Shown in pieces: positions 1 to 64,000 of a stretch of 64,000 nt of DNA. The number at the start of each line of letters is the position of its first letter. Within the stretch, counting starts at the first letter, position 1. A program made the position numbers and the translations under genes. This DNA comes from Anthoceros angustus. Its lineage: Eukaryota; Plantae; Anthocerotophyta. The DNA lies in contig VJWM01000117.1 of the NCBI GenBank assembly GCA_010909165.1, positions 868,001 through 932,000 on the forward strand, in the 5' to 3' direction. Under the pieces are notes generated by a model. It searched no databases, was not told the DNA's origin, and saw only the letters and a program-made list of their open reading frames with translations.

Positions 1-519
1 TATGTGCAGACTAGAGAGCAAGCAACGTGTTTGTGGCCAGCACTGGTAACGGAGATGGTATGCTAGAGACATTATGTAGCACTGTTTGCAGCAAACCTAT
101 GAGCTCGTCACACGGCGTGTTCTCGATTGCGTTTCTCAGCCAGTTGTGGGATATGGAGCTATTGCATTATAGATAGTTCCGGTACCGGTGACATGTTTCG
201 TGCTTCAGGCCTCGTAGATCGTTTGAATTGATAAATTGTCAAATGTGCAGAGAAACGACATACCTGCAAGTTCACAGGTTTTGAAATTGGGGTGCTAGCA
301 AGCTGGAGGTTATACTCATGGTGGACCTCCTGCTCCTGCAATTGGGATTTTGCAGCTGGACTCTGGAGGCCTTCTTTCCCAGGCTTTAGAAAATCCTGCT
401 GTCAGGAGAGATCATGGTTCTCCACAATCTCTGGCAGTTCACTCAAGTTTGCTTTAGACATGTCCAAAGGGTAACCAATACACATGCACGGACTTGTGAA
501 AGCAGTGCGTCCAAGGTGA

Positions 520-725
520 GATACCGATTGCAAATCACCTCTTCAATGTCCACTGGCTCACTCGGCTAGCAAGAGACATTGCCTGAAGAGACATCCGTCA
601 TCTGGATGCACCAGGCTACACCCGCCATGAAGGAGACAGTAAAGTGGACTTTGAGTTGGTCCAGAGAATGAAACAGGATGGCTTGCAACCAGCCGGTATC
701 GCATTCCTTAGTGTACTGACTGAGG
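520..725 (+). pseudogene. Degenerate PLS-class PPR fragment
   Basis: One frame reads GYTRHEGDSKVDFELVQRMKQDGLQPAGIAFLSVLT, resembling a PPR motif (GY..hG...A.ELF.RM..EG..PD..TF.SVL). There is no intact ORF. Confidence 0.5.
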
Positions 726-1230
726 CGGATGCTAGGATGGCGGCAGGAGTTAGGATGGCGGCAGGTGCACGGCCGGATTTTTGATCAAGGAAGGACGATT
801 TCTCTGCCTAAGTCTGTTTCCTTCAGGAGTCCTGCGGGTGCCCCAGGGAAACTGTCGTGACCTGGCGGGACCCTGTCTACTCAGTTTACAGGGTCCAGCC
901 CTGAAACTGATCCCTGATGTATCCACTTCTGGCTGGGTAGGATAGATTTTTGGTTTGTGAATGTTCTAGTGATGTCGTGAGCTTCCTCTGGACTGCAGAA
1001 TTAGGATCAGCAGCTGTACGTGTCATGAGATGGCAGGGTTTGAGCTGCTGCACGGTACTGTACGAAGAAAGTGATCCCGAAAACATTACTGACAAACACC
1101 TTTGGCTTGTTCGCAGATACGTAACTACATTCACTGACGGAGGCATCACTGAATACAGTAATCTGCAAACAAGCCGAAGGTGGTTTATCATTAATGCTTG
1201 TCGAGGTGACCTTGTCACAAGTGGGAAGCC

Positions 1231-4075
<2,845 letters not shown>

Positions 4076-4521
4076 TGGGAGCTACTCAAACGACGTGTGT
4101 TGCAGCATCACCCAGGATTTGGTACATGACTGGAGGAGCGATCTGCACCACGTGATTGGGTAGTGGTATAAGGATGTGTAGCCAATCCTGCTTTGTTTCA
4201 CATCAGTCTTTGCTGATGGCCACCTCTGAATTCATCTTTTGAGTGGTTCAAGATTGTGACTCTTGAACACGTTCCAGAATTCATGAACAACAGCAGGCCC
4301 CTGGTTGGTGAAGGGAGGATGCTCCGGTCTGAGCATGCATGAATGGCCAGGAATGACACCCTGCCCTGCTCCATGAGTAATGGCTATTTCAAACTTCCAT
4401 CTGTGCATCAGTATCTTGTAACAACGGCCAAGCCGGGGGACAAGCAAGAGGCCTGCAGCTGGCTGCAAGAGCTTGCTTAACTGATCACAGCAGTTCCATT
4501 ATGTTATGTTCGCTGCAAAAA

Positions 4522-4692
4522 GGTACTTGCTCACACCTTTCGAGTCTTTTCCATCGCCGCTCAAGTCGGCCACTTCTCCGGGATCCTCTACCACATCTTG
4601 GACCTTGAGCTTGGCAAGAGCGTCCTCCAGAGGTGGGCTCTTCTTCACGGACGGGCAATTCATGGTCCAACACTCACAGGACGACGCGATGG
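4522..4692 (-). pseudogene. MAP2: Inverted copy of MAP2 exon 1 region
   Basis: The reverse complement matches ~18670-18852 (MNCPSVKKSPPLEDALAKLKVQDVVEDPGE..GDGKDSK plus the intron donor). Confidence 0.85.
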
Positions 4693-5829
<1,137 letters not shown>

Positions 5830-6009
5830 TAAGCGCCTTCTCCTCCCCCGAGTGCGCGTTTGTATAAGCTGTTTTGAAGCCGTATCAGCAGCTGCGGCGG
5901 TCTTTGGTTGTACACAAGTTTGGTAATTGTAATTGGTCGGTTTATGGAATTCTTCAAGGTGTGTAGCCTTGGCCGTGTTTGTTCTCGAAGATCGTGGTAA
6001 TCTGTACCT

Positions 6010-6930
6010 TCAAACATGGATGATGCCCGCATCGAGGGCAGCATCACAAGCTTGGCAAGGCACTTGGCGCAGTCCCTTACAAGCTTTGCAAACCAAGGTG
6101 AGGTCGTCGGCAGGACCGGGTTGCATCATCTCGCTCTTCTGCAACCATCCCATGCTCCATCTCTCCCTGTCCTGTAGGGAACAACAGAGCAGGGTGGGTA
6201 ACCATGGCGGGTCGTCACTGCCAGATGCACGACTTGACAATCCAGCCACATACCTTCAAGTTCCTAGAATTCACCCAGAATCGAGAGCTGTGGTCGCAGG
6301 TTGCAACCATCTCCAGGAACCAGCCCTGTCCCTCGGTTCTGCGCTTCGAGGCCACCAGAAAGTGGCGCCACCCGAAGGTCCTCTCCATGGCTGTCCACTT
6401 GGACCCCACGATCCTCTCCATAGCCACGGGATTGGAGGCGTGGTACCCGCCCTTGGCAAGCCTTCCCTGCCCCTTGCACGCCCGGCAAGCCACCTGACGC
6501 ATTCCTGAATTCACACCACGCCGGGTGGGGTCACATCGCTCAGTCAGGCTCCCTCACCATGGGCTTCTGGAAGCTGGCATGCAAGCGTCAGGTGCAGAAC
6601 TCTTCCAACCTCTGCACTTCAGGCACCTGGCCTTGGGGTATAGGTCATCCAGCCTTTTAACGAACTGGGATCCAGACGCAGGGCCTTCTCCTTCTCCCCC
6701 TCCCTCTCCCTCTCCCTCTCCCTTTGCTTCTGCCAGTGCTCTGCATTGCAGTCTCATCGTCGCAGTGGAGCGTGTGATTTGAAGCACATATCCTGCTCCT
6801 GGGACACACACGCGCCTCAGCCTGTGAGTAGATTGCACCGAATTGCCCTATCATGGCTAGGGTATATGGACCTGATTCCAGCCACCGTCCAATACCGATT
6901 CCGTGCCAGCATAGAGCGGGACATCTCGAC
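6010..6930 (-). CDS. DnaJ-type Zn-finger / Trp-rich DUF2389 (TIGR02450-like) protein, probably plastid-targeted
   Basis: Exons give ARCLKCRGWK..VACRACKGQG, then IVGSKWTAMERTFGWRHFLVASKRR..LEMVATCDHSSRFWVNSRNLK / DRERWSMGW (DUF2389 signature SKWTA..RHF..W..L.D..RW..GW), then VCKACKGLRQVPCQAC..IIHV*. The start position is uncertain. Confidence 0.75.
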
Positions 6931-7261
6931 ACAGCCATCTCGTGCTTCAGTCCATGGACAGGAGCTTTGGCCCCTGATCCGCCAAAGAAAAAAATCCCGG
7001 GTCCGAGACACTCCATGCACTCTATGTAAATCAATTAACCCTGTGCTCTGCCGACGAACCTATTAATCCTAATTAATGCACGTAGGCATTTGTCCGTTAC
7101 AGGAAGGATCAGACCTCGAGTTTGAGATTATGAGAAACGTTCCGCGATGTAAATTCATCTTTATGTAGCTACTGTCTGCGGTTCGAGATGGTCATGTCTA
7201 GCTCATTTCCGAAAACCCAAGAGAACAACCATTTACAGAGATAGTTCAACCACCATTTCTC

Positions 7262-7306
7262 GTATAGTGCACATACTCTATTTACCAATATAGTATGTGC
7301 TCTATA
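7262..7306. repeat. ~45 bp AT-rich inverted repeat (hairpin)
   Basis: gtatagtgcacatact...agtatgtgctctatac arms with one mismatch, followed by an A-tract. Confidence 0.6.
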
Positions 7307-7850
7307 CAAAAAAAAGCTAATCGTCTCACGGAGAGGACTCAAGCAAATTCATACGTATGACCTTCCCTCACCCAAACCTAAACTCGCAACCTCTCTTTTC
7401 ATCACTCACGACCTATTGCCTGAAATTATTTCTCAATGGAGAAAACCATATACGGCCAGCACCTGCATCACAGAATGTGCACATCCAATCAGTGTTCGTC
7501 CAACAAGAGGACTTCGACCCCTTTTCACAAAGCGGACGCCCCCAAAGACGGACACCTACTGGGAAACAGTAAGTGCCACTTCGTTCCTTAGGATTGGCGC
7601 CCGCACGTTCACACCAAGGCCTCCCCTACGATAAAACAATCCTGAGTGAGAAACTTGCACAAATGCGCATCATCAAACTGCAAATTTTGTGTAGGCCGGC
7701 TATGGAATGGACAGTACAAGCTCACGTCGGATTCGATACTTACAACCGCTGAAATGAGTACATCTGTTGCAGCCCATCTCAAGGGAACCAAGAACTGTGC
7801 TTGACATCAGGTAGGAGGACGTCATGCATGGTCTTGGTAAGGATAGAATA

Positions 7851-10800
7851 CTACATCATTAGCTGCTGCAGCTGGCTAAGAATAGAAGGAGGGAGCCGAG
7901 CCATGGCAGCATTGAATGCAGCTTCACCATGCAGAGCTGCACAAGTGTTCAGTTTCTCCTTCAGCATGGGGCCAAAGGTGACTTTTGACTGGATCTGTGT
8001 TGAACGCCTGCAGCCACACGGCAAGACCAGTAAAAAATGCAATCATTAATGCCCAAAGCCCTAGAGTTTCTTGTGTCGGAAAAAACCTGACTCTTCCTAG
8101 CATCCCCACTTTCGGCACTTCCAGATATACTGTCACTGTCCTCGCTGTCACAACAATCGGCATTACGTTAAGCAGCATGTGGACTGCGGACAGTAAATGC
8201 ACAGGCAGCACCTAAAGCTCCTTGGCTCACCTTGCAATAACCCTTTTGGTCTCTCTCGGTGTCACACAAGACACTTGTACAGACACTGCACAAGACAATA
8301 TACATAACAAGTCAGTATTCACATGTTTTAGTCAAACAGTAATCCAACAGTAGTAACCTTGCACACCTCAAAATTTGGTCGAGTCTATCCAAAATTTGTG
8401 GCTCCTGAGTGTCAGCAGAATGCAAAGGGCCAGCGCACACCTTCCTCTTGTCATTTGTTGTCAGCGAGTCGACCTTCACATGGACAGGCTGGGCTAATCA
8501 GTTACCCTGGAAGGGCCTCTGCCTGGAATAGACTTCATGACCTATGCTCTAGTTTGTCAAAAGATCACTTACAAAAGAGAAGTATACAAGCATAAGTTGT
8601 CACATAAGTGGAAACACGACTACCTTGTCCAGCCAGGCATCAATGAATGGGAAGAGTGCACTTTGACCAACTACAACCCCTGTCTGTTTCAGAGCAAGGG
8701 CGAGGGATGGTTGCGAGGTGAGTTGGGCAAAGAACAAGCTATTTTGTACAAGGACTCTTCCCAGAACTGCTCCAGATGATGCCCTCACAGTGTCACTCTC
8801 ACTTTCACCAGTGATCACCAAGATAAAAGCTTCTGAGATACAGTAATTTAAGAAAAAGTTTTAGGTCCTGAACACTGTCAACATAGCAGCAAGGCAACTG
8901 AACCACAGAAAGGACAGACATCAGTTACCTGGAGAACACCTTCCAGAAGGGGTGGAGCTTCGCCTGGAAACCACTGCACAACCAACACTTAGCAGGTGTG
9001 AGCATATGGATAATTCAAAATTTTCTTTTCCACAACGATGGATAGGTTTCCATTGCAATATCATGTACATGCGCACCTGAATGAGAGTATCAACGACGGG
9101 CAAGGTGCACAACATCCTTCTCTTTCACATTTCCAATAACTAGATCAAGGATCTTGACAACACCAGCTGCATGCTCAAGAAAATCAGCCCCACCAAGGAG
9201 GATGTAATTTGTAGTTATCTTCATAGCAACCTGAGTGCATGAACTGAACATGAAGCCTCACCAATAACAAGCAAAAATGCAATAAGAACCTAGTTACTGA
9301 CAGGTATAACAAGATAACTTTTTACAAAGTTGCATACCTCTAAATGGTCGAAGTTTCTCTCCATGGCCAAGACCAAGTGTGGATACAGATTAAGAAGCCG
9401 AGGCACCATAGCTGGAGCATGCTTTAGAGTAGTTTGCCACAGCTGCATTTGGTGGCAATGGACAAGAGCACGCAGTTACAAGCAAATACTTCAAGTGACT
9501 ACAGAAATCTGGCATAAAAGCTTAGCAGAATATTTTGTTACCTGTAAACCATCCTCCAGCATTGTCAGTTCGTCTGGTTGGTTGACATTGGTGCAAATTT
9601 CTAATATTGGAAAGAGCAGCTCATAGCACATGGGCGAATTGGGACCAAGTGAGCTAAGCAGCCTTTGTAGACCTAAAATCGCTTGAATCCGCATCAAACT
9701 CTGTCCAGCTGAGTCTTGCCACACCTGATGTTCATTGTCATTATTCAACACATGAGACCCTTAGCAACAATAGGCTGCACTGAATTTCAGCTGCTCCAAA
9801 GTATGGACACACAGGTAAGATGCTTATGCCTCCAAAACCTGTGCAACTCTGCAGGCTGAAGCGTAGTCTCAACACTATGAGGATGCTGCTAAAGCCATAA
9901 GTCAGCTGACCATGCAGCAGGCCAGTGTCAGCACCAGACCTTACCTGGGGTAAAAATGCAAGAACTTTGTCCACGCAGCAAATGACTTTCTCACCAAGGC
10001 GGTCAACTATCACTGATACAAGCTCAAAAATTTGAAGCTGTGAACAAAGCCAAAGAAAGAATCATGATCGACAGAGCATAGCACAAGAGTGTAACTGAAG
10101 TCAATTATCACAACTTAATTACCTTGGATTCAAACTCCTGGCATGTTTTCATCAGGTTGATCGAAAGTTGCAGACAACTTGGCACAAATTCGACAAAGTC
10201 GTCTTCATAGAATGAGCAGTCGTCTACTAAGTTTCTTAATGAATGACAGGCAGCCAGCTGTGGCACACAGAAATCCATGAAGTTAAACAAGTAGTACCTA
10301 AAACTCACAGGTGCTGAGCCTACAGATGAGATTGGAATACTGAGGGCCTTACTTGAACTGCCAAGTCATTGTCTCCCAGAAGTCCTAACAGGGATGCATA
10401 TACAGAACGCCTCAACCCTTCCTTGATCTATTGCAGTGTCATTTAGTTAGCTTCAACACAGACCATGGCCTACAAGCTGCAACTTTTCATGACAAAGAGT
10501 TCACCACAACAACGTATGCACCACAAGATGTCTCACTATCTATATATCTTGCCAGGTGCTTCCGTTCTCAGGGGAGAGCAGGTCCCTTTAGACATGAGGC
10601 ACCAGATGGCAGACACAACCACCAAGGTGCTAGAGTAGAAACAAATTCCAAAGTATTGCTTCTTGGAGGATATAACACTGCCATAATTTGTGTGTGGGAC
10701 GTACCTTGCTCACCCACTGGCCCAAAAGAAATGCCACCCTTCTCCGTAGAATACGATTGTTTGGATGCTGGTTGTAAATTTCCTGTGAAAGGGTATTTTC

Positions 10801-12145
10801 ATACCTGCAGTTACAGCGCCATGCCAAGAGATTAAGACCCTCCTTGCTTAAGCAAAAGGTCATTCCTGCTAATTAAACGTGAAAATCAATATCCAGAACC
10901 ATCCTGATCTATTTTCATTTGAATGCAAAGAGGCTAGAGACAAACCATGATCTGAAGTCAATATAGTCATAGAGGTCATAGTTGCTGTCCCAACTGCATT
11001 GTAAGCAGCTTCTTTGTACAGGAGTGCACCAGTTATAGGAATTTCTGCAGCTTGAGGTTGAAGCGGGTATCCATCACATGACTGTTTGAGCATTTCCACC
11101 ACCATGTGTGCCAGGATCTGGGAAAGCAGGCAGAACATAAGACGCCCAAAACTTACGCTGTGAGCAAATCCAAGATACGGCTAAGCTAGTTCGAGCCTGG
11201 TCAGTGGTCCCAGTAGAGTTAGGCAACATGGATGTCACACCTCCCGATACTTTTCAAACAGCACAAGATATAAGGCCTCCGCAGGGCCGCAGCTTCTCCC
11301 TTTCCTGTACCACACCTTGCTCATGGTGGAATGCCTCTGCATCTCTAGCCCACTCCTCAAGATCATCTGATGTGAGGACAAAATATCTCGCACAACCAAT
11401 AAGGGAATGAGAAACAGGAATCTCAAAAGGAGACATTAACGTATCAATCAGGCACCATTATGGCAATAGTAAGCTCACCTCTTCACCAGACCTTCACACA
11501 AAAGCAGCAGGTGCTTCTCTGGCAGGAGTGACTGAACAGTCTCTTCAGCCTGCCTTGATAGAGCGGCCTTAGCATCTTCAATAGGATTTGAGGCCCCAAC
11601 AACCCGCCCATATTTCGTGGGCCTATACGCATTACATTGAACTACGGACTTGATGAACATCATGCACCGGATGACAAACTGATCAAAACAACGGGGCTCC
11701 CACTTCACTTCTGTGACCTGTGAAAAGCAGAATTGGAAAACAGGTGGCAGCACGGTTTTGTTGCTGAAAGAATAAGGATGAGTCTCCTGCATTTCGGTTA
11801 AAATCTTCATCAACTTCAAGCAAGCCTTCTCGATAAACTCAGAAAGAATTATCCTTGGGGCAGCAGCTCCTGACCATAACAAGAAGCAGCAAAGGCAATA
11901 AGCTTTCAAAGACTTGGTTGGCAATCCTTTCTCCCACAAACAGTCAAAAAGGTCGTTATACATATTCGGAGGCATCACTTACTGCAGAGCAGTAATGACT
12001 GTACAGCTTGTAGAAAACGCGGTGCAACTTCCGTAACAGCAGGAACCTCCTACACGTCAGAAAGTAGTGCATAAACATGGCAGTAATTCTTAAATTAGTA
12101 CATAAGACAGGCCTAGGCAGCAAGACATACTTGAACAGCCGGTGC
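7851..12145 (-). pseudogene. KA120: Importin-11 / KA120-like karyopherin, multi-exon, 5'-truncated
   Basis: Exons EVPAVTEVAPRFLQA, EKACLKLMKILTEMQETHPYSF, YFVLTSDDLEEWARDAEAFHHEQ..LRPC, LLYKEAAYNA, ILRRRVAFLLGQWV, NSPMCYELLFPIL, ELTMLEDGLQ and C-terminal LHGEAAFNAAMARLPPSILSQLQQLMM*. No N-terminal IBN_N exons were found upstream. Confidence 0.8.
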
Positions 12146-12420
12146 AGCCTGCAATCAGTGCTTTCCAATGACAGTGCCTCTTTCAGGCAATGCGTCAAAC
12201 ACCTGCTGTGCATCAACCATGCTGCTGGACTTCCCATACATGTGAATCAAACTGCCAGCTACAAACACATGAGCTTGGAGCCGCTGTCCTACAATCTGCC
12301 TGCGTCACCCAAAAGTCACGGAATCGGGTACAACCATGCCTTCCTGACATCTCTTCGGTTGGAGAGCCCTCAACGATGGCTTCCACCAAAGCGAGGATAA
12401 ATTTTGTGCCTTCTCGGCAT
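12140..12420 (-). pseudogene. Degenerate PLS-class PPR fragment abutting the importin-11 break
   Basis: The minus strand reads EGMVVPDSVTF..GQRL.AHVFVAGSLIHMYGKSSSMVDAQQVFDALPERGTVI(W)KALIAG, a typical L-S-P PPR signature, with stops and frameshifts. Confidence 0.75.
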
Positions 12421-12789
12421 CTCTGAAACATAGTTCTCCCATGACTGGTTGAGAAAACGACGAGACAGTCACTCACAGAAAGGCAGGGGTCGAACCTCCC
12501 CAGCTCTCTTGCTGACGAGATGGCTTCTCTTCGACGTCTTAGGCCTTGACGGTTGTCCGTGCCTCGACAAGCATATGATAAAACATAAGGGCGACAAGCC
12601 AAAGGTGTATGCGAAAACAAAGATTGAGCTACTCCCGAGCTGTCAGTCCGGTCTGGATCTCTTAGGGACTGGACTAATGAGTCGCCCTCAACAAGCTCGT
12701 GGTTGTCGACTGATCTGGAGGATCACCAAGCGTATGAGCTGAAGAGAGATGTGAGCTGCTAGACTTCCAAGTCAGCAATCATTCTACTC

Positions 12790-13600
12790 CTAAATAACCG
12801 AGAGGAAGCTGCAGCTGCAGCTGCTGCAAACGCAGCTCCCGGCCTCAAGTGACGTTGGAGGCCCCTGACTTGAGAAAGTATTCCTTACCTCCCACCCCCG
12901 ACAAAGCTCGCTCCCGCTTTCTGTCTCCCTCAAACAAGTTGGTGCTCGTACTCTGAAACATATCCTCCGGCATCCCACCATCTTCCCTGCCTAGGGCCTC
13001 TGAGCTGGATTGGGAGATGCCAGACGCAGAGCTCTGAACGTCAGACAGAGCACCCACGCACAGGGAATCGGCGCCCACTCCAGCAGCTGCGCAGCCAAGT
13101 CGGCCAGCAATTTCTCGTCATCCAAGGCACCAGCAGATGGTGCAGTTTCTGGTGGCAGCACATCCTGGTCCTCCACCTCCACATCGTCACCCTCATCCTG
13201 GGAGTCCAAACTGCACGGCTCTGAACTGTCGGCGTGTCGCAAATCCTCCTCCAAAACCGGCCTCCTGCAGGCAAGGCTGGGCTGGCAACAGCAGGGCCCA
13301 CCTCAATCTCCTCGAATTGGTCCACATCCACGTTCTCCGGCCCGTGCCGCGTGGCAATCCTTGAGGATATCATCGATCCGCCTGTGGAGGCCTGTACCTC
13401 CATGTTCATCACTGTCATCCTCGTCGCTGCTTTCAGCATCCAGCAATGCATCCAGATCAGAATCATCAGAGAACGTCGTGGGCGCCTCCTCCTGGTGCGC
13501 AATTCAATTTACGCAGCGATGGTGAACCTTCACCAAATTCAGCTTCCTTCTTCTTCTCCTTCTCCTTCTCCGTCTCTCCTCCAGTTAATCATCTCTAATG
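12790..13600 (-). other. Unidentified acidic low-complexity coding-like remnant
   Basis: Broken frames encode DDSDLDALLDAESSDEDDSDE and SQDEGDDVEVEDQD..LDDEKLLADLAAQLLEW. No family was recognised. Confidence 0.3.
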
Positions 13601-14233
13601 CAACCAGAAAGTTCAACTTTGGAAATGACATACTATTTCACCAAATGTCCTTCACTGCCCAATTGATCCGAGCACATAGCCAGTGCCCAAAAAAGTAATG
13701 CATTGCGTTGGTTGCTCCACTTGCAACCGGCAAGCACCGAATTCCATCCTAGTAGATCTTGCATCAACGTCTCTGGATCTCAAAAGCCAGTCCTAGAGCT
13801 GAGTTGCATACTGCTCAGCTGGTGCAGCAAAACAGACCAGCTTTTCGCCCGATCATTAGACTGACGAACCGTGCGCAGGCAAATGCCCAGACCTCGAAAC
13901 CCTAACCACATTCTCGTGATGCCCAAGGTTGCTGTTGCTGTTGCTGCCGGTGTGTTGCTGCTGCTCTTCTATGTTCTAGGATGCGGAGCGGTCCTTAATG
14001 ACCGCATTAAACCGATATCAACTGCCATGGCTGTTTTCATTGAGCTGGTTCTCACACTGCCGCCTGCGTTGCATTGCAGAACTCCGTTCCGTGCGACCCA
14101 GGCTTCCATCTCATCATCTTGGGAGGCCTTGCATGAGCTTTCTTCAAATCGCATCCGCTGGGATGTGATGTGTATCTGACCTTACGATTGACTACTGAAG
14201 CTGGTCTTCTCGAACGATGAGGACATAGCAACA

Positions 14234-14383
14234 CAAGACAGCTGGTGTACAGAAGAATTCACAATGCACCCTTTCTCCTCTCCCGGAGGAGACTAGGACT
14301 GATCGTCTCAAGACAGCTGGTGTACAGAAGAATTCACAATGCACCCTTTCTCCACTCCCGGAGGAGACTAGGACTGATCGTCT
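14234..14383. repeat. 75 bp direct tandem duplication
   Basis: caagacagctggtgtacagaagaattc...ggactgatcgtct occurs twice in tandem with one mismatch. Confidence 0.95.
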
Positions 14384-14623
14384 CGGGGAGGCGTGCCCAG
14401 AATGCGGGTCCAATACAGGGCGCAGGCAGCAGCCAAGAAGAATTTTATTGAAGTCCACTAAGGCCGGATTTCTGTGGGTACTTCACAACTTATACCATGG
14501 TGTGCCTAAGCTAATTGCACCAAGGGCATCCACTCCCTTTAGGCACCCCATCTAAGTATCGATCTAAGCTCAGGATGCTTAATCACGACGTTCTTATAAA
14601 TGTGTGTCCATTTGTCTAATGTG

Positions 14624-14735
14624 TGGAGCTTGGAGGTGTTTTAAGAGTAGTTGCGGCCAGGCCTTTGCACCTTTTTAGTCATTCTTTCTGCCCTCACCTT
14701 TGTATGCATCTGTCTTTCCTCTTTCCTTTATGGGT
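14624..14735. repeat. Dispersed repeat, second copy at ~22140-22258
   Basis: tggagctt.gaggtgttttaagagt.gttgcggcca.gcc.ttgcaccttttt...cctttatggg is shared by both sites. Confidence 0.75.
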
Positions 14736-15222
14736 AGTCACGTTTGATATGCCTTACCATTGATATCTAGACCTAGTTATTTTGGTTCTTTGTAGCACCA
14801 TGCAATACAGTGCAATACCTCTTGCAATCCTTTCTAAGTCTTTTGAATTTTAGTTTATATTACATTTTATAACATAAAATTATAAAAAATAATTTCTTCC
14901 TATACTTTTTGATTTTACCCCTAATCGTTTTATTTTCAATCTTTTTTCATCACCTAGTTTATTATAGAAATTCATAACTATCTTTACCAAATTTTTTTAA
15001 TTTATATTTATCTTATTTGTTATCATTCACAAATTATTTTTGCATCGGATCACACATCCTCAAATTTTTTTAACTCTCTTTAATCTTGATTTGTATTTAT
15101 GTATTGAATTCACGTGTACCAGCAATTCGCACGGGGAGACCTCACATGCCCCGTGATGCGGGAATCCGACCCATGTGGCTTTTTAAATTTTAGAAGTTTT
15201 TGGTTTGAAAGGTTCAAAGAGA

Positions 15223-17019
15223 AACATGATAATTTTTGAAGGGGGGAATATAGTAACCCCCTTCGATTGAGACAGCACCCCCTTGTCACGAAGAACACCT
15301 TTCCTAGAACAGCATATCTGCTCTACTTTGATAATGCGCACACCCTTTCTGAGGTCATACCTTTGATAAAAGATGCACTTTCAAGTCTACACCCGAGAAC
15401 TGGAGCACAGTAAGGTGTGGGCCCATTTGCGTTTTAGTAGAATGCATAGAGGGATGTCATTTTCATATGTTTATTACAACCAAAAACTTTTACTTTCAAG
15501 TGGTGGAACACAATGAAAACAATCCTGTACTAGCGGGAGTCTCAGTTCAGTGGTCGTGAGAACATTGCAACAAACAACTGCTAAAGGAGAAAGTGGTCAT
15601 CAGCATCGACAATAGCCATTGAAGAGTGCGGCCTGACGACTCATCCATGCCTTGCGCCGAAACTGAGTCAAGTACCACCGCCATATTCCGGAGGCGCTTC
15701 ATATCGTCCGCCTCAAAGTTGTCGTTCTCCTCCATTGCTTGCTCGTCTTCAATAGTATCATTCTTGGGCCCAGCGTCCGACGGTGTCGACTGCCACACAA
15801 CATCTAGGGTCTGCTGACCCTCATCCAAAAGGTCGCCAGTCGTGGTCTTCAACCTTCTGGCACTCAATGCAACCACTTGGGCTTTAAGGCAATGCCAGCG
15901 TCCTTAAAATGAACAAAGTTAGTTGCCCATGCGCCCATGCAAGCATCCTTAAAATGAACAAAGTTGAGTTATTAAGAAGATATGGGTTTTGAACACGGAA
16001 CCTATTCGTTAGGTCACCTTTCTCCCAATCGTTAGGTCACCTTTCTCCCAAAGACTTGACCAATGGTCCCAAGTTACAAATCTATTGAGCCGCTAAATAT
16101 TCATTTTCTTAAAGACAACCTATGAGGAGGGTAGGCGGTGTGTGCTGGGAGGCGTCGGCCCGTGCCCATGGGCAAGGCATGGCGTGTTGGGCGCCGGCCG
16201 GCGCCATCCATCCCCGCCACGACCACCTATAAACCCCGACGGGTGGTGAGGATAGGGAGGGCACCGGCCGGCCGCCTCCCTCCGCTGCCCATTATGGCCC
16301 TCCTTCCACGCACCCCCTATACGTGGCACTTCCATCGAAAATTCGAGGCTAACCTTAGAAGCAACCTTGGAATGAAGGCTAACCTTAGAAGCAAATGCCG
16401 TCTGGAATCGAGCCAACATCTGGTCGGTCGAGTGTAGAGGTACCTCCTCCCGGAAACATCTGTATGCGGTGGACAAAAAAGCAATAAGGGATAAGCTCTG
16501 CGAGTTGCGTGGCTTCAAACAACCTGCGAGTCAAAGTGCCGCTAAAGATAGTGATGACAATGCAGGAGAAGCTGGACCAAGTGATGACGAAGGATTGAAC
16601 TCTGGGGATGAGTCAAATTGAAATCTCGTTTTTTCCTGGGGTCCCAGAGTTAATGTTGTAAGTCTGGTTGCTGATGTTACTGTGTTAGGGAAATACCCCT
16701 ATCTGTGGCTTTTGTGGTGTCATAACAAAACCACATTTTCCTCCCAAAACTGAGTTTACAATCGTCCCTTCCCGGCAGGAACGGCCTTCCTCACGGTTCC
16801 TACTTTGCATTATTCGAGGTTCGAGTTTGCGACCACCATTCGACACAAACATTGCTGGATAGAAAGTAGTAACTTTGCTGGGTGACACCTTTTTTTTCGG
16901 AGATGTTTTTCGCAATGCCTTCAAAACGCTTTTTTGGGGCCCATCAAAAACCCCCTTCAGAGATTATTTGCGGAAAACCCCCTTCACGATTATTCACCCC
17001 CTTCAAAAATTATCATGTT
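15223..17019. mobile_element. Non-autonomous TIR DNA transposon, 1797 bp, 23 bp perfect TIRs, 4 bp TSD (GAGA)
   Basis: aacatgataatttttgaaggggg at 15223-15245 and its exact reverse complement at 16997-17019. GAGA flanks both ends (15219-15222, 17020-17023). Subterminal cccccttc motifs are repeated. Confidence 0.7.
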
Positions 17020-17956
17020 GAGAGTTTCTTGTCCCGATAGCATTTGGGCCTGTAAGAAGTATGCATCTATCTGGTGTTTTGCCTATATGTAAAACAAGAA
17101 AAGTTTTCTTTTGCTTTTGCACTTTTCGTAGAAAGAAAACAAATTATGCCCACCTTCCTCCCATGTCCATCTCACATTTTTTTTCTTTTCGATCTTCTTT
17201 TTTCGGCTACTAGGGTTTAGGAAGCTTGAGCTTTTATTGAAAAGCAGCCTCCGTGTCTTACGAGAATGTTCGCATTTCTAGGGCTAGAGTTTGGAAGAAC
17301 TAATCTTGATGATCTACTTTGTGTTGTTAGGTGAGCGGAGTTCAGCATCTTCTAGGAGCTTCAAGTGTCTTCGTAGAGAGGATGCTCAATGCCATGCATT
17401 AATTTGTCCCGGTCCTAAGTTTGAAGTGAAGAGTAGACGTTATTAATAGGCGAGATGGGGAATTCCATCTACCCCTGAAGACCGAGGAGGAACAAACCAA
17501 AAAGGGCTAATAGTAAAAGGGGAAGTCCTAGTCCCCTCGAGTGCCTTTGTCATAACTAAAGGGTAGGGGCCGCGAGAACGCGAGCCCCCGCTGTCACAAA
17601 TTATGACGTCTATTCTACCCATAGGTAGATAGTGAGGCCACCCCGGTCGGAGTGCAATGACGAGGGTGACTTCAGGTCATCGGCCTTCTTGATCACCAAT
17701 AGGCCTCGCCACTGGATCAAGAAGTGAAATCCTAAACCTAAGTTTAGAGTGAAATCCTAAACCTAAGTTTGAAGAGAATAATTCAAAAACTGTTTCATAC
17801 GAGAATCTGAGCCCAAGAGACGGAAGCGCATTGAGTTGTCATGCTACTAGGATGCACACATAAAAAAACTCAAAAATGTTATGTTCGTTGCAAAAAATGA
17901 ACGAGTTATAAAAAAAATAACAAAATTTTGTAACCATGGATCCACTCCATCTCTTC

Positions 17957-18439
17957 TGTTGCACGAGGTAAGCACTTGCATTCATATAAAATACTTCCTC
18001 AACAAGCAACCAAGCAAAACAAATCTAATATACAAATATAGGTGCAAACCAATAACAATAGGGGAGAGTAGCTTGCATGTCGTGACACAAACACACTCTC
18101 CCCACAAGAACAATATGCAAATTGCTCATACTCGCTCTCAGAGTCATAGCTTTGGCCTCCTCACAACACTCTTGTATTGCATATCTAGATATGCTACGAT
18201 CAAAGCTCTTGTGCATTTTTGTGTTTTCGATACATGTCAGTTGGGAGCAACAAGTTTTATATGAAGCCCGAAAATGGTCACTGGGATCAAGGTTTATATG
18301 AAGCCCGAAAAAAGTCACTAGCATCCTCTGTTAAAGGATCTATAGATATATTTACCCTTGGCATCGACATATATTCCTAAGATATCTTATTCGCATCAGC
18401 ATATACCAAAAATATCCTAAAAATATACTATAATATGCA
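17957..18439. mobile_element. Solo-LTR-like repeat (TG...CA, flanked by CTTC); related copy at 62538-62904
   Basis: Similarity to the 62.5 kb copy starts at tgttgca and ends at tataatatgca. CTTC sits on both sides of this copy. Confidence 0.55.
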
Positions 18440-18709
18440 CTTCAATTACAGTCCAATAAGTAGCATGATTGGAGTCCAATAAGTAGCATGATTGTACTGT
18501 CACTCCAAGTGCTAAGTGTTTGTCATTTAGTTTCTCACTCTTGTACCAGGGCATAGTCCGTGAAAGGACTGACCAGTGCCCCGTCTTATCTCTTTCTGGA
18601 TAAATATTTAAGAGTACACTACTCAATGTGATCACATGCATAGTAGGGTTGCTGAAGCAAACTTGTCCTCCATCCCAGTTCGACCGCGTCGTCCTGTGAG
18701 TCTTGGACC

Positions 18710-20972
<2,263 letters not shown>

Positions 20973-21339
20973 GCTTCTCCCTCGCGTCTGCCTACCGAGA
21001 TGGATCTCAAGTCTCAAGGTACAGCACTCTGATCCTCAGCAACATCAGGCGATGTATTAGGGGCTCCACGTATGTGAGCACCAGAGGTCACGAGGTAAAG
21101 CGTGTTTTCTCACAATCCGCTGTCTATGCGCAATAGCACTAACAGCCTGTGTCACCTAAGCGCCTTTCCCCCCCCTCCCCACGAGGGCGCATTTTTTTAA
21201 GCTGTTTTGAAGCCGGATCATCAGCTGCGGCTGTCTCTGGTTGTACACAAGTTTGGTAATGGTAACTGGCCAGTTTATGGAATTCTCCAAGAGGTGTAGC
21301 CTTGGCCGTGTTTTTTTCCTGGTTTGTTTTCTAAGATAG

Positions 21340-21908
21340 TGGTAAGCTGTGCCTTCAAACATAGATGATGCCCGAATCGAGGGCAGTATCACAATCCTGG
21401 CAAGGCACTGGGCGCAGTCCCTTACAAGCTTTGCAAATCAAGAGGTCGTCGGCAGGACTGGGATGCATCATCTCGCTCTCCTGCAACCATCCCTTGCTCC
21501 ATCTCTCCCGGTCCTGTCGGGGGCAACAGAGCAAAAGCAGGTTGGGGTACCAGAGCAAAGCAGGGCGGGTGATCAGAGCAAAGCAGGGTGGGTGACCATG
21601 ACGGATGTTACAGCAAGTTGCACTCAATGGCGATCCATCCACACACCTTCGAGTTCCTAGAATTTCACCCAGAATTTCTGATGGCCCTCGAGGGAACTCG
21701 AATTTGACCCAGAATTTCTGATGGCCTCGAGGCACAGAATCGAGGGACAGAGCTGGTTCCTGGACCTGTCCCTCTACTCGCAGGTTGCAACCATCATGAG
21801 GAACTAGCCCTGTCCCTCTGTTCTGCCCCTGCCTGGAGGGCATGTGAATCAGCCCTGTTTCTCGGTGCTACGCCTCGAGGCCATCAGAAAGTGGCGTCAC
21901 CCGAAGGT
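21340..21908 (-). pseudogene. Decayed, truncated copy of the DnaJ-Zn/DUF2389 gene
   Basis: Homologous to ~6000-6379 (DRERWSKGW..ICKACKGLRPVPCQDC). It has an internal duplication at ~21660-21730 and is cut at 21908. Confidence 0.8.
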
Positions 21909-22389
21909 GGGGGCTCAAGAGGTTCATGTTTTTTGCACCTGCCTATGTCTATGCGGGAGGAGGATGTGGGAGGAGGATGGCATTAAGGATGGGATTCAAT
22001 ATGTGATTGACGATACGGGAGGGCGCTATTGAGGATGCGGAATTGGTCAAATTGATAGCCAAAATTTACGTCTTCTGGTTTCCTACCCAAAATATGAGGA
22101 TCATCATCGGATATGGTTTCATGCGGATGAAAACTTGAAGTGGAGCTTTGAGGTGTTTTAAGAGTGGTTGCGGCCAAGCCCTTTGCACCTTTTTACTCGT
22201 CTTTCTGCCCTCACGTTTGTATGCATCTTTCTCTCTTTTCTCCTTTCCTTTATGGGAGCTCTCACATCAGTTTGTAGAGATATTCAGGGTTGTGGTGGGC
22301 GTGGGTTCGGCATCCTCTGGATGCGGCGGTGTTGGGATCCGTCCGCGCAGGCCAAGGGCATCAGGTTACGGGCTTGACTTGACACCATC

Positions 22390-22775
22390 CATGAACAACC
22401 CCATAAGCCCTATCATCTGTCCGGAAGTTCCGCCACCAGCCTCCAGTCTCCACCATGATTATCCGTAGCCACACCTGTGGGCCTTGCGGTGCTGCAAAGC
22501 GGTTTTGGAAGGCAGGCGGCTTGCGAGGGTCTGAGCCAGCTTGTTGCATCCAGTGGCAGCCTAGAAGTGCTTTGAATAATGAACATTTTTCATCCACCTC
22601 TGGACATTCATCTTTTTAGTTGTTCAAGGTTCTGACTCTTGAACATGTTCCAGAATTCATGAACAACAGCAGGCCCCTGGTTGGTAAAGGGAGGGATGCT
22701 CCGGTCTGAGCATGCATGAATGGCCAGGAATGACGAATGACATCCTGCCCTGCTCCATGAGTAATGGCTAATCCA
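22390..22775 (+). pseudogene. TRN1-like: Collapsed TRN1-like remnant (short LRR piece joined to 3' flank)
   Basis: 22500-22555 matches 26071-26125 (ggttttggaaggcaggcggcttgcgagg..gccagcttgttgcatccagt). 22610-22770 matches the post-gene segments at 4230-4385 and 30130-30282. Confidence 0.6.
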
Positions 22776-22819
22776 GGGCTTCGCAGGTTGCTGCTTTCAG
22801 CAGCAGCGGGGGGGGCTGA

Positions 22820-24140
22820 ATGGAAAGCCTGATTGGCCTCATGTGCCCTCTGTTGTGGTGGTGGGAGGCCAGGTCAATGGACTGACTCCCTTATTGGGGC
22901 AGCTTGACCTCACGTGATGCCTCTTTGTTTGCTGGTTTCCAGCTTGGTGCGCGTCTGGAAATCTGGTTCCTCTGACTGTTTAACCTCGCAACAGAGTTCT
23001 GGAAAGTCGTCTGTGCTGGAGAGCATCGTGGGAAGGGATTTCTTGCCTCGGATCAGATTAGATGCAGATTGGATCTAAAATGCATCTTTTCATGCTGTCG
23101 TTTTTCTTGAAGCCCCAGCTGGATTCAGCATTAGGATGGTGATAGATGTTCAATTCACCTCGGTTTAGGATCGCGGCAAGAAGTGGGCCGGGTAAAGCAG
23201 ATGTATTGCAAATGGCTTCCAACATGATCAGTGCGACGATGATTTGTAGGGATTGTAGGGATTTGTAGGGATTTGTAGGGATTTGTAGGGATTTGTACAG
23301 CTGCACAAGACGGACGATGGTTCCGAATTATATGGCGAATCTGTCCATGGCGCCGAAGAGAAGGTTTACGGATTATGGTCATGTTGTGTACTTGCTTTTG
23401 ATGTGGAGGTCCTCGGGATCTTGCTTGTTGTGCTTTGTGAGGGGACCCATGTTTCACTCTTTCTTCTTAGGTTTAGGGTTCTTTCACTCCTTTTTGCAAG
23501 TGTGGACGGTGAATGTCGAGAAACTTACATATTCTGCTTAGGTCTTTCCATGATTATAGTCGACTTTTGCAAGTTTCGACCTGACGAGTATGTGGTTGCA
23601 GCTGCTATTAGGAAAGAGATATTTGATGAGACCGACAGAGTCACTGGGCGCAGCAAGCAGATCCCTCCCGTTCCGATTCAACTGAGCATATATTCTCCTC
23701 ATGGTATGTCTACCCAGAAGATTTACATCTCAAATTTGAGGGATTTACTTGTGGCCCTACGGTCAAATGAACGATGAAATCAGATTGTGAAACAAGTCGA
23801 CAGTATCTTTCACCCTCATGATCATATGCACGTGCTAGTAGTCAAGACGATCTGTATGCAAGGTTTGAAGTTTGTCAGGATGAGGCATAACAGGTTGCCA
23901 CTCTATGATGTGATGCAGTGGTAAACTTGACTCTCATTGATCTTCAAAAGTTGGTGTTGGTAAGTGCTCCTTATGCCTATGACCATGCCTGTAGAGGATG
24001 AGCCAGGGGAAAGTGGTAAATTAGAGCTAATTTCGGATGAGCCAGGGGAAAGTGGTAAATTAGAGCTAATTAATTTTTCTGTGTCACCTGCAGAGGGACA
24101 GCCCGACAGCAATATGGTTCGGTCATACGTCGAGAAGGTA
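22820..24140 (+). pseudogene. DRP1: Dynamin-related protein DRP1 pseudogene (5' exons only)
   Basis: Exons MESLIGL..PSVVVVGGQ / SSGKSSVLESIVGRDFLPR / AAIRKEIFDETDRVTGRSKQIPPVPIQLSIYSPH / VVNLTLIDL / EGQPDS..NMVRSYVEK. Several exons carry internal deletions. Confidence 0.85.
23242..23297 (+). repeat. 10 bp tandem repeat (ATTTGTAGGG)n, five GGG tracts
   Basis: Seen directly; about 5.5 units. Confidence 0.95.
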
Positions 24141-24252
24141 CTTTCCCGATCCTTGATGCCTTAATGCGATCATGCGCTCGTCTGGACTCCACAGGCTCCG
24201 CAGCGCTGCTCCAGCTGCTTGCAGGCAGTCTGTTAAGTACCCTGGTGAGCAT

Positions 24253-24425
24253 CGTCCAGATTGTCACACTTCCGACGCATGGCCACCAGACAGGAGCCGA
24301 TAAAACTAATCATCATTCTCGGATATAGTTAGGAACCATTGATGTCAAGGACGTCCAGATTGTCACACTTCCGACGCATGGCCACCAGACAGGAGCCGAT
24401 AAACTAATCGTCCTTCTCGGATATA
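24253..24425. repeat. 99 bp tandem duplication, second copy interrupted by a transposon
   Basis: cgtccagattgtcacacttccgacgcatgg... at 24253 and 24352. The second copy resumes at 25146 (gttaggaaccattgatgtcaaggacgtcca). Confidence 0.9.
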
Positions 24426-25143
24426 CAGTCAGACCCCTCTAATTGGGAACAATTGGGAGTAGCAAAAATCGTCCCATTTAGAGGGGTTCCCATTTAGGCA
24501 TTTTCATCTTTTTTTGAAAATAAAAATATTTAAAAAATCAAAAATCCTTTAAATCAAAAATTCGAAAGAGCTTAAAAGCTTCCAAAAATCAAAAATCCAA
24601 AAATCCAAAAATCCAAAAATCCAAAAATCCAAAATGCTCCTCATACTACATAGCTGCCAACCTAATTCTAGTTTGCTAGGTTAAAATAATCATCAATTCT
24701 GATTGATGCTGAGTTGCTTTCATCCAATGACTAGCAATATGTTTTCCAACTGAGAATGCAACTTCAAAGCATCAAGAGTGTTATGTGGCATCTCTTCCAA
24801 AACATCTTCGCTATCCTCATAGCATATCTACAGATCCTTTGTCGACGCGGTCTTGGCGCTATGGTCTCCAGCGTTGTATCATTCTCTCACCCTCCTCATT
24901 GTGCGGAGGAATTAATGCTTGCCATATTTCATCCTCAGACGAATATACGTAATCTCGATAAGACGATTTCCTCAATTTTTCTATTTTTTTTTAAAAAAAT
25001 TCTTTTACAGAGATGTACTTGCATTGAATGTTTGGAAGACATGTTCCCATTTACAAATTAGAGGGTTCCCATTTAGCATAGCACATTCAAGGAGTAAGCT
25101 CCGTTTAAAGGGGTTCCTTTTAGGGGTCCCAATTAGATTTGTT
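24426..25143. mobile_element. Tc1/mariner-like non-autonomous element with TA TSD
   Basis: Inserted at TA (24424-25 and 25144-45). Left end is CAGTCAGACCCCTCTAATTGGGA; the right end has the inverted TCCCAATTAGA but a degraded terminus. An internal (AAAAATCC)n tract lies at ~24590-24635. Confidence 0.6.
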
Positions 25144-25748
25144 TAGTTAGGAACCATTGATGTCAAGGACGTCCATATTCAGCAACAACAACAGCACCAG
25201 CTTTGTGCATGTCCACTGGAAACCTACTGCGAAGGGTCCATCCGAACTGAGTTTGGGAGAAAACAGTAGTCATACCCTGCCATTCACTTGTGGAGAAACA
25301 GCATGGGTTATATTCGCAATATCATTGCACTTCCCTTCCCCATACGCCGACTTTGGAGAGCGTGTGATTGGTTTTCTTTCACAGGCTGCCAGACCCTGAT
25401 GAGCTTAGATTCATGAAAGATCATGTTATCGAAAATTGCAAGTAAAGGGTTTCTAGGCTGGATCCAGTTTCCATGGACACCCAACCCAACCAGCCCATCA
25501 TTCATCACAGGACCGTGCACGGAGCCGTTCCGTTCCGTTCCGGTGTCCTGACCCGGACAAATTACCATAAATGCTTCATTTACTTATTTTAGCATGTTTA
25601 AGTTTGGGCTGTTTCGCCGTTCATGTGGGAAGTTTCGCTGCGTGGGGCCTGCCTGCCAGGGCTGAAGGCCGCGGGATGTGGTGTGGCCTGGAGGAGCACC
25701 TGGCTGGCCCTCATTCCATTCTAGCACTTCCATAGCACAGAGCAGAGC

Positions 25749-28700
25749 ATGGCGGAAGAGCATGAGGCGGAGGATTGGCGCGCGCTGCCGGTTCAGCTGC
25801 AGCAGCTGCTAGATCTGGGCCGGAATGCCGTGTCCCATACCCGATGTGCATAATGATGAAGAGTATGGCGGCTACTTCACTGATCGAATCCGTGGTGATG
25901 AGGGAAGGCACTGGCGAGTGCGCAAGCGGTGTTGACAGCCATTGCCAACTGCCGCAGTCTCGAGAAAATATTCATTGGTGGGCCATCGGCTTGGATCGGG
26001 AGGATGAAGTGTCGGTTCTGTTGGGGGCCTGGCGTCCAACCTTCCTAAACTTCTGGATCTGGGCTGTGAAGGTTTTGGAAGGCAGGCGGCTTGCGAGGCT
26101 CTGGGCCAGCTTGTTGCATCCAGTCACAGCTTACGAGGACTTTCAGTATCCAGAGTTGGGCTTGATGCCGCGGGACTGGGTGCCCTGGCCAAAGGCTTCA
26201 ACAAGGATTCTGTCCTGGAGAAATTGTACTTAAGAGGGAACGAGGTGGGAGGTGCTGAAGGGGCACAGCTCCTGGCCCGCATTCTGGCCACGGCTCCCCA
26301 TCTCAAGGATCTGGCACTGGAAGGCATCGGCATGGATGTGGCGGGAGCCCAGTGTATTGGAAATGCTCTTCCGCTCTGTGCCACGCTCCGGTATCTGGAG
26401 TTGGATGATGGCGTTGCATTGCGGGTCCCATTCCGGCGGCCTCGGGCCCATGGGCACTGTGCTCAAACTTGCTTTCACCCGCGCGGATGAGGATGAGAAT
26501 GCCTCCATCTCTGGCGTCACAGCTTTATTTGGATATCTCGAAGGATGGGGAGGCAGGCCTGGCAGACGCCCTGGCCGGAATGCTGCGCACCAACGATCGT
26601 ATCGAGAGCTTGACACCACTCCATATGCTCTCATCCACGGCCTGGACGGGTTACGCCACAACTCCACCATATCTGAACTTCGTCTCCGGGACTCAGTACG
26701 CCATCAGCTGCGACGGATGTGTGGATGCGCCTTGTCCAGTTGCTCCCGGAATGCAAAGCACTGCGTGTCCTGGACTTGGGTCTCAAGGGCCACGCCTCGT
26801 TCAAGAAAGAGTTGCTGAGATCCTTGGAGGGCAACGCATCTCTGAAAAGCTCGACATTTCTGGGACGCCCTGGATCATGACATGTTTAGAGACTTGATGA
26901 ACTGTATTCAAGTCAACAAGACGTTACGGAGATCAACATCCAGGGGACAACATGGGAAGCGGAAGGAAAGGACGCAATCATCAATGCAGCCTTGGCAGGC
27001 AATGCCACTCAAGAGGCTTACTGGCCTTTGCTCGTGGGCAAGGGCCTGTGATGCCCAAGGCTGGGCGCCTCTTCCTGTGCGGTGCCCCTTTGGCAGGAAG
27101 ACCACTCTCCGCACCACCATGATTCGCGCATGGAGACGACACACAGCCGCATCACCCGAGTTCCAGCTCAGCCAAGTTCTAGCTCGACTGAAGGGAAAAA
27201 TATTTCGTGCTTGGCGACGGATGGCTTCCGTCACCGGTACCAGAACGGAAGGCATAGAAATCGAGGTGTTGCGCAACGACCATGATATGCAAGTTACCAT
27301 GTGGGATCTGGCTGGACAAGCTCACTACCGAGCTCTGCAAGACTACCTTTTCCGACCTTCAACCAAGCATGTATCTTCCTGTTTGCGTTCAGCCCATTTG
27401 ATGATCGGAAACCTCCCCAACTGCATCCGTCTAATGTCCTGCAGGACAGGTTCAGAAGGAGCTTGGCGTACTGGCTTAGGTTCATCAACTCCAATTGTCG
27501 CAACGTGGGCTCTACTTTGCCTCAAATATTTGTGGTGGCAACTCATGTGGATAAGATGAAGCGTTCTGATGCTGAAGCATTACCAATCTCCTTCAACCCG
27601 TTCTGACAGAGTTGGCCACCGAGTTTGAACAGGTTGTTCACGTGGAAACAAAACACTCTTCTCCATGGACGCTCGATCTGCCAAGAGTGTGAAGCCCTTG
27701 CTGGACGCACTCATGGAATCGTTTCGAGCTCTATTTGCAACAAACTGTTTTGGGTACCTGAGGTATGCAACCGATTGAGTGCTGATTTGACTGCCTGGGT
27801 ATCCCAACATCCAGCTCAACCGATGGTGAGGAAACAGCAACTTCAAACTTTGTTCCAAAACGAGCTGAAGAGTCTCACGAAGGTGGGGTTCAAGATGAGG
27901 GGAACGATTGGGAGCCATTCTTGCCTATTTGCATGATGTGGGTAGTATCATCTGTTTTCAAGATACAGATGTTGTGGTGATAAATCCACACTGGATGAGT
28001 CACAATTTTTAGGGCGACTCATTCACCTTCTAACCAGCATGTCTCCGTCTACTAGTAGGTTTGTCGTATTCCTCAGATGGATTTGTTGCTCAAAGTCTGC
28101 TTCATTCCACCTTGGATGAGATTCTCAGAGGCACACAAGCGGAGGGATTGAAAGGCAACATCTGGTATCATTGATGACCACTCTCAACTTATGCTATGAA
28201 GAGGATGGGACTCGACGTGTCGGATTCTTTGTTCCCTTCACCATGGCCGCCGGTAATGGTGACGCTGATTCCTGGGAGACGACAGTTGAACTGGGAAACT
28301 GCTGATACAGCAAGCAATTACATCTACCTCGGAAGGAGGTTACAGTGCCTTGACAAGACGAAGACGTTTCTTGGTCCAGGCTTTTTCCTAGATTCCAAGT
28401 ACGATAACTACCAACATGTCTTTGTGTCGATGGTGTGTGTCTTCAACCTGTTTACTGACATTGTGGAGGTTTGCGTATTGCAGGTCTGCCTTCGAAAGGA
28501 TTTGTTCGGATTCCATGGCATGCAACCTCATCAATATCGTATTGAACGCAACCTCATCAAGTTTTGGTGTGATGGTATGGATGTGTTTTGGAAAGCAGTG
28601 GGGATATCGGAGAGGACACCGGAGACATCGGTGACCATATCGATATTCTGGTGAGGTCATCCAAGAGCAAAGATGAAACTATCGAGTTTCTCAAGGAACA

Positions 28701-29972
28701 TGTGATTGCAAAGTTGAAATCTTTTGTGCTTCCCTGAAGGCAGTCCGGGAGTCGAGCTTGTGGAAGGAATTATCAGGACCGAGTGTGTCGAAAACCTCAC
28801 ACTCTGTATCTACCGGCATAATCAGTCAGTGCTAACGCAGGATTTGCTCAAGCGTGTTTTCAGACCAACAAGTGTACAGGGAGATTTTCTCCTCAATGGA
28901 TCTGGCCGACTTCAAATGGTGGTGGCCAGAATGTCCTGAAGCCTTTTGAGGAATGCCTTTGAGCGAGCTAAAGAGCTCTTAAGTGCTGGTGAACTCTTGG
29001 ATGTCTTGCAAAGGCGACGAACAGGTCTCCTTCAAACCATATCCAACATAGATGCAGCTGTAGAGGAAGTCCTGCCTACAGAGAAAGGGGTGCTCGCACA
29101 ACAAGACGCACCAGTTCAAACGTCTCGGTCTGCCAGCGTCCGACGTACTATATCCCTCCCTGGAACAACTCACTCGGAGATGGGGAGCAACTGCAAACCA
29201 TCATTCAAGGGATAAGAGATTTGAAGCACCGTGGAGACAGAGGTGAAAGCAGTGTCAAAGTGGATAGAATTGGCGAGACTTTGCAACTTATCCAACATGA
29301 GATGAGCGCTATCAAGACTGGGCAGGAAGCTACTCAACAATTTTGCTTTCTAAGATGGATGAGATTATGAATTTCTCTGCAAAATTAGAAAGCAGTCAGA
29401 TACCCAGACGTCCCTACATCACCACTGCAGACGTGGGTGTAGTACAGAGATTGATTGCAGGGGTGCGTGTGGGCAAAGCGGCTAAGCTGCACTTCATGTG
29501 CGAAAATATCTTTGGGAATCACATCGTGGAGGGCCAAACTGGATTCGACTTGACATTGGAGGATGCGAAGTGGAAGTGGATCAGGCCCCTAGCAATCAGA
29601 GGTATCAAGGTTTTGGTTTTCCTAGTGAAAGCTGGCCTACATGTGGCTGCCGGCATTGGGAATGCGGTTCCCGACCCCTTCACCAGCTTGGATGGAGCGG
29701 TGTATCTCACTGCGGCCTCTCTGGACGCAGACCTGTCCAGGGTAGATCTCAACCTGACAGGTCCATCGGCGGACCAGGACATTCCCGTGGAGGAGGCATG
29801 GATTACCCTGAGGGATCTGGTCAAGCCGTTGGTAAAGGATCACATCGGCGAAATATTCCAACTGCATAAGGTGCAATTTCGGAAAAGGCCTGAGGGAGGA
29901 GAAGGAGTGGCATGGGTTTGCCCAACGTGTATGCAGAGGGGAATTGGCAGACGTGTTTATCGGAAACTCTGA
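25749..29972 (+). CDS. TRN1-like: TORNADO1-like LRR-Roc GTPase-COR (ROCO) protein, near full length, many frameshifts (pseudogene or consensus errors)
   Basis: RI-like LRRs (LEKLYLRGNEVGGAEGAQLLARIL, LKDLALEGIGMDVAGAQCIGNAL), Roc G1 GAPLAG(K)TTL, G2 RTEGIEI, G3 MWDLAGQ, VVATHVD, COR, and the TRN1-type C-terminus KLHFMCE..AAGIGNAVPD..VAWVCPTC. Confidence 0.85.
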
Positions 29973-30430
29973 TGGGAGCTACTCAAACGACGTGTGTTGC
30001 AGCATCACCAAGGGATTCGGTACTGACTGGAGGAGCGATCTGCACCACGTGATTGGGTAGTGGTATAAGGATGTGTAGCCAATGGTGCTTTGTTTCACAT
30101 CAGTCTTTGCTGAAGGCCACCTCTGAATTCATCTTTTGAGTTGTTCAATATTGTGACTCTTGAACATGTTCCAGAATTCATGAACAACAGCAGGCCCCTG
30201 GTTGGTAAAGGGAGCGATGCTCCGGTCTGAGCATGCATGAATGGCCAGGAATGACACCTGCCCTGCTCCATGAGTAATGGCTATTTCAAACTTCCATCTG
30301 TGCATCAGTATCTTGTAACAACGGCCAAGCCGGGGACAAGCAAGAGGCCTGCAGCTGGCTGCAAGAGCTTGCTTAACTGATCACAGCAGTTCCATTCAGC
30401 TCCCCATGAAATGGAGGCTGGCATATTTGG

Positions 30431-30905
30431 GTCCCCAGGTCCCCAGCGGGGTCCCCGGCAGACCACCGGGCGGACCAGCGGGGTCCGGCGGGTACCCGGT
30501 GGTCCGCCGGGGACCCTGGTCCGCCCGGTGGTCCGCCGGGGACCCGGACCCCGGGTCCCCGGTGGTCCGGCGGACCGTGGCCGCCGATGGTCGACCACCT
30601 TTCTCCTTCCGCCGGGCGGACCACGGTGGGCCCCACCTTCTTCCGCCGGGTGGCCACGGTGGGCCCCACCTCCTTCCGCCGGCGGCTACGGTGGGCCCCT
30701 TCATCTTCCGCCCGCCGGCCACGGTGGTCCTTTCTTCCTCCGCCTGGCGGTCCGTCCGCTGTCCGATGGTCCGGCCGAGCTCCATCCACTTGTCCGACGG
30801 TCCGACGGAGCTCCGTCCAGTTGTCCGACGGCCCGGCGGGGCTCCGTCCAGTTGTCCGACGATCCGGCGGAGCTCCGTCCGACTATCCGACGGAGGGCCG
30901 TCTGC
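30431..30905. repeat. Very GC-rich GGWCC-motif repeat block with two families of ~28-33 bp subrepeats
   Basis: Dense ggtcc/ggacc motifs, then ccacggtgggccccacc..ttccgccgg about four times and ggagctccgtccagttgtccgacg about four times. Confidence 0.8.
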
Positions 30906-31929
30906 TGTGTCCGCGGTGGGGTAGCTTCTTTGTTTTCACGCTTGGGAGAGGGCCTGTTTGTTGTTGTGCTGCTAGACAGATTCATTGCAGCCCGCAGTAG
31001 AAGAACCATCTGCTGTCGTCACTGCTTCTCCGATTGACTTGCCTTTTTTTGCATGTCCTCTTCATGGTTGTGGTGGAGTGAAGCTAGATGTGGCAGGTTC
31101 CATGTAGTAGCAACGGCTTCACGGCAGTATCTGCCTCGTCCTGACAACATGCCGGTAGGTCAAGCACAAGGTGTCAATGCTAACTGCCCTGGCCATTCCA
31201 AGTTATTTCTGCTTTGACCTGTGAAACGCTTGACAAGCAACCTCACTTCAGGTGTGTGAAGATGATTAGCACACCCCCTCCCGGTGCACCGGTCTTGAAC
31301 CAGATTGTGTGCATTCGATGGGAGTGGATGACTTATTTTTTGTCACCAGAGCGGGAGGCTCTGATAAGTGTGCGAGAGTGAGTGAGTACATCACAGCTTC
31401 GCCTTTCCACTCTTCTGGTTTGGGTGGTGTTTCTAGTGCTGTGGCGTATTAGGCTTGGGTGGAGACTGATATCCTGGCCCAGAAGGGACTCTGCAGGTAT
31501 GGAAGGCATCCACAGACGGCAACTCATTCCATGAGCTGGGCAGGCTTGACGGTCAACTCAGCAGAGTCAATTCCAAGCTCAGAAAACATTGCAAATGAGT
31601 CACGTAGTTATAGTGCATCAATAATGCAAGGTTTTCTGAGCTTTGATTGACTCTGCTTAGTTGTTGCAATCATGGAGTACTACTGGGTTTGCTGTGTGTT
31701 GTTGGACAGAATACTCCACGATGCTTCATTTTTGGCTGCAGTTCTGAGGATGATTTTGTCCTGGGATGTCAGGATTCTGAAAGGTGGCCCACTTTCCCAT
31801 CCGCTTTCTGCATGTGGTGCTGATGATGAAGGTGTCTGGCAGCATGGCGTATGAGGTTTCCTTTCTTTGCTTTTGATGACCATGGCCTCAAATCTTGCAG
31901 GGTGGCTTGTTGTGAGGCTCCTCTAGAGC

Positions 31930-32835
31930 TCGGAAGCTGGACCAAGGTCTGTGAGCAGGGGGCATCTGAGGGAGGCAGTTGATGCATTGGACCTGCTGGT
32001 GCAACGGGTTTTGTTTGTTCCACCATGTCTCTTCTACAATGTGCTTAACAGGTGCACCGCAAGGAAGGATTTGGTGCTCGGCAGGCACGTCCATGCACTG
32101 TTTCCTAAATGTGGACATGAGTCCAACACATTTCTGGCCAACCACTTCATTCCTCTCATGGGAGGTTGCAGGAGGCGATGCAGGTGTTTCACAAGCTGGC
32201 ATGTGGAAGCCGAATGTGTTGGTCTCCAACTGTCTGGTAGGTGTGTATTCAAAATGTGGAAGCCTATTTGATGCTCGCCGCGAGTTTGAAAGCTTGCCCA
32301 CGAGAGATGTGGTGATATGGAATGCAATGATCTCTGGGTACACCCAACATCGGCTTGGTTAGGAAGCTCTTGTTCTTTATGCCAGCATGCAAGACGCCAC
32401 TGCCGCCACAAATTTCACTTACTCGTGCCTCCTGAAAGCGTGTGCGAGCGTTGGTGAATTGCAGCAGGGAAAGCAACTTCACTTCCGAATCCAGGGAAGC
32501 AGCCTGAAAGGTGATTTGGTCTCCGGGACTGAAGAGTGCAAATTTGCAGTTCCAAAAGGACGGAGGCCATGGTCCCACATACAGACCTTGAAAACTTGCT
32601 TTGCCATTTGGGCCACCAGACACTGCAGATAGCACACCTTGGCTCGTCACTGAACGAATCTTCGAATGTGTGATGGAACCACGATGTCTCGGGTTGAGAA
32701 ACGTGAGATGATAGTGCGAGATGCACACCATGCTTATGAGCATGTTTATCGCTTTGTCGTGAATTCACGACCTGGGACCACCACCCTCAATCGGACAATC
32801 GTGGAAGGATGCTGCTCTTGTGGCGATGGCCACGA
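31930..32835 (+). pseudogene. PLS-PPR gene remnant with DYW:KP-type deaminase domain
   Basis: GHLREAVDALDLLVQ..FYNVLNRCTARKDLVLGRHVH; VSNCLVGVYSKCGSLFDARREFESLPTRDVVIWNAMISGY; FTYSCLLKACASVGELQQGKQLH; then GHVPHTDL, STPWLVT, NLRMCD, MSRVEKREMIVRDAHH and EGCCSCGDGH. Contains a stop, frameshifts and large deletions. Confidence 0.8.
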
Positions 32836-34496
32836 GGCTTGTCTTGCTCCGTTGAACGAGCTGAAGTGTCTTCTTGTCTTTTCGGGCCCTCCCCTCAAAT
32901 CTATGCTTCGCGCTTCCGGGGGCTGAATTCAAAGAAAGGAAGAAAAACGGAATTATGCTAATTGGAACTATTCGACGAGTCGTGTGTCAGCTGGACACGA
33001 GACCGTCGCGTCGGTTGTCTCCTTCCCTTTGTGGCAGACAGCGCCACAATGGCCGCAGGAACAATGTGAGCACGGAAGCCCGCGGCTCGGTGTGACGAGC
33101 GCTGGCCACTCTTCACCTACGCGGCTCTGGCCTGCCACTGCTGGAACGCGCAAGCAGCTCTATCGTGTTATGTGATTGTTCCTTGCTTTTCCGACAGAGG
33201 AGGGAGCGTGTAGCTCACGATTCTCAGCTGTTGCTGCTGCAAGCATCTTGGACAAGCTCAGGAGTTGTCGGAAGCGCAGGAAATTGGATGTGGCCTGCTC
33301 TGCCGGCCTGCTTTGCCAAGAACTTGGTTACGGACAGTTACGGCTGCAGGAGCGGTGTGGTGGAATGCTCGGATAGACATTACGCTTCCGGGCTAGGTTT
33401 TTGGTTTCCATGTGTTCTCAGTCTTTGAATGTCTGTGCTCCACCCTGTGGCTTCCGCTCTGATGCCGCATCCGCACCTCACAAGTCATTCAGGAGTTAAA
33501 CGAGTGCAGTTCTGATTGTCTTTGTGGCCTGTCTGTTCCAAGTGATTCCTCAGGATCTTTGTGGTGAGAGTTGCGGGGTGTAGCTCAGGGACTGTGGTGT
33601 ACTGATGGTCAGTGGTCGCGAGCGATTCCAGTGTAGACACTGGTTCTTGTTCTGATTCGGTCAGAGAGGATTTGTCGTGCGTGCATGTCTAAAATTATGT
33701 TTCCTTCGCACCTGGTGAGGTAGGTAGGCCTTGGCTTGGCATTTGAATCGGTTTTTGGTGGCTGGCTCTTTCGTCCCTAGCAATGGAGCTGAGCGGAATT
33801 TCTCGGGCTCAGCTCCCTCGGTGCAGGACTTATGTTATTCCAGCTGGCACTGAAGTAGGGGTACCTTTTGTCACAAAGCATACAGGAAACATATGCAAAG
33901 TCGGCCCTCATAGAAACTCATTTGAAAAACATATATGGGGACCACCAGCACGCGCGAGACGACAAGGCTCCTCCCGCTTTGTACGTATTCTTCTGCCTTC
34001 AAACGTTCAAGGATTCAGAGTTACGCTTCTATAATGTCCGAGTCCTTGTCACTTATTTGTGGTCACAACGATAGTATTTGGGTTATAGATCCATCGTCGA
34101 GCTGATTATGAAGTTCTGGGAGCATATTGAAGTTGTTTGCTCACGCTGACTCCATCTTTATTCAGAAAACTTACAACAGAACCGGGTTCAGACCCATGAG
34201 CCTTGATCAAGAATGACAGATGGGACAGAAGGAGCTCTCGAGCACTCTGAGGTGGTTCTGCAAAAGCACAGGGGCTTAGCCGCTGACTGATGTCCGTTGC
34301 ACACATTACTTCATGCTAGGAATCTGAATCACTTGTCGACTCACTGGTCCATCTAACCTAAGCATGTTAATTTTACCCATTTGCTCTTCACATCTGTCTA
34401 CTGAATTTGAAGAGTCATGTTCACCATGGAGTAGTAGGAGGTGAGTCGTTTCGATACTTGATCCCATCTTCTAACACAGTGTGTTGATAATACAGG

Positions 34497-36428
34497 TCTG
34501 TGAAGCCATTCCAGTGCAAAAAGCGCCCAAGGCAGTAACGGTAACTTTTCCTTTGGAGGCTGTGCCAACAATTTCAGGTTACCTTCCTGTTAGCGACTCC
34601 AGCAGGTCCCAACTTTTCTACGTTTTCTATGAAGCAACAGATCCTCGGACCTCTCTTGTGGATGCCCCTCTCCTGCTCTGGCTTAATGGAGGCCCTGGGT
34701 GTTCAAGCCTTATTGGTTGCTTCTATGAACTTGGGCCATGGCGGTTTAGTAGAACCGGAAGTTTGCACCACAATGAATGGGCCTGGAATAACAGGTGTGT
34801 CTGGCTGTCAGACCGTTTTTTCGTTGTCGCCTGCTCGTTCTTCTACAACTTCATGGCTGATATGCTGGTCAAGTGGTTGCTTACTGACTGCTCCATCACA
34901 TTTGCAAGCGTTGCAGGTATGGAGTGCTATTTGTCGACAGTCCTGTTGGGACAGGTTTCAGCATTGCATCTTCTGATGATGATGTCCCAAAGGATCAGCA
35001 TACTGTAGCAGCCCATCTCCACCATGCGCTGTCTTCCTTTATCGCTGAAAATCCTTCATTTGAGCTGAGACCCCTTTTTTGGCCGGAGAAAGCTATGCCG
35101 GGAAGTATGTCCCGTCTCTTGCTCATTATCTGATAAACCATCCACAGCCTAAGAATCGGCACAATGTTGGCGCCCAACTTATGGGAATAGTTGTTGGAAA
35201 TGGGTTGACGCATCCACGGAGTCAGGTGATTTTGATGTCCTCTCTCCTTCTATTAAGTAGCCCTCTGAATGGCCGTCTTCACTTCTCTGTCACCCTAGTG
35301 GCAGTGTTCACGTCTATGATTCGGATTGCAGGTACAATCCCATTCAGATGTTGCTTACTGTTTCGGTCTACTTGATCAGCCACAAAAAGCACAATGCCAA
35401 AGTATGGCTGAAGAGGTTGTAGCCCTAATTGACAGGTAGATAAATCTTTCCATGGCTCTTCACGTCAAGCTCTGCGTGAATGTTGGGAACCCGCACATAA
35501 ACTCCTGTTGAGCACGTGCCTGTTTCACCTTTTCCAGGGAGAGTGGCTGAAAGCCCATGAAGCCCGAACTGCACTCGTTCAGTGGATAGAGGAAACAAGT
35601 GGGATAGCAACACTACTGGATGTCCGTCGGCTAACAAAATACCATCATTTGGAGGTAAGTTTGATATCCAGCAATATGCTGTTCTACCCAGTTGTCAAGG
35701 CAGGTGAAGTTTTGTTGAATATTGTTTACTGTTTTGGCCCTTATCACAGGATGGCAGCGAGTACTTGGCGAAATTTCTTAATGAAGCCAACGTGAAGACC
35801 CTTTTGAAAGCTGATCCTGCAGTAACGTGGGTCAGCTGTAAACAATCCATTCGTAGCTTGATGGCTGAGGTTAGTCTTCCTGTCATGCGATCTGTCTGGG
35901 CGGTGCATTTTTGATGGGTGTGTACTCACATCAGACACCTACCTTTGCAGGATACCATGAAATCTACCAAACAGCTAGTGGAAGACATTTTGGAAGCAGG
36001 GTATCCTGTTTTGTTATTTCAGGGACAGTATGATGCCAAAGATGGTCCATGTGGGTCCGAAGCATGGATGAGGATGCTTAATTGGCAGCATGGTGAACGG
36101 TTTTGGGCACAAACAAGAGAAATCTGGAGGGTGAATGGGGCACATGCCGGTTACTGGAGGCAGAACCAGAACCTCACACATGTTGTCTTTAGAGGGGCCG
36201 GACATCAGGTATAAAGGCGCTCCACTCATCGTACGCATTGCAGACTTTTGTGACTCTATGCCAGATGTTTAGGATACTCAGCATGGAAATGTCCCTAGTG
36301 TCACAGTCGGCTTGCCTCGTTCTTCGTGACCGCAGGTTCCACACGACCAGCCGCAGTCATCCCTGGTTATGATTGAGACGTGGGTTGATCAGCAACTAAA
36401 AGCCAAACAGAGGCGTGCTTTACTGTGA
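34497..36428 (+). CDS. SCPL: Serine carboxypeptidase-like (SCPL50/CPVL-type), multi-exon; first exon not located
   Basis: WLNGGPGCSS, LFVDSPVGTGFS, GESYAGKYVP (catalytic Ser), QGQYDAKD (Asp) and GAGHQVPHDQP (His). One 1-bp T-run frameshift lies at ~35075. Confidence 0.9.
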
Positions 36429-36775
36429 AAGAGGGTCTTGCTCGATGGACCCAATTTGGTGAGACACAACTCCAGTTTGTCCCCAAGTAGTCTGGAGCAG
36501 AAGTTGTGCATCTATTCTTGGGGTTAGAGATGGCGTTTGAGTTCATCTCAATTTCGAACTCTGCCATCATAATTAAAGACAAACCCAAACTAAGTAAAGT
36601 CATCAGCTTAAACTACAGCAAAGCTTTCATTTCAGCCCGCAACAAAGCTTGCCCCCAAAAGACTGTCCAATTGCTCGGCAAAAAGAAAAACTATCAATGG
36701 CACAGGCGACCAGGTCCATCAAGAAGTTCAGTCACGAACCAGGACACGGGTGAAACAGCTGTCGTTACTCCAGGG

Positions 36776-38718
36776 TTAGTGCTTAAACGACTGCTGCGAA
36801 GAATGCTTCACAAACCACTCTCCAAAAGGTGACGGTCTGCGGAGAAGAGCTCGTCGGCAAGACGCGTAGAGTTGAGCGGAATCCTGTCATGACAATCACG
36901 TTCACTGAGTGAGGGAGCTGGAGAGAAGCACAATGTGAAGTGCGGGTGAACCTAGTTGTGTATTCAAATGCAACCTTCATCTCCTGGTAGGCAGAATCAC
37001 AGAAGTCTGTACGAGACAAGAAGTGCGGCATGAGCGAAAGGAAACAGGAAAGAAGCTGTCTCCTGCACAGTAAGCAGCGTGTGAGTTCAGTGTTCATAAC
37101 AACTCCAGCAGCCCTTGTGACAAAAGTTGCATCCACTTCACCGGCATTCCATGAGCCACAGTGAGGAGAGTTTACTTGCAAATCTTCGATTGAGTAGCAG
37201 GAGAAAGTGCACCCTTGGACGATGTTCCTTGCTTCCGCCCGGTAGTTCCCAGGATCACATCATGCAAACCTGCCTTGTTCCAACTTATGGAGTACCTGAA
37301 CCAAGCAACCCAGCCAGCAAGCAAGCGATATGACATGAATAAAACATCGCCCGTCAAGAAGTACAGGTACAACAGCACAATCCAAGGTTGTGTGCGACTA
37401 GACCCGACCCGCAGGTTGGAACCAAGCAGTTACCGACAGGCTGCCGGAACTCGCTGGGAGCCAGGGGGGCCTTGAAGGTAGCCGGCTGAATCAGCTTGAA
37501 AGGAGCAAGAAAGGTGTCGGCAAAAGGAACAAGACGGCCATGAACAGCTCGCTTCAATGCTTCCAACGCAAGCCGGCTACACTCGGAGTCCGGACCGTGC
37601 AGACCATTGCCAGAGCACCCATCCACAGCCACTGATATGGACGAAAGATATATAGGCTCCGCGACGAAGTGCATGAGAAGAGCTCCTGTCCACACCAATT
37701 CCAAGCTCTTTGCTTCACAGAGCATTTCAAACACCAGACGAACCACCACAGCACACAGAACAGCACCAAACCCCGACGCAAACGGATCGCAAAATCAAAG
37801 CTCCAACCTTGCAGGCCAAGCACATTCCAGCGCGCAATCTTATCACTGCAGCTCATGCACAGAGTGGTCTCTCCACGCCCCGGCTTCCTGCGCACCACTC
37901 CCGTCTCCTGACACGCAGATGTCGACGCTGCACCATAGCCGAGGCATCCACAGCAGGGAAATATGCAAGCATCCCCGCACGGCAACTGGCTGATGTAGAG
38001 ATGGAACCGCAGTCCTCGCCGCAGCCTACACCCGCTCCTCTGCCCTTGCTCCGCAGTCTCCACAAGCTCGAAAATGGATCCGCCATCGCCGTCACACAAG
38101 CGCTCGATCTCCGAATAGAAATACCTGCCGCCGCACCAGCAACGAATTTAGACTCCCGCCTCCTGTCCCTCCTCCTCCTCCAGCTTCCTGCTTCACGACC
38201 CGACCGCAGCATCAGCGAAGATCAAGAGAAGAAAATTCCCACCGGAGCAGAGCCCGGCGGGCTATCACTTCCGCGTGCGAGTCGTGAACCACGTCTCCAA
38301 GCTCGCTCAGACGCGACCACCCGAGGCACTTGGTTCCGGTTCCCAGAGTCACCACCTCCACCGAGCCTGAGTCGTGCGGGTCGCGGTTTGAGACGTGGTT
38401 GGAGACGCTGTTGGAGTCCAGGTTGGAGACGCTTGATGAGTCGTGGGAGTCGCGGTTGGAGACGTGGTTGGAGACGTCGTTGCCCTCTCTAGACCTCTGC
38501 TCAGTCGTTGGCTTGGCGGAGACGCTGTTGGCGACGCTGGTGGAGACGCTGCGGGGGGACCCGGGGTTGGAGACGCTCGAGTCGTGGGAGTCGCGGGACA
38601 GAAGGAAGGCGGCCAGGACGGTGATCTCCTTGCCCTGCGGTTTGCCCTTGTTCGGCAGGGATCGGTATCGCTCGAGCGCGAGGCGAGCCACAGTGGTGCC
38701 CCAGAGCTCTGCGGCCAT
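36776..38718 (-). CDS. TAD1: tRNA-specific adenosine deaminase 1 (ADAT1/TAD1)
   Basis: [40 protein letters not shown] (HAE), [53 protein letters not shown] and C-terminal FGEWFVK..*. Confidence 0.92.
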
Positions 38719-39426
38719 GGCGGCTGCCTCGGCGGCTGCTGTCGCGTTTATTCTCCTGCTCCTGCTGGCTTCCGGTGCGGATTGCGCGGCATCCAGGCAG
38801 CAGCAGCAGCAGCAAGACGGGGCGGCTACCTGGTTGAGGGCCGGGTGCGGGTGGAGGCCTTAGCCGACAAGGTAGCGGCTTCCGTCAAGCTTCTGCTGAA
38901 CGGGGGCCAACGGGTGACATTTCTGCAGCCAGACGGCTACTTCGCCTTCCATGGCGTGCCTCCGGGAACCCATCTCCTGGAGGTTGCGGCGCCGGGATAC
39001 TCCTTTGCCCCGGTGCGGCTGGATGTGAGCGAGAGGCTTCGGGGAGATGTGCATGCCATCTACACCGAGACTCGGCGGATCCTGCCGGACCCTCTGCTGC
39101 TGGATCCGGCTCAGGTGGAGCAGTACTACGAGAAGCGGGAGCCGTTTTCTGTGCTGGGTCTGCTCAAGAGCCCCATGGGGCTCATGGTTGGCTTCATGGG
39201 TTTGGCAGTGTTCGTTTTGCCTAAGCTTATGGACAGCGTGGGTGGGTATTGCTTAGCTTTCGATGGTGTCTGGATCGGGTGCATGCCACAAACCCTAGTC
39301 ACGGATCTCACTCTCGCTTGTTTCGTTGTGTGATCAGATCCAGAGGAGATGAAGAGAGTACAGGAGGAGTTGCGGAACAGGCCGGCCCCATCCTTTAGCA
39401 ACCTTCTACAAGGACGAAGCTCTTGA
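38717..39426 (+). CDS. EMC7: ER membrane protein complex subunit 7
   Basis: Signal peptide [20 protein letters not shown]; VKLLLNGGQRVTFLQPDGYFAFHGVPPGTHLLEV..GY.FAPVRLDVS; QYYEKREPFSVLGLLKSPMGLMVGF..LPKLM|DPEEMK. One intron and one G-run frameshift at ~38820. Confidence 0.9.
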
Positions 39427-40255
39427 CACATGACAAGACCCACCTGTGTTGCTCACCCCTGTGTTTGTGCAAGGGAAGGGATGGTTTGAGGCATCCAGTA
39501 CTTTGTATGAATTGTGGGATTGGATCCCCCACATCCACATCGGGTTTCGACGAATTCTTTTCCTGGAATTTCTCGTCTCCAGGATACTGTGGTATGTTTG
39601 ATACAGGCTTTGTTCGTGACGACGTGCCAACCCTGGGGACATCGTGGCATCACAGGCCAGAGTATGTAGGCTCGACGGGCTGCAGTGCTTACATTCGTAA
39701 ATTGTTATCTGTATCAGCATTGCAGCTACAGTACAAACGATGTTGGACTGGACATGATAATATGTACTGTTCACTACATGGAATGAACCTGTCCACACAG
39801 AAGTGTTTACAAAAGTTGTTCATCCTTGAATGAGGCGCATCCCTCCGAAAAAGAAGTTTTGGAGGCTTTCCTTGTCTACTCCCAGAGATACCCTTCAGCC
39901 AGTTATTACCCGGTCAGACTCTGCTGGCAGCGATTCCTTCCCAATGAGGGGCGGAACTCAAGCCACGAGGCCTTTTTCGACTGCCTGGGACAGGTTCATA
40001 TGAAACCAGTACATATTTAATGAGTGGACTGTTTGCGTACGCCACCACCAGCTGGTCATGGGCTGCCAGGATTCCTTTCCTTAATCACAGTGATTATGGG
40101 TCTGTAATTGGGATGCACACAACGTGCGAGTCTTCACGCAATTATTGGTAGAGTCAAGTGGGCTCGTCTTGTGGGGAAGATGTGATACATATTCCAGCAT
40201 TCCAAATCGTTTTGTTCCTTTCTCTCAGTTCTCCAGCGGAGTGGAGATTCTGGCG

Positions 40256-43250
40256 ATGGCGGATTTGGAGCAGCCCCTGCTGCGTACCAAAAAGGTGTTC
40301 CCCGACTGCCCTGGATGCAAAGTTGCCCAGCGAGTAGCCGCCAGTAAATCTCCTCCGTATTCGCAGCTGCTCTTTGTGGCCCTCATCATCTTCTGCAATG
40401 GTGAGCACCTCTGTCCGCAGAATGTGTGGGATCTGGCAATCGATGCCAGCAGCTGTGAAGCTCATGCTGATCCGTGCCGATATCGTGCTTTACTGCAGCA
40501 ATGCCCACTACCTCCCTGTTCCCTTATGTCTACTTCATGGTACAGTTTCCTACCGCCCACTTGGAGCAAGTCTTGCACATTGCTGTCAGTGTTTCATGAT
40601 TGAGTTGATGCAGGTCAAGGATTTCAACGTCGCTGGAAGAGACGAAGATATTGGTATCTACGCTGGATTGTTAGGTATGCCGTCCCAGTCCATTGGCTCC
40701 GAGCTGCTGCCAGCCCTTTCCTGTTCTGTGCTGTGCTGCGCTTTGCTGAGAATGCAATGCTGGGTGGCCTCCAGGCTCGTCATTCATGTTCGGGAGGTTC
40801 TTGAGCTCCTGGCAGTGGGGCATTTGGTCTGACAAATATGGCAGGAGGCCCATCATCCTCATAGGTCTCGCTTCCATGTGAGTGCAGCAGTCCAGCTGTA
40901 TTCCTTAATGCCTTGCGGATTTCCACCAGGAAGGAATATAACCGACGGCAAATGCTGGTGCAGAGCTATTTTTAACTTGCTGTTTGGAGCAAGCTCCAAT
41001 TACTGGATGGCCCTCACCTGCCGCCTGCTACTCGGTCTCCTCAATGGCTCGTTTGGGCCCGCGAAGGTGGGAGAATCTGATGAACCGGTTGCTTCGACTT
41101 TTGCACATTGACTTATATCAGAAGGCATTTCAACGGAAGGTGCTTATTGCGCAGGTCTTCGCATCGGAGGTTTGCAATGATCAGCAGCAAGCCCTCAGTG
41201 TGTCAGTTGTGAGTAATCCAACCCAGTTCTTCGTCTGCTGGTTTTGCGTGTTTCCGTCCAGAAGTTATAGTGTTCATGGCTGCCGAGCTGATCCCGTCAG
41301 ATAAGAGACCGTCCGTCCTTACTTGCGTGACTGTGCAGGTAGGTACGTCATGGGGCCTAGGCTTAATCGTTGGCCCTGCGATTGGGGGATATCTCGCACG
41401 GGTGAGCTAGGCTGCTGGGTTGTCGAAGGTTGCTGCACACTCCCGTCTCTGGTCGTCATTCCGCCCATTTGTTTGTAAGACATCTCGTATGGGACGCTTG
41501 TGCAGCCATCTTTGAGCTATCCTGACCTGTTCCCTCCCGGCTCCTTCTTCGATCGGTAAGTCACACTGATCCAAGACCTGCCAGCGAGCTTTGCCAGGGA
41601 ATGGAGCTCACCACGGTCTGTTGTGCAGTGCAGCTACCCATATCTGCTGCCCTCTATTGTCGCCGCTGTTACTGCTACCGTGGGAGCCATCATAACAACT
41701 CAGCTTCCAGTTACGTTGTCCTCCAGACTCAGTACCGTCTTCCAGACTAGAATGCAGATTGATGCTAGTTGTTTCTGAAGTGATTAAACTGTGCAGGAGA
41801 CCCTCCATTTCCATGAAGATGCACCCAAGCTTGCCGTTACCTACGATGATGTAGGAAAGACGGAAGCCGCAGGGTTCAATGACGAGGACATTGTCCCGGT
41901 TTCAGACGCCCAAATCGTGGAACATTCACCACCTAAGGTGAAGAAATCGGCATGGGCTTTGTTCAAGAACTACCCATTGCTGGCTTCGATTTATGTCTTC
42001 TCCATATGGGCGCTGTTCGAGGTTTCCTTCACAGAAGTAGGTCAATTCCACTCCCGCCTTGCCACATTGTCTGCCTGCTGTGGACTTGGCAAGCTTGGCA
42101 TTAAAGTACCTTGCTCTTCAGTGTTTTTCTTTCTGGGCACTGAGTCCAAAAAATATTGGAGGGCTGGGTTTTACATCCGTTCAAGTTGGAAACATTTTAA
42201 CCGTCTCAGGTACAGCCACCTACCTGCTGCTGTTTCTGTTTTTCAACTATGCTTGGTCTATATCTGAAGCCACTGTTCGATCCGCGTGTGCTAGGTTTTG
42301 GGTTGCTGTTTTGGCAGCTTTTTGTCTTCCCTCCTGTAACCAATTACCTTGGACCCAGTAAAGTCATTCGATTATCTGCTGTAAGACTCCTTGTTGTCAG
42401 GTTGCTGTTCTTCTGCTGTAAACTGTGGCATGTTAGTTTCTGGCTTGTTTGTGGCATCTCATCTAACATTGCCACGGTCTACATTTGTTTTCTGCTGTTG
42501 AAATCCGCTGCTTGTAACATTGCTCAATGGATGCAGCTTCTAGCATTGCCCACGATGGTTTTATTTCCGCTGGCAGGCCAACTGGTGGGCGTCCCTACGT
42601 TCCTACTCATTCTTTTGATATCACTGTACAAGAATATCGCATCGGTGAGGACCCTCATTTACAGCAGAGTGTCCATTCCTAGCAGCAAAGTTGTCATTTG
42701 GAACCGAGCATCTGAGGCTGTGTCATCGCTTTCCTCGCTTCTGTGATAGACTTCAACCATGGACGGAGCATTTCTACTCGTCAACAATGCTGTGGTAACT
42801 GATCTCGATCTGACCAATCTGGTGCATGCCGTGCAGCTTCTCTAGCGCTTGCATCCTGAACCCATGCCATGTGGCTTTTCCTATGATCAGAAACCGAGTG
42901 AAAGAGGTGCAGCAAACGGTCTAGCAGTCAGTACGATGGCTTTGACGACTACCATCGCTCCAGAGACTGGAGGGCTACTGTACGTGGTTCTTGATCACAG
43001 GCTTGTGACAGAATTTTATGGAAGCATGTACTTGGGTCGTAATTTAGTGATCTCGTGTCGTCTTGGCGCAGGTTCTCTTGGGCTCTGAGTCGAAATTCTG
43101 ATTTCCTCCCTGGTACAGTGAAGACTTCATTACCCTTAAGCTTCCCAGTCTATCATGAATTTGTTTTCGGGGCCAGCATGATATCATTTTTACAGTGATG
43201 ATCATCTGTCATGGCTGTGCAGGACCTTCTCTCGTCTTTTTTGTCTTGGG
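40256..43250 (+). CDS. ZIFL: Zinc-induced facilitator-like MFS transporter, many exons; 3' end approximate
   Basis: PDCPGCK, SLFPYVYFM, DEDIGIYAG, WGIWSDKYGRRPII, LLGLLNGSFGPAK, WGLGLIVGPAIGGYLA, ETLH, GGLGFTS and ERGAANG. Confidence 0.88.
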
Positions 43251-44487
43251 ACTCGTGATCTTCACCGTTGTCCTCTGGACATGGTCTCCCTTCTGGCCTC
43301 TTAGTTTGGACAAAGGGAAGCACGAGGATGACGATGAAAATGAAGGTCCACTTTCTTAGAATCGAATACTGTTGTTTTTTGTTGAAGTTGCCCCTAGAAG
43401 GTGAAGCAGCCAGGATATGAGCGAAAGGTACAGCAAACCTGTAAAACGGGCTAACAGGGGACCATGGCGCACCAAAGGGAACGGCACCCGCTGTGCGGCT
43501 TGGGTGAGTGTATGAGGTCTCCACTGTTGGAGTCTCACCCTTTTGAGTTCGGTAACTATCTATGAGGACTAAGGATGTAGGCCTGATTCTCAAGTGAAGG
43601 TAGAGCTGATCATAATTTTCTTTCCCGCTTTCTAAACTGAAAATATCGTTAGGTGATCTATTGACAGCTAACAGGCAACTCCTAACATGTCAATTAGATT
43701 GGAAAATCTTTGAGGAGCATTCTTAGAATGAGGGAAAGTGCTAATCGAAAAATGGCTTCCCCAAGGTCTTCTTCCTCACCCAATCCCTTCTTCATGTTGC
43801 ATGTTTGGAAGACTGTAGGTAAATAATCTTACTGCGCATATTTACTCGGAAGTCTTAGTTCTCATGCATGATCGATCTCACTTGTGATGAAAACCGCAAC
43901 TTTCAAGATGGAATTAGTAGTGGAAGGGGTGGATGAAGGAACGTACCCATAGCGCATGGGTCGGTCCAAAGCCAGTAGGTGGAGGAATAGATGTATGAAT
44001 GCATGGCATATAGATAGATGCATCCGGAAAGTTGAATATGGAAGTGAACCTGAACATGGATAGAGAGATATATTCTTGCAGCATATGCATAGAGATGTAT
44101 TCATGTGCATGAATGAAAGTGCGACAAATGTATAGATGTTTGTAAGAACATGCCTATCCTCTTCAAGAAGAGAAGAGATTGTGTCTTGGCATTCTCAGCA
44201 TACACCCTTCAGCCTTACCTTTTTTTCCCAACATGTAGGAGCAAAGATTTTTAACAATAATAAACTCAAATTTCAACTCTTAAAACAGCTTATATCAGCA
44301 TCACCTCAATGAGGAAGCGACCTAGAAAATAAGAACTACCAAGGGTCACCACATGCCGAGCTCTTTTTTAGGATTTTCTATGTTTTATCCCCTGCTCAAT
44401 AGCTGTGCTTGCTCCCTCACTTGAATTGCTTGGAGCATGATCCTTCTCAACTTCATGTTTCCGTAAGTTCTCATCACATAATCATGA

Positions 44488-45273
44488 TTAAAGACCACAC
44501 ACTATATCATTGAGAAGCTCCATGAGAAGGTCCATTGCATCACCTAAAGAAAGTAATTCAGGCAAAAATTTCATATATAAATCATTAACTTTTTTAGCAT
44601 CATTGGGAGTTGCCATCATCAACATATTTAATATTTCATTGTTCATAGAATCCAAACTAGTGTGCTGCTCATGTTCCGATCTAGCTTGCAATATGTGAGT
44701 TTTTATTTTAGCAAGCAAATCGGCTCTTTTAGATACCAAATCGATTACTATCTCTTCAAATTCCTCAAATTCATCAAATTCCTCAAACTCCTCAAATTCA
44801 TCAAATTCATCAAATTCCTCAAGTTCCTCAAGTTCCTCAAGTTCCTCAAATTCTTCAAAGTCATCGTCGAAGTCAAATATTACAGCTCTACAATTGGGGC
44901 ACGTTGCATTATTATTATTCAACCATTGCATGAGACATTCCTGATGAAAAATGTGATCACATTCAAACATTTCCATAATCTCTTCGTCTCTATTGATGTT
45001 TTCTATGCAAATGGTACAGTACTTAGGCTCATCACTATCATGTTGGGTTGCTGCCGTATTTGCTTCTTGAGTTGGACCATTAATATCCACCTCATCTGCT
45101 CCTTGAGTTGGACAATTAACATCCACCTCATTTGCTTCTTGAGTTGGACCATTAACATTCACCTCATTTGTTTCTTGAGTTGGACCATTAACATTCACCT
45201 CATTTGCTTCTTGAGTTGGACCACCAGCATTCACCATATCTGCTTCTTCACTTGAACCATTAAAATCCACCAT
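44488..45273 (-). CDS. Intronless RING-H2 protein with 12-aa N-terminal repeats, (EEF/L)n acidic tract and helical C-terminus
   Basis: Uninterrupted 261-aa ORF. It has GPTQEANEVNVN repeats (36 bp unit), CTIC..CDHIFHQEC..CPNC (C3H2C3) and a 9-bp gaggaattt-type repeat. Confidence 0.7.
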   Translation of the reverse strand: MVDFNGSSEEADMVNAGGPTQEANEVNVNGPTQETNEVNVNGPTQEANEVDVNCPTQGADEVDINGPTQEANTAATQHDSDEPKYCTICIENINRDEEIMEMFECDHIFHQECLMQWLNNNNATCPNCRAVIFDFDDDFEEFEELEELEELEEFDEFDEFEEFEEFDEFEEFEEIVIDLVSKRADLLAKIKTHILQARSEHEQHTSLDSMNNEILNMLMMATPNDAKKVNDLYMKFLPELLSLGDAMDLLMELLNDIVCGL

Positions 45274-45994
45274 ATTTGCTTCTTCACTTGAACCGGTTAA
45301 ACACTGCCGCTCAAATTCTATCGCGATATCACACGTTTAACACCTATATGTAGAGCAAAGCCAAGCTATACGAGAACATCTTCATATATTGTAGTTCAAA
45401 CTACATCATGTTATAACACACGTACAGCCCTCATATAGCGGCAAAGCTAAGCTATAGTGAGAACATCGTGTAATACCGAAGATTTATTTTGTTTCGTTCA
45501 AAGCAAAAAAGTTATATGGAATAATTTAGGGTTTGCGCCTCATAAGAATTCTATTGTACCCTAAACCCCACGGCAGCCCATTAGCATCTTATTGAAGGTA
45601 TTTTCTGGCAGCCCCATGGCTAGAAGGTAATGTGTTGCTAGACTTGCAAGAGGGGGACGGCGATAACGCTGGTCTGAGCCATATAAACATGCAACCCTTG
45701 CAGACTTTGGATCACTACCAGACCATGTCTTGTAAATTAAATTAGTATTCTATAAGTCCCCAAGTATGAGGCAAGCTTGACTGGTGGGCTTCTTATGCCA
45801 AGAAATAGCAAGAGATCACTACCGGACCATGTCTTGTAAACTAATATGCTGTAAGAGATTAGTATTATGTAAGTCCCTAAGTACGAGGCAAGCTTGAACG
45901 ATGGGTTCCTTTTGCCCACGAGATAGCAAGAAAGAGTTTGTATTCTTTTTCATCGTATGTCTGGCATGCTAGCATGGGATGTGAAATGTTATCT

Positions 45995-46280
45995 GAACCA
46001 GAATCTAACCGGACCTCCTTTGGGATTTCCTTGACTAGTATCTTGAAGGAGGCTTTGTATTTGAACTGCTTTGGGCTTTCTATGTGTGTATCTAACCGGA
46101 CCTGCTTTGGGATTTCCTTCACTAGTCTCTTGAAGGAGGCTTTGTATTTGGGATTTCCTTCACTAGTCTCTTGAAGGAGGCTTTGTATTTGGGATTCCTT
46201 CACTAATCTCTTGAAGGAGACTTTGTATTTGGGATTTCATTCACTGGGCTCTTGAAGGAGACTTTGTATTTGGGATTTCA
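45995..46280. repeat. ~41 bp minisatellite
   Basis: gggatttccttcactagtctcttgaaggaggctttgtattt repeated about 5 times with variation. Confidence 0.85.
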
Positions 46281-46716
46281 GGCTTCATCATCTCATCGGA
46301 GGCTTCATGCCTAGGTCTTGTCCACAAAGTTATCTGAAATATGAGTGGACCTTGTTTGCTAGGTTTCGACCCTCAGGCTCACAAAGCATGCCATAAAAAG
46401 AGCTCAAGTAGGACCCGTCCTAGCTGGGTTCATCTCAGTTGCTGACACCCTAACCCACAAAACCGCATGTGTCCGGGGCATAACATCCATCAGCAACAAA
46501 ACATTGAACTTTCGTCAAAACCGAATACGTGTCATATGGACCCACTCTACAATGTCATACTACCTGCAACTCGAAGCATCACGTGCTAAGATTCAGAGAA
46601 AACTAGAGGTCAGAGGTTTGACCAAATACAAAATTGTTTGGGTTCCACCATCCGCGCTTCACCATCCAGTTCGACTTCGCTCTAAACAGTATCTCGCATC
46701 GCCCACCTGTAGGACT

Positions 46717-49700
46717 CTACTCCGGAATGATGTGCTCTCCGTCCGCATCCTTCTCGTCCTCAACCTTCGTAGTTGGCCCCGAAGGTGCATTCTTTTCCTT
46801 TTTCTTGATGCCACTTACGATGTTGTCGATTCTCAGAAGAAGACATGCCGCTTCAATTGCCGTCTTGAAGGTTTGCACTTTCACCCCAAATGAATCCCAG
46901 ACCTGTCAAGAGGAATATATGGTTCAAGTCACAAACCCATTTCCTACACAACATGGCACACAAGCCACCAGCGGAATCAGCTTACCCCAAGCTCTTTCAT
47001 GTCACGGATTTCACCAGTGTTTCCATCAACCCCGAAGAGAGCATTCTTACTATTAGCATGCTGTGCAGAGCAGAAGAAAACCGACTTGAGTTAATTGGAA
47101 CAGAAAGGCATAGAGACAGTAACGTTAAGAAGAACAAAGATGCTGATCAGGCCCATCAGGCTGACCTTTGCTTGCAAAGCAGTCATGGTCCGGATCACAT
47201 TAACACCACAGTTTTGGGCTATTGTTCGAGGAATAACCTCAAGAGCTTGAGCCACGGCTCTGTAGGGCAGCTGCAAAGGAGACCAGGTGTCAGTGCCATC
47301 TGAATACGAAGAGACCATAAAATTAGACCCTTGCCTTCCAAATGCAGTACCTGCTCAACGCCTTCCACAGATGCACTTTTCTTCTTAAGAGCAACGGAAA
47401 CTGCCATCTCTGCAGCACCTCCACCTGGAACAAGCCTTGCATCCTTGATGATGTTCCGTGCAACTCCCATGGCATCCTTGGAAAGTAGCGGGGGTCAAAA
47501 AAATAAGGCCCATCAGATACTGTAGGCTCAAAAGGTTCAAAGTACAAATCCAGCTAATGCCAACACGACCGACAGCTACCTGTAAGTTCCTCTCCATTTC
47601 GTTCAGCACATCTTTACTACCACCTCTCAACAGAATGGTACAGGCTTTTGGATCCTTGCAATCAACAATGAACGTGAAAAACTCATCTCCCAGCTTTTTA
47701 ACTTCAAATAACCCTGCAGATGTTCCAACATCGCTCTCAACCAGCTCATCTGGTCTGTTTACGATAGTAGCACCACAAGCACGAGCTATTCTGTTGTTGT
47801 CGGTTTTGCGGACTCTCCTAATGGCACTCACTCCAGCCCTGCTCAGATAATGGCTGGCAAGGTCACTTAAGCCCTTCTCTGTGATCACAACATCAGGCTT
47901 GAAGTTGATAATTTGATTGCACATATTTTCGATGTACTCTTCTTCCATCTCCAACAGGGCAGCCCTGCAGCCACAGAAACCACGCACTGCATTAGGCAGC
48001 AGCATCGTTAGTTTTCACAATCGAATAGGCTGCTCGCTGTTGTGCATTCTCACCAGTCTTCTTCATTCACTAATTCAGCATTCGTCATGTTCTCCCCTTT
48101 CTTATACTCCAGCGGGCAGTCAAGCAAAATGATCCGAGGATTCGAAATACGACGTCTCATCTTCCCTGGTAACACCACATCCTTGTTGAACATTACCCCA
48201 GAGAGAACCCTAGAATCCTCAAATTGGCCTCCCGCAATCTTCTCAACCTTGACATATTTCTTGATGTCCGCTTCTCGTAATCCAGTCCCTACGTCATCGG
48301 CGACTAGTGAAACTGAGGTAACTGCAAGCTCCTGGAAGAAAAACAATCCAACATGGGAAAACCATACAGTTACGCCCTAATTATCAAATAACTGAACCCT
48401 GTGACAATTCAGGAACAATGCCACAACATGCACCCTGCCTGCAAAAGACAAGCCACTCACTGCAATCAGTGTGCCAAACCGGCTCGTGAACTTTGTCTCC
48501 ACACAGCTCTGCACAATTTGAAGCATCTTTTCACCTGTAGAGGGTACAATAGTCTCCATATGAAGTTCTACCAAACGCACTGGATGGCCTGACGCTTACA
48601 CAGTAGCATGCACTAATATAAACCATTTCTTTTTTTTTAAATATACTTACGGTCATTGACATCAACTTCAAAGCTCACATCCTTCAGTGCTGCAATTGCG
48701 TCTTCAAGAGCTTTTGTGTATGCTGATTCACGTACAGCAAACAGGGTCACAGACCCAGAGCCTGATAAAAGGCATCAACATCAAGATGCAGACAGCTTGT
48801 GCTTCAAAACGTCCAAATACCTTGGCAAACTACTGTCGGATGGACAGCCCTCTCCAAGAACGGCCCTGCAACATGCAGCATCTCTCCAGCTGGAGACCAG
48901 ACCACACATTTCAAAGTATTCAGCAACAGAGCAACTCCTCAACTTTGCCTTGAAAAAAAGCACAGAACAATGCCAATATCAAGGGAGAGGCATCTGATTA
49001 GAACCTAAAATGATCACAGAGGTCGTTCCATCTCCAACCTCTTCATCCTGAGTGCGACTGAGCTCAATCATGATCTGCGAGTGACACGGAAAGGAAAGGG
49101 ATTCCAATGTCAAACACCGTCCTTCGCATTATCAAGCCACAGTCCACCCCAGAAACAGCCGTCAGAAAGGGAAACATGAGGCTGCAACAATACCTTCGCT
49201 GCAGGATGTGACACATCTAACTCCCGAAGAATAGCATGCCCATCGTTTGATAACACTATGCCTGTCCACCAACCCACCAGCACAACGAGCTCAAGCCCTC
49301 AGAAACGGAGGCTACCAATACCAATCCAACAGTGCTTCTTTGCACCTACCTCCCCCAGCGTCCAGCAGCATCTTGAGCATGGACCTCGGGCCAAGAGTGG
49401 TGCGGATAATGTCCGCCACCGCCTGCAATTTCCATTCATTCAGCCACATTGCCACAGAGCAGTCCTCCTCAGCTCCAACCTCCAACCCCTGCCAAATAAT
49501 CGACAACGATCTCACCTTGGCAGCACTGATATTCGCATGGAAGACCCGATTTCCAGTCTCCCGCTTCGTCGACTCATCTGACACCACCCAAAAAAGAAGA
49601 ACATTAGGTCAGTCCACAGAACCAGCTCCACCCAACCTAACGCCCAGTTCAAAGAAGAAGGAGAAAGCGGGGAAGGGAGGTGAGCAAGATGGAAATGAAG

Positions 49701-49782
49701 CAGACGAGGGCAAACAGAACCAGCAGGTCTCCACGAGCCTGCGGAGCACACACGTACTGAGAACAACCATCGGCGAATTCAT
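46717..49782 (-). CDS. CCT3: T-complex protein 1 subunit gamma (chaperonin CCT3), complete multi-exon gene
   Basis: MNSPMVVL, AVADIIRTTLGPRSMLKMLLDAGGG, QDEEVGDGTT, KYVKVEKIAGGQFEDS, LDCPLEYKKGEN, RRVRKTDNNRIARACGA, GGGAAEMAVS and RIDNIVSGIKKK..HIIPE*. Confidence 0.96.
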
Positions 49783-50305
49783 CTTGCCGTGGCGAAGCTT
49801 CCGATCCAGGCGCGTCGCTTTGCTGCTGCGCGGGAACAGGGCGTTCAGGCGAAGTACAAGCCAGCCGAAATTCGGCTACATAAAACAGCCGAGTTTACAA
49901 GCTCACAGGCAGGACACAGCCAATGTCGTAATGCCGGGCCGGGCCGGGCCGGGCCGGGCTGGGTCGAAATGGAATCGGACGGCCGACCCCGGCCCGAGGC
50001 CCGTCCAGTTTCTGTATGTAAGTATGTAGTGTGTCCTCGCCGACTTCAAATTCGTTGGGCCCGTGGTTATCTCTTTTTCCTCGGCGCATGACTGGAGGGA
50101 TTTCCGGCGTGCCGACGATTAAGCTTTCTTCTTCTCCGCTTGCTGCTGCCGCGCGGTGGAGCACATCCCCATGCATCGACGGCAGGCAGGCCGTGCCGTG
50201 CTGCCTCGGCGGCAGCAACCGCATTCTTGCCTGCAGCAGCTGTGAATCGGGGAGCGGCGGGAGCGCGGGGGGAGGAGCGACGCAGAGGCTCATTCTGCTG
50301 GCCAG
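49783..50305. promoter_or_regulatory. Short bidirectional promoter between CCT3 and WAPL with (GGGCC)n site-II-like motifs
   Basis: The divergent ATGs are ~520 bp apart. gccgggccgggccgggccgggccgggc lies at ~49933-49960, with ggccc/gggccc motifs at 49990-50060. Confidence 0.6.
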
Positions 50306-53300
50306 ATGATTGTCCGCACGTACCAGCGGCGGCAGGCGCGGCGCGCGCAGCAGCGTGTCAGATCCAGGGATCGGTGCCAACTCCGTGTGGAGCAGCTCGC
50401 AGGAGTCCTTCACGTCCTCCTTGTCGGCTCTGGACGAGCTCCGGAACAGCGGCGATGATGTGGTGAAGGCCTTGGAGATTCCGGAATTGTCGCATTCCAG
50501 TGGCAGGCTCAAGAAGCCCGGGTTCCGGAAAGATCGCAGGCTGCCGGACCGTCATCCGAATGCGAAGCGGTCTAAAGTGGAGGATGGGAGCAAGCAGCGC
50601 ACCAGCTTAGGCATCCAAGCTCGGGTTCTGCTGCAGAGCTCGCAGGTGGAGTCGCAGAAGGCGGCTCCCGTGGCGGAGCCGGCCAGGAGTAGTCCGGCGT
50701 GGGGAGCCTGTTCTGCTGCTAGCTTGATGGAGACGAAGGAGTCCGGGGAGCTGCTGGAGCATGTGGATGAAGCTAATTTTGCGATGGACGGACTCAGGCA
50801 TGACCAGCCGGTGTTCGTGCAGCGGGCCAGCCTCGCTTCCATTTTGTCCCTCTGCGGATCGCTGCAGAAGCGGAGGATTCTGAGAATTCAAGGGTAAATG
50901 TCTGATTTACGGCTTGGAAGCGTGGTGATGGCCATTTTTTGAAGGATGGGATTTTGGAAGATGTGTGCTGTTGCGGTTTGCAGTTGGATCTTGCTGGCGC
51001 GTCGCATTAATGCAGCTTTGTGGTGTTTGTTGCAGAATGTGTAAGCCTTTGCTTGATGCCGTTGTCGCCTTACCGGCAGATGACCCTCCAATCGCGCTGG
51101 GTGCAGCTGCGGTTCTCTATTTGTTGGCTATTGATGTAAGCTGTAGCTCTGGAGGAGTGCCGTGCTGTTCGTGCCGTGGCATGCTGGCTGAATGAATTGT
51201 GCTGGCGCAGACTCACGATGAGGACTTGCTCGATTCGGCTGCGTGCATCCAGTTCTTGATGAGACTACTTGGTGCGGGCGTTTCTCAACGGGCTGAGAGA
51301 AGCAGGGGGCTGTCTTCCGTTGGCGCAAAGCTGTTGAAGCTGAGCTCGAGTTCATCCCTGAAGAAAGCTGGCAGTTCTGGATCTCAGGCACCTGATGCTG
51401 GGGCAGCGTCAGTTTTGGCAAAAGTTCGGGAGCTTTTTGGAAGCAACAACCATGGGAAAGTTGGAGGAAGCAAACAAGGGGATGACAGGGGATGGTTGCA
51501 CGGGGAGGAGGTCAGCTCCAAATGGCTTGCCTTGCTGACTCTCGAGAAGGCCTGCATCTCGACTGTTGTTCTGGAGGGTAAAGGCTCACTAAATTAGGGT
51601 TTCTTTGGCTACTTGCGTTGCAACGTGATCTGGCAGTGCTTGGCTGCATTTCTATTTAGCCGCATTCTGATACGGCACTACCCCGGGGTTGTTCATCAGC
51701 ATCTGAGTATGATCCCCTTCTTTGTCTTCTTACGTGCAGTAAGCTGCCGTGTGGAAGTTCTCAAATCTGGGCAGGCTCTGAGTTTCCCAGGGAAATTATG
51801 CATGATTCTTTGGAATCTTCCTCAACGAAGCATGTGTGATGTGTCCTCTCATTTCTACATGGCCTACTTCTGTAGGCGTTCCCATAGACTAACAAGCCTT
51901 GTGCTGTTTGGTTGCGGTCGTAGTAGGGATCTGCGCTGTCTCGCTGTGGTTTTGTTTGTATGCACAGACGTGCTGATGTAGAGAGTGACCTACTGCTGGT
52001 AGGTGCTGAGTTGGCGATGAGCTTAGATTTGACAGGAGCTTTGCTGCATGCAGATGTCTCTGGCAGTGTGAAAAAAGTTGGTGGGAGCTTCAAGGAAAGG
52101 CTGCGTGAGCTTGGTGGCCTGGACACAGTCTCGTGTATTGCTGCAAGTTGTGTATCCAACCTTAGGGTAGGCTATCTGACCAGAAGCTGGAATTTCTTAT
52201 GTAGTGAATCTTTGGACTTCATGTGAGAATGGCGTGACAGTGTACTGATACGCATGAGCGCTCGCAGGCTTCATTGAAATCTGTTGATCGTAAAGAGGGA
52301 GACGTTGGGTTCGACCGTCCAGAGGCATGTGGGGGAGCTGGTATGCTCCTGAGATGCTTTCGGGTGATGGAGAATGTTACATTCCTTAGCGAGCCGAACC
52401 GGGTACGTCATCTTGGCAGTCGAATGCTCACAGATGATGTGCATAGTAAAATCAATCTATTTCAGCTCCGTTTGATTTCATCAAAAAGTTGTCATCATCA
52501 TTGTGATGTCATCAAGAACCTCTCATCATCTTAATGTTATCAAGAGCATACCATCATCCTGATGTCATCAAGAGTTTGAAAACATTTGACCTCAATTGAG
52601 TTCGTGTTAGTTTGCTCTCAGAAGCACCTGTTGGAATTGAGGCTGCGGAAGGAGGACAACAGAGCGCCTAGCTCATTTGTTGAGCTTTTACTGGATGCCA
52701 GCAAGGTTCTGTCAGGTTAGTAAAGTTCTTCTAAAGAGTAGGTGGAGTTCGAGTAAACTCCTGTGATAATACTAGCTAGTTTGCACATTGTTTGCAACTT
52801 CACATTTGTTCTCATGGGAAGATCATTGTTGGCTGCCTTTTTCTGCTTTTGCCTGCTGTTATGGCCTTGCACATGGTTCATTTGACTGGGTTTCGTTGTG
52901 TGCCTTTGTGGACAGAACTAGTAAGTAGACGGAAAAGCCCACACAGGACATCCAGTGATGCAGAGAATGCTGCGAGTCTGGACTCCTTCCTGAAACCTGT
53001 AGAAGAGGCAGTGACCATGGCAGTTCATGCAGCTGCTAAGGAAGGAGGTATTTCTGTACATGCAATTTCTTCTTTTCAGCTTTGCAGTTGTAATTTAGAG
53101 AATCAGTGCACTCTTTGGGAGATTGATGACCTAGCTGTACTTGTAGGCGCCAAGTCGTTTGACTTCCAACTTTCTCAAGAATCTCAGGTCTCTTCTAGTT
53201 CCAGAGGGTTGTCTTACAAACGGCGGGCAGCTGTCAAAGCTGCGATGTCTGAGGTTGGAGATCATCAAAGGGGACAGAGCAACAAGGACTTGTGTGGTCC

Positions 53301-54960
53301 AGAACTTCCCGCATCAGATTCTCAAGAGGTGGACCAGGAATGTTTAGAACTAGTGAGCATGGAAGCTGTTAGGAAATTTAGTGCCAAGGAAACATTAGCT
53401 GCTGGGTCTTGCAATGAACTTGCCATTGCACAGCAGAAGGAAGGACGTAGGCTATGGAGAATAGATGGGAAATCAAAGATACGGGAGCCTGTATATGCTC
53501 GTGACACTGTTGAGGACCAGACAGAGTCCTCCAGTGTGTCTCTCGATCGATTTAGTTTGTGCTCTATGGATGAAATAGCAAGAAGTTCTGAGATGAACCT
53601 TGCTGGTGACTCAAGCTCCTGGCAACCCATAGCAGTGGATGCTGGCGGAGATCCTGGTCAAGTGGACTCTGCTTTGTTTGATGAGTGCCTGTTGTCAGCT
53701 GTGAAGGTTATTTTAGTGCCTTACCACCTTTGTTGCAGAGTGGCTGATGAAAGACTTGTGCTATTCCTCATCACGTGCTCACTCTTCTTCCCAAATATAT
53801 GCCAACTGATCTTTCTCTTTCTGTCTGCAGGTTCTAATGAATCTGACCAATGATAACCCTGTTGGGTGTCGGCAGGTCGCTTCATTTAATGGCCTTGACA
53901 CCATGGCATCACTTATAGTTCAACATTATGCTGTTCCATATTCACTTCCTCAATGTGAAGGGCTGGTGAGGGCACAGGTTGGCATTGAGGCAGCGGATTT
54001 GGCATCAAGACCAAAGCTTGCTGAGGAGGACTTAGACTTGTTAGTTACAGTATTGGGGGTGCTTGTCAACCTTGTGGAGAAAGATGATGGAAACAGGTAC
54101 AGTTCTCTCTTGTGCCTGGGCATGCTGCTTTGAAGTGATATGATGCAACACAGGGTTGTGACAGCATTGTTTATGCAGGGCGCGACTTGCAAAGATGGAT
54201 ATTGTGCCACCTGCGGTTGCAAATGATTCATCTTGGGAGAACATGGATATGATATCCTTATTATGTCTCGTGTTCCTAAGCAAATACGGGGCTGGCGAAG
54301 TGAGAGAAGATAACGTTCCTTCTGAGGTAACCATCTGGTTGTTGTCCAGCTGCGGTAGATGGTAGTTTTGATGGTTGCACAATACGTGTCACTTGGATGG
54401 GCCTGTTCATGCTCAGTGATGATCACCACTTTGTAAAACTCGAGAAAACCTTGGCTGCAGGTACATGACGAGGCAAAGTTGAAGCGGGAAGCTGAGGACA
54501 TGATCGTTGAGGCATATGCTGCACTACTGCTCGCATTCTTGTCTACTGGCAGGTTAGTCCAGGCTGCTAGTCCCCACTGAACCACACCTTCACAACTTGC
54601 CGCTGTGAACAAAACCCAGCAACCTGGACGTCCTTAGTTCTTAATTTTTCTGGCTGTTCTAATACTTGTATGTTTGCGACATTGCAGTGAATACACACGT
54701 TCAGCAATTGCCGAACGCCTCCCCAAAGAAGGGTTGAAAGTGTTAGTGCCAGTGCTGGAAAGGTTCCTGGTGAGTGTGCGCTGTTTAACCTCGTATGTAT
54801 CTGTCGCTGCGCACGGTGTGTGGACCATTTCAGTGGAGCTCATTCATTCTCCTCCCGTGTATCATGGCAGGCCTTCCATCTCTCATTAAACATGATATCT
54901 CCCGAGACACAAGCGTCTGTGGAGAATGTCATCAACTCGTGTAAGCAGCCATTGAGATAA
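50306..54960 (+). CDS. WAPL: Wings apart-like cohesin release factor
   Basis: MIVRTYQRR, LMETKESGELLEHVDEANFAMDGL, QRASLASILSLCG, KWLALLTLEKAC, GGSFKERLRELGGLD, LLRCFRVMENVTFLS, VLMNLTNDNPVGCRQ, DLLVTVLGVLVNLVEKD, EAEDMIVEAYAALLLAFLS and VPVLERF..VENVINSCKQPLR*. Confidence 0.92.
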
Positions 54961-55789
54961 ATATTCTTATGTCATCTTAAATACTTATTCTCCATTTGTT
55001 GCAACGTCGATGCACCTTGCCGCCTCCAATTCAAGCCTGAACTGAGGACGTATCGCTCCTTTGCAAAGTTCGGTAACGGGTACCGAAATCAGTCAACCAA
55101 CATCACTGATTCGGACTACCTACATGCTTCTGTATTGGTCTTTTGCGTAGCAAGTCAACTACACGTAACGTTCGAGGTACATACATACATACATATTCTC
55201 TTGTGGACAAAATTCTGTCTATTATTATTTACATTTCCAGATTTTCTAAAGCACATTTAACACAGTCCTGTATGTATGTACCACCTAAATGGTGTTGTGG
55301 TAACATGCTACACGTGAAGACCAACTTTGGTTGCAGGACCACGTGGGGCCGTGGCGACCATCACAAGAAGCGGCCCGGCCCAGGTTTGGCGCTTCCGACC
55401 AATGCGACGTATAAGAAACGGCTGGTGGCGACCACCCGGTGCCCCGTCGCCTTGCTCGCAAATGTCGGCTGCAATGCGCCTGGCCGCCTTGACGCACCGC
55501 GTCGATGCATCGCAGGCGCAATTGCGGTTTTTCACGTCGGCAGGTCTGTCCCTGCTTCCTGAATGGCATTGTTTCCTTCCCATTGCATCTTCTGAATGGC
55601 ATTCCTGGTGCTGATTCCCGAATTTGGAGTTGGAATCAGAGCTACAACGAAGTCGAAATGCAATTTATTAACATTTTGAGGGCCTGCTGCAGGCCTGGGA
55701 GCTTCTTGCGTCGTCTGTCAGCACTGCTGGCAGTGCTCCCAGCAGCGGAGCACGCAGACTCAGGTGCGCAGCTGCTGGGAAGGCCGCAG

Positions 55790-57502
55790 CATGCCGCTCC
55801 CGCAGCAGCCGACACTGGGGGTAGCCCCGCTGCCGCCGGATTCCGACGTGGATGTGCAGCCGTTTGAGAACATGGAGTGGGCCACAGGGCAGCTCAACGA
55901 TGTGGGTGAAACGGAAATCTTCCGAGCGGAGCAAGACCACTACGACGGTGTTATTGTGGATCCCGCATGCTTGCCCGCCGACGCCTCCACTTTCCAACGA
56001 ATGTTGCAAGCGTCCCTGACTGTCTGGCGGGTTCAGGTAGGAATATGCAGCTAGCGAGCCAGGCAGGATTGTTTATGCACTTTGGATCATGCGGTTTTTG
56101 AGACATTTTTCGTTTGTTTCAGCGGAGAAAGGGAGTTTGGCTGAAATTGCCCACAGAGAATGCTAACCTGGTCGCCCCTGCTATCGAGGTTTTGCTGTTA
56201 CCAAAGTCGTTATGTTGTAGGTCTGAGAGTAGTTGATTCGTTCGTCACTGTAGTTGTGTTTGTGGGTGTAGGCAGGGTTCGGCTATCACCATGCAGAACC
56301 TGCCTATGTGATGTTGACTTACTGGCTCCCGGACAGCCCTTCCACACTTCCTGCGAATGCCTCACACCAAGTTGGTATCGGGGCGTTTGTGATGAATGAC
56401 AAAGGGGAGGTACGTGGGCATCAGCTTCTGGAATGCAATTTCGTCCTTGCATGCCCTTTGTAACTAGGAACTGTCGACTTGACAGGTTTTAGCGGTCCAA
56501 GAGAAGAATGGGATACTCAAGAACAGTGGATTCTGGAAGATGCCAACCGGCTTGATTAACCAGGTACTGTCCCTTTCCCGAGCAGTGCACTGCACTGTTC
56601 AGCTCGCTGTGCTTGGAGCTTCTGTTGTAAGGTTGTTTCCTGATGTCTCCCTTCTGATTGCTGCTGCGAGCTCGTGTTTGCCTTTTAGCCTAGTCCAGGG
56701 ACGAGTTTGATGTGAATTAGGATCTCTAACTAGAGCGATGATGATGAGTGATGTGAAAGGTTGTTTGCATGAGGCCGTTGCTCCAAGCCAGCGAGCTGCA
56801 GGACGAGTGGGAGCAGCCTTAATGACGGTTCTGCTGTTTGTGCTGTAGGGTGAGGACATTTGGTCGGGTGCAGTGAGGGAAGTGAAGGAAGAGACTGGGG
56901 TAGTGTTCCCTATCCTGGTGTCCTGGTTGCAGCGAGAACGTGATTGAAATCAATCAGAAGATGCTAATGCTGTGCTGGTCCAAATGCGTGCAGATTGATA
57001 CTGAATTTGTAGAGGTGGTGGGATTTAGGTGAGAGGATAAACCTCAGAAATACTTGTGCACTATGGGCCAAGCATTGGCATACACATGCTGGTAGGTCTG
57101 ATTCAAATACGTTGTTGGTGAAACAGGCAGGGACACCAAGTTGCGTTTGACAAGTCAGACTTGTTCTTCTTGTGCGTCCTCCGGCCCCTCTCATCGAAGA
57201 TTGTGAAGCAAGAGTCTGAAATTGCCGCAGCCCAGGTACAAGGCACTAGGTCCATGTGAGTTCCGACTTTCCCCACCCTGCCTCATCTAAACCAATGAAG
57301 GTCATTTGTGGTGCAGTGGATGCCTATGGAAGAGATCTATGCACAACCTTTAGTTGGCAAAGGAAAATTCAAGAAAATGCTGGACTTGTGTGTTGCCAGC
57401 TGCCAGGGCCGTTACAAGGGGCTGTCTGTCGATAGGTCATCCGCATTCCAGGGCATCTCATTTGATTTCTATGCCAGTAGCAGTAGCTTCGACTTGCAGT
57501 GA
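55790..57502 (+). CDS. NUDX: Nudix hydrolase (plant NUDX2/7/8/10-like, NADH/ADP-ribose pyrophosphatase family); start uncertain
   Basis: DHYDGVIVD, WLKLPTENANLV, YHHAEPAYVMLTYWLP..LPANASHQVGIGAFVMND, FWKMPTG, Nudix box GEDIWSGAVREVKEETG, KSDLFFLCVLRPLS and WMPMEE. Confidence 0.9.
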
Positions 57503-57989
57503 ACATCTCCCCTTCCGTGTACCATATTGTATCAGTACCATTAGTCCTGTTGTTAGTGACTGCTGTAACTACGCTGGAGAACAAGCGTTCCCAACGCTAC
57601 GTTAATATTGGAACGCTTGTGAATATGTTGGGTCTACCTTTCTTATCGTCCATAAAAGCTCTACACCTGGGATTGCAATGTCACATCATGGCCTCCTTTA
57701 ACCTCGATGGACGAAGCTATGTGCTATGTACTCTTTTTGAGTCTTTGGATGTATATAGTTATTCTTATTATCTTGTATTCATTTTTTGGTACTTTTTAGC
57801 GTGAAATATTATTTTATATATTAATAACTATATAATTATCTAAAGGTTTGATGCCTTGTATGATCTTCCAATTGGCTTAGAAGGCAAAGAAGATGCCAAA
57901 GAATCTTTAAACGGTTAGACTTGATTATGGTTACGACCATAGAATCTTTAGATGGTTAGACTTGATTATGGTCTGATCACCACCTGTCC

Positions 57990-58550
57990 TTACACGTTAA
58001 GCGAGTTGAAGTCTTGTAAGAAACCAGCGCGAGTTGAAGTCTTGTGCTGATGACCACCTTTCCTTGCATGTTAAGCGAGTTGAAGTCTTGTAAGAAACCA
58101 GTGCGAGTTGTAGTCCTGTATTGATGACCACCTTTCCTTGCATGTTAAGCGAGTTGAAGTCTTGTAAGAAACAAGTGCGAGTTGAAGTCTAAGTCTTTGT
58201 ACTAATCACCACCTTCCCTTGAAGTCTTGTACTTTGTACTGATCACCACCTTTCCTTGAATTCTTGTACTGATCACCACTTTACCTTGAGGTCTTATATT
58301 GATCACTACCTTTCCTTGAAGTCTTGAATTGATTACCACCTTTTTTTGAAGTCTTATATTGATCACCACCTAGCAAGTTGAAGTCTTGAAACAAGTGCGA
58401 GTTGAAGTCGAAGTCTTGTGTTGATCCCCACCTTTCCTTGCACGTTAAGCGAGTTGAAGTCTTGTAAGAAACTTGAAGCCTTGTAAGAAACTTGAAGCCT
58501 TGTAAGAAACTTGAAGTCTTGTAAGAAACAAGTATGAATTGAAGTCTTGT
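57990..58550. repeat. Degenerate minisatellite (gagttgaagtcttgtaagaaac and gatcaccacctttccttg motifs)
   Basis: Both motifs recur many times with variable spacing. Confidence 0.9.
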
Positions 58551-58930
58551 AAGAAACAAGTGCATTGCTCATACGACACCTCGCAATAGTGAGAAGAAAC
58601 TGCGAGGGTTGAAGTCTTCTAAGAAACAAGTGCATTGCTCATACGACATCTCGCGATAGTGAGAAGAAACTGCGGGGGTTGAAGTCTTGTAAGAAACAAG
58701 TGCATTTCTCATACGACACCTCGCAATAGTAAGAAGAAACTGCGGGGGTTGAAGTCTTGTAAGAAACAAGTGCATTTCTCATACGATACCTCGCAATAGT
58801 GAGAAGAAATTGCGGGGGTTGAAGACTTATAAGAAACAAGTGCATTGTTCATACGACACCTCGCAATAGTGAGAAAAAATTGTGGGGATTGCAGTCTTGT
58901 AAGAAACAAGTGCATTGCTCATTCGACACC
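58551..58930. repeat. 70 bp tandem repeat, five full copies plus a partial copy
   Basis: aagaaacaagtgcattgctcatacgacacctcgcaatagtgagaagaaactgcgggggttgaagtcttgt at 58551, 58621, 58691, 58761 and 58831. Confidence 0.95.
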
Positions 58931-60900
58931 TCGCAATAGTGAGAAGAAACTATACCCTCGCTCATACGACACCTCGGAATAGTGAGAAGAAACTATACCC
59001 CCGCTCATACAACACCTCGCAATAGTGAGAAGAAATTACACCCCCGCTCATAACACTTCGCAATAGTGAGAAGAAATTACACCCCTGCTCATACAACACC
59101 TCGCAATAGTGAGAAGAAATTACACCCCCGCTTATATTACGATACCTCGCGCTAGTGAGAAGAAACTACACCCCTGCTCATACTACGACAGCTCGCAATA
59201 GTGAGAAGAAACTACATCCCCGCTCATAACTACATCCCCGCTCATACGACACCTGGCAATAGTGAGAAGAAACTACACCCCCACTCATACTACGATACCT
59301 CGCAATAGTGAGAAGAAACTACACCCCCATTCACATGAAGACTAAGATTCGAAAGAAACTACACCCACGCTCGAAGAAACTAGATCAATAGTGAGAAGAA
59401 ACTACACCCCCACTCCCCGCTCGAAGAAACTAGATCAATAGTGAGAAGAAACTACACCCCCACTCCCCGCTCGAAGAAACTATACCCCCGCTCATACGAC
59501 ACCTCGCAATGGTGAGAAGAAACTAAACCCCCACTCACCTGAAGATCAAGATTCAGAAGAAACTACCCCCCACTTGAAGAAACTACACCAATAGTGAGAA
59601 GAAACTACACCAATAGTGAGAAGAAACTACACCAATAGTGAGAAGAAACTACACCAATAGTGAGAAGAAACTACACCAATAGTGAGAAGAAACTACACCA
59701 ATAGTGAGAAGAAACTACACCAATAGTGAGAAGAAACTACACCCCACTCCTCGCTCAAAGAAACTACACCTGCTCATACAACACAATAGTGAGAAGAAAT
59801 TACACCCCGCTTATATTACGATACCTCGCTAGTGAGAAGAAACTACACCCGCTCATACTACTGACATTTCGCAATAGTGAGAAGAAACTACATCCCGCTC
59901 ATAACTACATCCCGCTCATACGACACCGCAATAGTGAGAAGAAACTACACCCCACTCCTACGATACCTGCAATAGTGAGAAGAAACTACACCCCATTCAC
60001 ATGAAGACTAAGATTCAAAGAAACTACACCCCACTCAAGAAACTAGATCAATAGTGAGAAGAAACTACACCCCACTCCCTCAAGAAACTAGATCAATAGT
60101 GAGAAGAAACTACACCCCACTCCTCAAGAAACTATACCCCGCTCATACGACACCTCGCAATGGTGAGAAGAAACTAAACCCCCACTCACAAGATCAAGAT
60201 TCGGAAGAAACTACCCCCACTTGAAGAAACTACACCAATAGTGAGAAGAAACTACACCAATAGTGAGAAGAAACTACACCAATAGTGAGAAGAAACTACA
60301 CCAATAGTGAGAAGAAACTACACCAATAGTGAGAAGAAACTACACCAATAGTGAGAAGAAACTACACCAATAGTGAGAAGAAACTACACCCCACTCCTCG
60401 CTCAAAGAAACTACACCGCTCATACAACACCTCGCAATAGTGAGAAGAGACTACACCCCACTCCCGCTCAAGAAACTAGATCAATAGTGAGAAGAAACTA
60501 CACCCCACTCCTCGAAGAAACTATACCCCGCTCATACGACACCTCGCAATGGTGAGAAGAAACTAAACCCCCACTCACCTGAAGATCAAGATTCAGAAGA
60601 AACTACCCCCCACTTGAAGAAACTACACCAATAGTGAGAAGAAACTACACCAATAGTGAGAAGAAACTACACCAATAGTGAGAAGAAACTACACCAATAG
60701 TGAGAAGAAACTACACCAATAGTGAGAAGAAACTACACCAATAGTGAGAAGAAACTACACCAATAGTGAGAAGAAACTACACCCCCACTCCTCGCTCAAA
60801 GAAACTACACCCCTGCTCATACAACACCTCGCAATAGTGAGAAGAGACTACACCCCCACTCCCCGCTCGAAGACACTACACCCCCACTCCCCACTCAAAG
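58931..60900. repeat. Minisatellite with core aatagtgagaagaaactacacc, including three blocks of seven perfect 22-mers
   Basis: Perfect 7x22 blocks at 59590-59743, 60237-60390 and 60630-60783, embedded in larger repeated units. Confidence 0.95.
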
Positions 60901-61167
60901 AAATTACACCCTCACTGGCATGTATGCAGAATGTGCTAGTGTAAAGGATTCTTGCAGCGTGTTGGACAAACTACCTGCGAGAGGCTAGTTTGGTGATGCT
61001 ACAAATGTGTGAACGCTGCCTCGTAATATATGGAACCAGACGCTAGCGAGCGCTGTACCATTAGATTAAACCTCGGTCGAAGGTTGCCTAAATGCCAGAA
61101 CCTCAAAAGCTTCCATTCCATCATGACATTCTTTTCCTCCATTTCTTTTTTCTCCATCCCTGAATTC

Positions 61168-63590
61168 TGAAAATGTCAGGATTGATTTTCATTCATCATT
61201 CAAGCATTATGCACAAATTACTGGTGAAGCGTCAAAGTGTAACCGTCCATTAAGTGACTTTTCGTACCTAACCTAGTAAGGGCGAACTGTGCCTACCTTA
61301 GGTGCTATGTTATTAATAACACTTCCACTTAGTGCCTAGTATTAGGTCTAAGCTTCTACTTATGTTAATGTTATTGCTAACTTTTGATAATCTTTTTCGT
61401 CCCATATTCATTATATGTTCTTAATGCTTGATGGAGCTGAGTGCCTTCATAAGCACGTCCGCCGTCATCTATTCTGTTGGGCCGTATAAAATGATAAACT
61501 TGCCTTCATCGACTACTTGTCGTCTAATGTGGAATTGTACTTCCAGATGCTTTGTCCGAGCGTGGAACTTCGGATTATATGTAAGCGTGATAGCACTTTA
61601 ATTGTCGCAATAAAGTGGCCTAGGAATCCTCTGGGTCTCTCTCATAACTCTGAAAGTTGAAGGAGTTGCCAGAGTCCTTCCTTGCATGCATGAGTGAGTG
61701 AGCAATACTCAGCCTCGGTTGAGTTGAGCACCACTACCTGCTGCCGCTTGCTATTCCAGCTTGTTCTTGTGCCTCCAAGTAGGTATATGTAGTTGCTTGT
61801 ACTCTTTCTGTCGTCGATGTTATCGGCCTAGTCGATGTCACTAAAACCTTCAAGTTGTAGAGGCTCTCCTTGATTAATATGTGATTGGTAAAGCAACCCT
61901 AGGTCCAGAGTTGTTCTGAGGTATCAAAATATCCTCTTAATTTCCTTCCAACGAGCTTGGGTAGGAGATGACAGGAACTGTGATAGAGCTCGCACTGAAA
62001 AGGATAAGTCTCGTCTAGTGCAAACCATAAGGTACATAAGACTACCTATGGCTGAAGAGTAAGGAAGAGTATGTGCTGTTCCACCAGTGGGTCTGGCTAT
62101 TGGGACTAGGGGGTTGCCTAGGCGCCCCACATAGCCCCAAAATTTGCATTCTTTGAGGATGTTTGTAATTATGAATTTCCATACATAAAAGTTTTGCTGC
62201 TAACCGTCGAATTTGTCCTCTTTGGATAGGCTTTAAACGCTGGAAAAGATGGTGGATTTGGTGCTCAAGAGGCTAAATGCCATATTTCTGAGGGTACAGG
62301 AGATGTCCAGTTGCATGGTAAGGAGAACTCTGCAAGTTCTTTATAGAAATTTTATGTGGGCAGAAGGCCGATCTAGGTTAGTGAGTTTTCCTATGACTGA
62401 ATTCTGTACTTCTTCTATTTCGTGTGTAGATGGCAGCCTGAAAAGGTTATGTTGTCGGCATAAGGAGTTAAAGCAAGAGAGGATTTGCTCTTTGACATCG
62501 TTTAGGGAAATAGGGGCAATTATGTCTAGGCAGGTGGTGTTGCATGAGGTAAGTACTTGCATTCATATGAGCAGTTCCTCAACAGACAACCAAGAAAACA
62601 AATCAAATATGCAAATATAGGTGCAAATCAATAACAATAGGTGAGAGTAGCTCACACGTCGTGACACACACACACTCTCCCCACGAGAACAACATGCAAA
62701 TTCCTCACACATCGCTCTCAGAGTCATAGCCTTGGCCTCCTCACAACACTCTTGTATTGCATACTTAGAGAACAAGCTATGATCTAAGCTTGTCCTCTGT
62801 GAAAGGGTCTATATATACTAGCCTTTAGCATCGGCATATTCCTAAGATATCCTATTGGCATAAGCATATGCCAGAAATATCCTAAGAATATACTATAATA
62901 TGCAAGGAATATGCTAAAGCATATTACTTGCGCTTATCCACTTAGCTATTGCTAACCATGTTTAATCAACGCTTAATTGACATAAGCACTTTAGATTAAT
63001 TAATACTAATTACTTACTTAAAATAAGTAATTAGATTAATCAATACAAATCAAACACTAAACCCAAGTGTAGAGATTAATGTTACACGCATGACAATGGT
63101 GAACTCTTTCTTCATTGTTGATAGACTAGGTATTCAACCTGAATGTATGATTAATCATACTCGTTGGGGTCTACATGCCCACTTTGGGTGATCTCTTTTG
63201 CTATTAGTAGTAATACGCTACAGGTTGTGATCCAGCCGTAATGCCAAAGGTTCTCTATTGCTTCCTTAAGGAATTGTTGTTCTCTGTGGAATTTGCGCCA
63301 TTCAAGGTACTCAGCTACTTGCATGCCTTTCTTTCAAGGCGCCAGCGCCTCTTGTCACTTGGCATTGGAATGCCGTGGGCAGGGCATGGTGGTTTGACTG
63401 GATTGGTGCTCAGGGAGGCGAAGCTCCTGCTCTGATACGATGAAAATGTCAGGATTGATTTTCATTCAGCGTTCAAGCGTTATGTACAATGGTGAAGTGT
63501 CAAAGTGTAACCGTCATTAACGTGACTTTTCGTATCTAACCTAGTAAGGGCGAACCGTGCCCTAACTTAGGCGCTATGTTATTAATAACA
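61168..63590 (-). mobile_element. Internally deleted Ty1/Copia LTR retrotransposon (2.4 kb)
   Basis: LTRs at 63441-63590 and 61168-61321 (TG..CA on minus). TSD AATTC at 61163-67 and 63591-95. tRNA-iMet PBS (tcgtatcagagc) at 63429-63440. RT/RNaseH remnant YSSAIGSLMYLMVCTRRDLSF..LEGFSD.D..DDRKST..STEAEY..FHARTKHLEV..ADVLMKAL at ~61440-62070, with stops. Confidence 0.92.
62538..62904. mobile_element. LTR-like repeat nested in the Copia element (relative of 17957-18439)
   Basis: Shares both ends with the 18 kb copy but lacks ~110 bp of its middle. No TSD is visible. Confidence 0.55.
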
Positions 63591-63629
63591 AATTCTTTTG
63601 CTTCAGCACTGACTTCTTTTCCTCGATCC

Positions 63630-63990
63630 TTGTGTGGCCTCGGTGGTAGGATCAATACTATGATCTATCCGATAGCTTACAAGAGTGTAAGAGTGTGGCC
63701 CCAATGATAGGATCAATACTAGAATCTCTCGTCTAGAGCTCGGCTCACCCCTACTCATAGGGACACTTACTTCATTCCTAAGGTAGTCTGCTTGCTCATA
63801 GAGACTAGGGGGAAAAAGGAATGAGCAAGCCGTGGGTATAGCTCATGGAGACCAGGGGAGGAAAGAATGAGCAAGCCGTGAGTCTGTAGTTGTAGTTTTG
63901 AACATTTTGGGTTTGAAGAAGAAACTAGTTTTGAATATTTTGGGTTCCGAAAAGTAGATTGGAATATTTTGGGTTCCAAGAAGAAAGTCT
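63630..63990. repeat. Short local duplications and ~30 bp repeats, likely TE-derived
   Basis: gtgtggcc..taggatcaatacta x2, gaatgagcaagccgtg x2 and attttgggtt.. x3. Confidence 0.6.
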
Positions 63991-64000
63991 TTCAGGGCTA

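Follow-up and report, generated by a model that had tools for sequence, protein, structure and literature searches.

Overlapping start codons of predicted TAD1 and EMC7 genes in one palindrome: a probable extreme head-to-head gene pair in an assembly with one-base frame breaks

Can two conserved nuclear genes begin on the same two bases, one on either strand? The question is raised by GCCATGGC, an exact 8-nt palindrome at positions 38714-38721 of the 64-kb stretch of DNA analysed here (the window), which holds two candidate start codons. Direct reading of the plus strand from 38711 to 38724 gives GCGGCCATGGCGGC, with an ATG at 38717-38719 on the plus strand, assigned below to EMC7, an ATG at 38718-38716 on the minus strand, assigned to TAD1, and bases 38717-38718 common to both. 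A sequence-only reading of the window had claimed that the two ATGs overlap within one palindrome and that each lies in a strong initiation context. Direct reading confirms the coordinates and the two shared bases, and G is found at −3 and at +4 of both ATGs. The motif is not unusual by itself, since the window holds four copies of GCCATGGC against 1.45 expected and at least four are reached in 11 of 100 shuffles. The key point is rather whether both ATGs are true gene starts. TAD1 and EMC7 are divergently oriented, their 5′ ends meeting with no spacer, and they probably form a real, extreme head-to-head pair, an arrangement of a known kind. To the full reading favoured here, namely a divergent pair of small housekeeping genes with starts overlapping by two bases in GCCATGGC, a break in the EMC7 frame that is an assembly deletion, and both genes intact, we assign a probability of roughly 0.5.

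The plus-strand gene (38717-39426, a span of 710 nt, placed from its open reading frames, Pfam and tblastn) is predicted to encode EMC7, a subunit of the ER membrane complex. The region 38797-39246 matches Pfam EMC7_beta-sandw (PF09430) with E = 8e-23 and 81 bits, for a cut-off of 26.6 bits, over profile positions 7-122 of 122, in agreement with the identity that had been claimed. Word search, alignment and tblastn give 55-66% identity to named land-plant EMC7 proteins, the closest matches being from seed-free land plants (Diphasiastrum, 66%; liverworts and some transcript contigs, 62-64%). The beta-sandwich domain and a transmembrane helix are contained in the body of exon 1 (38824-39241, frame B), as delimited by the Pfam match and by sequence identity. 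This is followed by a 96-nt GT...AG intron (39242-39337), placed by reading of the sequence and by tblastn alignment, and by exon 2 (39338-39426), which tblastn identifies from its conserved DPEEMK... tail and which ends in a TGA stop at 39424-39426. Both the C-terminal transmembrane helix and the DPEEMK...LLQGR tail are present, as seen in alignment A1 and in the tblastn match across the intron. The EMC7 of other land plants shows the same architecture of leader, beta-sandwich, transmembrane helix and DPEEMK tail.

At the N-terminal side, the ATG at 38717 is the sole ATG in its frame downstream of the preceding stop, and its translation opens with a signal peptide-like leader of ~26 codons whose hydrophobic core is rich in Ala and Leu (38717-38794, plus strand, frame A). 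The leader appears clearly native to EMC7, because in all aligned full-length homologues the N-terminus is likewise a hydrophobic leader, and GY.(V/I).GR(V/I) comes ~10 residues after it. The claimed fit of this Met to the family is thereby upheld: the 38717 ATG opens the only signal peptide-like sequence here, and such leaders are found in all aligned full-length homologues.

The minus-strand gene (about 36786-38718, ~1.9 kb, from open reading frames and Pfam) is by its sequence TAD1/ADAT1, the predicted tRNA A37 deaminase that would convert A37 of tRNA-Ala to inosine. Its first open reading frame (38212-38718) matches Pfam A_deamin (PF02137) with E = 1.4e-13 at profile positions 2-43, and five such pieces, from 38718 down to ~36786, cover positions 2-309 of the 329 in the profile. 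The zinc and catalytic motifs HAE, PCGD and SCSDK are all present in the translations, the word-search matches of exon 1 carry the names tRNA-specific adenosine deaminase 1 or TAD1, and the matched segment aligns with the deaminase-domain chains of ADAR1 and ADAR2 in PDB. The Pfam score together with the name-bearing matches thus bears out the proposed identity. The exon-1 reading frame of 168 codons (Pfam, alignment A2) contains, in order, LP.KGKPQG, a low-complexity insert, GTGTKC and HAE, and the actual splice donor probably lies close to 38246. The remaining exons and introns, including PCGD and SCSDK, occupy 36786-38211 on the same strand, as judged from Pfam matches to four reading-frame pieces and from their translations. 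The N-terminus is of the ADAT1 type, with a short leader, LP.KGKPQG and no dsRNA-binding domains, and the N-terminal LP.KGKPQG followed by the A_deamin domain is also the architecture of other land-plant TAD1 proteins.

The start of TAD1 can be placed with the help of alignment A2, in which the family N-terminus consists of Met, 0-25 variable residues and then W-G..V....Y.SLP.KGKPQG.E.TVLAAFL, with S20, L21, P22, G25, G29, E31, T33 and L35 invariant. The candidate Met (38716-38718, minus strand) is the first in-frame ATG past the upstream stop and stands five residues ahead of the conserved Trp, as in homologue P0134; in the fish ADAT1 P0158 the Trp follows Met immediately. The statement of the sequence-only reading that this Met position suits the family is therefore correct. 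A search for another start gave no candidate: exon 1 has no internal Met, and the 47 codons back to the upstream stop are devoid of ATG. For this reason the ATG at 38718 appears to be the only credible TAD1 start, barring an upstream coding exon, which is not expected from the family.

Within exon 1 there is an insert of 76 codons (38368-38595, minus strand), rich in Ser, Asn, Val, Asp and His and built of 12-nt tandem repeats detected by TRF, and no homologue in alignment A2 has one. We considered whether it could be an in-frame intron, as angiosperms have an intron site there, and judged this unlikely, as its GC3 of 0.89 and a repeat unit of 12 nt, that is four codons, favour coding sequence.

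As assembled, the signal peptide of EMC7 is not continuous with its domain. The frame of the 38717 ATG closes after 48 codons at a TAG at 38861-38863, while the domain follows the frame of 38716. This domain frame stays open as far upstream as 38443 and has no ATG between there and the domain, which leaves no alternative start in it. The proposal that EMC7 starts at 38717 thus stands as far as the leader is concerned, which fits the family, but it had overlooked that the ATG is out of frame with the domain owing to a break ~100 nt downstream. The two become continuous if the assembly misses one base. The frames, the codon GC content and TRF place this +1-nt change of frame in a zone (38795-38826, plus strand) that holds a (CAG)6/(GCA)6 repeat at 38797-38814 and a GGGG at 38819-38822. 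The GC content of the linker at the three codon positions is 0.9/0.3/0.9 in the ATG frame and 0.9/1.0/0.3 in the domain frame, as compared with 0.72/0.39/0.76 in the body of the gene. Because the ATG frame is the one that resembles the gene body, the likeliest position of the break would be after the CAG repeat, at or near GGGG. The relative P0005 reads ARQPDGY at this place, which corresponds to ...SRQ(n)DG of the ATG frame joined to GY... of the domain frame. With one base added, the EMC7 coding sequence comprises 615 nt, or 204 codons plus stop, and family members have ~197-219 residues.

Splicing offers no comparable repair. All GT/GC...AG pairs of suitable length class that would restore the frame were enumerated from 38717 to 38845. 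If the leader is to be retained, the introns would measure only 23-38 nt, too short for a spliceosomal intron, and the longer ones (53-119 nt), most of them with GC donors, lose the leader or part of the conserved start of the domain. A leader exon farther upstream, spliced to the AG at 38796, was rejected as well, given that 36215-38716 holds no hydrophobic exon that begins with ATG and has a GT donor; all 20 upstream leader-exon candidates lie within or past the neighbouring carboxypeptidase gene.

That neighbour, a serine carboxypeptidase gene identified from open reading frames and Pfam (about 34481-36214, plus strand), serves as a control outside the pair. Its match to Pfam S10 positions 88-139 ends at ~35079 and that to positions 141-190 starts at 35082 in another frame, so that the abutting segments leave no space for an intron. 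The S10 profile and the sequence place the switch in a T6 run (35075-35080, plus strand) at the GESYAG catalytic motif, and one extra T in this run yields ...RPLFLAGESYAGKYVP, the catalytic-serine motif. Thus two conserved genes in the window, with breaks 3.6 kb apart as counted from the EMC7/TAD1 junction, each need exactly one added base, and such paired one-base breaks are the signature of deletion-type consensus errors. Because the carboxypeptidase has a like break in a homopolymer run nearby, the EMC7 break is most likely a one-base deletion in the assembly, with GGGG at 38819-38822 as the probable site, and not biology. Published hornwort assemblies of comparable size were made from Nanopore R9 reads with Pilon polishing (PMC8075897), and this genome may or may not be among them. 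The main practical value of these observations is at present a warning: since the assembly carries one-base deletions in coding exons, of EMC7 as well as of the neighbouring carboxypeptidase, the gene models of this genome and any “unusual” features of its raw sequence call for checks at the level of the reads.

The surroundings and the homologous loci add a second reason for caution. After the carboxypeptidase, TAD1 and EMC7 genes a further plus-strand gene starts at about 40230, and the remaining intergenic gaps, all from the positions of open reading frames, are of ~500-800 nt. The zero spacing between TAD1 and EMC7 is hence an outlier locally, and in an error-prone assembly it is also consistent with a lost stretch. 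Conservation of the overlap, which the sequence-only reading had named as a check, did not come to its aid: TAD1 is next to EMC7 in none of the 27-28 EMC7 loci fetched, Marchantia and Ceratodon included, a set that holds no close relative. In Marchantia a purple acid phosphatase gene lies upstream of EMC7 on the same strand, in Ceratodon an unrelated 116-residue gene takes this place, and the Ceratopteris EMC7 has no called neighbour inside 8 kb. The transcript contig L002, which encodes P0005, extends ~320 nt ahead of its likely ATG without similarity to TAD1, and P0005 has several lineage-specific residues in common with the EMC7 of the window. As TAD1-like sequence is absent from all 28 fetched loci and from the upstream part of L002, the adjacency appears to be lineage-specific, and conservation lends the arrangement no support. 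Homology searches were run separately for each exon and each frame. An exact look-up returned no record of the TAD1 exon-1 reading frame, and word searches with the EMC7 exon, the 296-codon domain-frame reading frame and TAD1 exon 1 gave no match that exceeded 66% identity over the greater part of the query, with no DNA or transcript of the same species or of a close relative among the matches; a metagenome scan gave only distant EMC7 loci.

Against this background three other explanations of the locus have to be weighed. One is that the junction itself is an artefact, in which the assembly has deleted an ordinary bidirectional promoter of a few hundred bases, along with both 5′ UTRs, through a jump of the consensus or a collapsed read alignment between two direct copies of GCCATGGC, one at each start. 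One-base errors do occur both within 100 nt of the junction and 3.6 kb away, the adjacent intergenic gaps are about 500-800 nt, and if the consensus had jumped from one palindromic Kozak context to the other, exactly one common palindrome would remain, as seen here. However, the region is unique and gene-rich with no repeat mosaic, a microhomology of 8 nt is short for a consensus error, and the sequence bears no mark of a junction, so that we regard this explanation as unlikely. The frame break of EMC7, on the other hand, may be real. In that case EMC7 would be a young pseudogene with a genuine frameshift that uncouples leader from domain, only TAD1 would be functional, and two working promoters would not be required. 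The reading frame is indeed broken as assembled, no EMC7 transcript product of the same species turned up in either of the length ranges searched, and if a genuine deletion had brought the two starts together, the promoters could have been lost with it. Yet the 615 nt contain no other break, exon 2, the splice sites, the codon bias and the residues invariant in the family have all been preserved, we know of no second copy of EMC7 in this genome, and the like break in the catalytic motif of the neighbour points to assembly error instead, which makes recent loss of EMC7 quite unlikely in our view.

The third explanation leaves both starts as they are and supposes a 5′-UTR intron in one or both genes, such that a non-coding first exon lies past the partner gene; with spans of only 710 nt for EMC7 and ~1.9 kb for TAD1, one gene could be nested in the leader intron of the other. 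The mature mRNAs would then have little or no complementary exon sequence. AG dinucleotides are found 5-13 nt upstream of each ATG, and ~500-800 nt of non-coding DNA lie past each partner gene, but the candidate acceptors have no polypyrimidine tracts, and we hold this to be improbable. It would be a variant of the main explanation and not a contradiction of it. The preferred reading remains that of a divergent pair with both genes intact and a one-base assembly deletion in EMC7.

The layout of TAD1 and EMC7 resembles that of described head-to-head genes with bidirectional promoters, such as human INO80E/HIRIP3, in lying on opposite strands with facing 5′ ends (PMC11890862). As in 5′-overlapping pairs of this type, the TAD1 and EMC7 transcripts would be expected to overlap at their 5′ ends. 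In the described pairs the overlap mostly involves extended 5′ UTRs (PMC11890862), whereas here it would be the initiation codons themselves that overlap. A further likeness is to TISU, an element described in mammals, with YY1, that acts in both transcription and translation; the genes that carry it are housekeeping genes, and the median length of their 5′ UTRs is 12 nt (PMC3177215). The plus strand reads GGCCATGGCGGC and contains all 8 bases of the ATGGCGGC core. The full SAASATGGCGGC consensus, which is a mammalian one, is matched at only 10 of 12 positions on the plus strand and 9 of 12 on the minus strand; TISU has A at −3/−2, whereas both TAD1 and EMC7 have G and C there, on both strands. 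Besides, ATGGCGGC is simply Met-Ala-Ala in GC-rich genes, which makes the TISU likeness a lead only, and we found no evidence for a plant TISU in the literature. An element of this sort would nevertheless be one possible way of living without a spacer.

Should both starts be in use, the 5′ UTR of either gene, whatever its length, would be antisense to coding sequence of the partner. The claimed absence of intergenic DNA holds to this extent, and it is conditional on the layout being real. Both genes could then be driven by a bidirectional promoter region that has no TATA box and lies within their GC-rich first exons. The transcription start site (TSS) of EMC7 would be antisense to exon 1 of TAD1, and that of TAD1 antisense to the part of EMC7 that encodes the signal peptide. 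The EMC7 promoter or 5′ UTR would fall in the stretch of the 76-codon insert of TAD1 (38368-38595). More generally, the sites that would host embedded promoters and 5′ UTRs are the KGKPQG region and the repeat insert on the TAD1 side and the signal peptide on the EMC7 side, and the two mRNAs would have short complementary 5′ ends. In the extreme version, both mRNAs would start a few bases from the palindrome with near-leaderless, TISU-like 5′ UTRs, and the same dozen bases would specify the start of transcription and of translation for both genes. That this layout exists and that the two genes function in this manner, with one 8-bp palindrome as the initiation context of two genes, promoters and 5′ UTRs within the N-terminal coding sequence of the partners and near-leaderless transcripts as the limit, is a tentative proposal, to which we give somewhat less than even odds. 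Promoters in the partner's exon, complementary 5′ ends, double-stranded RNA and polymerase collision, all put forward by the sequence-only reading, would follow from the layout on purely logical grounds, and introns in the 5′ UTRs or an assembly deletion at the junction would void all of them.

If true, the locus would represent a natural limiting case of the bidirectional promoter, in which two conserved nuclear genes do without intergenic DNA and promoter, leader and coding information are superimposed on both strands. It would also offer a compact system in which to study how plants cope with transcriptional interference and with antisense overlap at 5′ ends.

Several local features can be examined in this light. 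The 278 nt of plus strand that precede the EMC7 start contain no ATG, which is true of only 4.6% of shuffles. On the TAD1 strand the ATG-free stretch measures 71 nt, beyond which lies an upstream reading frame of 14 codons (38748-38792, minus strand) within the coding region of the EMC7 leader, which matters only if the TSS of TAD1 is >74 nt upstream. These stretches are compatible with leaders free of upstream ATGs for both genes, and they are partly a by-product of GC3-rich codon usage on the opposite strand. Finally, the plus strand is rich in pyrimidines at ~38627-38655, opposite the conserved KGKPQGKE codons of TAD1, and this stretch could be a putative plant Y-patch of EMC7.

The first exon of TAD1 (tRNA-specific adenosine deaminase 1, minus strand) contains an insert of 76 codons, rich in Ser, Asn, Val, Asp, and His and built of 12-nt tandem repeats (38368-38595), which separates the LLS motif from VVxLGTGTKC. 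It is absent in every aligned homologue, and angiosperm TAD1 genes carry an intron at the corresponding site. The GC3 of 0.89 suggests that the insert is coding. GC skew on the plus strand, followed within 38200-38650, changes sign around 38200-38350 (approximately -0.3 to +0.24), inside TAD1 exon 1 and ~400 nt ahead of the start site shared with EMC7 (ER membrane complex subunit 7, plus strand). This flip may be a mere effect of the C-rich codons in the repeat insert. An upstream ORF of 14 codons on the TAD1 strand (38748-38792, minus) ends 30 nt ahead of the TAD1 ATG and is antisense to the EMC7 leader.

Directly 3′ of the signal-peptide region of EMC7 lies a perfect (GCA)6/(CAG)6 triplet repeat (38797-38814, plus), which is translated as poly-Gln in the frame of the EMC7 ATG and as poly-Ala in the frame carrying the β-sandwich domain; homologues lack a run of this kind. 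The EMC7 relative P0005, which has several lineage-specific residues in common with EMC7 of the window, is encoded by transcript contig L002 (run SRR33208242). Its 5′ part (L002:1-323) comprises ~320 nt ahead of the likely ATG, and the gene caller set the ORF start at a TTG upstream of that ATG.

The gene 3′ of EMC7 (40230-40600, plus; N-terminus MADLEQPLL...CPGCK) may be a ZIF-like MFS transporter. In the serine carboxypeptidase gene (Pfam S10, plus strand), the reading frame changes within a T6 run (35075-35080) located exactly at the GESYAG catalytic-serine motif. The frame is regained by adding one T to the run, and the change is probably a deletion error of the assembly.
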